From a virus (Duplodnaviria > Caudoviricetes): DNA of 56,111 bases. Shown one piece after another: positions 1 to 56,111 of the stretch. Location of the stretch: positions 1 to 56,111 of the IMG/VR virus record IMGVR_UViG_3300045996_001685. The stretch is one strand, 5' to 3'. The notes under the pieces were generated by a model. It made no database searches, had not been told where the DNA came from, and saw only the letters and a list, made by a program, of their open reading frames with translations. A program made the translations under genes and the position numbers. Every line of letters starts with the position of its first letter. Position 1 is the first letter of the stretch.

Positions 1-181
1 GACGGACATGCGGCAGCGCCACGTGCCGTGCCCCTACTGCGGGGCGTTGCAGGTCCTTGAGTGGTCGCGGGTCGAGTGGGACAAGGACGAGACGGTATCG
101 CCGCACAAGCATCTCGTGGAGACGGCGCGGTATCGGTGCGCGCACTGCCCTGAGGCTTGGACGGACGCGGACAGGTGGGCG
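1..181. repeat. Terminal direct repeat, left copy (circular assembly overlap)
   Basis: Identical to 55931-56111 except C128 vs A56058; implies a 55,930 bp circular unit. Confidence 0.97.
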
Positions 182-1312
182 GCCGACCGTCACCCGGATG
201 CGTGCTGGATAGCTCAGCGGCCGTTCGAGGGGCGCGCCGGGTTTCAGATTTCGCAGCTTTACAATCCCTGGAAGCGCCTTAGCGAGCTCGCGACAGAGTT
301 TCTTGCCAGCCGCGGCAATGTCGAGCGCGAGAAGGTCTTCACCAATACCGTTTTGGGCTTGCCGTACCGGGTGACGGGTGAGGCGCAGGACCCCGATCGA
401 CTGTATGAGCGCCGCGAGACTTATCGCATCGGCGAGGTGCCACCGCGCGGGCTCGTGCTGGTCGCTGGGATTGACGTGCACCCGGACCGTATCGAGGGCG
501 AGGTCGTCGCGTACGGCCGCGGCCTTGAGAGCTGGTCCATTGAGCGGGTGCTGATCAAAGGGGACCCACTGGCGCGCGCCACGTGGGACCAATTCGACGT
601 CCAGGTGCGCAACGAAAGCTGGGAGGGGGCTGACGGCTATCCTCACCGACTGTCGCGCATCGCTATCGACACGGGTTATGCCTCGCCGGCAGTCTCTGCC
701 TACTGGCGCCGCGTCCAAGACCACCGCGTGATGCTAGTCAAAGGCGATCGTAATCGCGACCGGCCGCTGAGCCCGCCCAAGTGGATTGACCTTAGCTATG
801 GCGGCAAGGTCATCAAGAAGGGCGTGCAGTTGCAGTCAGTGGGCGTCGATTGGTTCAAGGACGAGCTCGACGGGTTCTTGCGGCTGCCGATGCCTGATGA
901 AGGTCGTCCGGCTCCGGGGTACTGCCACTTTCCTATGTATCCTCGCGAGTTTTTCGATCAGCTCACCGCGGAGGAGCGCGTGCTCGAGAGCACGACTTCG
1001 GGTGCCGGCAAATACAAGTGGGTTAAGGTCCGCGAGCGAAACGAGGCGCTAGACTGCCGGGTGTACGCGCGGGCCGCGGCCATGTCGCTCCGGCTGGATA
1101 TGCGCCGTGACGCCGAGTGGCGGGCAATCGAGGAGCAGGTAGGGGCACAGGTGGTCGAGGACGTCCAACCGTGGTCGCCTCCTCCTCCGCCGGCCGAGCC
1201 CGAGCGGACGGCACCGGCAGCCCGGCCGGCTGCCTACTCGCCGCCGGCGATGCAATCGGGGCAGTCTGTGCAATTTAGGGGCGGTCGCCGTATGCACACG
1301 GCGCGGTTTTAG
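1..1312 (+). CDS. terL: Terminase large subunit (lambda gpA family), C-terminal part incl. nuclease domain; continues from 55239-56111
   Basis: CPYC..CAHC motif, LVAGIDV, AIDTG, RNEALDCRVYA motifs typical of gpA; in frame with the window end. Confidence 0.95.
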   Translation, partial: TDMRQRHVPCPYCGALQVLEWSRVEWDKDETVSPHKHLVETARYRCAHCPEAWTDADRWAADRHPDACWIAQRPFEGRAGFQISQLYNPWKRLSELATEFLASRGNVEREKVFTNTVLGLPYRVTGEAQDPDRLYERRETYRIGEVPPRGLVLVAGIDVHPDRIEGEVVAYGRGLESWSIERVLIKGDPLARATWDQFDVQVRNESWEGADGYPHRLSRIAIDTGYASPAVSAYWRRVQDHRVMLVKGDRNRDRPLSPPKWIDLSYGGKVIKKGVQLQSVGVDWFKDELDGFLRLPMPDEGRPAPGYCHFPMYPREFFDQLTAEERVLESTTSGAGKYKWVKVRERNEALDCRVYARAAAMSLRLDMRRDAEWRAIEEQVGAQVVEDVQPWSPPPPPAEPERTAPAARPAAYSPPAMQSGQSVQFRGGRRMHTARF

Positions 1313-1320
1313 GGGAGAGG

Positions 1321-1530
1321 ATGGTGGCCGCAGTACTGACCGACGCGCAACGACAGGCGTTGATTGAGCGGGCGTTGCTGCCGCTCCGAACCCGGGACAT
1401 CGAGGGCCGGGAGGTCACCGAGCGGAGCGTGGCCGAAATCAAGGCGGCGCTTGAGCTCGCCGACTCGCAAGCGTCTACGACGGTGACGCGCAACCGCATC
1501 GTCAACCTCGTGCCCTACAAGGGGCTGTAA
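1321..1530 (+). CDS. Head-tail joining protein, gpW-like
   Basis: 69 aa between terL and portal; GREVTERSVAEIKAAL resembles gpW; SD GGAGAGG. Confidence 0.8.
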   Translation: MVAAVLTDAQRQALIERALLPLRTRDIEGREVTERSVAEIKAALELADSQASTTVTRNRIVNLVPYKGL

Positions 1531-1532
1531 GG

Positions 1533-3032
1533 GTGCCGTTTCCCAAGCTCGCCGCCGCGGCCTCGGCCGCATGGACCGTGTTGAGCGGGGCCGGCGGCTT
1601 TGAGGCGACCAAATCGGGCCGGCGGCTGTCGACTATGCCGTCGACTGAGCTGCACGTTAACGCGTTGCTGGCGGCCGAGGGGGCGACGCTCCGCCGCCGG
1701 GCTCGAGAAGCCGTCCGAAACAACCCGTACGCCGCCAGCGCTTGCGAGTCGTTCGTCGGGTGGGCGGTCGGGACTGGTATCAAGCCGACGTGGGGCGTCG
1801 ACGACCCGGGGCTCAAGCGCGAAATCCAAGAGCTGTGGGCGGCTTGGACAGACGAAAGCGACGCTGATAACGCGACTGACTTTTACGGGCAGCAAGCACT
1901 TGCCTGTAGAGCGATGTTCGAGGCCGGCGAGTGCTTCATTCGACTGCGTGACCGGCGGCCAGAGGACGGCTTGCTGGTTCCGCTGCAACTGCAGCTACTT
2001 GAGTCCGAGATGCTGCCTTTTGAGCTCAACCGCGACGAACCCAACGGCAACGTCACGCGGTCGGGCGTCGAGTTTGACCGCATCGGACGGCGGCAAGCGT
2101 ATCACTTCAGGCGCTCGCACCCCGGCGATCAGGTTTGGCGGGTCACGGACGCTGCCGAGACTGTCCGCGTGCCTGCAAGCGAGGTGTTGCACCTCTACCG
2201 GCCGCTGCGGCCCGGCCAAATCCGCGGCGTGCCGACCCTTACCGCGTCGCTGGTGAGGCTGTATCTGCTCGACCTGTTTGACGACGCTACGCTCGCCAAG
2301 ATGCAGAGCACGAATTTGTTTGGCATCGCCATCACGCGGCCGACGCCTGAAGAGGGCGTGCTGCAAGCCGCCACGCCGCCGGTGCACGATCCGAATGCGC
2401 TCCCCGAACTCCGCCTAGAGCCTAATTTCGCCCTCGAGCTCGCCCCCGGCGAGGAGGTTTCGGTCGTAAATCCGGGCGAGGTCGGGTCGAGCTACGAACC
2501 GTTTCAATACAGGCAGCTAACCGCGATCTTCGCCGGCATGGGGGTGCCCTACTCCAGCGGCACCGGCGACGTCAGCCGGGCGAATTACTCCTCGCTGAGG
2601 GCCGAGCAGGTCGATTTCAGGCGGCGGGTCGAGCAGTTTCAGTGGGCGACGCTGGTCTTTCAGCTGTGCCGGCCGACCGCTCACCGCTGGCTCGATGCGG
2701 CCGTGCTGTCCGGGGCGCTGAGTATCCCCGGCTACCGCCGCAACCGACGCCAGTTCCAGCAAATCCGGTGGATTCCGCCCGCGTGGCCGTGGGTCGACCC
2801 GCTCAAGGATCGCCAAGCCGAGCAGCTGGCCGTGTCGGAGCGTTGGAAAGCGCGGTCCGACGTCGTGGAGGCCGAGGGTTTCGACGTCGACGAAACCGAC
2901 GCCAGAATCGCAGCCGACCAGGCCCGAGAGGAGGCGCTTGGCCTTGTGGTGCCACGGCCGGAGCCAGTCAGCGCCGCACCGGCGGCCGAGCCCGAGCCGG
3001 CACCCCCCGCACCGCAGGAGCGCGCCGCATGA
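1533..3032 (+). CDS. Portal protein, lambda family
   Basis: LRRRAREAVRNNPYA, RPGQIRG, ANYSSLR, WVDPLKD motifs. Confidence 0.95.
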   Translation: MPFPKLAAAASAAWTVLSGAGGFEATKSGRRLSTMPSTELHVNALLAAEGATLRRRAREAVRNNPYAASACESFVGWAVGTGIKPTWGVDDPGLKREIQELWAAWTDESDADNATDFYGQQALACRAMFEAGECFIRLRDRRPEDGLLVPLQLQLLESEMLPFELNRDEPNGNVTRSGVEFDRIGRRQAYHFRRSHPGDQVWRVTDAAETVRVPASEVLHLYRPLRPGQIRGVPTLTASLVRLYLLDLFDDATLAKMQSTNLFGIAITRPTPEEGVLQAATPPVHDPNALPELRLEPNFALELAPGEEVSVVNPGEVGSSYEPFQYRQLTAIFAGMGVPYSSGTGDVSRANYSSLRAEQVDFRRRVEQFQWATLVFQLCRPTAHRWLDAAVLSGALSIPGYRRNRRQFQQIRWIPPAWPWVDPLKDRQAEQLAVSERWKARSDVVEAEGFDVDETDARIAADQAREEALGLVVPRPEPVSAAPAAEPEPAPPAPQERAA

Positions 3033-4330
3033 GACTGCCCCACCTCGCCGCCCGGGTGTTCGACGTCCCCCTAATGATCGAGCGCGGCAAGCTGGACGTG
3101 CTGCTGTCGGTTCTGCTGCCCCGGTTTCGGGGTGAGACGGCCGAGCAACCGACCGTGCGGGCGTTTTTTGACGGGGTCGACGAGCTCGACGAGGCACCGG
3201 CGGCCGCCGGACGGCTGTATGACGTGACCGCGGCCGGCCACGCGGTCGTCCCGGTCACCGGGACGCTGGTCAAGTCCGGGTCGTGGATTGGCAGCCGCTC
3301 CGGGTTGCAGTCGTATGAGGGATTGAGGCGACAGCTTCGTGCGGCGGCCGTCGACCCGAGCGTGCGCGGCGTGTTGATGCGGATGGACTCGCCCGGCGGC
3401 GAGGTCAAAGGGCTGTTCGACCTCGCGTCCGAGGTGCTGGCGCTGCGTGAGCGCAAGCCAATCGTGGCCGCGATCGACGACGCCGCCTATTCGGCCGCCT
3501 ATGCGCTCGCTGCTAGCGCCTCCCGGATTTTCGTTACGCAGGTTGGTGGCGCTGGCTCGATTGGCGTGATTGGGGAGCACCTCGACCGGAGCGGCGCCAA
3601 CGAAAAGGCGGGTTTGCGCTACACGACCGTTTTCGCCGGCGCGCACAAGGATGATTTCAGCCCGAACGCGCCGCTGTCCGACGAGGCGCGCGGCCGTCTC
3701 CAGGCCGAGGTCGACCGGATTTACGGCATGTTTGTCGATCACGTGGCAGCCGCGCGAGGCATCCCGCCCGAGGCAATCCGCGGCCAAGAGGCAGGCTTGT
3801 TCTTCGCCAACGAGGCCGTCGAGCAGCGCCTTGCGGACCAAGTCGGCACGATTGACGACGCTGCGGCATGGCTCGCCCAGCGGACAGCCCCCGCGCGCTC
3901 CGGAGCCACGCGCGGACGGCTCAACTCCACGGCTCAAAGGACTCCCCTGATGACCGAACACTCGTCGCTGCCCGCAGCGTCGCCTGAGGACGGCGACGAG
4001 GCGCTGGCCAACGTCACCAACCTCGACGCGGTGCGCGCTGAGGCCGCCGCGGCCGCCGGCGCTCGCGCGGCCGAGATCGCCGACCTGTGCGCGCTGGCCG
4101 GGCTGCCCAACCTGACGCCCGAGATGCTGGCGTATCAGGAGGACGGCAAGCCGGCCACGCTCGCCGCTATCCGCAAGGAGCTCCAGCGCCGCAAGTCGGA
4201 GCTCTCAGCGGCCCACACGTCCGGGCTGCATAGCAGTCCGAACCCACGGCCGAGCCAGGGCGTTACGCGCCAGCCGGACCCGTCAGCTATCTACGCGGCC
4301 CGCGCCGCGAAGATGCGCAAGCAGTCCTAA
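3029..4330 (+). CDS. S49 prohead protease (gpC-like) with C-terminal scaffold
   Basis: DSPGG, AYSAAYALAA, GSIGV motifs; ATGA overlap with portal stop. Confidence 0.93.
   Translation: MRLPHLAARVFDVPLMIERGKLDVLLSVLLPRFRGETAEQPTVRAFFDGVDELDEAPAAAGRLYDVTAAGHAVVPVTGTLVKSGSWIGSRSGLQSYEGLRRQLRAAAVDPSVRGVLMRMDSPGGEVKGLFDLASEVLALRERKPIVAAIDDAAYSAAYALAASASRIFVTQVGGAGSIGVIGEHLDRSGANEKAGLRYTTVFAGAHKDDFSPNAPLSDEARGRLQAEVDRIYGMFVDHVAAARGIPPEAIRGQEAGLFFANEAVEQRLADQVGTIDDAAAWLAQRTAPARSGATRGRLNSTAQRTPLMTEHSSLPAASPEDGDEALANVTNLDAVRAEAAAAAGARAAEIADLCALAGLPNLTPEMLAYQEDGKPATLAAIRKELQRRKSELSAAHTSGLHSSPNPRPSQGVTRQPDPSAIYAARAAKMRKQS
3950..4330 (+). CDS. Nested in-frame scaffolding protein (Nu3-like)
   Basis: In-frame ATG 3950 with AAAGGA SD at 3936-3941; helical Ala-rich product, as in lambda C/Nu3. 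Confidence 0.65.
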   Translation: MTEHSSLPAASPEDGDEALANVTNLDAVRAEAAAAAGARAAEIADLCALAGLPNLTPEMLAYQEDGKPATLAAIRKELQRRKSELSAAHTSGLHSSPNPRPSQGVTRQPDPSAIYAARAAKMRKQS

Positions 4331-4351
4331 CCAACCGCCGAGGAGAAACCG

Positions 4352-4672
4352 ATGGCGAAGACACCCCGGCAGGCTGATGAGGCTGCCGACAACCTGTCCC
4401 CCGAGGAGCGCCGCGAGCGCGAGGAGCAGGTCAAGGAGGAGCAGGCGAAAGCCCGCGCCGAGAATCGCGAGGAAATCCAGCGCGGGCTCGACGAGAGCGC
4501 CAAGCTTGCCGCCGAGCACCCGGGCACCCGTAATAACGAGCCCACGGCTGGCCAGCGCTCGGCTGACTCGGACCCGCGTGTGGACGACGGCGCCGAGGGC
4601 GTGAGCGTCGAGCCGCTGCGGCCCGAGGACGAGCCGCGGTTGCCGCCACTGTCGCCCGACCGCATCGTCTAG
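4352..4672 (+). CDS. Acidic, probably disordered hypothetical protein in head operon
   Basis: SD GAGGAG; fills gap exactly; E/D/R-rich. Confidence 0.75.
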   Translation: MAKTPRQADEAADNLSPEERREREEQVKEEQAKARAENREEIQRGLDESAKLAAEHPGTRNNEPTAGQRSADSDPRVDDGAEGVSVEPLRPEDEPRLPPLSPDRIV

Positions 4673-4684
4673 GAGCAACAGACA

Positions 4685-5317
4685 ATGGTACTGAATGCAG
4701 CAGTTGGCACGGGCGAGCACATTCTGAATGAGCTCCCCGGCCACATGTCCCGTGAGAACATCATCGTTGCGAGTGGTGAAGTCCTCACCTCCGGCACGGT
4801 GATCGGCAAAACGACCGCCCTCCCGGCGGCTATCCCTGGCGCTTCGAACGTCGGCAACGGTGCGGTGACCGTCTCGGCGGCCGCACAGGGCTGGCAGGGC
4901 GGTTCCTACGGCTTGGTGTGCACCGCCGCAGCCGCCAATGCCGGCACGTTTGCCGTCACGGCGCCGGACGGGACTAGCCTTGGCAATCTCACCGTCGCTG
5001 TGGCCTTCAGCAATGGTGGACTCGCGTGCACCGTTGCGGACGGCGCCACCGACTTTGCGGTTGGCGACTCCTTCTCCATCCCGGTTGCGCTGGGCTCGTG
5101 CAAGGCGTGGGACCCGGGCAACGGCGACGGTACGCAGACCGTCTATGGCGTGCTCTATCGCGCAGTGGACGCCACGGCCGGTGCGGTGCGCGCAGTCGCT
5201 CACATTCGCAGCTGCGAATTGAATGGCCGGATGCTCGCCTTCAAAACAGGACTGACCGCGGCGAACAAGGAGACGGCGAAAGCCGCTCTGCGTGCCCTCG
5301 GCATGTTGATTGCGTAG
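4685..5317 (+). CDS. Head decoration protein (gpD-like) with inserted beta domain
   Basis: SRENIIVASG..GTVIG and WDP..DGTQ..GVLY..VDAT flanks; position before capsid gene. Confidence 0.85.
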   Translation: MVLNAAVGTGEHILNELPGHMSRENIIVASGEVLTSGTVIGKTTALPAAIPGASNVGNGAVTVSAAAQGWQGGSYGLVCTAAAANAGTFAVTAPDGTSLGNLTVAVAFSNGGLACTVADGATDFAVGDSFSIPVALGSCKAWDPGNGDGTQTVYGVLYRAVDATAGAVRAVAHIRSCELNGRMLAFKTGLTAANKETAKAALRALGMLIA

Positions 5318-5332
5318 AGGGGCGCACAAACA

Positions 5333-6346
5333 ATGCCTATGATCGACATCTTCAACGACTCCGCCTTCAATGTCGTTAGCATGACGGCGGCGGTCAATGA
5401 CTTCGAGTATGTGCCCGGGCGCATCTCGCGTCTTGGGCTCTTTGACGAAGAGGGCGTGACCACGACCAGCGTTGCGGTCGAGCGGATGGGCGACGCCCTA
5501 GCGCTCGTGCCAGTCTCGCCGCGTGGTGGCGTGCCGCCCACGCCGCCCCGGGCGCGCGCCGCGCTGTATCCTGTCTCCGCCGCTCGGCTGGCGCTGCAGG
5601 ACTCAGTGGTTGCCGACGAGGTCCAGAACGTTCGCGCGTTTGGGACCGAGTCCACGCTCATGACGGTGCAGAGCTTGGTCAATCAGCGGCTCCGCAACAT
5701 GGCTCGCGCGTGCGACGTCACGCTCGAGTTTCACCGGCTCGGCGCTCTGAGGGGGCAGCTCCTCGACGCCAACGGCGTGAGCATCCTCGCCGACTATCAC
5801 ACGCTTTGGGGCGTGTCGGCTCAGTCGGTTGTGGATATGGACCTCGACGATGCAACCCCGGCATCGGGCGCGCTGATGGGTTCGTTTACGAGCATTCATC
5901 GGATGATTGAGGACGAGCTCGAGGGTATCCCGTACACCCGCATTCACGGGTTCGCGGGCAGCGCCTTCATGGATGCTCTGTATGCGCATCCCGAGTACCG
6001 GGACACGTTTCAGGCGGTGAATGCGGCGCAGCTTCGTGACCGGCAGATGCGGATTGCAGCATCGTTCGCTGGTTTTGAAATCGAGGAGTATCGCGGCACA
6101 GTCGGCGGCGTGCAGTTCGTCGCGGACGACGAGGCGATCTTCTTCCCGGTTGGCGCGCAGGGTGTCTATCGCACCTATTTCGCTCCGGCCGATTACCTCG
6201 AGACGGTCAACACCCTCGGGCTGCCCCGCTACGCCAAGATGGGCAGGCCGGACTCGTTCGACCGGCTGCAGCCCCTCGAGGTGCAGACTAACCCGATCAC
6301 GATCAACACTCGGCCCCGCGCCACCATCCGCGCCACGCTCACCTAG
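5333..6346 (+). CDS. Major capsid protein, lambda gpE family
   Basis: PGRISRLGLF, TLEFHRLGALRG, FAPAD..ETVNTLGLP, EVQTNP. Confidence 0.95.
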   Translation: MPMIDIFNDSAFNVVSMTAAVNDFEYVPGRISRLGLFDEEGVTTTSVAVERMGDALALVPVSPRGGVPPTPPRARAALYPVSAARLALQDSVVADEVQNVRAFGTESTLMTVQSLVNQRLRNMARACDVTLEFHRLGALRGQLLDANGVSILADYHTLWGVSAQSVVDMDLDDATPASGALMGSFTSIHRMIEDELEGIPYTRIHGFAGSAFMDALYAHPEYRDTFQAVNAAQLRDRQMRIAASFAGFEIEEYRGTVGGVQFVADDEAIFFPVGAQGVYRTYFAPADYLETVNTLGLPRYAKMGRPDSFDRLQPLEVQTNPITINTRPRATIRATLT

Positions 6347-6357
6347 TCGAGCGTATC

Positions 6358-6675
6358 GTGGGCGCGATTGCTTCGATGCACGACCGGCTCTTCTCCCATC
6401 CTGACTTTGCGGTTTCGGCCGTGGTGTACCGGGTGGGCGAGCCGGCGGGCGTCGAGGTACAGGCGATTTTAACTCGCCGGCGGGCCGAGTATGAAGGCTC
6501 GGGCGGCTTGGCTGTGGGGTGGCAAACCACGGCTGAAGTAAGACGGTCGGAGCTCGACGCGGTCAAACGATATGATCGGCTGACCGCGTCGGGCGCCACC
6601 TACGAAATTCGGGACGTGCCGGAGCTCGACGCCGACGGGGTGTGGCGGCTCGGGCTGGTCGAGCTGACGCAATAG
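6358..6675 (+). CDS. Head-tail joining protein (gpFII-like)
   Basis: 105 aa after capsid; beta-rich with D-x-L...Y-x-I...W pattern. Confidence 0.7.
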   Translation: MGAIASMHDRLFSHPDFAVSAVVYRVGEPAGVEVQAILTRRRAEYEGSGGLAVGWQTTAEVRRSELDAVKRYDRLTASGATYEIRDVPELDADGVWRLGLVELTQ

Positions 6676-6683
6676 GGGCGGCG

Positions 6684-6998
6684 ATGCAATCCATTCACGT
6701 TACCGCGGACGGGGATTATGAGCTTGTCCACAGCAATGGCTCTCTCCTCCGGCTCGACCAAGGCAAGGGCTACCGCCTTGCTGTGGGGGTCCGTGGGACC
6801 ACGCTAGGCACCGGCGACCCGGTCGCTAGTGTCGAGTACACCCCGAACGGCGGCGACGACTGGGCAGCCCTACAGGGCCTCGAGGCACTATCCATCGGTG
6901 ACACGGTGCAAATCGACTGGCCCGCGAGTGGTTTTAGGGTCGTGTTGGACGGTGCCACCTCCCCCGATTTCTATATTGACTATGGGCTCGGCTCGTGA
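6684..6998 (+). CDS. Hypothetical beta-rich virion protein
   Basis: ATG 6684 after GGGG; coupled to next gene. Confidence 0.6.
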   Translation: MQSIHVTADGDYELVHSNGSLLRLDQGKGYRLAVGVRGTTLGTGDPVASVEYTPNGGDDWAALQGLEALSIGDTVQIDWPASGFRVVLDGATSPDFYIDYGLGS

Positions 6999-8623
6999 CG
7001 ATGCGCGCTGGCCTCGCCTATCCCGCTGCGGCTGCGGTTGATGCGCTGCTGTCGCTTGGAGTGCCCGTGGAGCGCTACGGCGCCAAGGGCGATGGCACGA
7101 CCGACGAGACACTGGCATTTCGCAGGGCGGCCACCGTTGCCCGCCGCACGGGCGACCCTGTCGTGTTGCGGCGAGGTCGCGCTTACCGCCTAGCGCGGCC
7201 TCTGTTTGACACGTGGGACGTGACGTGGATTAACCAGGGTGCCGCCATCATCGGCTACCCCCTCCCCGCGATGCGCCCCGAAGAGTACACCCGCGAGTAT
7301 GATCTTTACGTTGACTCGGTGTACGGCTCCGACGGGTTCTCGGGCCTAGCGCCCGGCCGCGCCAAACGAACCCTTGCGGCCGCGTTTGCGCTCCTCCCGC
7401 CGGGCGGCCGGCTCGGGCTGGCGCGCGGCTCGCGGTTTCTCGAGGTCGGCACGGTCCTCGGCGTCGATAACGTGCTGGTCGGCGCTTACGGCGCTGGGCC
7501 GCGGCCGATTATCGACGCTGGCTATCATGCTCCCACGAGCGGCTGGTCCAACACGGTCGGTAACGAGTGGGCCGTGGCCGTCACCACCGCCCCGGGCGTG
7601 GTGTACTGGTATCCGGACGGGTCGGACGAGGCGCGCCAGCTTTTCAGCGGCACGGCCGGCTCGCTGACGGAGGGCACCTACGCTTACAGCGGCGGCACGC
7701 TGACCGTCCATATCGGCGGCAACCCAACCGGGTTGTCCATCGTCATCTCCAAAGAGACCTACGGCATTATCGCGACGGGCCGGCATGGTCTTCGGTTTTT
7801 GGACCTCGACATCCGACACCCCGGCAGCAGTTGCCTGCAAACGCCCGGGTGTGACGACGTACAGGCTCAGCGGTGCCGGCTTGCGTACTCGGGCGCAGAC
7901 AACTGGAACTGCTCGACGGCTTCGACAGGGATCTACGCCCGCCACTGCTCGTTTTACCGCCCGTCACGGCCGGCCGGCGCTGACAACTTCTCGGCCCACG
8001 GCGCAAGCTCAGGGGTGCTTGAACAAAACTACTTTGAGTACCCCGGCAAAGACTTTGTCGCTAACTCCGAATTGGGGACGTGGGATTACGTCCAGAATTT
8101 CGGCCGAGAGGGGCAGTTCCAGGTCTACGGCGACGGCGCGGGCGGTGGAGTGCATCGCATCATCGGCAACGTGCTGCTCGGACCCCACGCATTGGCCGGC
8201 TCGGCGGCCTATTACGGGCTGCTGATTAACGCCCCGGCGACGGCTACCACGGTGCATGTCTACAACAACACGGTTGTGACCAAGTCTGCTGCCACGAGCC
8301 TGAGAGGCGTTCTCGTGTCCGGCGGGACCGTCACGATGCGAAACAACCTAATTAAAGGTCCGTGGCAGTACGGTCTTTATCAGGCTGGCTCGCCAACGCT
8401 ATCAAACAACTATAACCTTGTGCATGGAGCGACGGGGAGCAACTTCTTGACTGCAACGCCCGGAGCAAACGACCTCCAAACCGACCCGCTGCTGCGCGAC
8501 ATCCAGAACGATGACTTTCGGCCGGGTGCGGGCAGCCCAGCGCTTGCCGCGGGGCAAGCACAGAGCGGCGTCATTGACGCGGCGTGGGGCGCGCCCCCGT
8601 ACATCGGAGCCTTGGCAGCATGA
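6995..8623 (+). CDS. Parallel beta-helix protein (pectate-lyase-like), possible neck/head appendage
   Basis: YGAKGDGTTDET motif, YVDS..GSD..SG....AKRTL motif, NN ladders, DFRPGAGSPA..G C-terminus. Confidence 0.8.
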   Translation: MTMRAGLAYPAAAAVDALLSLGVPVERYGAKGDGTTDETLAFRRAATVARRTGDPVVLRRGRAYRLARPLFDTWDVTWINQGAAIIGYPLPAMRPEEYTREYDLYVDSVYGSDGFSGLAPGRAKRTLAAAFALLPPGGRLGLARGSRFLEVGTVLGVDNVLVGAYGAGPRPIIDAGYHAPTSGWSNTVGNEWAVAVTTAPGVVYWYPDGSDEARQLFSGTAGSLTEGTYAYSGGTLTVHIGGNPTGLSIVISKETYGIIATGRHGLRFLDLDIRHPGSSCLQTPGCDDVQAQRCRLAYSGADNWNCSTASTGIYARHCSFYRPSRPAGADNFSAHGASSGVLEQNYFEYPGKDFVANSELGTWDYVQNFGREGQFQVYGDGAGGGVHRIIGNVLLGPHALAGSAAYYGLLINAPATATTVHVYNNTVVTKSAATSLRGVLVSGGTVTMRNNLIKGPWQYGLYQAGSPTLSNNYNLVHGATGSNFLTATPGANDLQTDPLLRDIQNDDFRPGAGSPALAAGQAQSGVIDAAWGAPPYIGALAA

Positions 8624-9240
8624 GTCCTCCGGCTGGCGACTTCCCGCGCGTCCCACGCGCCGCTGCCGGGGCGGCTGGCGCAAGGTGGGGCAATCCCGCG
8701 ACGCCCTATGCGGCCGTCTCCGATCATCGCGACTTCCCGGCTAACTACTCGACGCCGCTCGCCGCTACCGGCCACACGCTGGTTGCCCAGCGCGAGTACT
8801 ACATCCCGGTTTGGTTCCCGTACGGTCGAGTCTACACCGAGCTCAGCGTCTACGTTAATACGCTCGCGGCTGCCTCGGCCGGCGTGATGGCGCTGTATGC
8901 CAGGGGCGCAAATCGAGCTATGGGGACACAGCTCGCCCGCGCCACCTTCGACCCGACGGGGACCGGCATCAAGTCGGCCACCATCGCCCCGCTCTCAGTG
9001 CCTGAGGGATGGCTGTGGTTCGGGATTTGGTCCGACGCGGCGCCAGTGATGCGAGCGGCCACGCCCTCCTTTGCCAGCATGGGAGGCGGCCTGTCGGGCA
9101 ACCTATTCGTGGGCAACGTGGGGTTTGTGCGCGTCAGCATCACGCCTATAGGCTCCGCGCTGCCGGCCGTAGCGCCGACCACAAGCCTTTCGGTGCTCGG
9201 CGGGCAGGCACTCACCGTGCCGATGTTGGGGACCCCGTGA
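8620..9240 (+). CDS. Hypothetical beta-sandwich virion protein
   Basis: ATGA coupling; Gly/Ala/Thr-rich beta strands. Confidence 0.6.
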   Translation: MSPPAGDFPRVPRAAAGAAGARWGNPATPYAAVSDHRDFPANYSTPLAATGHTLVAQREYYIPVWFPYGRVYTELSVYVNTLAAASAGVMALYARGANRAMGTQLARATFDPTGTGIKSATIAPLSVPEGWLWFGIWSDAAPVMRAATPSFASMGGGLSGNLFVGNVGFVRVSITPIGSALPAVAPTTSLSVLGGQALTVPMLGTP

Positions 9241-9677
9241 CGAGCTCGACAGAGGCGGCGCTGCAAGCGCTCCACACGACCCTCTCGGCTGTCATGCCGC
9301 TGGACGTGGAGCGCAACCGCGAAGACCCTATCGACCTCGACGCTCCGGTCCTCGTGATGCGTGACGGGGACGTCGAGGATGCAGACGACCCCACCCTCGG
9401 CCCGCCCGAGTGCGCGCTACACCCAAAGAGGGTTGAGGTGGAGATGCTCTTTTTTGCCGCGCATCGCGCGGTCGGCGAGCTCGAGCGCCAAATCGACGTC
9501 CTGAAGCAGCTCGCGGTGCAAGCCGTCGAGACTGACACGACCCTCGGCGGAGCGGTCGATTACGCGTATGTGCTGCCGGCTCGCCGTGACCGTCGGCGCG
9601 AGTTTGGCGTGGAGACTCTGGCCGCGGCAGTAATCCCGGTTGTCCTTGAGTATTGCGCCTCTCGCGCAAGTGGGTAA
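9237..9677 (+). CDS. Tail terminator-like protein
   Basis: GTGA coupling; DTTLGGAVD motif; directly before tail tube. Confidence 0.75.
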   Translation: MTSSTEAALQALHTTLSAVMPLDVERNREDPIDLDAPVLVMRDGDVEDADDPTLGPPECALHPKRVEVEMLFFAAHRAVGELERQIDVLKQLAVQAVETDTTLGGAVDYAYVLPARRDRRREFGVETLAAAVIPVVLEYCASRASG

Positions 9678-9689
9678 GGAGCCCCAGAC

Positions 9690-10637
9690 ATGACATGCAG
9701 CGTCACGGGCGCCAATGCCCGCCTAGCAATCAAAGAGCAGGCCGACTTGACGACGATCGCAACCGGCAACTGGAATCAGGTGCCGTTTCTGTCGTTCGAT
9801 ATGGCCGCCGTAGACGAAATCTCCGACGACCCGGTGCTAGGTTTCGGACGCGACGCGCAGCGCCCGACGCGCGATGCGATTACCGTGCGCGGCCGCGTGA
9901 CCGTGCCAGCCGACCTCATCGCCTCCGGCTACTGGCTGAAGGGCGCCTTCGGCGCGGCGACCGTCTCCGGCTCCGGCGACATTACCCACCTGTTCAAGTC
10001 CGGCGCGGTTGAGCTCCCGGCTTTCAGCCTCGAAATCCAGCATATGGACGCCCCCACCCCGATCTATTCGACCTACCGCGGCGTGATGGTGGACTCGATC
10101 GGCGTAACGTGGGGCACTCGCGGCCGGCCGCGGTTCGAAATCGGCCTCGTGGGTATCGAGGAAGTCGAGGATAACACGAGCAACGCAGGCACCCCGGTCG
10201 TCATCTCCCCGACTTGGTTTCACCACAAGACCTCGAGCGTCAAGAAGGACACGGTTCACCTCGGCAAGATCGTCGGCGCGAATATCACCTATAGCAACGA
10301 CCTCCAGGTGGCCGAGTATGTGGGCGATGCTGGTCTGGTCGGCTGTATCGCTGGCGGCATGTTCTCGGCTCGCGGGTCCATGACGGCGCGCTATAACGAG
10401 CTCGACCTTCAGACGATCGCGGCAGCAGGGACCCTCTTCGATTTGGAGATGGGTTGGACCATCGGTGCCACGCAAGCGCTTCTATTCGAGATGGACCAAG
10501 CCGAGTTGGTTCGTCGTGGCCGCTCGATTGCGAACGCAGGGGCCATCGAGCGCGCTTACGATGTGATCGCGAGCAAAGACTTCACCGAGGGCGATTCAGT
10601 CCGCGTCACCCTGAAAAATCAGGTGACCGCATACTGA
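9690..10637 (+). CDS. Tail tube (major tail) protein
   Basis: SD AAGGAG; LGFGRD, HLFKSG...LPAFSLE, C-terminal VTLKNQVTAY. Confidence 0.88.
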   Translation: MTCSVTGANARLAIKEQADLTTIATGNWNQVPFLSFDMAAVDEISDDPVLGFGRDAQRPTRDAITVRGRVTVPADLIASGYWLKGAFGAATVSGSGDITHLFKSGAVELPAFSLEIQHMDAPTPIYSTYRGVMVDSIGVTWGTRGRPRFEIGLVGIEEVEDNTSNAGTPVVISPTWFHHKTSSVKKDTVHLGKIVGANITYSNDLQVAEYVGDAGLVGCIAGGMFSARGSMTARYNELDLQTIAAAGTLFDLEMGWTIGATQALLFEMDQAELVRRGRSIANAGAIERAYDVIASKDFTEGDSVRVTLKNQVTAY

Positions 10638-10643
10638 CGCGCC

Positions 10644-11336
10644 GTGCGAATCACAGTCGACGGCGGAGTGGACCTAGGCCGCGCCTTAACGGGCGCGGCT
10701 AATGCACTAGAGCCGGGGATGGTGCGAGCCGTCTCCGGCGCATCTCGAGAGCTCAAGGGCCGCCTCCGCGCGCAGACTAACGCGGCCGGTCTCGGCCCCA
10801 AGGTCGCCAACGCGTGGCGCGACCGTGGGTATCCGCAAGACGTGGCCGCGATCGTCTACACCCGCGCCGGGCCCATCATTGAAGGCTTCGATCGCGGCGG
10901 CGTCATTTATCCGAGGGTCGCGCAAGGGCTCGCCATCCCCACGCCCGAGGCTGGCAAAGGACCGGGTGGGCGGAGGATCACCCCCAACGCATTTGTGCGC
11001 CGCACTGGCATCCCGCTTACCTTCGTGCCCGTGCGTGGTCGAGGCCGGCTCGTGGGGCTTCTCGTGGCGCGCGAGCGCAACCGGCGCTTTGGCGTGCGCA
11101 AGTCCGGACAGCTCAAGGGTCGTCAGCGGCGTATCTCCAGCCGCAGCCGGGCGAACTTGACCAACCGGCGGGAGGTGGTCGTGTTTCTGATCCTCAGCGC
11201 CGTTACGTTGCAAAAGCGCCTTGATGTGGCGGGCGCGGCCGAACTCGCGCTAAAAGACTTGGAGACACGAGTGGCAACGGAGGCGCTCGTGGCGTTCTCG
11301 CCGACCGCTGGCCGCTCCGATTTGGTGCCTAAATGA
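10644..11336 (+). CDS. Basic tail-completion protein (DUF6441/gpZ-like)
   Basis: AGLGPKVANAWR, LAIPT, VTLQKRLD; Arg-rich. Confidence 0.75.
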   Translation: MRITVDGGVDLGRALTGAANALEPGMVRAVSGASRELKGRLRAQTNAAGLGPKVANAWRDRGYPQDVAAIVYTRAGPIIEGFDRGGVIYPRVAQGLAIPTPEAGKGPGGRRITPNAFVRRTGIPLTFVPVRGRGRLVGLLVARERNRRFGVRKSGQLKGRQRRISSRSRANLTNRREVVVFLILSAVTLQKRLDVAGAAELALKDLETRVATEALVAFSPTAGRSDLVPK

Positions 11337-11818
11337 CAATCGTTCTCGGCGACCCCCTAAAGCCCGTGTGGCTCGACCTCGGCGACGATGTGCGGTTGCT
11401 GACCAATGTTCACGATCCTGTGTGTGAGATTGCCGAGCATCAGGCTTATACCGCCGAGTTGGCGAGCAATGGCGGCGACCACGCCCGCGCTCGGCTGGCG
11501 GCGCTGATAGCCATGGCTCAGTCCTGCGTGACCGAATGGCAGGGCGTCGAGTGGACCCCCGGCACCGCAGCACCGTTCACCCCCGAGAACCTCGCGCGGC
11601 TTTTCAGCGAGCACCGCGGCATTGCTATCACCTTCGGCGTGCGGCGCGCCGAGGCGCTCGAGGCATGGACGCAGGAAAAAAAAGGCTCTTCGCCCTCCTC
11701 CAATGGCATTTCCACAGCTCCCGCTTCTGCCAAGGATGCGAGCCCGGGTGCCAAACCTGCCCCTACACCCTCCAAGCGCCGCAGTCCCGAGAGGGCGCGG
11801 CCGTCTGGCGTGCATTGA
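11333..11818 (+). CDS. Tail assembly chaperone (gpG-like)
   Basis: VTEWQGVE..PFTPENLARL; before tape measure; contains slippery site. Confidence 0.85.
   Translation: MTIVLGDPLKPVWLDLGDDVRLLTNVHDPVCEIAEHQAYTAELASNGGDHARARLAALIAMAQSCVTEWQGVEWTPGTAAPFTPENLARLFSEHRGIAITFGVRRAEALEAWTQEKKGSSPSSNGISTAPASAKDASPGAKPAPTPSKRRSPERARPSGVH
11674..11685 (+). other. Programmed -1 frameshift site GGAAAAAAAAGG
   Basis: A AAA AAA heptamer in chaperone frame; -1 frame open to 12009, abutting tape measure ATG. Confidence 0.85.
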
Positions 11819-12009
11819 AGGGGTGCAGCTCGATTGTCCGGCGCTCCGAAATGTCAGGTGCCGTGCTCGGGCTGGATTGGCCAACGGCCATGCTCCTAGG
11901 GCAGGCTCGAGGAGTGCCGCCTTCGGTTCTCGCTGAGTTGCTGCCTGTGTGTGAGCTCGGCGTGCTAGTCGAGCCGCCGGACGCGGACGCTCCGGAGGAG
12001 GTGGACTAG
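11683..12009 (+). CDS. Frameshift extension of tail chaperone (gpT-like, Cys-rich)
   Basis: RLFALLQWHF..CQGC..CQTCPY..EGAAVW..GLDW. Confidence 0.8.
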   Translation, partial: RLFALLQWHFHSSRFCQGCEPGCQTCPYTLQAPQSREGAAVWRALKGCSSIVRRSEMSGAVLGLDWPTAMLLGQARGVPPSVLAELLPVCELGVLVEPPDADAPEEVD

Positions 12010-14592
12010 ATGCCAGCCGTTATCCAGAAAACCGTCCGGCTGGCCGTTGAAGGCAATCAAGTCGTTCTCCAAGAGCTCCGCACCGTCGGCACGCAGGGAG
12101 AGGCCGCGCTAAGCCGTATCGGCGTCGGAGCCAAAACCGCCAACGACAACCTCGAGACTATGGGGCGCACCGGCGGCCGCTCGGCTGCGCAGGCTCGCGC
12201 CGACTTCGTGAACTTGGGTCAGCAGATACAGGACGTAGCGGTACAGGCTCAGGCCGGCACGTCATGGTTCACAATTATGGCTCAGCAGGGGCCGCAGATT
12301 GCGAGCGCATTCTCGTTCTTAAACCCAATGACTGGGATTTTTGTCGCAATCGGTGCCGCGGTCGCTGGCGTGGTCTACAACATGGGCCTGCTAGGCGAGG
12401 AGACGCTGACTGCCGAGGAGCGGACCAATCGGCTTGATAGGGCGATGGCCAACGCCCGCAGCACCATCGGCGCCACCGCCAACACGGTCGACGAACTGAC
12501 GCGCCGGTACGCCGCGCTGAACGCTCAGCAGTTGCAAGTAGAGCGCAATCTACTCCGGGCACGGATTGATGAAGCCAAACAGATGCAAGAGCTCTCCCGT
12601 CGCAACTTGGGCGACGTGGCGGGTGCCTTGGCAAACCCTGGTGCTGCTGCCGGTCTGGCAAGGCTGTCGCAGCAGGAGCAGCAAGACCCTAGAAACCGCA
12701 TAGAGCGCGACCCGGAGCTAGACCGCCGCATCGCGGCCCTGGCCAAGGTCGAGGAGCTGCAGCGCCGTCTCGCGCAAGGCAAAGGCTCGGTTCAAGACGC
12801 CCTCGACCTCCGGGGCTTGCTCGACCAGTACCCTAAGATTGTCGAGAACCAGCAGCAGGTCGCGAACGAGCTCAGTATCCAGACTCAGGCCGCCCAAGAG
12901 GCGGACGACGCTTACAACCGGCTTAATGCCCAGCTAGCCGTCCTCGAGCAGCGCAGCACGGCGGCGGACGCCGCCACCATCGCCACAACCGGCTCAACGG
13001 CAGCGGCCGGCAAGGCAAACGATGCCTACGGCGACACGGTCAAGCGGCTGACGACGGACATCCTCAAAGCCAAGGATGCACGCAAAGGCTTTATCCAGGA
13101 GCAACTCGACCGCCTGCCCGCGGATGCCACGCCCGAGCAGCGCGCGGAGGTGCAGCGCCTAGCCGAGGCTTACTTCGATGCGTCAAAGAAAACGGATGCC
13201 TATGGCGACTCCGTTAAGAGGCTGGCAACCGATCTCCTTAAGACAAAGGATGCCCGAAAGGGGTTTATCCAGGAGCAGCTAGACCGGCTGCCGGCCGAAG
13301 CTACCGCAGAGCAGCGCGCAGAGGTCGAGCGACTCGCCGGTGCTTACTTTGACTCCCAAGCGGCAAGCCGGGCTGCGCACACGGCGCAAGTCACCGGCGC
13401 CCGCCAAGCTAAGGCGGCCGTCAGAGACCTTGCCGCCGAGCATCAGCGCGACCTCGACCTTCTCGACCGGCTCGCTATCCGTGCCGAGGGCCGCACAAAC
13501 GACCTCGCCGAGAGGGTCCGTGCTAGCGGTCGCCAAGCTGTCGAGCAGTTGTCGGAGTCGGGCGAGAAAGACCCGGGGATGGTCGCCCGGACGCGAGAGG
13601 CCGGCGAGAATGTCGAACTGCGCTCCGCAGCCCGCCGTCGGGAGGCTGACGCCATCCGCGAAGCGACCAGGGCAAACACTGAGGCGGACCGGGTCCTGCA
13701 ACGGGCGCTGCCGCTGCAAGATGCTTACCTTAAGCAGCTCGCCGACATCGAGTCGGCGACCCTGACCAAAATACGGCTCAACCCTCAGCTAGCAGAGACT
13801 TACCGGCAGATAGGTGAGGCCGCCAAGCAGGCTGCCGGCGAGGAGAACCGGGAGGCGCTGCGGGCCGAGGCCGAGCGCAAGCGTCAGGCTCAAATGGACG
13901 AGCTCGAGCTAACCGGCGGTGCCGGCGGTGGCGTTACGCTGTGGCTGGACGACCTACGGCAAGAAACGATGTCAGTTGCCAGCATGACGCGCGAGACGCT
14001 CGGCGGTGCTTGGCAAGCAACCGGGGACATCATTCGCAACACCATCCTCGGCGTCAAAACCGACTTCAAAGCAATGGCCGCGAGCTTTATTGCTGACACG
14101 GCTGCGATGATTGCTCAACAGATGCTCCTTCGTGGAGTAATGGGACTGTTCGGCGGAGGCGCTGGCGCGACAGCCGCCCCGGCCGCTGGCGGCGGTTTCT
14201 TGTCCATGTTCGCGCCTATTCTCGGGGTGTTTGGACGTCACCAGGGCGGACGGATTGAGAGTGGTATCCCTGACCGCAACGTGCCCGCGGCCGCATTCGA
14301 CAATGCCGTCCGGCGCCACGATGGCGGACCCCTCGGGCTTGGCCCCGACGAGGTCCCCTTCATCGGATTGCGTGGCGAGCGGGTGCTAAATCGAAAAGAG
14401 GCGAGAGAGTGGGAGGAGCGGCGCGAGTCGGCCGTGACCGTAAACCAAACGCTGAATGTGGACGCTCGCGGGTCGCAGGACCCGGGGATGGTCGGGGCGG
14501 TCGTGCGGCTCAGCGCTAATCAGGCGCGCCGCGAGATGCGCCAAGAGCTTTCATCCGCGCGGCGTGGCCGGATGCGGCCCGGTAGGGGGTAG
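12010..14592 (+). CDS. Tape measure protein
   Basis: QIQDVAVQ..G....MAQQGPQI N-terminal motif; Ala-rich helices; HDGG..DEVP..GERVL C-terminus. Confidence 0.95.
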   Translation: MPAVIQKTVRLAVEGNQVVLQELRTVGTQGEAALSRIGVGAKTANDNLETMGRTGGRSAAQARADFVNLGQQIQDVAVQAQAGTSWFTIMAQQGPQIASAFSFLNPMTGIFVAIGAAVAGVVYNMGLLGEETLTAEERTNRLDRAMANARSTIGATANTVDELTRRYAALNAQQLQVERNLLRARIDEAKQMQELSRRNLGDVAGALANPGAAAGLARLSQQEQQDPRNRIERDPELDRRIAALAKVEELQRRLAQGKGSVQDALDLRGLLDQYPKIVENQQQVANELSIQTQAAQEADDAYNRLNAQLAVLEQRSTAADAATIATTGSTAAAGKANDAYGDTVKRLTTDILKAKDARKGFIQEQLDRLPADATPEQRAEVQRLAEAYFDASKKTDAYGDSVKRLATDLLKTKDARKGFIQEQLDRLPAEATAEQRAEVERLAGAYFDSQAASRAAHTAQVTGARQAKAAVRDLAAEHQRDLDLLDRLAIRAEGRTNDLAERVRASGRQAVEQLSESGEKDPGMVARTREAGENVELRSAARRREADAIREATRANTEADRVLQRALPLQDAYLKQLADIESATLTKIRLNPQLAETYRQIGEAAKQAAGEENREALRAEAERKRQAQMDELELTGGAGGGVTLWLDDLRQETMSVASMTRETLGGAWQATGDIIRNTILGVKTDFKAMAASFIADTAAMIAQQMLLRGVMGLFGGGAGATAAPAAGGGFLSMFAPILGVFGRHQGGRIESGIPDRNVPAAAFDNAVRRHDGGPLGLGPDEVPFIGLRGERVLNRKEAREWEERRESAVTVNQTLNVDARGSQDPGMVGAVVRLSANQARREMRQELSSARRGRMRPGRG
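13021..13353 (+). repeat. 174 bp (58 aa) tandem duplication inside tape measure gene
   Basis: DAYGD(T/S)VKRL..D.LK.KDARKGFIQEQLDRLPA twice, starting 13021 and 13195. Confidence 0.9.
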
Positions 14593-14594
14593 AG

Positions 14595-15212
14595 ATGGCG
14601 GAGCCTTGGCCGACCACCATCCGCCCGACTGCGATGGACGTGCAACTAGGCACGACGAGTATTATCATCGAGTCGCAGCGCAACCCCCTCCTCGCCTTCG
14701 TGTGGGAGCTCCCAATCCAACTGTGGAGCGCCACGCTGACGTTCGGCATGCTGACCGAACCACAGCGCCGGCTGCTGCAAGGGTTTCTGGCCGGGCTCGA
14801 CGGGCCGGCCGGCCGGGTCGAGCTCCCCGATTGGGATTACGATGGCGTCAACGCAGGAGCTATCCGCGGCGGCGCCACAGGGAGCATGACGGCCACCGGG
14901 GACAAGGACGCTAAGATAATCGACGTGTCAGGTGTGGGCGGCAGCGCCCCTCACTTCCGAGCCGGCGACCGTCTTGGCATCGGTGGTTATGTCTACATCG
15001 TGACCGCGGACGCCACCGCTTCAGGCGGCACGGCCGAGCTGTCCATCCGCCCGCGGTTGCGAGCTCAGGCTGCGGCCGCTGCCGTGTCAGTCTCGGGGCT
15101 GACGTTTGTCATGAGGCTGGCCGACGACGCCCAAAACCGTATCCAAGCCCGCGGCGGTATTCGCGGAGAGGCCGCTGTGTCGCTAGTTGAGGCGATAGAC
15201 ATCAGTGCGTGA
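14595..15212 (+). CDS. Distal tail protein-like
   Basis: After tape measure; FLAGLDGPAG, GD..IG, I.PRLR pattern. Confidence 0.75.
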   Translation: MAEPWPTTIRPTAMDVQLGTTSIIIESQRNPLLAFVWELPIQLWSATLTFGMLTEPQRRLLQGFLAGLDGPAGRVELPDWDYDGVNAGAIRGGATGSMTATGDKDAKIIDVSGVGGSAPHFRAGDRLGIGGYVYIVTADATASGGTAELSIRPRLRAQAAAAAVSVSGLTFVMRLADDAQNRIQARGGIRGEAAVSLVEAIDISA

Positions 15213-15822
15213 TGATTTCCCAACCGCCTTTAACGACGCCCTCGAGGACCCGACGGGCGTTTGCGTTATCTGGCTCCTCGAGGCTGACTTCGGCCCCACC
15301 ACTGGCTACCTCCGACTGTGGACAGGTATCGGCGTGCTCGCCGTCGACGGGTTTGATTGGTTTGGCGGCGCGCAACTCGTCGAGATTGAGGACGGGCCGG
15401 AGAGCGTCGAGGGCTCAGTTGGCAACTTTGTGTTTAGCCTACCGTGGCGCGACCCGGTGACCATGCGCGACTATATCGAAGACGCCAAGAATGCGACGTC
15501 GGGAGGGTTGGCTTACTGGCGCGAAGCTCACATGGCGCCAGACGGGTCGCTGACGTCGGACCCGGTGCCCATGTGGCGCGGGCGCATCTCCTCGATACGC
15601 ATCGCCGAACAGTCTGTCTCGAGCACCGGCGGTCGTGGCATCGTGGTATCAGTTACCTGCGGCGACGATGCGGCACCGGCCGATCGGGCGGAGGTCTACC
15701 GAGTAACCGACTCGACCCAACGCAAAATCGACCCGACCGACAAAGGGCTGGAGTACCTCTCCACGCTCGGCAACATCGAAATTAAGTGGGGCGGGCTCTG
15801 GTACTCCCGCGAGCAGGACTGA
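15205..15822 (+). CDS. Tail tip/hub protein
   Basis: LRLWTGIG, TDSTQRKIDPTDKGLEY..IKWG. Confidence 0.75.
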   Translation: MRDDFPTAFNDALEDPTGVCVIWLLEADFGPTTGYLRLWTGIGVLAVDGFDWFGGAQLVEIEDGPESVEGSVGNFVFSLPWRDPVTMRDYIEDAKNATSGGLAYWREAHMAPDGSLTSDPVPMWRGRISSIRIAEQSVSSTGGRGIVVSVTCGDDAAPADRAEVYRVTDSTQRKIDPTDKGLEYLSTLGNIEIKWGGLWYSREQD

Positions 15823-16265
15823 TGCCGGCCGCTCGTGCCAAGCGGCGACCCGATTGGGTCCGACGGTGGTATGACTGGATTCGCGCGGCCGACCTCGAGC
15901 CGATGGTGTGGGGCCAGACCGATTGCGTGCTGACGGTTGCGAGCGCGGTTGAGGCGCTCACCGGCGAGCACCCTGCCCCGGCGATGATAGGCTCATACAA
16001 GACCGAGAAGGGGGCGCTAGGCCGCGTCAAGCGCCTCGGCGGCCTAGATGCGCTGGCGACCCGATACCTCGGCGAGCCGCTCCTTACACCCCGTCTAGCG
16101 CAGCGTGGTGACGTGGTGTTGTTCGCGCTCGAAGATCAGCCCGGCAAGCCCTCGGTCGAGCGGCTCGGACTGTGTGAGGGGGCGACTATCCTGGCACGCG
16201 GCGACCGCGGTCTGGCGCGCCGGCCGATGCGCCTTGCAATCAAAGCGTGGCCGGTGGGGCGCTAA
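15822..16265 (+). CDS. NlpC/P60-like tail assembly protein (DUF6950-like)
   Basis: WGQTDC and AQRGDVV motifs; TGATG coupling. Confidence 0.75.
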   Translation: MPAARAKRRPDWVRRWYDWIRAADLEPMVWGQTDCVLTVASAVEALTGEHPAPAMIGSYKTEKGALGRVKRLGGLDALATRYLGEPLLTPRLAQRGDVVLFALEDQPGKPSVERLGLCEGATILARGDRGLARRPMRLAIKAWPVGR

Positions 16266-19200
16266 TGGCAAAAACAGCTACTCTCATCGGCGTGGCGGTT
16301 GGGCTCGGTGTGGCCGCTGTGGCTACGGGCGGCACCGCCCTAGCGTTCGTCTCCCCCTTCCTCGCGAGCGCCGCGGTCGCGGCCGGCGGGATGGCAGCCA
16401 CCTCCCTGTTTGCACCGTCCATGCCGGCGGGAGGAGGCGGCAGCCGCGGCCCGGAGCTCTCCGAAGAGCCCACCATACCTCCCGAGCGCATCATCTATGG
16501 TGAGGTGTTAGTCCCCGGTGACGTCATCTTTGCGTGCCGGCACATTGAGCGCATCGAAGACGATGATGATCGCGACTTCGTCCACTTGCTGTTTCATATC
16601 ACCCGGCGCCGCGCGCTGACGGGGTTGGTCGGCGTCCGGATCAACAACGACCTGTGTTTTCTGGAGGCGAATAACGGCCGTGTCGAGTACTGGCCGGACG
16701 ACGCTCTGATACCGGCTTTCACCAAATACGAGCGGTATTTCTGCGCGTTCTTCAAGCCGGGCACCGCTGACCCGGAGCCGCTCGATTATTTGATGGAGCA
16801 TAGCACCGGCGAGTGGACAGAGGACCACAAGCTAACGTCTGTCGCTGCGGTGCACGCGGTTTACCGTTTCAACGAAGACCTTTGGCCGTCCGGTCGCCCG
16901 CCGACGATGTTTTTGGTCCGGGGCTTTGCCGTCGAGGACATCCGCACCTCGACCACGGCATACAGCGCCAACCCGGCGCTCGTGTGGCGCGACAGTCGAA
17001 TCAGCGTGCACGGACCCGAGGGCGGCGACGACCCGGCGCTAATCGACGACGCGACCACCATCGCTGCGGCGAATGTGTGCGACGAGACGCTGGTCAAAAA
17101 GGACGGGACGGAGGTCAAGCGCTACGAAATCCATTATTGGCGCGAAGCCACCGCTCCCTATCCGCAAATCGAGGAGGAGATTCTCGCGACGATGCTGGGC
17201 ACAACCGCCCGCGTCGGCATCGCTCTGCAAGTTCACGCAGGAGCACCTCGCGCGACGGTAATGTCTTTGGACGCCGACCTGCACCTCTCGGGGCCGATAG
17301 AGCTCGAGCGCCGCCGCGACCAGGAGGCAATGGCAAACGAAGCGCACGCGTTGTTCCCGGACGTGCGTGCGGTGTACGAGGACAACGACACCCCTAGCTG
17401 GCCGCCGGCCGACCCGAACCCACTGCGCGTCGAGGACGGCGGGCGCATCCGCGTGGCCGAGCTCCGCTATCCGGGTGTCCCGTTTACCGAGCAGGCTCAG
17501 CGCCTCACTAAAGCGTGGTTGCTTACCCACCGCCGGCAAATCGCCCTCAGCGGCCGCTTCAAGCCGATTGCCCGTCGCCTCACCCCGATGGACGTGTTTG
17601 CCTACACGGACTCGTTGATGGGGTTTGACGCGGCCTTGTTTCAGGTCCGCACCACACACCGTCAGGCCGACGGCTCGGTATTGGTCACGGCGCGCGAGTA
17701 CTCCGACGACGACTATGTGTGGGACCCGGATGACGAGCAGGACCACGGGGGCGGCGGAGGAGGAGCGGGCGGGCCGTGGCAACCGACGGGGTACGCGGTA
17801 TGGGGACGGTTTACGGTCTTGGCCGTCATCCTGCCGGAGGGGACCCTACGAGGTATCAAGGTCCCTCTGAATATCACTCACCCCGAGCTGCGGTCGGTCG
17901 CCAATGGCGGCGTCGTCGAGCACGGGTCAGGCTTTGACATCACCTTTGCTTCTCCTGAAGGCACCGGCGGAGGCGGGGTGCTGTGGTTTAAGCGCAACTC
18001 GTGGGACGCGGCCACGGGCGAGCTAGACGTGGTGGTGGACTGCTGGACGAGCCCGGAGACGGGTTCGCACTTTTATGTCTTCGCCGGCAACCCGGACGTC
18101 GACGAAGACCCGGCGAACCCGGATGCGGTCGACGATAGCGAGTCGGTGCTCCTTGATGATGACCTAGACTTCGGGGTGGCGCATTCGCTGCTAGCTCCGA
18201 CCACGGGTCCGATTTTGGTCGACGCCCCGCACCTGCGTCGCCGCGTCGAGGTCGAGGCAGAAACCCGGTTTCGGGTCGCAGGCGCCGCCGGGGCGTCCAT
18301 CACTGACGCAGGCTCGCCCTCGGCTGGTAGCGTGACAATCGACGGCGACGAAATCGTCTTTGATGCGCCAGCCACTGAGGGGGCGATAACGTGGCAATAC
18401 GAGCTCACCGTGGGCGGCGATGCAGACATAGGGTGGCTGCGCGCGCTGGTAGGTGAGGGCGGCTCAGCGCCCGATAACGCCTATGTGTTCGGGAGCGACT
18501 GGACGGACAACTGGGTGCCGATGTTTGCGGACGCCGCCAGCAGCGTCACGCAGGTGTCTAATGGCACCATTGCAATGACGTCCCCGGACATCACCGGCAA
18601 CGGCGGTACGGCGATAGTCTGTAAGACGGCATGGACGGGCAATTTTGACTTTGAGGTGCCTATCCGCTGGACAGCCGCTCAGGGCACACAGCGCTTTATT
18701 CAGTTTGGTTTTGACATGGTGGGCGACGGCACGGGGGTTTACGTCGCCAACTTCTCGGCGTGGCCGTCTAATGAGCCGCCGAGTGACTCGCTATTTGCCG
18801 ACCACGCCTCGGGCGTGCGGTTGTCGACGTTTACCGAGAACACCGGCGACTCGAGCCTTAACGACCGGGTGTCGCCTAAGCAGTACGACGAATCAGGCTC
18901 GACGGTCGACCTCGGCGCGGATGCCACCGGCATAACCCACGCGCAGAATGTGTGGCACACTATCTCGTTTACTCGTGTCGGGACCAAGCTCACCTACGCC
19001 GACCGCACGGCCGGCGGCACGACCCGGACCGCGAGCTGGACAAACGCAGCAATCGACGGCGGGCCGGGCCGGTTTTTCATCTTGTGCTGGGGGCGTGATA
19101 TCCAGGTCATGAATCCGACCGTCACCATCCCCAACGACGGGGGCGGAGGCGGAGGTGGCGGCGTCCCGGCTGACGGCTGGATTGGCGGCAACCCCGGCAC

Positions 19201-19921
19201 TGGCGGGCGACGCCTTATCCAGGGACAAACCTTTAACAATAAAGTTGACACCTCTGGCCAGAGAAACGTGGATTACTACCAGTGCACGTTTTCGGCGGGC
19301 GGCTCTACGCGGCCAATTCACGAACGCGTCGGACAGAACATCCGGTTCTTGGACTGCACGTTCGAGGATTACAATAGCGTAGAAGGCTACATGTATATTA
19401 ACATGGGCCACGAGCCGAAGCGGCTTGGACTAATCGTGCAGGGGTGCACGTACCAAAACATTACCGGCCGGTTTATATGGGAGAGCAAGGGTTTTGACGG
19501 GCTGATCTTCGCAGACAATACCATTGCGGGCAGCGTCAGCGTCCGGCAAGGCTTTCGTATTCGTCACGGTATACGCAACTCTATCGTCCGAAACACTGGG
19601 CTAAGGCAAATCAACGTGCGCGGCGCCGAGCACGTCTTGGCCGAGAACTCCGGCGCTCGCGTTATTCTGTATGCTGGTTCTCTGCCGGCGCGTTACGAGG
19701 ACTGGAAGCCGTTGCACGTCCCTGGCCTAGAACGCAATTGGCAGTGCGCTGATGACTGCTATGTTGAAGCCTGCGGCAGCGTCGACGTCGGGACATGGAC
19801 GGACGGTGAGCATAAATATCTAGCCACCGGCAACAAAATCCATCCCGATCAGGACAACGTGCGGCTGATTTCTGGCGGCCAGAGAAACACAATAAGGGTT
19901 GCAGTGGATTGGGAGGACTAG
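16265..19921 (+). CDS. Central tail tip / host-specificity protein (gpJ-like) with DUF2341-like, lectin-like and C-terminal beta-helix domains
   Basis: RIIYGEVLVPG, YSANPAL, AAANVCDE, QAQRLTK; Gly-run linkers separate modules. Confidence 0.88.
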   Translation: MAKTATLIGVAVGLGVAAVATGGTALAFVSPFLASAAVAAGGMAATSLFAPSMPAGGGGSRGPELSEEPTIPPERIIYGEVLVPGDVIFACRHIERIEDDDDRDFVHLLFHITRRRALTGLVGVRINNDLCFLEANNGRVEYWPDDALIPAFTKYERYFCAFFKPGTADPEPLDYLMEHSTGEWTEDHKLTSVAAVHAVYRFNEDLWPSGRPPTMFLVRGFAVEDIRTSTTAYSANPALVWRDSRISVHGPEGGDDPALIDDATTIAAANVCDETLVKKDGTEVKRYEIHYWREATAPYPQIEEEILATMLGTTARVGIALQVHAGAPRATVMSLDADLHLSGPIELERRRDQEAMANEAHALFPDVRAVYEDNDTPSWPPADPNPLRVEDGGRIRVAELRYPGVPFTEQAQRLTKAWLLTHRRQIALSGRFKPIARRLTPMDVFAYTDSLMGFDAALFQVRTTHRQADGSVLVTAREYSDDDYVWDPDDEQDHGGGGGGAGGPWQPTGYAVWGRFTVLAVILPEGTLRGIKVPLNITHPELRSVANGGVVEHGSGFDITFASPEGTGGGGVLWFKRNSWDAATGELDVVVDCWTSPETGSHFYVFAGNPDVDEDPANPDAVDDSESVLLDDDLDFGVAHSLLAPTTGPILVDAPHLRRRVEVEAETRFRVAGAAGASITDAGSPSAGSVTIDGDEIVFDAPATEGAITWQYELTVGGDADIGWLRALVGEGGSAPDNAYVFGSDWTDNWVPMFADAASSVTQVSNGTIAMTSPDITGNGGTAIVCKTAWTGNFDFEVPIRWTAAQGTQRFIQFGFDMVGDGTGVYVANFSAWPSNEPPSDSLFADHASGVRLSTFTENTGDSSLNDRVSPKQYDESGSTVDLGADATGITHAQNVWHTISFTRVGTKLTYADRTAGGTTRTASWTNAAIDGGPGRFFILCWGRDIQVMNPTVTIPNDGGGGGGGGVPADGWIGGNPGTGGRRLIQGQTFNNKVDTSGQRNVDYYQCTFSAGGSTRPIHERVGQNIRFLDCTFEDYNSVEGYMYINMGHEPKRLGLIVQGCTYQNITGRFIWESKGFDGLIFADNTIAGSVSVRQGFRIRHGIRNSIVRNTGLRQINVRGAEHVLAENSGARVILYAGSLPARYEDWKPLHVPGLERNWQCADDCYVEACGSVDVGTWTDGEHKYLATGNKIHPDQDNVRLISGGQRNTIRVAVDWED

Positions 19922-19975
19922 CGCATGCGAATGGATTATGATGCGGGTGACAGCCTACAAACCTAGGAGAGCAAA

Positions 19976-21055
19976 GTGTCTAAGTTTCACGAGCTTGCTA
20001 GCCTCGACGTTAGGGCGGGAGACATCCTGCAGGTCGGCAAGAAACGCATCGTCAAAATCCCAAAGAGCGACGAAGAGCTCGCTTATTTGCTCAAGCTGCG
20101 CGTGGTCGAGGGGCAGGTGGTCGATCCCGTCGACCCAACAGACCCCGTCGATCCCACGGACCCGACCGACCCCGCCGAGCCCACTGATCCGCCTCCGATC
20201 GGCGAAGGCAAATGGATAGGCGGCGAAATCGGCGGCAAGGTCGAGGTCGACGGCAAGTCGATTGAGCGCAAGGTCGTCGAGGTTAAGGTCCAGACCAAGA
20301 CGCTGGAGAACCTAAAGCCTTGGACAGACTACGTTATCCGCCAGTTCGAGACTAAGACGAAACCCATTTGGTGGGATAACTCGCAAGCTATCCCCGAGGG
20401 GGCTCGGATACTCGGCGGCGAGGTGCTCGGCGTAAAGGTCGCCAAGGTCAGCGGCCACGCGGGTCACAACTCCATCCTCATCTACGTCAACGGCGGCAAA
20501 GGCGTTCGCCGCAACCGCCTCGTGGTGCAAGGGCTGAAATTTTCCCCCGAGTGTGAGGCGACGCTACTCGCCGAGTTCAAAGGCGGTTTCTTGGACCTCC
20601 ACGGATGGGAGATCGAGAAGGGCGCCAAGATCGGCAAATCGCGCCAGCGGCACGGCAGCTTTGTGCGTGTCAGCGGGATGCGTGGCGTCAAGGACTGGTC
20701 GTTCAGGGGCTCGGACCACCTGATCGTCGATTGCCCGGGGATGTCTGTCAAAACCTACTCCGGCAACCTCGCGCCAATCTACAAGCTCTGGAAAGAGGAG
20801 CACGTAGCGGGCAACGAGTCGAACATGCAGGCATCGCTCCGCATCTACGTCCTCGGCCCGTGCGGCGGCGTCGTGGTGGGACAGACAACTCGCCCGGACC
20901 TGCCAATCAAGTACAAGGCAGAGGACATCTACATTGAGCAGGGGATCGTGGTGCAGACCGATCCGAAGGGGACAGGTAGCATCAAGCGCGATGGCCTGCC
21001 CACCCTGAAAGAGTGGCTCGAGCGTCGCGAGTCTGCCAACCTCGCCGCACTGTAG
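19976..21055 (+). CDS. Protein with DPT linker and PL6-like beta-helix module
   Basis: SD AGGAGAG; DPVDPTDP repeat; EFK..RHG..RGSDH motifs shared with gpJ C-terminus. Confidence 0.7.
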   Translation: MSKFHELASLDVRAGDILQVGKKRIVKIPKSDEELAYLLKLRVVEGQVVDPVDPTDPVDPTDPTDPAEPTDPPPIGEGKWIGGEIGGKVEVDGKSIERKVVEVKVQTKTLENLKPWTDYVIRQFETKTKPIWWDNSQAIPEGARILGGEVLGVKVAKVSGHAGHNSILIYVNGGKGVRRNRLVVQGLKFSPECEATLLAEFKGGFLDLHGWEIEKGAKIGKSRQRHGSFVRVSGMRGVKDWSFRGSDHLIVDCPGMSVKTYSGNLAPIYKLWKEEHVAGNESNMQASLRIYVLGPCGGVVVGQTTRPDLPIKYKAEDIYIEQGIVVQTDPKGTGSIKRDGLPTLKEWLERRESANLAAL

Positions 21056-21066
21056 GAGCGCCCGCA

Positions 21067-22515
21067 ATGCCCGACTCCGTCCTCGACTTGGCCGCAGCGT
21101 TCCCGGGCTCCGGGGTAGCCACTATCGACAGCACCCCGGCCGTCCGGGAGGCGGAGCGGGCGTTTGCCGCCGGCCGCAGCGTGGCTTTCAACGGACCTGC
21201 GTGGGTGTTTGGCAACCCGTTGGTGCTCTCCGCCGAACGGTTCTCGGCCGAGAATGCCCCCCACGTCTCCGGCAACGGCGGAGGGGGGTCGTTCTTGATC
21301 CCTCTCCGCCCGGACCTGCCTACGGTCGTTATCGAGGGCGGGCAGAAGCTCAAAGGCAAGCGAGAGTGGTATGGCCATATCCACGACTTGGGCATCCTCC
21401 ACGCCATGCCGCCGCGCACGGACAAGGGTGAGAACCTGATAGACGCGTGGCTGAAGTCTAAGGACATTGGCGAGTATGCGACCGGGCTGCGCGGGCACCG
21501 GACCGCGCCCGGCATCGGAATCTACGTGCCGCCGGACGTGAGTCTGAATGCCGGCTCTTTTCGCAACCTCTGGCTTCTCACCAAAGGACCAGGGCTGTGG
21601 TTTAGGCACCATTCGTTTAGCTTCGTGATGGAGGGGATACAGGCTTGGTCGCACTGGGGGCCAAGCATGGCGTTCGGTGGCGGTATCGGAGCGCAAGCCG
21701 AGAACTGCTACGCCCGCGCGTGCGGTCCGGGCTGCGCCGGGTGGGAGGTGGTCGACTGGGCCGCGCTCAATGCCTGCAACGGGGTCGACGGGTTGAGCGG
21801 CTCGGATGCGTGGCTGATGGTCGGCGCTATCCAGCCTTTTCGCGCCAAGGTGCTTTCGGCCACTGAAACGACGGTGACCATTGACGGGACCCACGCGGAT
21901 ACGTGGCGCAAGTATCTGGCCGTCACCGTCGAGACTGGCGCGGCTGCTGACATCACCCGCCGGATTACAGCCAACAAAGGCGGCGCCTTGACCGTCCAAC
22001 GCCCGTGGCCGGGAGCAGTGCCTAAGGCGGGCGACTCCGTGTGGATACACTCCGAGCTCTCCGCCTATCACCCCGACGGCGGTTATCCCGACGGCTGGTG
22101 GTATAAGTCGGGACAGGTCGCGGTCGAGGACTCGAACATCGAGGACTGCGGAGACATTGGCGTCGTGACGCGCCGGCCGTCGTCGCTCGAGCTCCACAAC
22201 ATGCGCTGGTTCCCGAACGGCCGGCCGATGACGAGGTTTATGCAGCTCGCCGGCGGCGCTGGCGCGGAGTTGTGGCTGACGGGCAAGCACCACCTCGGCG
22301 GCCGCAAGCCGACCTCCCGGCGCTATATCGAGGTGCAGGGGACGATGGGCGTGCTCGGGCAGATGCTCCCGCCGGAGTTTCAGAAGTACCGGGACACTGT
22401 GGCGAACGTCGACGTCGCCATTGCAAACCAGACCGGCCGGGCGCTTGGCCTTATGAGCGCGGTTGCTCCCGAGCTCGTGGGTCCCGTCCGCCGCCACCTC
22501 CGCCGAGCGAGCTAG
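21067..22515 (+). CDS. Hypothetical beta-helix-like virion/tail protein
   Basis: SD AGGAG; Gly/Trp-rich beta pattern; tail context. Confidence 0.6.
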   Translation: MPDSVLDLAAAFPGSGVATIDSTPAVREAERAFAAGRSVAFNGPAWVFGNPLVLSAERFSAENAPHVSGNGGGGSFLIPLRPDLPTVVIEGGQKLKGKREWYGHIHDLGILHAMPPRTDKGENLIDAWLKSKDIGEYATGLRGHRTAPGIGIYVPPDVSLNAGSFRNLWLLTKGPGLWFRHHSFSFVMEGIQAWSHWGPSMAFGGGIGAQAENCYARACGPGCAGWEVVDWAALNACNGVDGLSGSDAWLMVGAIQPFRAKVLSATETTVTIDGTHADTWRKYLAVTVETGAAADITRRITANKGGALTVQRPWPGAVPKAGDSVWIHSELSAYHPDGGYPDGWWYKSGQVAVEDSNIEDCGDIGVVTRRPSSLELHNMRWFPNGRPMTRFMQLAGGAGAELWLTGKHHLGGRKPTSRRYIEVQGTMGVLGQMLPPEFQKYRDTVANVDVAIANQTGRALGLMSAVAPELVGPVRRHLRRAS

Positions 22516-22529
22516 CGGGAGAGCTCGGC

Positions 22530-22937
22530 ATGTTCACCGAGCGCTCCTTCGATCATCACGTCCTCGCCCGGACTCTGTGGGGAGAGGCGCGCGGCGAGCC
22601 ACACGCGGGGCAGGTCGCGGTCGCCAAGGTAATCCTCAACCGGGCCACGGACCCGAAACGGCGGTGGCCTAGGTCGGTGGCCGCCGTGTGTCTCCAGCCC
22701 TACCAATTCAGTTGTTGGACGGCTGGCGACCCGAACCGCGCGAAACTGCTTCAGACGTCGGAGGCGAGGATGGCAGAGGTCTATCTCGTCGCCCTCGAGG
22801 CGCTCGGACTGCCGGACCTGACCCTCGGCGCAAACCACTACCTCACCCGAGCGCTCGCACTCGACGCTCCGCCGAGGTGGTATCAAGCGCACAAGGTCAC
22901 CGTGCTAATCGGTGCCCACGCATTCTTGAGGTTGTGA
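22530..22937 (+). CDS. Endolysin, SleB/Hydrolase_2 cell wall hydrolase
   Basis: LARTLWGEARGE, VAKVILNR, QFSCW, GANHY, IGAHAF. Confidence 0.93.
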   Translation: MFTERSFDHHVLARTLWGEARGEPHAGQVAVAKVILNRATDPKRRWPRSVAAVCLQPYQFSCWTAGDPNRAKLLQTSEARMAEVYLVALEALGLPDLTLGANHYLTRALALDAPPRWYQAHKVTVLIGAHAFLRL

Positions 22938-22939
22938 CC

Positions 22940-23653
22940 ATGGCCCCCATTACCGCCCAAGAAGTCGCCGCCATCACGCGAGGTGGCGTGACCGTTCAAG
23001 AGGCCGCCTACCTAAGCCAAGCCTATTATGCGCCGGGCAGCCTCAGCGCGATTGTGGACGTGGAGATAACGCTCCCCGCGACCATGATTTACGCGGCGAT
23101 CGTGACCCACGTCGGCAAGCGAGTGCTGATAATCCGCGGCACAAGCCGGCGCGGTCAGTGGCGCCGCTACAACCTCGCGCTCAACCCGATAACGGCAGAG
23201 GGCGACACCCGGCGCTGGCACGGCGGCTTTCTCAGCGTCGCGGAGGTCGTCTATGCGTGGGTCCGGGACAAAGCGCCCCTCGACCTCATCACAGGGCACA
23301 GTCTTGCGGCCGGGGTGGGGCAAATCATCGGCCCGTCGCTCGGGGTCCCCACGATTGGCTTTGCGGCACCCAACGCGCTCTATCGAGACGACCCGCCGGC
23401 CAGGAGCGACCTTGTGCTAAATGTCTGTGCCAACGACGACCTGATTTGCGCACTGCCGTTCTCGCTCCTTGGCTATCGCAAGGCGGGGCTTCTCCTCGCG
23501 TTCGACCCGGCCGGCCGGCACCGCGGGCTTGACCACGGCATGGCGCTTTACCGCCGGCGGGTCGAGGGCCACGAGGCCGGGACGTGGGAGTGGGTTGTGC
23601 CTCCATCGACCGGACTCGGTGAAACCCTCGCCGAAAAGGTGGGGGCGGCATGA
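22940..23653 (+). CDS. Lipase class 3 / alpha-beta hydrolase
   Basis: IRGT, WHGGF, ITGHSLAAG nucleophile elbow, DDLI, DHGM..Y. Confidence 0.88.
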   Translation: MAPITAQEVAAITRGGVTVQEAAYLSQAYYAPGSLSAIVDVEITLPATMIYAAIVTHVGKRVLIIRGTSRRGQWRRYNLALNPITAEGDTRRWHGGFLSVAEVVYAWVRDKAPLDLITGHSLAAGVGQIIGPSLGVPTIGFAAPNALYRDDPPARSDLVLNVCANDDLICALPFSLLGYRKAGLLLAFDPAGRHRGLDHGMALYRRRVEGHEAGTWEWVVPPSTGLGETLAEKVGAA

Positions 23654-23691
23654 TGCCTGCCCTAGGTTACAGACTGTAACACCAGCAAGGA

Positions 23692-24201
23692 GTGTCTACC
23701 GTGAAACTTAGAGATTTCGTGCGACTCGCCAAAGACTTCCATGCGCAGCCGGCGCCCGGGATTACCGAAGCTCTTTTGGATGCGGTGAACGATCTAGGCG
23801 AGGATGCTTTTGGAGATCGTTGGCGGCCGGTTGTCGTGGCGGCGTATGCAGCGCCAAACCGTCCGGCAAAGAAGTTCGGCGAGGCCGCGGTCGAGTGGCA
23901 CAACGATCCCGACGAGGATAACACCGCTCGCCTTATGGACTTGATGAACGAGCGCGGCGAGCAGTGGGCCGGGCCGGACGGATTTAGGCGGGTCACTTTC
24001 GAGGCGGACGGACCGCCGGCGCCCCCGGAGCTTAGCGGCTTCGTGGAGTATGTCGCTGGGTGGGAGCAGAAGCCGAGCGTCGAGGGCGCGGCCAAGATCG
24101 TCGGGGGGATGAACGAGATCGGCAACAAGACGCTGGCCGATGCGTGGCCCGGCATTTCGGTAAATGTCCCGGGCACGACTGAAGGACCAAAGGCGCCGTG
24201 A
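23692..24201 (+). CDS. Hypothetical protein
   Basis: 169 aa ORF in operon orientation. Confidence 0.65.
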   Translation: MSTVKLRDFVRLAKDFHAQPAPGITEALLDAVNDLGEDAFGDRWRPVVVAAYAAPNRPAKKFGEAAVEWHNDPDEDNTARLMDLMNERGEQWAGPDGFRRVTFEADGPPAPPELSGFVEYVAGWEQKPSVEGAAKIVGGMNEIGNKTLADAWPGISVNVPGTTEGPKAP

Positions 24202-24223
24202 AGAGAAATAACGAGGTGGCGGC

Positions 24224-24511
24224 ATGGCTGACAGCTCCTCTAAGGGTTGGCCTACAGTGTTCGGCCTTGTGGTGGGCTACGTGGCGGGCAAGCGCTGGCC
24301 TGAGTTCCCTGATGTGGACTTACTCGCCGCTGTGGCAGGTGTCACCTTGGGCCAAATTGCCGGCTATGTGTGGGGCGCGCTTGGCCGGACCGCGCAGCAT
24401 GCCACGAAGGCCGTCACGATGAGACGAGAAATCAAGCTCGAGAGGTTGAGGCGCGAGCTCGCGGCCGCCAAGCGCGAGCCGCAGTTGCCGTCGGGAGGCC
24501 CCACGCCATGA
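24224..24511 (+). CDS. Small two-TM protein, holin candidate
   Basis: Two hydrophobic segments plus basic C-terminal tail; SD GAGG. Confidence 0.55.
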   Translation: MADSSSKGWPTVFGLVVGYVAGKRWPEFPDVDLLAAVAGVTLGQIAGYVWGALGRTAQHATKAVTMRREIKLERLRRELAAAKREPQLPSGGPTP

Positions 24512-25113
24512 GGAGCGTTGTCGCGTGCATGGTGCTGGCGGTTGGTGGGTGCGCCTCGACGGTCGACCCGAACACCCTCCTCGAAACCACGACCTCGTCG
24601 ACGCCCGACGGCAACAAACAGTGCGCAGTCACCTATCGCTCCGGAGCCGAGCGCCAAATTGCCGGCCTCGTGGGCAACTTCTGCGGCAACCGTCTCGCCA
24701 TGAAGAGCTCTGCCTCCGAGAACTCCGAAGCAATCGCTGCGGCCGACGCTGCCGACGTGCGAAGGCTTCAGCTCCTCTCGACTAGCCTCGGCAGGTTATC
24801 GGCGATGGCGGGCGCGGCGTTGCTGGGTGGTGCCAATCCGGCGCTTATCGCCAAAGAACTCGCGGAGGCCGGAGCGGCAATCGAGGGCTCGGTGCCCGCT
24901 CCGGCGGTTGAGCCGGAGCCGGAGACACCCGACGAGGACGAAACCCCCGAGCTCCCTGAACTGCCGGCGATGCTGTCGGCGCGCGATCGGCCCGCCCCGA
25001 GGGTGTTGGACGTGCTCGATAGGGCGCCCGCTCCACCCCGAATGCGTCTATATCAGCAGCAGGCAGAGCCGTTCGACCCCGGCGGCTTTCTGGTAGAAGG
25101 GATAGGATGGTGA
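24508..25113 (+). CDS. Lipoprotein, spanin candidate
   Basis: Signal with lipobox-like LAVGGC; second hydrophobic stretch; Pro/Glu-rich tail. Confidence 0.6.
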   Translation: MRSVVACMVLAVGGCASTVDPNTLLETTTSSTPDGNKQCAVTYRSGAERQIAGLVGNFCGNRLAMKSSASENSEAIAAADAADVRRLQLLSTSLGRLSAMAGAALLGGANPALIAKELAEAGAAIEGSVPAPAVEPEPETPDEDETPELPELPAMLSARDRPAPRVLDVLDRAPAPPRMRLYQQQAEPFDPGGFLVEGIGW

Positions 25114-25520
25114 GCAATGGCCCCGAGAGGCGCTTCGATTGGGTAATGGCCGGCCTCGTGATTGCCGCCATGGGCGCAACCGGGGCCATATCCTCGCTAG
25201 TCAACTCGCGCGAGCTTCAACGAACGCGCATCGAGTTTTTCGACGAGGTGCACGGCGCTCGGGTGGACTCGGACCTTCGGACCTCGACCAACTCCGACAA
25301 AATCTCGGCGCTGCAAGGTGAGGTGCTGGCGCTGGAGGCGGCCATTCAGCGGCTGTCGCTGAGGGTGTCGGATGCGTTCGCAGCACGGGACCTAGCGCTG
25401 CGCGTGGGTTTTCTGGAGGGGTCGCTTGGTGTTCGGGCAACAGGCCCAACACTTCTCCCTCCGCCAGGGACTCCAGCGACCCCGGCACCCCCTAGCGCGC
25501 CGAGCACTCCGGCAGAATGA
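25107..25520 (+). CDS. N-terminal TM plus coiled-coil protein
   Basis: WVMAGLVIAAMGATGAI then heptads. Confidence 0.65.
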   Translation: MVSNGPERRFDWVMAGLVIAAMGATGAISSLVNSRELQRTRIEFFDEVHGARVDSDLRTSTNSDKISALQGEVLALEAAIQRLSLRVSDAFAARDLALRVGFLEGSLGVRATGPTLLPPPGTPATPAPPSAPSTPAE

Positions 25521-25765
25521 TGGCGGTAGACCCTGATGCCGACCTCTTGGCAGATGTCGAGGCTGAGCAGCCCGCTTATACGTGGCGGGCGAGGATTGAG
25601 TTGCTAGAGAAACGTGTGGGCGTGCTGTGGGCAAAGCATCGGGACACGGTTCGGTTGGAGGAGTACCAGGAGAAACGAGTCGAGCGCGTCAGAAGGCTGA
25701 TTGCTTTGGTGGCCGCGTGTCTGGGCGTGCTTACGACTTTGTGGACCGTTTGGAACTCGCTTTGA
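25517..25765 (+). CDS. Coiled-coil protein with C-terminal TM
   Basis: LIALVAACLGVLTTLW. Confidence 0.65.
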   Translation: MMAVDPDADLLADVEAEQPAYTWRARIELLEKRVGVLWAKHRDTVRLEEYQEKRVERVRRLIALVAACLGVLTTLWTVWNSL

Positions 25766-25776
25766 GGTCGGCACAT

Positions 25777-26325
25777 ATGCCCGATATGCGACAGGTTACT
25801 CTGCGCGAGGTGGGCGTGGGGATGGTGATTGCCTCGGCGATATTTGGCGGGTTTGCGCTGACCTGGAATCAGGTTTCGCCATGGCTGGTTAGTCCATTGC
25901 CTCCGGTCGAGGTCACCAGCATGACGCAAAGGCTCGTGTTGATGCCTGACGGTCGTATCGTGGAGCGCCTCGGGTTTCACGTTACCATCCGCGAAGAGTG
26001 CGGCTCTCAGCAATTCGTGCGAGAGTTTTACGATACCATCTCAGACGATCTAGTTGCGCCAGTAGTAATTAGCGGGCCAGGGGGCACAAATCAGTATTTC
26101 AAGAGGTGGCTGCCGCTTGGTAGCTACGGGCCGGTCTACACCGACTATGAAACGCAGCCCGGTCGGTCGGGGACGATTACGCTAACAGGCAAGTTCGACC
26201 AGTGCCGCAGCGGCTTTACGGGCGATTGGCAGGTCTATCAAATCAACGTCCACTGGACGGCCGACGCGCTCGAGGCGTTCGTGCGGCAAGCTACTGCCGG
26301 CGCGCGCCCGGATGCGCTACAATAG
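25777..26325 (+). CDS. Membrane-anchored periplasmic beta protein
   Basis: TM VGVGMVIASAIFGGFALTW; SD GAGG. Confidence 0.65.
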   Translation: MPDMRQVTLREVGVGMVIASAIFGGFALTWNQVSPWLVSPLPPVEVTSMTQRLVLMPDGRIVERLGFHVTIREECGSQQFVREFYDTISDDLVAPVVISGPGGTNQYFKRWLPLGSYGPVYTDYETQPGRSGTITLTGKFDQCRSGFTGDWQVYQINVHWTADALEAFVRQATAGARPDALQ

Positions 26326-26338
26326 CGCCGTGCACAAC

Positions 26339-26545
26339 ATGGAGAGCACAAGCATGACGACCGAAAAGACCAACCCAGCACCCGAGCCCGAGACGACGCC
26401 GACCGCTCCGGTGGGTGACGACAACCTGCCTGACACGTCCGGCGAGGAGCTCGACGAGGACGGCGAGCCGCGCGGCAATCGTCCGGCCAATCCCCCCGGC
26501 AAGCCCGAAAAAGTGGACCCCAAGTGGGGCGGGGGCGGCCGTTAA
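26339..26545 (+). CDS. Small acidic Pro-rich peptide (start could be 26354)
   Basis: Ends KVDPKWGGGGR; GGAGAG precedes ATG 26354. Confidence 0.6.
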   Translation: MESTSMTTEKTNPAPEPETTPTAPVGDDNLPDTSGEELDEDGEPRGNRPANPPGKPEKVDPKWGGGGR

Positions 26546-26548
26546 AGC

Positions 26549-27085
26549 ATGACCAGGATTTGGGCTGCGTGGGTACTGCTCGTCGCAGCCCAAATCACGC
26601 CCGGTTTGGTGGGGCAGTGGGATGCCCCCAACCCCTACGGCCACGGTGCGCCGTTCTTCGCTGAGCGTATCCCGGCGGTGGCTGTGTTTGGGGTGCTCAT
26701 CCTCTACACGCTGTATGGCTTTCGTCGCGCGTGGGCGCCGTCTATCACGGCCGCGGCTGCAGGCTCGGCGCTGGTCGCCGCGTTGCTGGCCACGCCTGAG
26801 CCATCTCGATTTGCCTACCCCGCGGTTATGGCGTGGGCACAAGTGACCGTGTTTCTGCACCTAGTCGCGTGGGCCGCGAGCTTTGACGTCCGGCGGTATC
26901 AGACGATGGCGGCCACGGTCGCGGGGATGCAGTTGCTCGGCGTGGGTCTGTATGTGTACGCGCAGACGGCTATCGGGGTCGTGCCCGTGCCGAACGCTGC
27001 GCTCTACCATCTCCACGGTCCGTGGGTTGCTTCGTTCCCAACGTTTCTAGGCACAGCGTTGCTGGTATGGGCGTCCCGTGTCTAG
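26549..27085 (+). CDS. Polytopic membrane protein
   Basis: About 5-6 hydrophobic segments. Confidence 0.7.
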   Translation: MTRIWAAWVLLVAAQITPGLVGQWDAPNPYGHGAPFFAERIPAVAVFGVLILYTLYGFRRAWAPSITAAAAGSALVAALLATPEPSRFAYPAVMAWAQVTVFLHLVAWAASFDVRRYQTMAATVAGMQLLGVGLYVYAQTAIGVVPVPNAALYHLHGPWVASFPTFLGTALLVWASRV

Positions 27086-27138
27086 CTTGTTCTCCCTCAT
27101 GGCTATAGGCTGGCCGCACAGTCGCTTAGAGGGCGAAC

Positions 27139-27402
27139 ATGGACGCGCTGGCCGCCCTACTCGACACCCTCCGCGTCGGCCTCCGCAAGGAGGTAGGCAT
27201 TGCGCTAGCGTCGTTACTGTTCGCGATTGCGGCCGGTGTAGCTGTCCTCCCGACCGCCCGGTTGCGGCGGCGAGCCCGCCAAACCCGCAAGCGGTTGAGG
27301 CGGGAGCGCGACGAACTGCGGGACCTATTGCGCGAGTTGCAAGGAACGCCTACCGAACGCCTAGACCAGCTAGAGCGCGATCTGCACCGCGACCGGAGGT
27401 AA
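27139..27402 (+). CDS. TM plus basic coiled-coil protein
   Basis: SD GAGGG; hydrophobic segment then Arg-rich helix. Confidence 0.65.
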   Translation: MDALAALLDTLRVGLRKEVGIALASLLFAIAAGVAVLPTARLRRRARQTRKRLRRERDELRDLLRELQGTPTERLDQLERDLHRDRR

Positions 27403-27406
27403 GTTT

Positions 27407-27565
27407 ATGAGCGCCACGACCGTAATCCTCGTCGTGTTGATCGTCCTCCTTGTGGCCGCGCTGCCCACGTGGCCGCACTCGGCGTCGTGGGGATACTGGC
27501 CGGGCGGGTTGCTCGGGCTGGTGCTAGTCGTGCTGCTCGTGTTGCTGTTGCTTGGTCGGCTCTAG
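27407..27565 (+). CDS. DUF3309-family small membrane protein (not in ORF track)
   Basis: Manual translation MSATTVILVVLIVLLVAALPTWPHSASWGYWPGGLLGLVLVVLLVLLLLGRL; LPTWPHS..WGY.P.G is the family signature; SD GGAGGT. Confidence 0.88.
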   Translation: MSATTVILVVLIVLLVAALPTWPHSASWGYWPGGLLGLVLVVLLVLLLLGRL

Positions 27566-27581
27566 AAGCGGCCGCACTGCA

Positions 27582-27857
27582 GTGTTTGAAGCAATCGCCC
27601 AATGGTGCGCCACGGTCACGGGCAGCGCATGGTATTTTGCGCTGTTTGTGGTGGGGACGGTCGCGTGTCTGTGCGTGGGATGGTGGCGCAAGCAACTGAG
27701 TTTCTGGATGCTGGTTTGGACCACCGCCTTAACGGTGACGACTCAGCTGCAGACCGTGCTTATCCAGAATACGCAAAATCGCGACACCGAAGAAATGAAG
27801 TCTCAGCTTGAAGAGCTGGGGCGGGCGACGCCCGGGGCCAAGGACGTGATACGATGA
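27582..27857 (+). CDS. Low-affinity iron permease (Fet4-like, PF04120) family protein
   Basis: TGSAWYF and LIQNTQNRD signature. Confidence 0.8.
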   Translation: MFEAIAQWCATVTGSAWYFALFVVGTVACLCVGWWRKQLSFWMLVWTTALTVTTQLQTVLIQNTQNRDTEEMKSQLEELGRATPGAKDVIR

Positions 27858-29053
27858 CACTCTCGCAACTGGTCTACGACCTGGACGCGTCCAAGGGGCC
27901 GCAGTACCTCCCGAACGGGATGCGTACGACTCGCACCACGCCCGCGATGATGGACAAGGGCGGCAGGTGGGTCGAGGTGGCCGCACAGGTCCCTCGGCTC
28001 GAGGCGTGGGGGCTGAGGGCGGAGGGTGCTCGTGTCAACGCGTTGCCCTACTCCACGCAGGATGCGTTCTCCGATTGGTCGGGCGCGGACAGGTGGTCTT
28101 TCTTGGGCCGTCAAGGGGTCGTGGAGAACGGGCTGTCCGGGTGGGAGCACCGGAGCTTGATGCTCGAGCTTGCCCCTGTGCGCCGGCTGGCGGCTCCGGG
28201 CGAGGGTGTGTCGGAGTATGCGCTGTCTGCCATCGTCGAGCGGCTCGACGCTGAGGCTGCGGAGCTCGCGGTGCTCACCGGCTCGACCGTGCGCCGTCGG
28301 GTCAGTACGGCCGGGACGGGCGAGAGCGGCAGCGGGTGGGCTCGGCGACAGGGACGCGGCACGGGACCCAATGGCGGGGCGCTAATGGAGCTCGGCCTAG
28401 TGGTGCCGCGGGCGTCCACTGACACGCTAGCGCTCTATCCTACCGGCCGGTATCCCAACACCCACGGGACGGTCGTGCATCACCTGCAATATGAGCGCGG
28501 CGCGTTCTCGAGCTCGCCTATCGTCACCAATGGTGAGGAGTGGGCGAGGACCGAAGAGCAGCACTATGCCGTTCTGGAGTCGTCGTCCGGGCATGCCGCT
28601 ACCGTGCAGGTCCTCGTGCGGGCCGCTCCGGGCGTCGAGAACGATCAGGTGGCCTGGCAGCTCGACAACGGCACCGAGTCGGAGCGCATCTCGGTTATAA
28701 GGTTCGCGGACGGGACGTGGCGCGTGGAGCTGGTTCGGGCTGGCACACCCGCGGCGTTGGTCGAGCTCGGGACGCTGAATGATGGTGCGACGGCGGGATT
28801 GGGCATTAGGGTGACGAGTTCAGAGCTTGCCGTGTCATTGGACGGGGGCGAGGTCGAGACGGCCGCTCACTCTGGCGCCCCCGTGTGCAACCGCGAGAGG
28901 TGGGGCGGCAGCGCTCTAATCGGCAGCGCGTGGTTCGGGTGGCTCTGTCGGGTCCGGCGCTGGTATGCGGCTGGCACTGACGAGGACCTTGTCGCGTTGT
29001 CCTCTTGGCAATCTACCCTCCCTGAGGCGGCAGGCACCGCCCCGGCCGTCTAG
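27854..29053 (+). CDS. Spike/fiber protein with concanavalin-like domain
   Basis: PRL..GLRAEGARVN and LQYERGAFSSSPIVT motifs typical of phage fiber/spike proteins. Confidence 0.7.
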   Translation: MTLSQLVYDLDASKGPQYLPNGMRTTRTTPAMMDKGGRWVEVAAQVPRLEAWGLRAEGARVNALPYSTQDAFSDWSGADRWSFLGRQGVVENGLSGWEHRSLMLELAPVRRLAAPGEGVSEYALSAIVERLDAEAAELAVLTGSTVRRRVSTAGTGESGSGWARRQGRGTGPNGGALMELGLVVPRASTDTLALYPTGRYPNTHGTVVHHLQYERGAFSSSPIVTNGEEWARTEEQHYAVLESSSGHAATVQVLVRAAPGVENDQVAWQLDNGTESERISVIRFADGTWRVELVRAGTPAALVELGTLNDGATAGLGIRVTSSELAVSLDGGEVETAAHSGAPVCNRERWGGSALIGSAWFGWLCRVRRWYAAGTDEDLVALSSWQSTLPEAAGTAPAV

Positions 29054-29066
29054 GAGCACCTGACAC

Positions 29067-31556
29067 ATGTCCCTGCACAACCTCCCCCTCCCGCCCGCCT
29101 CTCGCATCCACGTCGACAGCCGGGCAGGCACCTCGGCCGACCAAGCGTTTATCGACGACGCGAGGCGGATGGCGGAACTGACCGACGAAATCGAGGTGGT
29201 GCGCGCGGTCAGCGAGCAAGCCGATGCCAACTCTAAGGGGGCGGTTGCGGTTGCTGCTGGCGTTAACCAAGCGGTCGCCACTGCCAACCTTGCGCTTGCT
29301 CTCACGCAGGCAATCATTCGGCCCGCGTATGACGCGGTCGAGGATGCCATTGCGGACGGCGACCTTGCCACCGGCGAGTATTTCGTTGTAAGCGACGTCG
29401 AGCTGGGCACGTTTCTTTTCTACAAGAAGACCTCTGTCAGCGCGGCGGTGCTTCAGTTCCCGTTTCCGTCGTTCGCGACTATTCTCGCTATCAAGTCGAC
29501 CGTGGACGCTATTAACGAGGTCCAAACCAGCACGGCTTTCGCGGTCACGCCGCCCGCGCCGAGTGACGACTACGACGAGGTGTGGACAGACATAACCTCG
29601 CCGGGGACGCGGTGGACGACGGCGATTGTTTCCGGTCAGCTCCAAATCACGCAAAACCACGGGTCCCTTCTAAGCCGAGGTATTCGCAAGCGCGCCGTCC
29701 CGCTGGCCGCCAATCTTGTGGTTTACGGTGAGGCGGTCTTTGACAACGTGTATGCGGGCGCCGCAATTCAGATACTCATCTCCCCGAACGCTGGTCCCTT
29801 CAACAACACAACCGGCCTTACGCTGAATTGGCGCCAAGACAAGTCGGTGGTGGCTTACCGCTCCGACGGTAACACCAGCGTAGCAGGCGTTATTCCTGCG
29901 GGCGTCTCGACGATTGGCTACAGCGCCGGAGACGTCGTGGGGCTGATGCTGATTACTGGCCTCGACGCCACGACCGGCACGCTGGTTCAGATACTCAACG
30001 GCGAGCCCGTCCAAGCCATGACGGTGACTAACCTCGTGGCTGGCAACGTCGGTATAATGCTGCGTAACTTGGGTCCGGCCGCGGTCGGTCGCATCCGCAG
30101 CTTTGTCACCAACCCCTACACCCGCAAGACCCGTGTCGTGCACCTAGACGCAGGGGCGTCTAGCGACGGAGACGGCTCGCGCGAGTTTCCTATCAAACTC
30201 AGCCCGACGCTTGCGAGGTTTCTCTACTCCAAGCCTTCCGACGAGCTCACCGTGGTGCTGCGGCCGGGCGACTATCGCGGTGGTCTTGGTATCCCGCTTG
30301 TGTCGGGCGTGCGGCACTTGCGCATCACGTCGGAGGGTGCGAGGTTCCCGCGGTTGATGGGCTCGACCCTGCTAACCGGAGGGTGGACTAAGACATCGGG
30401 CTATACAAACATCTACCAGCGGGCGCATTACTACAACGGCGTGACCAACTCGGTATCGACTGAGGGCGGTTTCATTCAGCCCGGACGGTCGTTTACCTTG
30501 TCCGACATTGACGCAAACCCACTCCCGCGCGCTGGCATCGAAGCGCCGCTAACCATCCTGACACGGATGTCTCCGGCCGGCACCAACCCGACCGGCGACC
30601 ATATCATCACTCTCGAGGAGCAGCTCGCCACGCTGGACGACAACCCCGGCGGGTCCGTGGTCGACGTGAATACCGGCATCGTCTATATTCACACGCCCGA
30701 TGGCGTTGACCCGAACACAATCGAGCTAGAACGCCTCGACCGCGCGAGCGTGCTCAAGATACAGTGGCGCTCGGCCGCTGAAATGAACGCCCTTCGCGTC
30801 AGCGTCGAAGGTGTCGAGATGGCCTACAGCTACACCCATGTATTTTGGGCTCAGCGCTGCGCCGTCGAGTTGTATGATTGTCTTGCGTATGGCTCGCTTG
30901 TCGGCAATGCCTACAATTTCGACGAGTGCATGGGGCTGCTCAAATCGTGCACCGGCCAGGACACCTTTAACGACGTCTACCATATGGACCCGGTCGACAA
31001 CCTCGCGACCAACCGGCACCGTCCGACCATGACGCTGGTTGGGTGCACGGCTCAGCGTGCCAAACTCGGCGACGGCATTTCGAACCATGCAGGGACCAAG
31101 TGTGACGTCGACGGCTACCGAGGGCTTTACAATGGCAAGTCGGGCTTGTCGCAAATCGACACCACGACGCTACGTAACTCTGAGCTAATCGGCAATGCTC
31201 AGTTTGGCTATAACTCTGGCGTAAGCTATGCCGGCCAGAATATCGAGCACGTTCTCGACAACGTGACCATTCACAACTCGCCGGGCGGCGTCGACATCGG
31301 CAACGGCGCGACCGGGGTCGCGGCGGGGACGATCGTGCGCGGCGTGATGCGAGGTGGACGAATCAGCAACACGTCCGGGCACGTGCAGGTCAACCGGGCG
31401 CTGGGTATTTCGCGGCTGTCTAATGCCCAGATCGGGGATACCTCGCTCGAGGTCTACAACGTCCGCGACGGCGGGAGCAATGGCGCCATTGCGGGCAGCC
31501 CGTTGCCGGTGATTTACAACGACGGAGACCTCGCTGGCTTCTTCCCGGCGAGCTGA
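29067..31556 (+). CDS. Tailspike-like beta-helix protein
   Basis: N-terminal coiled coil/attachment, lectin-like middle, DGDGSREFP, DGISNH beta-helix. Confidence 0.75.
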   Translation: MSLHNLPLPPASRIHVDSRAGTSADQAFIDDARRMAELTDEIEVVRAVSEQADANSKGAVAVAAGVNQAVATANLALALTQAIIRPAYDAVEDAIADGDLATGEYFVVSDVELGTFLFYKKTSVSAAVLQFPFPSFATILAIKSTVDAINEVQTSTAFAVTPPAPSDDYDEVWTDITSPGTRWTTAIVSGQLQITQNHGSLLSRGIRKRAVPLAANLVVYGEAVFDNVYAGAAIQILISPNAGPFNNTTGLTLNWRQDKSVVAYRSDGNTSVAGVIPAGVSTIGYSAGDVVGLMLITGLDATTGTLVQILNGEPVQAMTVTNLVAGNVGIMLRNLGPAAVGRIRSFVTNPYTRKTRVVHLDAGASSDGDGSREFPIKLSPTLARFLYSKPSDELTVVLRPGDYRGGLGIPLVSGVRHLRITSEGARFPRLMGSTLLTGGWTKTSGYTNIYQRAHYYNGVTNSVSTEGGFIQPGRSFTLSDIDANPLPRAGIEAPLTILTRMSPAGTNPTGDHIITLEEQLATLDDNPGGSVVDVNTGIVYIHTPDGVDPNTIELERLDRASVLKIQWRSAAEMNALRVSVEGVEMAYSYTHVFWAQRCAVELYDCLAYGSLVGNAYNFDECMGLLKSCTGQDTFNDVYHMDPVDNLATNRHRPTMTLVGCTAQRAKLGDGISNHAGTKCDVDGYRGLYNGKSGLSQIDTTTLRNSELIGNAQFGYNSGVSYAGQNIEHVLDNVTIHNSPGGVDIGNGATGVAAGTIVRGVMRGGRISNTSGHVQVNRALGISRLSNAQIGDTSLEVYNVRDGGSNGAIAGSPLPVIYNDGDLAGFFPAS

Positions 31557-31558
31557 CG

Positions 31559-32731
31559 ATGGACCGTCTCACGCCGCGGATGTTTGGCGCCAAGGGCGAC
31601 GGGATATCCGACGACACAGTGCCGCTGGCGCAATGGTGGCGTCGAGCGTTTGACCTAGACGTGGCCCCGGTCCTCGAGCGGGGCCGCTACGTTATTCAGC
31701 CCGGTCGGGTTGTGTACGAGGCTCCGACCGGCAGTAGGGTCCATTTTCACGGGCCGGACCTGCATGTCGAGCCGGGGGCGGTGCTGGTCGTCGACCGGAG
31801 GCTGCCGGACATCCCCGCGCACAATGCGCCGCTGCTGACGCTCCACGGACCGCCGGAGGGAGGTCGGATCATCAAGGACGGGACGCTCAACCGCCTTACC
31901 TTCGAAGACCAAACAACCCACGTTGCGGCCGAGCGGCACGGGTTGAGCCTGCGGGGTATCCAGGAGTGGCAGTTTGGTGCCATCCGCGGCGAGGGGTTGC
32001 GCGGCAGCCTCGTCCATATCCCACGTGCGGTGCACGATGGGTTCAACCCGGACCCGTTTCACGTGGGTTTGTGTCACTTTCGAACCCTCGAGCACAATCG
32101 CGGGAGCGGCCCGGCGATAGGCAACGACAACAATGTCGGCCTAAACGGTTGTGGGTTCGGTAGCGTTCGCTCGGGCGGCGGACGGCTGGCCGGCGGGATA
32201 CTCCGCACGGCGGGCGCGGGAAACAATTACGGCATTGTGACCACCTCGACGACCAGGGGGTGGGCGGCCGACTTCTACAACTCGGGCGGCTCGGTTTCGC
32301 GGGATACTTGGCTAGGGGCGGAGCTAGACAACCCTGAATACGGCATTCGGATTCAGGCGCAGCTCGACATGAAGCTCGAGAACGCCCGCATTGTCTGTGG
32401 CTATCAAGACGGAATCGGTTACTGGCCACGCATCCCACTGCAGATTGGAGGCGGTCGCCTCATCCGAAACGTGCTTGTCCGGCTCCGCATTCGCATCGAC
32501 CCGCCCAAACCCGGGGTTAAGGGGCCCACCGGCGAGCCGCCGAGCGCCGCAGACTTCGCGCCGGCATTGGTCGACCTGTGCGGCGATCCTAATCTAGTGG
32601 ACGTGCACGTTGACCTGCAGGTCACGGACAACTCCGGCCTCGGCATCGGCACGACCGTCTCCAACTATGTCCGAAACGCCAAGAACGCCCGTGTCACCAT
32701 TGACCGGGATGGCAAGCGGGTGCTCGGCTAA
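31559..32731 (+). CDS. Pectate-lyase-3-like beta-helix protein
   Basis: TPRMFGAKGDGISDDT N-terminal motif. Confidence 0.75.
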   Translation: MDRLTPRMFGAKGDGISDDTVPLAQWWRRAFDLDVAPVLERGRYVIQPGRVVYEAPTGSRVHFHGPDLHVEPGAVLVVDRRLPDIPAHNAPLLTLHGPPEGGRIIKDGTLNRLTFEDQTTHVAAERHGLSLRGIQEWQFGAIRGEGLRGSLVHIPRAVHDGFNPDPFHVGLCHFRTLEHNRGSGPAIGNDNNVGLNGCGFGSVRSGGGRLAGGILRTAGAGNNYGIVTTSTTRGWAADFYNSGGSVSRDTWLGAELDNPEYGIRIQAQLDMKLENARIVCGYQDGIGYWPRIPLQIGGGRLIRNVLVRLRIRIDPPKPGVKGPTGEPPSAADFAPALVDLCGDPNLVDVHVDLQVTDNSGLGIGTTVSNYVRNAKNARVTIDRDGKRVLG

Positions 32732-32752
32732 CCCAAGAGGCTGTGATCAGTC

Positions 32753-33607
32753 ATGACAACGCGCCTTGACCAGCTTCCCCCCGGCCGCCGGTGGATTGGT
32801 GGCGACCCGGGCAGCACCGGCAATGAGGTGCTCTACCGGCAGACGATTAAGACTAAGATACCGTCGGGCACACAGCGTAGGGACTACGTCGAGTGTGTGT
32901 TTAACTGGGAGGGCAATCAAGATTTTGTGATGCTTGGCGGTGGCTACAAAAATCTGCGCTTCTTGGGGTGCAAGCTTGTAGGGTGCCGTCCGATCCCGGC
33001 GCAGAACAACGCACCCAAGTTCTTCTACATTCATGTCCCGGACGAGGACGAGGACGTTGGCAGTAACCTTGTGTGGGATGGCACAGAAGTCGTCAACAGC
33101 CGCTCAGAAGGTTTCGCCGAGTTCAAGTGTGCTGGCTGGACAGTCGCCAACACCAAATACACAAACACCAACGTAACCCGACAAGACATCTGGTGTAGGT
33201 GGGGCAAGGGTGGACTGGTCTACAACAATCCCGACTTTGACCACGCCACCGTCCGCGGGCACGGACACGCCTTCGTCGACTGCCCGAAAATGAAGGTGAC
33301 GCTGTATGCGGGTAACCTCCCGGCCGTCAAACGCGAGTGGCAGCCGCTTGCCGTGCCGGGCGGCATGAATAATCAGCACTCGAGCGCTGAGTGTTACGTC
33401 AGGGGCTGCCGAAGTGTCACGGTCGGGACCCTGAACAAGCTCCCCCTGATGTCTCCCGACGGCAAAACCCGCGGGCAGGTCTATCCAAGCCGGGATCATG
33501 CAATCGAGGACGGTATCCCCGTCGAGTTTGAACGCGACGCCTATACCAACATCCGCAGGTTCCCCGGGCCGCCGGAGGTAATGCAGCGACTGCCCGGCGT
33601 GGTCTAG
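32753..33607 (+). CDS. Stand-alone PL6-like beta-helix module, paralog of gpJ C-terminus
   Basis: WIGGDPG, EFK..RWG, RGHGH, LYAGNLPA..WQPL.VPG. Confidence 0.75.
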   Translation: MTTRLDQLPPGRRWIGGDPGSTGNEVLYRQTIKTKIPSGTQRRDYVECVFNWEGNQDFVMLGGGYKNLRFLGCKLVGCRPIPAQNNAPKFFYIHVPDEDEDVGSNLVWDGTEVVNSRSEGFAEFKCAGWTVANTKYTNTNVTRQDIWCRWGKGGLVYNNPDFDHATVRGHGHAFVDCPKMKVTLYAGNLPAVKREWQPLAVPGGMNNQHSSAECYVRGCRSVTVGTLNKLPLMSPDGKTRGQVYPSRDHAIEDGIPVEFERDAYTNIRRFPGPPEVMQRLPGVV

Positions 33608-33657
33608 GCGTGCTATCGCTCTAGCGCGGCACTCCCGCCGCGTCAGGAGTTATCAGA

Positions 33658-34839
33658 ATGAAGAGGTTTGTAGGGGCGGCGCTGCTAGCGGCGTGCTTTG
33701 CGGGGGGAGCTCATGCCCTCCCGATTACCGACGGGACCCCGGTCGGCCACGCGGTGTGGGGCAACTTCGTCGGCAATCACACTATGGGCGGGCCGAACCT
33801 CTCCCGGGTCGCGCTGACCGGGAAGAACATGTTCGGCTCGCAAGTGTGCTTTGATCGGATCGAAACGCACTTCATTGCTGAGGCTGGCGGGACGGGTTAC
33901 TCGGCGGGCAATGGTGGTAGCGTCCGGGTCGGGGTCCACTCTCTGAACGCCGACGGCAGCCCGAACGCGCTCGTCGGCGGCTGGACGCCCCTCTACAGCC
34001 CGAACCTCGTCAATGGTTGGATCACAGCCCAGCAGACGGTGCCAGGGACCTTGTGGCCGGAGCTGTATTTCAGCTCGCCCGCATGCCTATCCGCCGGCCA
34101 GAAATTCGCGCTGGTCTACGAGAACGGCGCGGGATCGCCAGCAACTAACTATATGGGCGTGAATACACGAGGCGTCTCACTGCCGGCCAACTCCCCGGCG
34201 GTCGATCCCGTGTGGACCGTGTGGCAGAAGCACGGGGCTAATGCATGGTTCGAACGTACGTGGCCAACGGAGAGTCACGTCCCGACGTTTCGTCTTTGCG
34301 ATGGTCCTCCTCCAAACGGCCAGTGCATCGGACAGCCGTATATGGAGAGGGCGGACCCGAAGTCAGTCGGCGGCAGCGTCCAGGTTTGGCAGGAGGTGCG
34401 GAGCTCTACGACCCGGACGTGTCAGACGCTGCGGCTGACGCTGTCCCGTCGGTTGTCGACGGGGACGGTCGTTCGGCTGGGAGTCCGGAGCCTGACCGGC
34501 GGGTTCTTGGCCGGCCAGTATGTGGACGTCAGCCTCTCGGGGTTGCCCGTGGTCGGCACGGACCCGAACCTCGGCCCGTTCACTGTGAGCGAGGTCGTCG
34601 GCACCCTCCCGTCTGCAGTCACGCTGACGGCCAACACGACCTATAGGTTGTGGGCGGGCAATGGTGCGGCCGGGAGCTTGTGGTTCTCGCCGATGCAGTC
34701 GGGGTATCCGGACTATTTTGAGACGGATGAGAGCTACGGGGGCACGACCCTAAAGGCGCGCTACTCGCCCGACAACGACGCGACCCGGTTGGATTGGGAC
34801 GCCGAGACCATTCACGACCTGCAATTCTACTGCGAGTAA
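33658..34839 (+). CDS. Exported beta-sandwich protein with Sec signal peptide
   Basis: MKRFVGAALLAACFAGGAHA/LP; SD AGGAG. Confidence 0.75.
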   Translation: MKRFVGAALLAACFAGGAHALPITDGTPVGHAVWGNFVGNHTMGGPNLSRVALTGKNMFGSQVCFDRIETHFIAEAGGTGYSAGNGGSVRVGVHSLNADGSPNALVGGWTPLYSPNLVNGWITAQQTVPGTLWPELYFSSPACLSAGQKFALVYENGAGSPATNYMGVNTRGVSLPANSPAVDPVWTVWQKHGANAWFERTWPTESHVPTFRLCDGPPPNGQCIGQPYMERADPKSVGGSVQVWQEVRSSTTRTCQTLRLTLSRRLSTGTVVRLGVRSLTGGFLAGQYVDVSLSGLPVVGTDPNLGPFTVSEVVGTLPSAVTLTANTTYRLWAGNGAAGSLWFSPMQSGYPDYFETDESYGGTTLKARYSPDNDATRLDWDAETIHDLQFYCE

Positions 34840-34842
34840 GTG

Positions 34843-34878
34843 ATCGCGGCCGCCCGGGGGTGCCTAGGCGGCCGCGAT
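34843..34878. terminator. GC-rich hairpin where late and early transcripts converge
   Basis: ATCGCGGCCGCC..GGCGGCCGCGAT 12 bp inverted repeat; no long U-tract. Confidence 0.7.
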
Positions 34879-34883
34879 TGCGT

Positions 34884-35063
34884 CTAGCGGTTGGTTAGAT
34901 CGCGGAGTGCCGCTAGCAGTTCTTTGTGCCGCTTGTCTCGATAAAACGATGCGGTGGCGGCGGCAAAGCCCCCGGCGGTCGAGAATACGACGGCGCCAAT
35001 GTAGGCGTCACTAGCTTGTGCCAGGATAGCCACTCCGAACAGATACAGAGCAAACTCACCCAT
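34884..35063 (-). CDS. Small membrane protein (not in ORF track)
   Basis: Manual translation MGEFALYLFGVAILAQASDAYIGAVVFSTAGGFAAATASFYRDKRHKELLAALRDLTNR. Confidence 0.6.
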   Translation of the reverse strand: MGEFALYLFGVAILAQASDAYIGAVVFSTAGGFAAATASFYRDKRHKELLAALRDLTNR

Positions 35064-35226
35064 CCCGCGACTCCCTCTCCGGCTCTTGAGCTCGGGCCGC
35101 CCGTATCCGTGTCGCGGTCAGCCGCGACCGGATGATGGTCAGCCGGCGAATAGCCTCCTCCCGCGTGAGCTCGGCAAGGTCGCATGAGAGGTCGGCCAAG
35201 ATGCGCTTTACAACCTCCTCAGTCAT
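35056..35226 (-). CDS. Hypothetical protein
   Basis: MTEEVVKRIL; SD AAGG; coupled to upstream stop. Confidence 0.55.
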   Translation of the reverse strand: MTEEVVKRILADLSCDLAELTREEAIRRLTIIRSRLTATRIRAARAQEPERESRDG

Positions 35227-35588
35227 TCCTTGCACCTCGGACCGGGGACCAGCGTGAAGCCGGCGGCCTGCAACAGGTCGAGCTCCGACTCGCTCGCCCG
35301 GCCAACATCGAGAGGGCCTCGGTGCTGAGCCCGCTCTATCAGAGTCTCCCACGCGCGGAGGTGGCGCAACAGTTCGGGATCGGCGGGTGTAATCCGTGCG
35401 CCACCATCCTCTACGCTGTGCCACGTCTCGCCTTTGTCCAGACTGATGAGCCTGTAGTTGCCGTAGGGCTGACAGTAACCTCGGCGGGTCGCGTGGAGAC
35501 CTAGACCGCCCTCATTGCCGATGCGGTCGCGGTGGTCGTCAGCATACACCGGCTGCCGTAACCAACGCCTGAGTAGGGCTCTAAACAT
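35223..35588 (-). CDS. Hypothetical protein
   Basis: Overlapping chain of coupled ORFs. Confidence 0.6.
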   Translation of the reverse strand: MFRALLRRWLRQPVYADDHRDRIGNEGGLGLHATRRGYCQPYGNYRLISLDKGETWHSVEDGGARITPADPELLRHLRAWETLIERAQHRGPLDVGRASESELDLLQAAGFTLVPGPRCKE

Positions 35589-36009
35589 TCGGCTGATCCT
35601 TTAGTGATGCCCATCCCTCGTCGACCGCTTGCAGCATTTGCTTGCCGTGCTCAGTCTCGGCAAACTCAACCCACGACACCACTCCGGCCGGGGTGACGAT
35701 GCCAGATGTGCACGAGCCGAGGTCGCGAAGGTCGAGGAGCAGCGAGGTCAGCGCGGCCCGCACGCGTTGCTCGCGGTGCCCGGGAGTGACTTGCTCCCGG
35801 AGCTGAAGTGGGGAGTTGGCGAAGTTCTGGAGCGTGCGAAGCACAGCCTCCATGGCCGCTATCTCCTCGTCGGCCTTGGCCTCCGTCATTTTGCTGTCAG
35901 CCACGAGCCGTGCGTAAACCCGATGCCGCTGGCGGAGCTCCCGCTCGACTGCTGCGATCTGGCGAGTCAGGGACACGTAAACGGGCGAGTCGGGGGAAAG
36001 GTCAGTCAC
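35581..36009 (-). CDS. Hypothetical phage protein
   Basis: QIAAVERELRQRHRVY..MT..KADEEIAAMEAV, a recurrent small phage domain. Confidence 0.7.
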   Translation of the reverse strand: MTDLSPDSPVYVSLTRQIAAVERELRQRHRVYARLVADSKMTEAKADEEIAAMEAVLRTLQNFANSPLQLREQVTPGHREQRVRAALTSLLLDLRDLGSCTSGIVTPAGVVSWVEFAETEHGKQMLQAVDEGWASLKDQPNV

Positions 36010-36208
36010 GTGACAGCACTCCTCGGCCGAGCCGGGACACGCGCATGCGGAGCTTCTCTAGGTTCGTAGGTGGCACGAACTCCACGACCGGCTCGACCAG
36101 CCGGATCGTAACGGGTCGTGGCTTAGGCTCGATGCGATCGGGCAGCAACCCGGCCGCCTCCGCATCCCGCAAGAGCTCCTCGACGCGTGGATTTGCGCTG
36201 GTGGTCAT
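36002..36208 (-). CDS. Hypothetical protein
   Basis: ATGA overlap with recT stop. Confidence 0.55.
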   Translation of the reverse strand: MTTSANPRVEELLRDAEAAGLLPDRIEPKPRPVTIRLVEPVVEFVPPTNLEKLRMRVSRLGRGVLSRD

Positions 36209-37218
36209 TGTCCAGGGGTCCCGTTGATGAGGTGGTCGAGCATGTTCTCTACCCACACGGCCGGCTGGCCGATGCGCGCGAACTGGTCCCGGTTGTGGTC
36301 GAGGTACTGCTGCAGGACGGCCGGGCTTTGCTCGTATCTGGCGAATAGCGTCCGCCACATACCTCCCCACTCGTCGAGTGAGGCGCACAACCGTGCTTGC
36401 CACTGTTTGTTACTCCAGATGACAATGGGGTATCCGCCCGGGTCGTCGAGACCGTCGAGCGGGTCGGCTTTGCCGTCGAGCGTCCGTGAGTCGTCGGTGT
36501 GGTCCTCGACGAGCAACGCCCCATCCTGGCGGAGGTAGGAGTGGCGGCCGATCTCCTCGAATGTGGTGTCAACGGCTGCGGCCCGCTGAAAGTCGACCAC
36601 GAGGGGCAGGTGGCGGGCGAGCCGGCGCTTTGCGGTCTTGGCGCACATGGCCGGAAACCCGATCGTGGGATCGTTCCACGGACTATCGGATTTGCGAGCG
36701 CCGGGGCTCTTGTTCTTCACAGCCAGAAGTTCGTCGCGGTCTAGCACGACCACGATCGGCGAGCGGCCGGGAGCGATGGCAGACGCCCACGCCGCGAATA
36801 TCGCACGGTCAGCGCCCGCGCCGAGCGCCTTCTTGTGCTCCACGAAAGGCTGCGTCCCGTCGCTGAAGTCGAAGCGGTCGCCCTCCCGCACGACATCGCC
36901 GGTCAGGGTCAACCCCGCACGATGCGCGAGGGTGTTAAACCCTCGAGCTCCGATAAGTGGCTGCGCCTTGCCACCGAATGGCAGAAGGTATGCCTGCCCG
37001 GTAGCGCCGTCGACCTCTAGTCCGAGAACGGCGAACGTGTTTGCGGCCATGACAATGCTAGTCATGGTGCATTCACGCAGCTTGGGCGTGCGCTCGATAC
37101 TAATTAGTATCGTCTGCAACAGCCTCTCCGGGGTTAGCTTGGTATTGGCCAGCATATCCCGCCAGCCGGGCAGCATCGGCTCGAAAGCACGCTCGTATGC
37201 AACTAGGTCAGTGCTCAA
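36205..37218 (-). CDS. recT: RecT-family single-strand annealing protein
   Basis: PKLRECT..S, LGLE...GQAYLLPF, VVREGDRF, SPW....MCAKTAKRRLAR.LP. Confidence 0.95.
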   Translation of the reverse strand: MSTDLVAYERAFEPMLPGWRDMLANTKLTPERLLQTILISIERTPKLRECTMTSIVMAANTFAVLGLEVDGATGQAYLLPFGGKAQPLIGARGFNTLAHRAGLTLTGDVVREGDRFDFSDGTQPFVEHKKALGAGADRAIFAAWASAIAPGRSPIVVVLDRDELLAVKNKSPGARKSDSPWNDPTIGFPAMCAKTAKRRLARHLPLVVDFQRAAAVDTTFEEIGRHSYLRQDGALLVEDHTDDSRTLDGKADPLDGLDDPGGYPIVIWSNKQWQARLCASLDEWGGMWRTLFARYEQSPAVLQQYLDHNRDQFARIGQPAVWVENMLDHLINGTPGQ

Positions 37219-38147
37219 ACTCGGTACTCCGGCACCGGCGGTGCGTCGTAGATGACGCCCTCAGGGTGCGGTTTGAGGGTGATTTTCTTGCGGAGGTGCG
37301 CCTTGCGCGTGGTTTGCTGCTCGTCCATCGGGGTTTTTGTGACCCTGACGCGGTGCGACGCTGTGATGATCTCCGGGGCGCGGGCGGCGAGAATGACAGC
37401 CTCCGCGGCCTCCGCGACCGCCTTGGCTTGCCGCAGCATCGTCCTCGCCGTCTCCAGGTCCGCACACGCTTGAGCGAGGACGTGGTCGCCGGTGGCGTCG
37501 AGCGGAGGCGCTCCAGGCTCCGGTACGGGCAGCAACTCGAGTAACACGGGGTTGTCTCGCCCGCCCTCGTGAGGAGGTGGCCGGCGCTCCTCGACCTCGG
37601 CCCAGAACGTCCGGAGCTCGCGCTCGAAAGCAGAGTGGACACGAGGGTTGGGGTCACGGAGGAGGACGGGAGCGAGCTCGTTACCGCCGACCAGCGTGGC
37701 AATCCCGCCCCACGTGGCCCCTGTTACCCATAGCTGGTGCTGAACCTGCAGCTCGACGTCCAGCGGTGGCTTGCCGCCCGCCCACGCACCCCATTGCCAC
37801 TCCGCGCGATCTACGCACTTGGTTTCGAGTACGCCGAGCCCGCGCTCGTGGCGGAGGATGAGTGCGTCGACCGTGGCGCCGGTCCGGAGCGTCGAGTCAG
37901 GGTGCTCTAGCCAGTTGTCGGCCTCATTCGACTCGATCTCCCACCCCTCCCGCCGGGCAACCTCGGCGGTAATGAGGGGCTGGAGAAGCCGCCCCCACCT
38001 CATCCGGTCGTCCTCGTGGTGGTCGAGGGAGGCGCCGGTGACGAAGTGGTGCCAGAGCTGGAGACGGGTGTGGTAGCGCGACTTGCCGAACAACCCCGCG
38101 ATCATGCTCGAGCCTATTTTGCCTTTGCGGGCGGGCGATAGGGTCAC
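37215..38147 (-). CDS. YqaJ / lambda-exonuclease-like recombination nuclease
   Basis: IGSS, WGRLLQP, ATVDA..LETK, QVQHQLWVTG. Confidence 0.92.
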   Translation of the reverse strand: MTLSPARKGKIGSSMIAGLFGKSRYHTRLQLWHHFVTGASLDHHEDDRMRWGRLLQPLITAEVARREGWEIESNEADNWLEHPDSTLRTGATVDALILRHERGLGVLETKCVDRAEWQWGAWAGGKPPLDVELQVQHQLWVTGATWGGIATLVGGNELAPVLLRDPNPRVHSAFERELRTFWAEVEERRPPPHEGGRDNPVLLELLPVPEPGAPPLDATGDHVLAQACADLETARTMLRQAKAVAEAAEAVILAARAPEIITASHRVRVTKTPMDEQQTTRKAHLRKKITLKPHPEGVIYDAPPVPEYRV

Positions 38148-38452
38148 TCGGCGGCCTCACTCGCCGGCGCCGGCCACTCGCGGACGAAGTTGGCCTCCAT
38201 CCTGACCCGCACGACTTGGTCGGCGAGGAGCATCAGCTCGTGGTCGCCCGCCGTTGGGTTCGACTCGGCCAGCCGGCGCCACAAGCCGTCATACGCGGAT
38301 ATCACTAGGTCCGCATATTCGTCCTTGGTCAGCGGCTCAGCGTGATTGGTCCCGGGCGTCGGCCATGGCAGCCGGGTTTCAAAGGTGGCGCGCGACCACC
38401 TAATGTGCTCGGCGCGGGTCGCAATGTGTCGTTCGCTGAGATCGTAGGTCAC
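38144..38452 (-). CDS. Hypothetical protein
   Basis: SD AAGGA; coupled to exonuclease. Confidence 0.65.
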   Translation of the reverse strand: MTYDLSERHIATRAEHIRWSRATFETRLPWPTPGTNHAEPLTKDEYADLVISAYDGLWRRLAESNPTAGDHELMLLADQVVRVRMEANFVREWPAPASEAAE

Positions 38453-38498
38453 GGGCTGATTCCTTAGTTGGTGGTGGTGGTTGAGGGGTGACGGGCGG

Positions 38499-38693
38499 TT
38501 AGCTGACCAACCCCCACCACAGAGGCGCGAGCAGGGGACCCCACGCGCGCCACAGTATCCACAGCAGCAGCACCCACAGAGGCAGAAACCCCACGGCCAG
38601 CACTAGGGTGCGGAGCCAAGCCGGGGTGCGAGCGTCCGGTCGCACTGGCTCGCGGTATCGAGGAGGGGGTGGGACGTGGGGGTAGCCCGTCAC
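38499..38693 (-). CDS. Small membrane protein
   Basis: LVLAVGFLPLWVLLLWILW; GTGA coupling. Confidence 0.55.
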   Translation of the reverse strand: MTGYPHVPPPPRYREPVRPDARTPAWLRTLVLAVGFLPLWVLLLWILWRAWGPLLAPLWWGLVS

Positions 38694-38920
38694 GGACCCA
38701 CCCCGGCGCCAAAGCACGCAAACCGGGCGTGCTCGAATAGGTCGAACCAGTAGGCGACGCCCATCCCGGCGGCGAACGCGGCGCACATGGGCGAGAACAG
38801 CTCACGAAACGCCCGGGACTGCGCGAAATGGAGCTGGCGCTGCAGGGTTGCAATCTCGGCCTCGGCCTCGGCCAGCGGGTCGCGGGGATGCACGACCGGA
38901 CTCCAGAGTCGGACGGTCAT
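38690..38920 (-). CDS. Small membrane protein
   Basis: Coiled coil then hydrophobic segment; ATGA coupling. Confidence 0.55.
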   Translation of the reverse strand: MTVRLWSPVVHPRDPLAEAEAEIATLQRQLHFAQSRAFRELFSPMCAAFAAGMGVAYWFDLFEHARFACFGAGVGP

Positions 38921-39069
38921 CCGATCGCCCTCCACACGCCCCACCCGATCAGCGCATACAGGAGCGCTGAGGCTGCTAGGCCGCGGACCAAGCCGTGAAA
39001 GAACCGTACCTCGTCCTCGACCGGACGTGGCGGCAGTACTACGTCACCAAGCAAGCGTGTGATGATCAC
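38917..39069 (-). CDS. Small membrane protein (not in ORF track)
   Basis: Manual translation MIITRLLGDVVLPPRPVEDEVRFFHGLVRGLAASALLYALIGWGVWRAIG; overlaps both neighbours by 4 nt. Confidence 0.55.
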   Translation of the reverse strand: MIITRLLGDVVLPPRPVEDEVRFFHGLVRGLAASALLYALIGWGVWRAIG

Positions 39070-39416
39070 CGGACGCCCTCCTGAAAATAGGCGTTGGCCT
39101 CTCTGAGGTTGCCTGCGATGAGCTCGAGCAGCGCCCGAAATGCCTCGTCGGACTCCGAGCTCGCCGGCAACCCCCTCATAATGGCTTGGTAGCGCACAAG
39201 GTCGGCTTGTAACTCCCCCAACCTAGCGCTGCGGTCGGCGGCAGGCGGATGCGGTGCGGGCGCTTCGTCCATCGCCGCGGCCCCTTCAAACGCGAGTTGC
39301 CGTATTATGTTTAGCCGGCTGTGTAGCGTAAGGAGGTTTTCGGAGCTGGAGTTGCTAGGAGGGAGGGCTCGGGTTGCGTTGTCGTGGATTCGCCTGAAGG
39401 CTTCTCTCGCGTTCAT
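39066..39416 (-). CDS. Hypothetical helical protein
   Basis: SD AAAGGA. Confidence 0.6.
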   Translation of the reverse strand: MNAREAFRRIHDNATRALPPSNSSSENLLTLHSRLNIIRQLAFEGAAAMDEAPAPHPPAADRSARLGELQADLVRYQAIMRGLPASSESDEAFRALLELIAGNLREANAYFQEGVR

Positions 39417-39427
39417 CCTTAGTCCTT

Positions 39428-40087
39428 TCACGCAGCTGGCAGCGTCGAGGCGAGCGCCTGGAGACGGCGGTCGAGATTGGTTTGCGAGGTGGTGCGGCCG
39501 TCCTTGCGCTGGACGTCTTCAAGCCGGGCAGCGTGGCGGAGCTCGGGCAGCCCGGCAGCGATGGCGGCCTCAACCTCCTCCCGCGAGCTCGCGCGGCCGG
39601 CCGTGAACCACATAACGTCGGTGGCCGTCGCGACCTGGAGCAGCGCTTGCCCGCCAGCGTTAAGCACTCGGTAACCCCTCGTCACCCACACACACGCCAC
39701 GTTTGGCGCTCGCACAGGATCGCCGTTCGGCGCGCCCGAGAACGTCCGGCTCTGGCGGTCGCGGAGGTGGGGGCATTGCGTGGCCGCGTATTCGGCGCAC
39801 TCCCGATGGGACGGGGGCGAGACGGTCACGCGTGTGAGCGGCAGTAGCGGCCCGGACACGAACGCCAGAAAGCCGCCGAGTGCCTCGCCGCAAGTCCAGC
39901 ACTTGTGACCGCGGACCGCGCGGTGCCACCTCTCCGAGGTGACCGACCGATAGTCGGCGACCCCGGCCTCGATGGCAAACCACGGCACCGGCCGGCCTTG
40001 GTCGTCGCGGGGCAACCGCTTGATGCGGAGCGGGGCGTCGAGGTTGCCTGCTCGGTGGGTCGTCCACCCGCTGCAGTCATGAATCAT
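39428..40087 (-). CDS. Conserved-looking Zn-binding hypothetical protein
   Basis: GRPVPWF, CWTCG, PPSHRECAEYA..CPHL. Confidence 0.75.
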   Translation of the reverse strand: MIHDCSGWTTHRAGNLDAPLRIKRLPRDDQGRPVPWFAIEAGVADYRSVTSERWHRAVRGHKCWTCGEALGGFLAFVSGPLLPLTRVTVSPPSHRECAEYAATQCPHLRDRQSRTFSGAPNGDPVRAPNVACVWVTRGYRVLNAGGQALLQVATATDVMWFTAGRASSREEVEAAIAAGLPELRHAARLEDVQRKDGRTTSQTNLDRRLQALASTLPAA

Positions 40088-40457
40088 CGGAGGCCGCCTT
40101 GAGGAGGTGGTCGACGGGGACCTCGCCGGGGAAGAGATGGGCGGCGAGTTGGTCGCGGAGCTCGCGGTGCCCCTGTGCGTCTTGCTGAAGCCACTTCGCC
40201 GAGTTCGTCTGCGGCGGATCTTGTTTCAAAGCCTCCTTGGCGAGACGGTCGAGCCACACGAAGTCGTAATTAGCTCCAGCCCAAAGCCGAAGCGCGAGGT
40301 GGCGCGGTATGACGACCTCGCACGGGTCGTGGGGCCGGCCGGGCGGGCGCTTGTCGTGCATCGCCCGGTAGACCTCGACGACCACGCCGCTGAGATCGGG
40401 AGCGCTCGACGCCTCGTGCGCCGCTACGCCAGCGTCAATCATGGCCTTGGTTATCAT
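40077..40457 (-). CDS. Hypothetical protein
   Basis: ITKAMIDAG motif common in small phage proteins. Confidence 0.6.
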   Translation of the reverse strand: MITKAMIDAGVAAHEASSAPDLSGVVVEVYRAMHDKRPPGRPHDPCEVVIPRHLALRLWAGANYDFVWLDRLAKEALKQDPPQTNSAKWLQQDAQGHRELRDQLAAHLFPGEVPVDHLLKAASDDS

Positions 40458-40692
40458 CTTCGGTCCTAAGCTGGAGTTCGGGTGCCCACGCCTCTTGCGC
40501 TAGCTGGGTTGTCGCCTCTTGCAGCGCATCCCGCAGCCGCATCATCGCGAGTTCGGCGGGGGCGGAGAGCATGTGCCAGCCGCACGCTTGCTCGGCGATC
40601 ATCGAGTCTATCATGGCGACCCGGTGGGCGGCCTCCTTGACCGACCGTGTTGCCTGCGCGTGAAAGTGCGGGCACGAGTTCTGCCGCGGCAT
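40435..40692 (-). CDS. Hypothetical protein
   Basis: SD GAGGAGG; TAATG coupling. Confidence 0.6.
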   Translation of the reverse strand: MPRQNSCPHFHAQATRSVKEAAHRVAMIDSMIAEQACGWHMLSAPAELAMMRLRDALQEATTQLAQEAWAPELQLRTEDDNQGHD

Positions 40693-40904
40693 TAGTCCTC
40701 CTCGTCGGGCAGGGGTTCATCCCAAAGCGTCTTCCAGGCGAGCAGTATTACCTTCCCGCCGTGCCTGTGCTGGAGCTCCAGCTCGAGCTCCCGGACGTTG
40801 GCCATCGTCATTATGGGCGGGAAATCGGTGCTGCAGTTCAGAAGCCGGTCGACACCTCCGACCTTGTGCGCGAAGGACACAAACATCTTGTGACGCGGCC
40901 TCAT
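40692..40904 (-). CDS. Hypothetical protein
   Basis: ATGA coupling. Confidence 0.55.
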   Translation of the reverse strand: MRPRHKMFVSFAHKVGGVDRLLNCSTDFPPIMTMANVRELELELQHRHGGKVILLAWKTLWDEPLPDEED

Positions 40905-41200
40905 TCGCCGCGCGCCTTGGCGATGGCAGCACGGGCGGCTTCTAGAGCCTTCGCAAGGTTAGGCGTGCAGTCATCGGGGTGCTTGTTCGCCGCTTTGGTA
41001 AGCAGTTTTAGCGCCGCCAGTAGATCAGGCGCTGCCGCCATCAAGCGGGCGTTGGCCTCGGCGCTTTGTCCGTCCGCGTCCGGCTTGTAGGCGCGGCCCA
41101 GCACCTCTCCATGTGCGAACAGGCAGAGAAAGGGGGCATCGTGGGGGCCGCTACGCAAAACGCGCTCGTGCGACCACGGACCGGGAGTGTGCGAGATCAT
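40901..41200 (-). CDS. Hypothetical phage protein (HTPGPW / ANARLMAAAPDLL family)
   Basis: Widely recurring phage motif. Confidence 0.8.
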   Translation of the reverse strand: MISHTPGPWSHERVLRSGPHDAPFLCLFAHGEVLGRAYKPDADGQSAEANARLMAAAPDLLAALKLLTKAANKHPDDCTPNLAKALEAARAAIAKARGE

Positions 41201-41454
41201 ATCCACATTTCTCCGCGCATCTCGGCCTGCCGACGGGCAGCCGCGGCGCTCAGAGGGAAGTCGGCCGGGGGGTTGAAGTCGTCGAGAACGTGGGCCGCGA
41301 TGGCCTCGAGGACGGCGGCGTCAAACGACTCGCGGGGGTCGAGCGGTCCGAAGTGGGTATCCTCATATTCGGCGACCCGGGTCGCGAAATCCTGATTCAT
41401 CAGCCGCAGCGCGTGCGCGCTAAAGCCGGGGGCGTTCTTCGGGGTAAAGCGCAT
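41197..41454 (-). CDS. Hypothetical protein
   Basis: SD AAGGAGG. Confidence 0.7.
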   Translation of the reverse strand: MRFTPKNAPGFSAHALRLMNQDFATRVAEYEDTHFGPLDPRESFDAAVLEAIAAHVLDDFNPPADFPLSAAAARRQAEMRGEMWI

Positions 41455-41512
41455 CTAAGCCTCCTTGCTGGTCGTCAGGTTGCCGCCCCCAGTAGGGGAC
41501 GGCGCGAGACGG

Positions 41513-41686
41513 TCAGCGGCAGGTAAAGCCGTGCTCAGCGTAGAAGTGGTTAAGGCTCAGCGTTATGAAGTACACCCAGCCCGTCATGACGTTAGTATGG
41601 ACAGAGTTGAATTGCCCCTGACGGGGAGTCTGCTTCAGCCAATCGTTGGTAAAGTTCAGCCATGCAACCGCGTTGGAATTCTGCAC
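41513..41686 (-). CDS. Small lower-GC hypothetical protein (not in ORF track)
   Basis: SD AGGAGAG, GTG start; MQNSNAVAWLNFTNDWLKQ..HGFTCR. Confidence 0.6.
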   Translation of the reverse strand: MQNSNAVAWLNFTNDWLKQTPRQGQFNSVHTNVMTGWVYFITLSLNHFYAEHGFTCR

Positions 41687-41710
41687 GTTGTCTCTCCTAG
41701 CGTGAGGGTG

Positions 41711-42112
41711 TCAGGCGGCGCGGGTCGAGAGGAGGCGCTTCCCCTCTAGTGCGTCTATCGCGGCGCCGAGCTCGGGGGCTGCGGTCGCCAGCTTGCGGGC
41801 GAGGTCCTTGCGGACCTCCGTGCGGACAACGCCCTTGCCGGCGCGCCTCAGCAGAAAGTACCTCTTCGTGGGATGCATCCCGTATTTGTCGCCGAGGGTT
41901 AGGCGAGCCTGCACGAGCACGGTCGAGCCGCGCAGGTCGTACGCGTCATAGTTGAGGCAGCTACCGCGGCCCTTCTTGTCGAACGCGATATAGGGGGCGT
42001 CCAGCTTGCCGGTTTTGACGGCGAGGGCGACGATCGCGCTCGCGGCGTCGAGGACCTCGCGAGGTCCGGTGAGCTCGCCGAAGCGTCCGCGGGTCGGATA
42101 GGTGGTGGTCAT
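41711..42112 (-). CDS. Hypothetical basic protein
   Basis: SD AAGGA; MTTTYPTRGRFGEL. Confidence 0.7.
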   Translation of the reverse strand: MTTTYPTRGRFGELTGPREVLDAASAIVALAVKTGKLDAPYIAFDKKGRGSCLNYDAYDLRGSTVLVQARLTLGDKYGMHPTKRYFLLRRAGKGVVRTEVRKDLARKLATAAPELGAAIDALEGKRLLSTRAA

Positions 42113-42137
42113 CTCGGGATTCCTTGTCGGAGGTGGT

Positions 42138-42157
42138 GCCCCGGCCGAAGCCGGGGC
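42138..42157 (-). promoter_or_regulatory. Intergenic cUUCGg tetraloop hairpin
   Basis: GCCCCGGC-TTCG-GCCGGGGC on - strand, perfect 8 bp stem. Confidence 0.75.
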
Positions 42158-42164
42158 GGGAGGG

Positions 42165-42422
42165 TCAAGGGTACTGGTAACTGTAATGCCGCTCCGAGAA
42201 CTGCTGAGCCTTGCGGGCCTTCTCGAAAGCCGCTTCCAAGCGGGCCATTTTCTCGAACGCGGCGGCCGTCTCTTCTGGGTTGCTGGGGTTGAACTGCCGC
42301 CACTCGGTATGCATGAAGGTTGTGAATGCTGCGGCGGCCGCGCGCCGTGCCTTGAAAGCTTCCTGCGGAGTCGGCGTCGCCTTCGCCTCTGCCATCCGCC
42401 TCTCTGCTGCCATCGTTGCCAT
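42165..42422 (-). CDS. First gene of leftward early operon, hypothetical
   Basis: SD GAGGGAG; just downstream of leftward promoter. Confidence 0.7.
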   Translation of the reverse strand: MATMAAERRMAEAKATPTPQEAFKARRAAAAAFTTFMHTEWRQFNPSNPEETAAAFEKMARLEAAFEKARKAQQFSERHYSYQYP

Positions 42423-42449
42423 CTCGTCGTCTCCCTCGCTGGAGACCAG

Positions 42450-42478
42450 ACCATAGGGAAAGCGTTTCCGCTTAGCAA
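42450..42478 (-). promoter_or_regulatory. Leftward sigma70 promoter with operator-like palindrome in spacer
   Basis: TTGCTA-N17-TATGGT; GGAAA-GCG-TTTCC at 42457-42469. Confidence 0.7.
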
Positions 42479-42526
42479 GCCTAAATCGCACTTCCCCGCA
42501 AAAAAAATTGCCTGTATACAGAGCGG

Positions 42527-42766
42527 ATGGAACACGATGGCTTTCAACGGTGGCGGACCTGGATGGGCTGGACGCAAGACAGGGCCGCGAAGGCGCTTGG
42601 GGTCACCCCGCGCACTGTCCGCAACTATGAACAGGGGAAGCAAGACGTTCCCCAAGCGGTTGCGCTGGCGTGCTGGGCATTGATGCGAGGAGTAAGAGAG
42701 TTTGACGGACCAGCTCTAGAAGAGATTGGGGCCGCCACACCTCCCGATTTGCAAGCATCGTCGTGA
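42527..42766 (+). CDS. XRE-family HTH regulator (Cro/CI-like, no S24 domain)
   Basis: MGWTQDRAAKALGVTPRTVRNYEQG. Confidence 0.92.
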   Translation: MEHDGFQRWRTWMGWTQDRAAKALGVTPRTVRNYEQGKQDVPQAVALACWALMRGVREFDGPALEEIGAATPPDLQASS

Positions 42767-42908
42767 CGGCTTACGACTCGATGCGTGCGCCGAGTTCCCG
42801 CGCGTAGCGGGATGTATCAACCAGCCATGAAAGGCTTGCGCCATGCTCTAGCATTCGTGCTACCACACTCACGCACCCTAGGTGCCTGTAGTACCTCCCT
42901 GACACTTG

Positions 42909-42939
42909 CGCGGCGGCTTACACCCGTCGCGTTTTTTTT
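42909..42939 (+). terminator. Intrinsic terminator
   Basis: CGCGGCGG-N7-CCGTCGCG followed by T8. Confidence 0.8.
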
Positions 42940-42959
42940 CGTCCACAGAAAGGTCAAGC

Positions 42960-43211
42960 ATGACTGACTCCTTCACCAGAAAGCCGCGTGAGCGCGACGA
43001 AGCCAAGAAGGCGGCCGCTGAGCACTGGCGCGACGCTTACACGTTCCCGACGCCCTCCAAGATCGCCGTCGTGATCGCTGACTTGCACGCCCGCGGTCGC
43101 GACAAGTTCGGCGCCGAGGATTGGGCCAAGCTAACGGCCGAGCCTGCCACGCCGCCGGCCACGGCTCCGGTCGCGCGCCGTGCCCCAAAGGGCGAGCCTG
43201 AGGCCGCCTAG
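42960..43211 (+). CDS. Hypothetical protein
   Basis: SD GAAAGG. Confidence 0.65.
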   Translation: MTDSFTRKPRERDEAKKAAAEHWRDAYTFPTPSKIAVVIADLHARGRDKFGAEDWAKLTAEPATPPATAPVARRAPKGEPEAA

Positions 43212-43229
43212 AGCATCGAGGAGGTTGCC

Positions 43230-43718
43230 GTGTCCGATACTGTGATAGGGTCGCCCGCCTACCTAAGGGCACTCCAGCGGGCACGGCGGCACCTCGACGC
43301 CACCGCACCACCGAAGAAGGGAAACCCGATGAACGGCCACGACAAGCTTTTGCTCGTGGGGATGGTCCAAGAGCTGCAGGAACTCGACGAGCGCCGGCGG
43401 GAGCTGAGCCAACAGAAGTCGGAGATTATGCGCAACGCGGTCGACCGCGGCTTTAGTCGCGCGGCACTGCGTGAGGTGCTCCGGCGCATGAAGATGGACG
43501 CAGCCGACCGCGAAGACCACGAGCACCTCGTCGACGAGTACATGCTCGCGCTGGGCATGACTCCCCTCGAGCTCGAAATCGAGCGCGACCGGCAGGCTGC
43601 GGAGGCTACGGTTAGAGTTGAGGCAGCGGTCGAGGAGCACGCCCCTAAGCCGCCAGTGGCGAGCCGGAGCCGGCGCAAGCCGGACACGGAGCCGGTCGCC
43701 GCCTCCTCCCTCAACTGA
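43230..43718 (+). CDS. gapR: GapR (DUF2312) nucleoid-associated protein homolog; alternative start 43329
   Basis: ELQELDERRRELSQQKSEI..RGF....LREVL..KMD..DREDHE.LVDEY..ALGM. Confidence 0.8.
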   Translation: MSDTVIGSPAYLRALQRARRHLDATAPPKKGNPMNGHDKLLLVGMVQELQELDERRRELSQQKSEIMRNAVDRGFSRAALREVLRRMKMDAADREDHEHLVDEYMLALGMTPLELEIERDRQAAEATVRVEAAVEEHAPKPPVASRSRRKPDTEPVAASSLN

Positions 43719-43743
43719 TCATCCGCAGCTAGGGAGATAGCAA

Positions 43744-44244
43744 ATGCCGGAGCGGGCGATGGCGCTAGACCTCGGCTCTCGCGGGGTGGGTTGGGCATGG
43801 GAGAATCAATCGGGGCAAATCAGGCTCGACAGGTTCGACCGCCTTCCCGTGCCCGCCCGGCATTTCGCTATGTGCGACCTGCTCAGCGTGCGGTTGACGG
43901 ATTGGGTGTGCCAGTGCCGCCCGGACGTCGTCGTGGTCGAAAAACCCTTCTTCTCGCGGGCGACCCCGACCGCTGGCGTCGTGCTCTATCAACTCCTCGG
44001 CGCTGCCGGGGTCGTTCTGATCCGTCACCAAGTCCGCGCCGAACTCGCTTCGATATTCGACTGGCAAGCGTGGGCCAAGGAACGCGGCTGGACAAAGACC
44101 AAGGGCGACGACGCGAACGACGCTCAGTGGATACTCAAGTGGTGGGAGGACGGCGCACCTAGGCGTCCGAAGTCCCCTATGAAACGCAAAGCGAAGAAGC
44201 CGGCCGCATCCCGCGCGCCGGTCCTGCCTCTAATGGGAGTGTAG
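43744..44244 (+). CDS. RuvC-like Holliday junction resolvase
   Basis: ALDLGSRGVGWA, PDVVVVEKP, DDANDA. Confidence 0.8.
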   Translation: MPERAMALDLGSRGVGWAWENQSGQIRLDRFDRLPVPARHFAMCDLLSVRLTDWVCQCRPDVVVVEKPFFSRATPTAGVVLYQLLGAAGVVLIRHQVRAELASIFDWQAWAKERGWTKTKGDDANDAQWILKWWEDGAPRRPKSPMKRKAKKPAASRAPVLPLMGV

Positions 44245-44245
44245 T

Positions 44246-45079
44246 GTGTCGATCATCAACCGTATCGAGAAGGCAGTTACCGAGCTCGTCAGCCTCAGGA
44301 GTGCGGAGTGGCTGGCCGAGCACCTCAGCGACACGGCATGCCGCCAGCGCAAGGCGCTAGGTCGCCCGGCTCAACGTACGCGCATCAGCAAGGCCGGCCA
44401 AACCAAGCCGTGCGAGCTCGAGGGGTGCGAGAACCTGCTCACGCGCACGCCGCGGATGAGCGAAAAGCAGTGGGCCGGAAAGCACTACTGCAGCAACCTG
44501 TGCTCGGGGCTGGCGACCGCGGCCAAGCGGCGGGCGGATGCAGCCGCCACCGTCGCAACTCGACGTGAGGCCGCCGGCGCCGTTCCTTGCAAGCGGTGTG
44601 CTCGGCCGGGGTGCGTCCAGAAATTTGCCAAGCCCGCCAAGTCGACCCTGCGCCAGTGGCAGTTACAAAAATACTGCTCGGCCGCGTGCTACCACCTCCG
44701 CAACCATCCGGTCGGCGTCGAGGTGGCTAAGCCGGAGGTCCGCGAGGAGGTCCGGCCGGAGCCGGTGGTCGAGATGGTGGTCGAGGAGGCCCGGCCCGAG
44801 CCCGTCGAGGCGGAGCGGCTCGTGCCACGGGAGGTGCCAGTAGAGCCGGCGAGCTCTCCCACTGAGCCGGCAGCGGGCGACCCCTACGACGAGGCACTTC
44901 AGGACCGCATCCCCGACCTGCTCGCCCGTGGCGCCACTGACGCGATCCTGCGCCGGACCCTGCGACTCGATGCGGAGGGGCTGGCCGTCGCCCGGCGCAT
45001 CAAGCAAGAGCGCATGCTCGCCGCACGTCGGCAGCGCGACGCCAAGATGGCCGATATGTTCGTGCACAAGGGGTTCTGA
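44246..45079 (+). CDS. Double zinc-finger protein
   Basis: CELEGC..YCSNLC and CARPGC..YCSAAC repeats. Confidence 0.75.
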   Translation: MSIINRIEKAVTELVSLRSAEWLAEHLSDTACRQRKALGRPAQRTRISKAGQTKPCELEGCENLLTRTPRMSEKQWAGKHYCSNLCSGLATAAKRRADAAATVATRREAAGAVPCKRCARPGCVQKFAKPAKSTLRQWQLQKYCSAACYHLRNHPVGVEVAKPEVREEVRPEPVVEMVVEEARPEPVEAERLVPREVPVEPASSPTEPAAGDPYDEALQDRIPDLLARGATDAILRRTLRLDAEGLAVARRIKQERMLAARRQRDAKMADMFVHKGF

Positions 45080-45080
45080 G

Positions 45081-45398
45081 ATGCGTTACGCGTTCGTATG
45101 GTCATTCCTGCTCGTGGCGCCGGCCGCAGCCCAGGAGCACCCGCTGAACCACGACCCCTATACGGGCTGGCGGCAGCCGGGTGGTTTCGGCGAGTGCTGC
45201 CACCGCCAGCACTGCAGGCGGAGCAGCTACTGCCCACTGCCGGACGGCGGCGTCGGGCTGATGCTCGACGGCTCGTGCATTCCGATCCCGGAAGAACTCA
45301 TCGTGCCGCATCCCTCGCCCGACGGCTGGCCGCACATATGCGCCGAGAACGATGGCACGGTGCTGTGCGTGGTTGTGCCCGAACCGAAATCGGCATGA
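45081..45398 (+). CDS. Exported Cys-rich small protein, copy 1
   Basis: Signal peptide; YTGW..CC...C..C..PDG..HIC..VLC. Confidence 0.75.
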   Translation: MRYAFVWSFLLVAPAAAQEHPLNHDPYTGWRQPGGFGECCHRQHCRRSSYCPLPDGGVGLMLDGSCIPIPEELIVPHPSPDGWPHICAENDGTVLCVVVPEPKSA

Positions 45399-45400
45399 GC

Positions 45401-45508
45401 ATGAAACTGCCTTGCGAGTTCCGGCGCATCAAACAGGAGCGGATGCTTGCCGCACGTCGGCAGCGCGACACCCGCACGGCCGAGACATTCATTCACCGGG
45501 GGTTTTGA
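45401..45508 (+). other. Chimeric duplication-junction mini-ORF
   Basis: MKLPCEFR (like 45818) fused to RIKQERMLAARRQRD..F.H.GF (like end of 44246 gene). Confidence 0.8.
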
Positions 45509-45816
45509 TGCGCGCACGGATTGCTTTGACGTTGCTTCTGGCGTCGCCGGCTGCTGCCGACGGTTACTATACCGGCTGGACGGCACTAGACGGGACGTCC
45601 TGCTGTGATGAGAGCGACTGCGCCCCGGCCGTGTGGTCGATCGGCGAGGATGGGGTCGCATGCGTGCGGATGCCCGACGGACAGTGCATCCCCGAGCCCT
45701 ACGACCGGGAAATCCCGGTGAACCATCCAGACGGCCGGGCGCACATTTGCGCCCGCCAAGCCTATCCGCACGGTCCGTGGTTTGTCCTGTGCTGGACACC
45801 CGGCAGGGGGACCTAG
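45508..45816 (+). CDS. Exported Cys-rich small protein, copy 2
   Basis: Signal peptide; same Cys framework as 45081-45398. Confidence 0.75.
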   Translation: MRARIALTLLLASPAAADGYYTGWTALDGTSCCDESDCAPAVWSIGEDGVACVRMPDGQCIPEPYDREIPVNHPDGRAHICARQAYPHGPWFVLCWTPGRGT

Positions 45817-45817
45817 C

Positions 45818-46030
45818 ATGAAACTACCCACTGAGTTTCGGTTGCTGCGGCCAGACGAGTACGCAGAGAGCACCCTGCAAGTCTATCTAACCGTGCCCGT
45901 CCGGGACGACGAGGGGTGCTGGAGTGCCTATCCGGTCGCCGCGGCAGACATGCCGCTCGGGACCCGCGACGAGCTCGTGCGGCTGGCCACGGAGCGCGCC
46001 CGGGCGGCCGGCAGGAAGGTGAGCGGATGA
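45818..46030 (+). CDS. Hypothetical protein
   Basis: MKLPTEFR; coupled to methylase. Confidence 0.6.
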   Translation: MKLPTEFRLLRPDEYAESTLQVYLTVPVRDDEGCWSAYPVAAADMPLGTRDELVRLATERARAAGRKVSG

Positions 46031-46584
46031 GGTACAGGGTCGTCTATGCTGACCCACCATGGACGTTCGCTACCTACTCGGCCAAGGGCAAAGGCAAGAG
46101 CCCGGAGCGGCACTACCAGTGCCTCACCCTCCCCGAAATCAAGGCGCTGCCCGTCGCCGAGCTCGCGGCCGACGATTGCGCCTTGTTTCTGTGGGTGACC
46201 ATGCCGACGCTGCCGCAAGGGCTCGAGGTTATCCGGTCGTGGGGGTTTACCTACAAATCCCGGGCGTTCTGCTGGGCCAAGCTCACCAGAACCGGCAAGC
46301 AATGGCATTTTGGGTGCGGTTACTCGACCCGCAAGAACCCCGAGGATTGCCTGCTAGCCACGCGTGGCCGACCGCGCGTGCTCGACCGGGGGGTGCCCGA
46401 GCTCATCGTGGCGCCCGTGCGGGAGCACAGCCGCAAGCCCGACGAAGCGCGCCAGCGTATCGAGCGGCTCTTCGCCGGGCCGCGCGTGGAGCTCTTCGCC
46501 CGCCAGCGCTGGCCGGGTTGGGAGGTGAGGATGTCCGATCAGCCCGAGCACTTCGCAGAAGTAACGAACCAAGCAACCCTTTAA
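46027..46584 (+). CDS. MT-A70 family N6-adenine methyltransferase
   Basis: YADPPW, LFLW, WGF.YK, EHSRKP, ELFAR..PGW. Confidence 0.95.
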   Translation: MRYRVVYADPPWTFATYSAKGKGKSPERHYQCLTLPEIKALPVAELAADDCALFLWVTMPTLPQGLEVIRSWGFTYKSRAFCWAKLTRTGKQWHFGCGYSTRKNPEDCLLATRGRPRVLDRGVPELIVAPVREHSRKPDEARQRIERLFAGPRVELFARQRWPGWEVRMSDQPEHFAEVTNQATL

Positions 46585-46605
46585 CACACCACGGGAGAGC
46601 AAAAG

Positions 46606-47157
46606 TTGAACGTACAACCATCCGAGAAAACAAAATCCACGCTTAAGTGCATCCTCGCGTCCACCGATTGGCGCGTGATTGCGGCGTCGATCCCTGACCG
46701 ACTGCCCGTGGAGCCGGAGCCGGAGCCGGTCGTGAGGACCGCGCCGGCCTTTCGCATCCGGACGCGCAAGAAGCCGGGCGAGGTGCAAAACGCGTTCATC
46801 GCGGCGCTGAAGCACGGGCCACTAACCCGGGTGGAGCTCGCCGCAGCGACCGGGCACGACGCCTCACGTATCGGCTCGACCATCCGCTGGTCGCTCCGCA
46901 ACGGCACCATTCATATCCTCCGGGACGGGCGCTTCGCGCTGAGCGGGCTTGAAGCTCCGCCGCGCAAGCTGCTGCCACTCGGGCGAGTCATGGAGCTGAT
47001 CCTCGAGGCGGTCGGCGACCGTCCTGTGCTGTGGCGCGAGCTGCGCGACCAAATTGACGCCGCCGAGGGGACGCTTAACCGCGCGCTGGCTAGTCTGTGC
47101 CGACGTCAGCTTATCCAGCGCATCGCGCTCGGCACCTATCAGAGGGTAGGGGCGTGA
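46606..47157 (+). CDS. Tandem winged-helix DNA-binding protein
   Basis: GPLTRVELAAATG and WRELR..GTLNRALASL..IQRIALGTY. Confidence 0.65.
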   Translation: MNVQPSEKTKSTLKCILASTDWRVIAASIPDRLPVEPEPEPVVRTAPAFRIRTRKKPGEVQNAFIAALKHGPLTRVELAAATGHDASRIGSTIRWSLRNGTIHILRDGRFALSGLEAPPRKLLPLGRVMELILEAVGDRPVLWRELRDQIDAAEGTLNRALASLCRRQLIQRIALGTYQRVGA

Positions 47158-47531
47158 CCGAGGCCGAGTTCGAGTTGTTTGACCTCACCCGACGGGAGGC
47201 GTGTCGCTTTAAGGAGAACCACGTCCGAGTCCGCGACGGGATGATTGTCGTCTATCTGTACGATCGCGGTCGGATGGCAGAGGCGTGGTTCGACGTGGCT
47301 CAGCTCAGGTCCTATCGGGGGTGCGTTCGATGCGCTGTCCGTGACCGCCTAGACAAGGCACACTACGAGCTCCGGCAGCAACGGGTGCCCCTTCCAGAGC
47401 CGCTCGACGCATCTACGCTAGACGGCGACTTGCACGGCTACCGCTTCGGCACCGCCCCCACGACCCGGACCGCCCTCGACCAAGACGCCCTGACCGCCAA
47501 AGCAACCGACCAGAAAGGGAGAAAAGAATGA
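47154..47531 (+). CDS. Hypothetical protein
   Basis: GTGA coupling. Confidence 0.55.
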   Translation: MTEAEFELFDLTRREACRFKENHVRVRDGMIVVYLYDRGRMAEAWFDVAQLRSYRGCVRCAVRDRLDKAHYELRQQRVPLPEPLDASTLDGDLHGYRFGTAPTTRTALDQDALTAKATDQKGRKE

Positions 47532-47746
47532 AATTGCCGGCATGGCTTGCTGTAGTTGTAGCGGCATGCGCAGTTCTGTCGACTGCTGCCCTAGTTTGGC
47601 CTTACGTCGAGGGGGCAATGTCGCGCAAGAAGCACGCAAACGTATACAGGATGTCGGAGCTTATGTGCGGCCTTCCAGGCGTTGACCCTGGATACTGTAT
47701 GGAGAAACGGCGGCTTGAAGACCTGTACGGCTTTCGGCCTCGCTAG
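47528..47746 (+). CDS. Small membrane-anchored protein
   Basis: N-terminal hydrophobic segment. Confidence 0.6.
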   Translation: MKLPAWLAVVVAACAVLSTAALVWPYVEGAMSRKKHANVYRMSELMCGLPGVDPGYCMEKRRLEDLYGFRPR

Positions 47747-47762
47747 ACACAAGGGAACACCG

Positions 47763-48752
47763 ATGAGCACTCCCGCACTGATTTTCTTTCAGGCTGACAC
47801 CCTGGCACGACCGCCGCGCCTCCTCCAAAATCGCGCGCACGTTGAGACGCTGCCGTTTGACGGGCTCGTGATCAACATCCCGGCTTCCTATACCGTGTCG
47901 CGAGCGTCAACGCGGCTCGACTATGCCGACACTCGGCGTTGGCTGACGCTCGACGGGATGTACTCAAAGCTTAATCAAAGCTACCTTCTAGCCTACACCG
48001 CCCACGAGGAGTCGCCCCCGGATGTGTTCGACTCCCAAGAGCGGTTAATCACCAACTGGCGGTTGCTGGCGCGAGCAGCTCGAGAAGCCGGGATGCGTGG
48101 GCTGTTTGTCGATAACGAACCATACGACACCCGCGCCCTCGAGTTCCCCGACGGCGCGCGGTGGCCGGAGTTCGGTCTGGCTCGGTATCAGCGGCAAGCC
48201 CGGTCGGTCGGGAGGTGGGTAATGGACGGCATACTCAAGGAGTGGCCTGAGGCACATGTTATCGTCGCCCATGGGCCGTATGTGAGCGAGCCAAAGACAC
48301 CCCGCGAGGTCTCGCTCCTGCAAGTCGAGACAACCCCGTATGACCTTCGCGGGCACTGGTTCTCGGGGATGGCGCAAGCATCGGGTAACGGTCAGCTGGT
48401 CGACGGAGGCGAGGTCTACCAGTACCGGACACGCGAGGACTTTGTGCGCTCGAGGCAGTGGCGGGAGACCGGGTTGCCTCAAGTCCCGTCTAGCACGGTC
48501 GTGCCTTCCCCGCTGCGTCGGACGTGGCGGGACCGGGTGTCGATCGGGTTTGGCGTCTACGATCGGCCGTGGAAGGCCGGCTACGAGATGAACCCGGAGG
48601 TGCTCGAAACCACGCTCACCAACGCGCTGGCCGTCGCTGAGGACGTGGTGTGGCTGTACACTGACGGCTCCGGAGGCGGGCGTTACCTCGACCCGCTGAC
48701 GGTCGACTCGGCGTATGTTGATGTCGTGCGTCGAGCGCGCGGCGCTGGCTGA
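47763..48752 (+). CDS. Putative TIM-barrel glycoside-hydrolase-like protein
   Basis: LPFDGLVI, GMRGLFVDNEPY, LVDGGE.Y, VVWLY alternating beta/alpha pattern. Confidence 0.55.
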   Translation: MSTPALIFFQADTLARPPRLLQNRAHVETLPFDGLVINIPASYTVSRASTRLDYADTRRWLTLDGMYSKLNQSYLLAYTAHEESPPDVFDSQERLITNWRLLARAAREAGMRGLFVDNEPYDTRALEFPDGARWPEFGLARYQRQARSVGRWVMDGILKEWPEAHVIVAHGPYVSEPKTPREVSLLQVETTPYDLRGHWFSGMAQASGNGQLVDGGEVYQYRTREDFVRSRQWRETGLPQVPSSTVVPSPLRRTWRDRVSIGFGVYDRPWKAGYEMNPEVLETTLTNALAVAEDVVWLYTDGSGGGRYLDPLTVDSAYVDVVRRARGAG

Positions 48753-48763
48753 AAGGAACAAGG

Positions 48764-49462
48764 ATGAACGAAGTCACCAACCTGCCCCTATTCGACTATG
48801 CCCAGCTTGAACCGAAGGCTCGAGCGGTCGCCCAAGAGGCCGCCGGCATTATCCGGCTTCACGGCAAGCGGGCGGCTGAAAGCATCTTTGAGATAGGCCG
48901 GCAGCTGCTGCGCGTTAGAAAGGCTTTTGAGGAGCGAGGCGAGGAGGTTTTCTTGGCATGGCTTGACCATGAATTTAGGTGGAAGAAGTCGAGCGCATAT
49001 AACTTCATGAATGTAGCGGATAGGCTGCCAGATGACTTCCAACGGTTGGAAGTCGATGCGGGCGCTCTTTACCTCCTTTCGACTAAGGCGGCCGAGCCGG
49101 CTCGGGACGCTGCCCTGGCGATGGCGCGGGAGGGCAAACGCGTCACGCACGCGACCGTCAAGGACATCATCGAGGGAGTCAGGAAGCAAGCCGCCGAGAC
49201 GTTCAAGCCGCCGGCCGACGCTTCCCCTCCCGCCGAACGGCCCGGACCGGACCCGGTTAGGGTCGCCAACTTCGAGACCTCGGCGGCCTTGAACGGAAGG
49301 TTCCGCGATTTTCGGGGGTTGGTGTCCAGACCGCCCGCAGAGGTGGCGCTGACCATCGACCCCATTCTCAGGCGAGGGCAATCCGAACTCGCCTACACCC
49401 TGGCGCGCTGGCTCGACGAGCTCGTGGCCGAACTGGAGAAGCTTGATGACCAAGCAGCCTAA
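48764..49462 (+). CDS. DUF3102-domain protein
   Basis: FDYAQL, SIFEIGRQL, FLAWL..EF....SAYNFM.VA, ALYLL. Confidence 0.8.
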   Translation: MNEVTNLPLFDYAQLEPKARAVAQEAAGIIRLHGKRAAESIFEIGRQLLRVRKAFEERGEEVFLAWLDHEFRWKKSSAYNFMNVADRLPDDFQRLEVDAGALYLLSTKAAEPARDAALAMAREGKRVTHATVKDIIEGVRKQAAETFKPPADASPPAERPGPDPVRVANFETSAALNGRFRDFRGLVSRPPAEVALTIDPILRRGQSELAYTLARWLDELVAELEKLDDQAA

Positions 49463-49916
49463 CCTCTCGACCCTGGTCCGGGAGCTTATCGAGAAGATGC
49501 TCGCAAAGGGTCCGGTCAACACTGACGACTTTGCGCACACGTTCACCCAAGAGTACCCCCAGTTTGTCGAGGAGCATTCGTTCCAGCTAGGGCTGAACGC
49601 AATCAAGAAGGCGTTTCGCGACCTGATTAAGCAGACCTTGCCTCAGGAGCAGGGCAATCTATACGAGTACTTCGGAGAGTCTCTCCCGCGGGCGTTGGCA
49701 GTGCCTCGTCGTGGCACTGACGAACCCTATTATGTGGCCACGGAGAACGCCACGGGTGCGGAGGCCGACGCGGCGCTGATGCTGTTAGACCTGAACGTCA
49801 CGGCCGTAATCGCCCGCCGAGACGCGGTCGCGAAGCTTATCGAGGTTTTCCGGCAGCGTGGCGGAAGGGACCACGACCGGCTTGCGGACGTGCTTCGCCC
49901 CAAGGTCGATGCCTGA
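49446..49916 (+). CDS. Hypothetical protein
   Basis: Overlaps DUF3102 gene end; SD GGAG. Confidence 0.65.
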   Translation: MTKQPNLSTLVRELIEKMLAKGPVNTDDFAHTFTQEYPQFVEEHSFQLGLNAIKKAFRDLIKQTLPQEQGNLYEYFGESLPRALAVPRRGTDEPYYVATENATGAEADAALMLLDLNVTAVIARRDAVAKLIEVFRQRGGRDHDRLADVLRPKVDA

Positions 49917-50141
49917 ACTGGACAGCCCTTGGCGGATGGCGTAAGCCTTGAGTCCGCTCCGAAACGGAGTGCGGCCCGGAGCTGGCAACCCCGGGCCGCG
50001 GCCGAACCTGTGTAGAGCAGGAGAGGCACACAAGGCGCTTGGATTGGCCAAGCGCGGACAACCGCCTAAGGAGAGTTAGGCGCGACAACAGCCTAAGGAG
50101 AGTTAGGCCAATGACCTTGTACGGCTTTCGTTCTGTTCTGG
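49917..50141 (+). ncRNA. Candidate structured cis-regulatory RNA upstream of replication initiator
   Basis: Multiple nested stems, GNRA loop and two identical 18 nt hairpins. Confidence 0.5.
50064..50108. repeat. Two identical 18-mers GCCTAA-GGAGAG-TTAGGC, 27 bp period
   Basis: 50064-50081 and 50091-50108. Confidence 0.95.
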
Positions 50142-50170
50142 CAACCCACCCCGTCGCGGGGTGCGCGTGA
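50111..50170 (+). CDS. 19 aa leader peptide coupled to the initiator gene
   Basis: MTLYGFRSVLATHPVAGCA; SD AGGAGAG; TGATG overlap with ATG 50170. Confidence 0.55.
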   Translation: MTLYGFRSVLATHPVAGCA

Positions 50171-51060
50171 TGGCGCGCCTTGCTTGGTACAAGCGGTATC
50201 CTAAAGATTTTCGCGAAGGGACCCGGAGGCTGTCCTTCGAGGAGCGCGGATTTTACTCCGACGTGCTCGACTTGATTTACGAGCACGGTAACGAACTCCC
50301 GGACGACGACTCCGCCAACGCCCACATGCTCCACGCCGACGTCCGCACCTACCGGCGGCTCAAAGCTCGCCTGATGGACGTCCACAAGAAGCTCTACGTG
50401 GCCCACGGGATGCTCCGAAACAGCCGGGCTGACGCCGAAGCTGCGGCTGTATCTTCCCGGAGATCGGGCGGGAAACCCCCCGGAGCTCCGGCAACATACT
50501 CCCCGGAGCTCCGGCAACAATGTTTGCCGAAGTCGGGTCCGGAATCGGGGAAATTCAACGGCATACCCGTTTCGTCCGCGCAACTCGACTCACGCGCGCG
50601 CGCGCGTCAGAATCCAGATAAGACAGATAAGACAGAGATAGAGTCTCTATTACCCCCCCCTGAGTCTCGTGACTCACGCGCTGGCGCGCGCGAGGAGGTG
50701 GGGGGGGATGAAAACGCAAGAGCGGCTGTTGCCGAACTCGTCGCTCACCTCGCACCCCGAGGCTACTACGACCACCAAGTGGCCAAGGCCGTTGAAGGCT
50801 GGCTTGCGTTGGCACCCTCGTGGTGGGTGCTGCACAAGGTTCGAACCGCCGCCGCCGAAAAGACGATACAATGGCCGCTGCAATGGCTCGCTAAACAGGT
50901 CGAGCTCCGCGTCGACGAGGAAGCCCGCCGAGCGGCCGGACACGGCCCTAACGAACTCCCCGAATCCACCATCGCCGAAATCGAAGCTCGAATGGCCTAC
51001 GTGGCTGAAGCTATCCGACAAGAGCAACTCGCAACAATGGAGGCTAAAGGAAATGCCTAG
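50170..51060 (+). CDS. Replication initiator, DUF1376/YdaU family
   Basis: WYKRYPKDF..GT..LSFEERGFY..LDLIY; internal iterons. Confidence 0.88.
   Translation: MARLAWYKRYPKDFREGTRRLSFEERGFYSDVLDLIYEHGNELPDDDSANAHMLHADVRTYRRLKARLMDVHKKLYVAHGMLRNSRADAEAAAVSSRRSGGKPPGAPATYSPELRQQCLPKSGPESGKFNGIPVSSAQLDSRARARQNPDKTDKTEIESLLPPPESRDSRAGAREEVGGDENARAAVAELVAHLAPRGYYDHQVAKAVEGWLALAPSWWVLHKVRTAAAEKTIQWPLQWLAKQVELRVDEEARRAAGHGPNELPESTIAEIEARMAYVAEAIRQEQLATMEAKGNA
50455..50710. repeat. Putative replication origin (iterons plus A-rich repeats)
   Basis: CCCCGGAGCTCCGGCAACA at 50478 and 50501, degenerate copy at 50455 (23 bp period); CAGATAAGA x2; GACTCACGCGC x2. Confidence 0.75.
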
Positions 51061-51646
51061 CTCACTCGACCACACGACACAGTTTCTCAAGATGCTGCGC
51101 GTCAACACCCGACGGAATAAGGACACCACCGACGCGCAGCAGCAAGAGCAACTCACGGCGTGGGCTGCGGAACTCTGCAAATACGACGCAAACGACGTTA
51201 CACGAGCTATCACCGTGTGGAAGGATACCCAAGAATGGTGGCCGTCGTCTTGGAAGCAGCTTAAAGAGGCCGTTGAAGCCGCCCGCGACGGACGCAGAGC
51301 CCAAAACGCTACCGAACGCCCGCCCGCCGAACTCACCCTCTCCGACGCCGCAAACATCGCGTTCGGCTTCTTGGGCAACCCCCACCTCCGCGAGTTCGAT
51401 CGCCGCCACAACCGCGCAGCGCTGGTCCGGGCGCTGGCCGAGTGGACCCTCCCGCAAGCCCGCCTGTTCGCCCAAGCCACCGGCACCGACGCTCGAACGG
51501 CCGCCATGCAAGCCGTTACAGCCGAGGCGGAGCGCCTGCTCGGCAAAACCGCTGGCCAAATCTGCCGAGAAGAAACCGAGGCGCGCGGCGAACCACTCGC
51601 ACCTGTGCCAGGGTTTAACCGCATCCCGGATGAGGTGCGGCTGTGA
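51053..51646 (+). CDS. Helicase loader/inhibitor-like replication protein
   Basis: Follows initiator; W...L..Y....V..AI..W....WWPS pattern. Confidence 0.6.
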   Translation: MPSSLDHTTQFLKMLRVNTRRNKDTTDAQQQEQLTAWAAELCKYDANDVTRAITVWKDTQEWWPSSWKQLKEAVEAARDGRRAQNATERPPAELTLSDAANIAFGFLGNPHLREFDRRHNRAALVRALAEWTLPQARLFAQATGTDARTAAMQAVTAEAERLLGKTAGQICREETEARGEPLAPVPGFNRIPDEVRL

Positions 51647-52167
51647 TTGCCACCGAAACCTATCGGTGCGAATGCGGAGCCCAGATTACTATCTCGGGCG
51701 ACCTGCAAAACTCAGGCGGTATAGCTCGCGGTATGGCGCTGGGCGGCTGGTCGCTTGTGAACGGTAGGTGGACCTGCCCGCAAGGAGCTGGAGGACACCA
51801 GCCCACCCCAGTCGAGCAGATCGGACCCAACACCCTCGCCGACCGCCTCGAGGTCGCAACCTCCTATCGGGAACTGCTGCAACTCGGTTGGGACGCCGCC
51901 CGGGTGCTGCGGGACGAACCCGACTCGACGGACGATGAGATCGAGTTTACGCTCGACGGCAATCCCGCGATGGATCTTAACGCATGCAAACTGCTGTATG
52001 AATCCAGCCTGCCGGGGTTGTGCGCCGAGCTGATGCTGTCCGTACCAGGACCGCCCCACTCGCAGTTTGTTCGCGTCTGTCGGCCGGGAGGCTGGTGTGC
52101 AACGGGGCAGCACAAAGACGAGATTTGCGCCGCGTGGCTCGCCGCTATGCTGAGGGCGAAAGCATGA
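51643..52167 (+). CDS. Hypothetical protein with N-terminal Zn ribbon
   Basis: CECG..GW..WTCP. Confidence 0.6.
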   Translation: MIATETYRCECGAQITISGDLQNSGGIARGMALGGWSLVNGRWTCPQGAGGHQPTPVEQIGPNTLADRLEVATSYRELLQLGWDAARVLRDEPDSTDDEIEFTLDGNPAMDLNACKLLYESSLPGLCAELMLSVPGPPHSQFVRVCRPGGWCATGQHKDEICAAWLAAMLRAKA

Positions 52168-52394
52168 CCAGCCTCGCGCAACACCTCCGCCCCGATACCC
52201 CTACCCTGGCCGCTTGGCTGCGGTGCCGACACGGCTGCCGAACGCCCGCTACCCTGCTCGTGGAGTTCGATGACACCGGGTGCCTTTGCTGGCCGGACCC
52301 ACTGCAAGCACTCTGCCACCAACACGCCCTGAAAGGGCTTGAAGCGGCTTGGCCAAACGGCCGCGTCGTCGCCCGCTTGGAGTGGCCACGATGA
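52164..52394 (+). CDS. Small Cys/His-rich protein
   Basis: CRHGC..CLC..CHQH; ATGA coupling. Confidence 0.6.
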   Translation: MTSLAQHLRPDTPTLAAWLRCRHGCRTPATLLVEFDDTGCLCWPDPLQALCHQHALKGLEAAWPNGRVVARLEWPR

Positions 52395-52618
52395 CCGAAT
52401 GCTGCGGTAACTGCCGGTTTCAATTCACCGACCCAAACCCGACCTTCGAGGAACTCACCGTCTACTGCGCCGAGGGGCCGCTTGTCCAAGTCGTCATCGA
52501 CTCCGAGCCCAGTCGGTGGCGCTTCGCGTTTGTGCGACCACCTGCCCCTAATGGATACTGGTGCGGGCGATACCAGCCACGAGCCGGCGACGACTGGCTC
52601 GAGAAGGTCACGCCATGA
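52391..52618 (+). CDS. Small Cys-rich phage protein
   Basis: CCGNCRF..C..P..WCG.Y. Confidence 0.65.
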   Translation: MTECCGNCRFQFTDPNPTFEELTVYCAEGPLVQVVIDSEPSRWRFAFVRPPAPNGYWCGRYQPRAGDDWLEKVTP

Positions 52619-52797
52619 ACCCTGACCTGCAAGCCAAAACCGAAGAACTGCGGGACGTCCTCGACTATCTGCAAGCCATGCGTATCCCCAATCACCCCGA
52701 GGGTGAAGAACGGACTTGGGCGTGGAACTCAGTGCTCGACGTCGTCGCCAGCCGACTGCGCGCCGGTATGCATCGTCGTGGAAAACCTACGTCGTGA
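52615..52797 (+). CDS. Hypothetical protein
   Basis: ATGA coupling. Confidence 0.55.
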   Translation: MNPDLQAKTEELRDVLDYLQAMRIPNHPEGEERTWAWNSVLDVVASRLRAGMHRRGKPTS

Positions 52798-52875
52798 GCG
52801 TTCGTCGCTGCTAATCGGCATTGCGACGTGCACCGTAGTTGGCCTATCAGGACACAGGACCGAGGAGACCAGACC

Positions 52876-53271
52876 GTGACCGCAGCCGTAAGCATCGCCG
52901 CACGTGAGTCGCAGCCGCTTGAGCTCCCCAAGCGCAAGGGAGCAGGCAAGCCGGTGTCCCCACCTCGCTGGACCACCTCGCCCCACGGCGTCGTCTCGCT
53001 GGTCCTCCACGGCGATCACACATTCGCGGTCGTCACCGCCGGACCCCGACCCGGCAAAACTACGGTCACCGCCGAGTGGCTCGAGGACCACGACGGCAAG
53101 CTCGAAACCGTCCGACACGAGCAGGACGTGACCGTCAAACCCCGCGGCAAGAACGATCCCGCACCCCCGCCCGTCTTCGCCGAGGACGACGTCGAGGCTA
53201 GGGGGCAGAAGGTCGTCGAGGCACCCGAGCCGGGCGAGCAGCAAGAGGTCCAGCCCGAGGGCGCTGCGTGA
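52876..53271 (+). CDS. Hypothetical protein
   Basis: SD GAGGAG, GTG start. Confidence 0.6.
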   Translation: MTAAVSIAARESQPLELPKRKGAGKPVSPPRWTTSPHGVVSLVLHGDHTFAVVTAGPRPGKTTVTAEWLEDHDGKLETVRHEQDVTVKPRGKNDPAPPPVFAEDDVEARGQKVVEAPEPGEQQEVQPEGAA

Positions 53272-53651
53272 GCTACTACGTCGCCGAACCGCTGATAGCC
53301 CTACTCGCCAAGGGGCAGCTCGATCCCCCACAAGCCCGCGTGCTCACCGCATACGCCAGCGACGTCCAGGCGGTCGTGAACGTGGAGCGCATGCCAGAGC
53401 GCCGAAGAGAGGCGCAGGAGCGCTCGACCACGTTTCGCCAAGATGCCCAGCATGCCCGCCAACGGGTCGAGCAAGCCGACGCGGCAATGGGCGATAGCGC
53501 ACGCCGAATAGTCCGGCGTATCGTGTGCAACGGCGAGTCGCCCCTGTACGCAGCAACCGCCCTCAAAACGACTGTGATCCAGGCTATCGCTGCGCTGGCG
53601 TGGGCTGGCCAAGCCATTACCCCGATCTACAGGGAAGCGGCCGATGCCTGA
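53268..53651 (+). CDS. Putative late-transcription regulator (Q/sigma-region-4-like)
   Basis: L..KGQL...Q and AMGDSARRIVRRIVCNGES helix pattern; upstream of late promoter. Confidence 0.5.
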   Translation: MSYYVAEPLIALLAKGQLDPPQARVLTAYASDVQAVVNVERMPERRREAQERSTTFRQDAQHARQRVEQADAAMGDSARRIVRRIVCNGESPLYAATALKTTVIQAIAALAWAGQAITPIYREAADA

Positions 53652-53832
53652 CCCCGAGCTGTTTGTCGACGACGTCGACCCATACGCTCGGGACGAGGCC
53701 ATGGTTATGGGCTTGCTCGTGTGCGCTCTGATGGACGCTCACGAAACTATCGTGGAGCTTAATGATCTGCTGGTAGAGGTCGAAATCGACGACGCGTGCT
53801 CGGGCGCTGACGCGTCGGATATGATCCACTAG
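53644..53832 (+). CDS. Small acidic hypothetical protein
   Basis: Overlaps previous stop. Confidence 0.5.
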   Translation: MPDPELFVDDVDPYARDEAMVMGLLVCALMDAHETIVELNDLLVEVEIDDACSGADASDMIH

Positions 53833-53842
53833 CAGGCTATCC

Positions 53843-53871
53843 TTGACACGCGTAAGCGATTGCACTAGCTG
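53843..53871 (+). promoter_or_regulatory. Putative late promoter (pR'-like)
   Basis: Perfect TTGACA-N17-TAGCTG in an intergenic gap, followed by CGGGGT..ACCCCG hairpin. Confidence 0.6.
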
Positions 53872-53894
53872 GCGGGGTATGACACCCACCCCGG

Positions 53895-54152
53895 ATGCAC
53901 GTGCCTAACCGCACAACGCATCGGACTGCAGTGCGAGAACCAGCCGACCGCACAAGTCGTCGGCTCACCACCGCAGGTAAAGCAGCCTGCCACACCCCCT
54001 CCGCTGACGAAATTATCCTTAGCACGCTTCGGCAGGTCGAAGCCGACGACGAGCAACACGCCTCCCGAGAACAGGTCGAGGCATACCTCGTGCGGCTGCG
54101 AAACCTCGTGCGTGCAACCCTCCGCGAGCCCAACCCCGAGGGCGAAGCATGA
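53895..54152 (+). CDS. Hypothetical protein
   Basis: Start uncertain; coupled to next gene. Confidence 0.5.
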   Translation: MHVPNRTTHRTAVREPADRTSRRLTTAGKAACHTPSADEIILSTLRQVEADDEQHASREQVEAYLVRLRNLVRATLREPNPEGEA

Positions 54153-54361
54153 CGCCTAAGCTACGCTGGACGCCTCAGCAGCAAATCGCCGAGGCTGTCG
54201 CCCGAGTTATCACTGCCTACGTGAGCGGCGGACCTGAGCCCGGGGCGGTCAACGTCCTGCGTGCCATCCGTGCCAGCGCTCCTGTAATCCGCGAGCCCAT
54301 CACCTCCCCGCAACCGGCTCCCCCAAGGGGCTCGCGGACCCCTGCCAAGGAGACCGAGTAG
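54149..54361 (+). CDS. Hypothetical protein
   Basis: ATGA coupling. Confidence 0.55.
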   Translation: MTPKLRWTPQQQIAEAVARVITAYVSGGPEPGAVNVLRAIRASAPVIREPITSPQPAPPRGSRTPAKETE

Positions 54362-54363
54362 CC

Positions 54364-54606
54364 GTGCGCCTCGAACTCCGAACCCTCCGCTCCCCCTACA
54401 CACCGGGCGGACAAACCATCGTGCTGTGTGACGCCGAGACCGGCCAGCAACTGCCCGGCATCTTGGCCGTCCGCCTCGAGCAGCACGCCAAAGAACGGGA
54501 CCGACTGTCCGTCGAGTTCCTCGTCGACGGTAAGCGCATCGCCCTCGCACTGCACCTCGAGCCCGAGGCACCTGACCTCGACGAGGACGGCGGTCGTGCT
54601 GTCTAG
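54364..54606 (+). CDS. Hypothetical protein
   Basis: SD AAGGAG. Confidence 0.6.
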   Translation: MRLELRTLRSPYTPGGQTIVLCDAETGQQLPGILAVRLEQHAKERDRLSVEFLVDGKRIALALHLEPEAPDLDEDGGRAV

Positions 54607-54640
54607 GACAGCAGTACCATGCACGCCGCGCATCAATCGC

Positions 54641-54696
54641 GGGTCCTTCTTGCGTGCTACAAATCGTAAGCGGGCGGCTGCGCGAGATTTTCGTAG
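54641..54696 (+). other. Lambda-like cos site (cosQ + cosN)
   Basis: GGGTCCT, 24 nt, GGGCGGCTGCGCGAGATTTTCG, in the gap just before terS. Confidence 0.75.
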
Positions 54697-54753
54697 CGTG
54701 GATGCCACACCGGCTAACTCTCCGTTGTTTTGCGGTCACACCTAAAAACAGCC

Positions 54754-55242
54754 ATGATTATCTCTCAGAAAAACTGGTTAGAAATAACAGGTTGGACGCA
54801 CACGGAGTTTGCAAAGCGGCTCAAGGCGGGCTTCCCTGTGCTTTCTCGGCCCTCCACTCGAGGCGAGGATTATCGAATTGACTCGGTTGAGGCGGTTCGG
54901 TGGGTTGAATTGCAGGCCGCAGGACCTGAAAAAGCCTCGAAAATGGTCCTAGACCTATCGACGGAGCGCGCTCGTCTGGCGAAAGAGCAGGCGGACAAGG
55001 AAGAATTCGAGAACAAGCGGCGCCGCGGCGATCTAGTGACCAAAGACGAGCATCTCGCTGTGTTGCAGGCCGCGATTGGCAGCATCCCCGGCAAGTTCTG
55101 GGGATTACCGGCAAGATTGGCTCCGATTGTAGCGCCCGACGACCCGAAGCGGGCTCGTGAGGTGCTGCAGCAGGGTGTCGAGGAGGTTGCGGCCGACATC
55201 CGCGAGACTTTGGCTCGTCTCCAGCCGCCGAGGGCCGCATAG
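54754..55242 (+). CDS. terS: Terminase small subunit (Nu1-like)
   Basis: N-terminal winged HTH, ERARLAKEQAD..E..N....GDLV coiled coil. Confidence 0.9.
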   Translation: MIISQKNWLEITGWTHTEFAKRLKAGFPVLSRPSTRGEDYRIDSVEAVRWVELQAAGPEKASKMVLDLSTERARLAKEQADKEEFENKRRRGDLVTKDEHLAVLQAAIGSIPGKFWGLPARLAPIVAPDDPKRAREVLQQGVEEVAADIRETLARLQPPRAA

Positions 55243-56111
55243 TTACGCAGTCTGCGGCGGTCCCCGAGTTTCATCGGGCGACCGTCGAGGCGCTGACAAA
55301 GGTTTTCACGTCTCCGCCCAAGGTGAGGCTGTCTGAGTGGGCGGACCAGCACCGTCGGCTTAGTCCGGAGGCGAGTGCGGAGCCGGGCGCGTGGCGTACC
55401 GATCGGGTGCCGTACCTCCGCGAGCCGATGGACTGCGTTACGGATGACGCTTGCGAGCAAATCGTGTTGTGCGCGAGCTCGCAGAGTGCAAAAACCGAGC
55501 TGCTGTTGAATGCTGAGGCGTATTTTATCGCCAGAGAGCCGTGCCCAATCCTGCACGTAACGCCTCGTGTAGAGGACTGTAAGGGGTATTCTAAGGACCG
55601 TTTGGCGCCGATGCTGCGTGATACGCCCGTGTTGCGGGGTCTTGTGCACGAGGCGAGGGCTCGGGATAGCGGCAATACTGTGCTCCACAAGCTCTTCCCG
55701 AACGGTCATTTGACGCTTGCGGGCGCTAATTCGCCGGCTGGCTTGGCGATGCGGCCGATCCGGGTGCTGCTCCTCGACGAGGTGTCGCGGTATCCGGCCA
55801 GTGCGGGCACGGAGGGCGACCCGGTCGAGCTCGCGACCAAGCGGACGACGACGTTTCTCAGCCGCAAGATCATCATGGCATCGTCGCCGGGGCTCGAGGG
55901 GCAGTGCCGGATCACCGCGGCGTATCTCCAGACGGACATGCGGCAGCGCCACGTGCCGTGCCCCTACTGCGGGGCGTTGCAGGTCCTTGAGTGGTCGCGG
56001 GTCGAGTGGGACAAGGACGAGACGGTATCGCCGCACAAGCATCTCGTGGAGACGGCGAGGTATCGGTGCGCGCACTGCCCTGAGGCTTGGACGGACGCGG
56101 ACAGGTGGGCG
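55239..56111 (+). CDS. terL: Terminase large subunit, N-terminal ATPase part (start uncertain: ATA 55239 or GTG 55323)
   Basis: Manual translation PPKVRLSEWADQHRRLSPEASAEPGAWRTDRVPYLREPMD, Walker A-like SSQSAKTE, Walker B RVLLLDEV; absent from the ORF track because it runs off the end. Confidence 0.92.
   Translation, partial: MVTQSAAVPEFHRATVEALTKVFTSPPKVRLSEWADQHRRLSPEASAEPGAWRTDRVPYLREPMDCVTDDACEQIVLCASSQSAKTELLLNAEAYFIAREPCPILHVTPRVEDCKGYSKDRLAPMLRDTPVLRGLVHEARARDSGNTVLHKLFPNGHLTLAGANSPAGLAMRPIRVLLLDEVSRYPASAGTEGDPVELATKRTTTFLSRKIIMASSPGLEGQCRITAAYLQTDMRQRHVPCPYCGALQVLEWSRVEWDKDETVSPHKHLVETARYRCAHCPEAWTDADRWA
55931..56111. repeat. Terminal direct repeat, right copy
   Basis: Matches 1-181. 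Confidence 0.97.

Follow-up and report, generated by a model that had tools for sequence, protein, structure and literature searches.

A short leader ORF overlapping the start of a putative DUF1376 replication initiator gene in a soil phage, and its possible role in translational coupling

The DNA analysed here (the window, 56,111 nt in full) comes from a soil phage, and the record is 78% complete. The DUF1376 gene of this phage is preceded by a 253-nt gap (49917-50169; 63.6% GC), bordered on the left by the stop codon TGA (49914-49916) of a 156/157-aa ORF and on the right by ATG 50170. All ORFs within the gap are short, the longest encoding 43 aa, which agrees with a previous sequence-only reading of about 250 nt without a long ORF before the initiator. 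A non-coding gap of 253 nt is unusual for such a tightly packed operon. The features of the locus are the following.

49446-49916, plus strand: upstream gene, 156 aa from ATG 49446, with TTG 49443 as an alternative start; GC3 0.76
49917-50169, plus strand: leader gap, 253 nt, with no Rfam family and no promoter-like or terminator-like site
49971-49999, unstranded: GC-rich inverted repeat of 9 bp around an 11-nt loop, not followed by a T-run; -19.7 kcal/mol
50035-50055, unstranded: 8-bp perfect inverted repeat GCGCTTGG/CCAAGCGC, loop ATTGG; -13.2 kcal/mol; predicted pair probability 0.88-1.0
50057-50081, unstranded: tandem repeat copy 1, holding hairpin 1 (50064-50081; 7 bp counting C50063-G50082), loop GGAGAG; -9.1 kcal/mol
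50084-50108, unstranded: tandem repeat copy 2, holding hairpin 2 (50091-50108), whose loop GGAGAG is the Shine-Dalgarno sequence (SD) of the leader ORF; -7.7 kcal/mol
50111-50170, plus strand: leader ORF, 19 codons plus TGA (50168-50170), the last A of which is shared with ATG 50170 (TGATG)
50148-50183, plus strand: structured initiator start, with predicted alternative hairpins; opening energy 25.3 kcal/mol
50170-51060, plus strand: DUF1376 (YdaU-like) gene, matching PF07120 and PHROG 9327

DUF1376/YdaU genes are common in the replication modules of phages and prophages, and the excerpts of the literature that were searched mention them only incidentally. The product of the gene at 50170 has DUF1376 as its sole Pfam match (PF07120, E 3.2e-12; score 47.1 bits, cut-off 30.1) and falls in PHROG 9327, annotated as ‘primosomal protein’ (E 5.5e-14); it is a putative replication initiator or primosomal protein, referred to below as the initiator. 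Ten closer protein relatives share 47-75% identity with it over the aligned part of the query, including the N-domain; two of the ten are encoded on contigs of 49.7 and 59.3 kb. An invariant W lies 3-6 residues after the start in the relatives, and ATG 50170 fits the same spacing. The host is probably an alphaproteobacterium, since the phage carries a GapR-domain gene and the best DUF1376 matches are in Sinorhizobium and Agrobacterium phages and in Pseudochrobactrum and Azospirillum plasmids. Neither an integrase nor ParB was matched in the record, which is about three-quarters complete, and no tRNA or tmRNA was found within the window. In a phage of this kind, control at the level of replication could bear on persistence.

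The layout of the leader ORF, which the earlier reading had proposed, is confirmed: 19 codons end in a TGA overlapping the initiator ATG. Overlapping starts are widespread in this phage, judging by its ORF list. Of 5000 dinucleotide-shuffled leaders, 405 had an upstream ORF of eight codons or more whose stop overlaps the ATG; 107 had one with an SD, and 13 had one with an SD that also begins with ATG. The complete layout (SD, ATG and stop overlap) exceeds chance. The SD is the GGAGAG at 50097-50102, 8 nt ahead of AUG 50111, so that the proposed assignment of the second palindrome loop as the ribosome-binding site of the ORF stands. GGAGAG is a favoured ribosome-binding motif of this phage: it occurs 17 times on the plus strand, nine times with a start codon 3-8 nt downstream (the leader ORF included), and is the SD of several clear gene starts (e.g., 19976 and 46606). 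Three of the 17 occurrences fall in 50020-50102. For each of 32 starts, hand-picked by ORF, GC3 and SD criteria, the opening energy was computed over positions -20 to +13. That of the leader ORF is 14.6 kcal/mol, rank 13 of 32 with a mean of about 14.5, and 294 of 400 random positions have an equal or higher value; the start is predicted to be about as open as the average gene start. The longest ORF of the gap, opening at TTG 50039, was rejected as a real gene, its TTG lying inside the 8-bp hairpin stem and its SD 13 nt away; as a protein query, this 43-aa frame through the repeats, which takes in the leader ORF peptide, found no homologue.

The initiator start is of a different kind. No GGAG, GAGG or AGGA occurs in the 20 nt before ATG 50170, where only GGGG is found, in line with the previous remark that the initiator lacks a strong SD of its own. 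With 25.3 kcal/mol, its start is also the most closed of the 32. Random positions have a mean opening energy of 17.9 kcal/mol and 23 of the 400 are at least as closed, so that closure by itself places the start no higher than the top 6%. Two folds are predicted: either a pair of hairpins, ACCCCG-UCG-CGGGGU and GCGCGU-GAUG-GCGCGC (-19.8 kcal/mol together), or one 11-bp hairpin (50156-50183) with the loop GUGAUG. The GGGG would be buried in a stem and the AUG placed in a small loop, and the pairing probability of these hairpins (0.10-0.36) shifts with the folding context. On this modelling, the initiator start is predicted to be closed by RNA structure.

How, then, would ribosomes reach the initiator? 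We infer, as a tentative reading to which we give a little less than even weight, that the DUF1376 gene is translated mainly via coupling to the 19-codon leader ORF. Ribosomes would load on the leader ORF, whose SD lies in the loop or in a contested arm of palindrome copy 2, and translation toward UGA 50168-50170 would melt the GC-rich hairpins on either side of the AUG, in which the weak SD-like GGGG lies buried. A ribosome that reaches the stop codon would have to open the hairpins at 50148-50178, which are contained in the leader ORF or adjoin it. Termination on UGAUG would then be followed by restart at AUG 50170 or by its exposure. It follows from these steps that the frequency of initiation at the leader ORF would determine the output of initiator. 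Control would most likely be exerted at the twin palindromes, acting either as RNA hairpins or as DNA operators; as RNA hairpins they could show or hide the SD, or serve as the target of an antisense RNA or of a dimeric factor that binds RNA. The leader-peptide coupling suggested by the sequence-only reading thereby gains support in silico from the phage-typical SD, the ATG, the TGATG, and the predicted contrast of an open leader start and a closed, SD-poor initiator start. If coupling holds, it provides a compact and testable model whose parts are a single ATG, a single overlap and a pair of hairpins.

Leader peptides of this kind are known from plasmids. In the IncI2 plasmid pHNSHP45, an excerpt of the published account describes a 19-aa leader peptide, RepR, that overlaps the repA start and is needed for RepA synthesis (PMC8053102). 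The likeness extends to the 19-codon length, the overlap with the initiator start codon, and a stem-loop at the leader ORF translation start that is proposed there as the control point (PMC8053102, in part). The differences are as clear: the phage initiator is a DUF1376 protein with no homology to plasmid RepA, the carrier is a phage, and the hairpin is duplicated in it. Moreover, the IncI2 system works with an antisense RNA and PcnR, whereas the minus strand of the phage gap shows no evident antisense RNA (no promoter-like or terminator-like site) and the phage record, at its 78% completeness, holds no ProQ/FinO gene (PF04352, E <=1). The same leader-peptide coupling is described for tap-repA of plasmid R1 (PMC5717011, in part). 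Here the gene order copB-tap-repA of IncFII could match that of the phage, in which an upstream gene is followed by a control region between genes, then by a short leader ORF and a coupled initiator (same source). However, the phage has no evident CopA-type antisense RNA, its upstream gene is a weak, structure-based candidate for the repressor role, and no part is homologous. In the IncI1/IncB systems repY-repZ (repB-repA), the initiator start is likewise where the leader ORF ends, and the ribosome-binding site of the initiator is structured. Unlike in those plasmids, no hairpin loop of the phage is complementary over at least 6 nt to the initiator ribosome-binding zone, and the IncI-type pseudoknot was therefore dropped as a candidate. 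The loop complements within 50125-50185 are 5-nt matches containing G-U pairs, and the sole 5-nt loop match made wholly of Watson-Crick pairs (AUUGG/CCAAU) lies at the leader ORF start, away from the initiator. If the leader ORF gates the initiator, the control logic of IncF and IncI plasmids would extend to an unrelated phage initiator family.

Coupling as such may be ordinary among DUF1376 genes, five of seven distant ones (L002, L003, L004, Atu_ph08 and phiLM21) showing a stop-start overlap with the preceding ORF. In those cases the partner is a full-size gene, whereas here it is a 19-codon ORF in a 253-nt gap with duplicated SD-loop palindromes; a leader of at least 200 nt occurs in none of the seven. 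Closer DNA relatives were sought in several ways. The region 48700-51700 had no match among phages, and neither the initiator protein nor the neighbouring proteins had a match among viral contigs. Alignments of the initiator recovered two loci in viral contigs (42-44% identity), two in metagenome contigs (35-38%) and none in genome contigs; tblastn of plasmids gave two records (39-41%). A narrow alignment of the upstream protein family returned 80 pattern matches, none of them a relative. Parts of 49443-51060 were found in six soil metagenome runs, with no RNA run among those listed; contigs from four soil metagenome runs are short and identical, and 49821-50144 lies outside their cover.

The sequence-only reading had described many stems in the gap. 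By z-score, the leader folds better than its shuffles on the plus strand (-2.55; 3 of 200 as good) and on the minus strand (-3.00; 1 of 200), and yet among the phage's own 254-nt windows (step 127) it ranks 37/440 and 26/440, respectively. Its overall predicted foldability is unremarkable for this phage and equal on both strands, so that a wealth of stems beyond the phage's normal range is not what is found. The single stems, predicted under two local-folding settings of a nearest-neighbour model on one sequence, fared unequally. Those of GCGGCCCGG/CCGGGCCGC (49971/49991; pair probability 0.94-1.0) and CCTG/CAGG (0.69-0.99) hold up well; GGC-GTAA-GCC is intermediate (0.39-0.87); GCGGA/TCCGC and ACAAGG/CCTTGT are formed in part at best (0.07-0.26 and 0.03-0.43); and the closing stem GGACAG/CTGTTC falls away (<=0.01). 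The 49971-49999 repeat may serve as a terminator lacking the U-run or as a binding site for a protein. The very stable hairpin at 50035-50055 was missing from the earlier list of stems, and ATTGG, part of the sequence that had been assigned to a competitor pairing ATTGGCC/GGCCAAT covering the leader AUG, is its loop. That competitor has a predicted probability of <=0.01; the loop is complementary to CCAAT 50108-50112 over 5 nt only. The 10-mer CTGGCAACCC, found only at 49982 and 50138, was dropped as a signal because dozens of 10-13-mers are common to the leader and the rest of the phage by chance.

The two palindromes stand apart from this background. As had been noted before, two identical 18-mers GCCTAAGGAGAGTTAGGC (GCCTAA-GGAGAG-TTAGGC) lie at 50064-50081 and 50091-50108. 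Allowing up to three mismatches, these are the only two matches in 56 kb on both strands, with 0.02 expected and no shuffle of 100 having two or more; the pair exceeds chance. Each 18-mer is embedded in a 25-nt direct repeat (24/25, 96% identical) with a 27-nt spacing. The arms are perfect Watson-Crick pairs (6+6) without G-U pairs around a 6-bp spacer, the centres are 27 bp apart, and identity between the two copies extends to the non-palindromic spacer GGAGAG and to the flank GACAAC. Hairpin 1 is predicted to pair with probability 0.48-0.84 (two local-folding settings) and hairpin 2 with 0.20-0.44 under the same settings and 0.17-0.44 across folding contexts, the latter hairpin having a near-isoenergetic competitor in which 50098-50105 pair with 50112-50118. 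The GGAGAG of copy 1 has no start codon downstream, and an SD at this place is unexplained by the coupling model.

It is possible, but in our view unlikely, that the hairpins merely arose when an ordinary ribosome-binding segment was recently duplicated in tandem over 27 bp, with no selective effect; the other stems would then be the background of a 64% GC genome, and the short ORF would have no regulatory role beyond ordinary operon overlap or chance. The 24/25 identity with two differing flank bases is as expected of a young duplication, and the normal foldability of the leader and the chance recurrence of many of its 10-13-mers elsewhere in the phage suit such an origin. Likewise, hairpins with an SD in the loop are about equally frequent on the two strands of the phage (12 distinct ones on plus, 16 on minus), and the exact 18-mer occurs in none of the viral contigs and none of the genome contigs searched. 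However, neutrality accounts poorly for an ORF arrangement as rare in shuffles as this one and for a long gap in a tightly packed operon. It also leaves an SD-less initiator start, the most closed of its set, two properties from which it follows that translation should require some help.

Alternatively, the palindromes may be DNA operators for a dimeric DNA-binding protein that represses a promoter in the gap or blocks read-through into the replication genes, their hairpin look and SD-like spacer being secondary. This is the most serious of the alternatives, although we consider it clearly less probable than coupling. As perfect Watson-Crick palindromes that fold equally on both strands, the stems fit a DNA-level reading equally well. 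An 18-bp palindrome with such arm and spacer geometry is usual for helix-turn-helix dimers, and the motif is confined to one spot in 56 kb. Candidates for the protein are the upstream gene product, another phage regulator or the initiator itself. The upstream product belongs to PHROG 36009 (annotated as of unknown function) and has 13 relatives among cluster representatives; its structure rows in the Atlas resemble PadR/BlaI-type regulators weakly (TM 0.36-0.40, flagged as under the bar), making it a weak candidate for a winged-helix regulator, a lead to which the Pfam and PDB sequence searches added no match. The gene at 46606-47157 encodes a winged-helix protein of MarR-like type (PF25213 E 3.6e-08, 33.6 bits, below the 35-bit cut-off; MarR_2 E 0.00053). 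In R1, as an excerpt of the account has it, the repressor gene lies directly upstream of leader ORF and initiator (PMC5717011). Operators could also coexist with leader-ORF coupling, as CopB/PrepA does with tap-repA in R1. On the other hand, no promoter-like site of at least 9/12 was found in 48500-51500, and operators do not predict that the spacer GGAGAG and the flank GACAAC should be identical or that the spacer should be the favoured SD at a working distance from an ATG. If the palindromes are operators, the locus would be an ordinary repressor-controlled replication operon and the small ORF incidental.

Recognition of the twin hairpins at the RNA level, as a two-site target of a CsrA/Rsm-type or other dimeric RNA-binding repressor through which the physiological state of the host gates initiator synthesis, seems very improbable. 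A CsrA dimer bridges a pair of GGA hairpins separated by 10-63 nt, and here AAGGA tops both hairpins 27 nt apart, with the second site on the leader ORF SD. The CsrA consensus, however, has GGA central in the loop, and in the phage it occupies loop positions 1-3, off-centre. No CsrA (PF02599) or ProQ (PF04352) match at E <=1 was obtained in the record (78% complete), the host is probably an alphaproteobacterium, and the Caulobacter genome run as a control gave no CsrA match. A precedent for an RNA-binding regulator is the ProQ/FinO-type PcnR of IncI2, whose binding target is the first stem-loop in the mRNA of the leader peptide (PMC8053102, in part).

The fullest version of the idea would be a layered, plasmid-like circuit in a non-integrating and probably alphaproteobacterial soil phage, in which the upstream product or an antisense RNA with CUCUCC loops acts on the twin SD-loop hairpins and thus sets translation of the leader ORF, the only ribosome route to the closed initiator start. 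We regard this as improbable; if true, it would amount to copy-number-style control of replication on a phage, for an initiator family without studied regulation. The earlier proposal of a plasmid-style RNA switch, gated as in R1 and IncI plasmids, is not borne out: its competitor pairing is not predicted to form, no pseudoknot candidate exists, the gap has no promoter-like or terminator-like site, and Rfam offers no leader family (two matches at E <=10 within 49000-51000, neither of which falls in the leader or reaches the gathering score). As to an antisense RNA, the minus strand of the gap has no promoter-like or terminator-like site by a search whose promoter type may differ from that of the host.

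Finally, the palindromes adjoin the initiator gene and could be origin iterons bound by the DUF1376 protein, as lambda O binds palindromic iterons. We give this reading little credence. There are only two copies, without an adjoining AT-rich stretch and unrelated to the repeats inside the gene, and a better origin candidate lies within the gene itself. There, three repeats spaced by 23 bp and carrying CCGGAGCTCCGG occupy 50453-50515, followed by GC tracts around an AT-richer stretch that holds CAGATAAGA twice. The same intragenic region has the strongest minus-strand folds and the densest GANTC cluster of the window, with five sites in 50587-50675 against three in the next-best cluster.

The DUF1376 gene, the putative replication initiator of this phage, belongs to a long plus-strand gene run and is preceded by a 253-nt leader.

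Gene order around the leader
48764-49462, plus strand: gene whose DUF3102 match stays below threshold (18.4 bits; cut-off 24.4)
49446-49916, plus strand: 156-aa gene from the ORF list, no assigned function
49917-50169, plus strand: gap of 253 nt between the 156-aa gene and the DUF1376 gene (the leader)
50170-51060, plus strand: DUF1376 gene, starting with ATG (Pfam E 3.2e-12; PHROG 'primosomal protein')
Starts at ATG 51053 and GTG 51643, plus strand: overlapping genes 3' of the DUF1376 gene

Relatives support ATG 50170 as the initiator start: all ten that were aligned begin 3-6 residues before an invariant W. Upstream of this ATG the only SD-like sequence is GGGG, which bears out the sequence-only reading that the initiator has no strong SD of its own. 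The same reading proposed a leader ORF with its SD in a hairpin loop, and this layout is confirmed: 19 codons run from ATG 50111 to TGA 50168-50170, and the stop overlaps the initiator start as TGATG. When the leader was shuffled 5000 times with its dinucleotides preserved, upstream ORFs of 8 or more codons overlapping the initiator ATG appeared in 405 shuffles, in 107 when an SD was also required, and in 13 when an ATG start was required as well.

The motif GGAGAG occurs 17 times on the plus strand, with a start codon 3-8 nt after it in nine cases, and serves gene starts including 19976 and 46606; it is a real ribosome-binding motif of the phage. Three copies fall within 50020-50102. Two of them form the loops of the 18-mer GCCTAA-GGAGAG-TTAGGC (hairpins 1 and 2, 50064-50081 and 50091-50108), whose two identical copies, noted earlier as hairpins with SD-like loops, are indeed present as sequence and have no other match in the window with three or fewer mismatches (0.02 expected; at least two copies in 0 of 100 shuffles). 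They lie inside a 25-nt direct repeat, 96% identical, with a spacing of 27 nt. The 156-aa gene upstream also contains a perfect palindrome, GGAGAG-TC-TCTCCC (49674-49687), whose CUCUCC arm complements the GGAGAG loops 400 nt further on, probably by chance.

How accessible are the two starts? The opening energy of the region from -20 to +13 was computed within 180 nt of context for 32 starts (the leader ORF, the initiator and 30 other hand-picked gene starts). The initiator start is the costliest of all to open (25.3 kcal/mol), whereas the leader ORF start ranks 13th (14.6, against a set mean of about 14.5). Of 400 random positions (mean 17.9), 23 match or exceed the initiator start in closure and 294 match or exceed the leader start. 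The leader start thus resembles that of an ordinary gene, unlike the initiator start. The closing structure of the initiator start is predicted in two forms, either ACCCCG-UCG-CGGGGU next to GCGCGU-GAUG-GCGCGC (-19.8 kcal/mol for the two hairpins) or a single 11-bp hairpin with the loop GUGAUG, and both place GGGG in a stem and the initiator AUG in a small loop. Since these structures are inside the leader ORF or abut it, a ribosome at the leader stop would open them. A closed initiator start with an overlapping leader ORF suggests, on these models, the anatomy expected of leader-ORF coupling, and coupling of this ORF to the closed DUF1376 start is tentatively proposed as the mechanism with the best support. 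Elsewhere, at 22508-22527, a second SD lies partly in a hairpin loop (cgagct-AGCGGGAG-agctcg) directly before ATG 22530, which ranks third in closure among the 32 starts (21.5 kcal/mol).

At the leader ORF start two folds nearly tie. Hairpins 2 and 1 together (-17.5 kcal/mol) hold the SD in a loop and leave the AUG free, while pairing of 50098-50105 with 50112-50118 (-19.3 kcal/mol) hides both; the difference of 1.8 kcal/mol is smaller than the energy-model error, and the predicted probabilities are 0.20-0.44 for hairpin 2 and about 0.4 for the alternative. This competitor differs from the ATTGGCC/GGCCAAT pairing previously suggested to cover the leader AUG, whose predicted probability is at most 0.01. 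As TTGGCCAA is itself palindromic, that complementarity comes down to a 6-7-nt direct repeat. ATTGG forms the loop of an unlisted 8-bp hairpin (50035-50055, -13.2 kcal/mol).

Against shuffled sequence, the leader as a whole folds with z -2.55 on the plus and -3.00 on the minus strand, and thus without strand preference. Among the phage's own 254-nt windows, GC-corrected, it ranks 37th of 440 (plus) and 26th of 440 (minus), and the point about many stems is weak. Three of the stems listed earlier (GCGGCCCGG/CCGGGCCGC, CCTG/CAGG, GGC-GTAA-GCC) are well predicted; the long-range closing stems are low or at most 0.01. Taken as a whole, the sequence-only reading describes something whose core is real and whose periphery is overstated. 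The leader has no Rfam match, and no tRNA was found in the window. The 10-mer CTGGCAACCC occurs only twice in the window, in the loop of a 9-bp hairpin (49982-49991) and just 5' of the initiator-start hairpins (50138-50147), and was judged not significant, 10-mers being often shared between the leader and other parts of the phage.

The twin palindromes may act as RNA hairpins: their non-palindromic spacer is the phage's own SD, placed 8 nt 5' of an ATG whose ORF ends exactly on the initiator start. They may equally be read as DNA operators, with perfect 6+6 arms around a 6-bp spacer, copies 27 bp apart, and neither G-U pairs nor a strand bias. The 156-aa upstream gene is structurally weakly like PadR/BlaI winged-helix regulators, but the likeness (TM 0.36-0.40) is below the bar and without sequence support. 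If it held, the layout would mirror that of plasmid R1, namely copB, control region, tap and repA (PMC5717011), and the RNA and DNA readings would then describe layers of a single circuit. Alternatively, the pair may be a young neutral duplication, since the two copies barely differ and the SD of copy 1 has no start codon after it.

Ten protein relatives of the initiator share 47-75% identity over 29-67% of the query. At seven distant DUF1376 loci the start overlaps the stop of an upstream ORF in five (L002, L003, L004, Atu_ph08 and phiLM21; the ORF has 59 aa in L003 and 72 aa in L004), so that coupling to an upstream ORF is the usual state in the family, although phage genes at large often show it too. 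PBC5 has a 31-nt gap and L005 one of about 125 nt; none of the seven has a leader of at least 200 nt. Compared with these loci, this record is so far the only one to have a leader with twin palindromes.

By analogy, the closest system in logic is IncI2 repR-repA (PMC8053102), where RepA synthesis depends on a 19-aa leader peptide that overlaps the start of repA, and where the first stem-loop of the leader mRNA is acted on by an antisense RNA and by PcnR, a ProQ/FinO protein. R1 tap-repA and IncI1 repY-repZ are systems of this kind too. The phage locus shares with these systems the leader-ORF overlap and a closed initiator RBS, here predicted, and with moderate confidence would work like them at the coupling step. 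It is a member of none of them: DUF1376 is a different family from their initiators, the ProQ gene has no match in the 78%-complete phage record, no IncI-type pseudoknot partner was found at the locus, and no antisense unit is visible (the gap has no site resembling a promoter or a terminator). A regulated plasmid-style switch, though possible, is unsupported, and the full layered reading is unlikely; all support is in silico and from one metagenomic record.

Origin iterons are an unlikely reading of the palindromes because a much better candidate lies inside the DUF1376 gene, where the linker between the conserved N-domain and the variable C-part (50453-50700) looks, by sequence, like a lambda-type origin. 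Three repeats at 23-bp spacing, holding the 12-bp palindrome CCGGAGCTCCGG, occupy 50453-50515, and an AT-richer stretch with two copies of CAGATAAGA lies between GACTCACGCGC/(CG)n tracts at 50587 and 50671. The phage's strongest minus-strand folds are found here (z -3.0, -2.85 and -2.37), and 50587-50675 holds five GANTC sites, the densest cluster of the window (next best three).

This cluster, a protein with a GapR-like DNA-binding domain (43230-43718, plus strand) and the nearest cultured DUF1376 matches indicate that the host is probably an alphaproteobacterium. Those matches are Sinorhizobium and Agrobacterium phages (six records of three phages, 31-33% identity) and Pseudochrobactrum and Azospirillum plasmids. 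The IMG/VR record (56,111 bp, linear, 64.5% GC, 78% complete by CheckV) has no match to integrase (PF00589) or ParB (PF02195), and six soil metagenome runs contain parts of it. Its early region carries, on the minus strand, a RecT/YqaJ recombination pair (36205-38147) and, on the plus strand, besides the GapR-like protein, a RuvC-like resolvase and a DNA methyltransferase (43744-44244 and 45916-46584). The phage's most structured stretch is 6340-6620 (plus strand; -144.8 kcal/mol, z -5.13, 0 of 200 shuffles as good; z -4.61 in a sliding scan), just 3' of the likely capsid gene and within or adjoining ORF 6358-6675.
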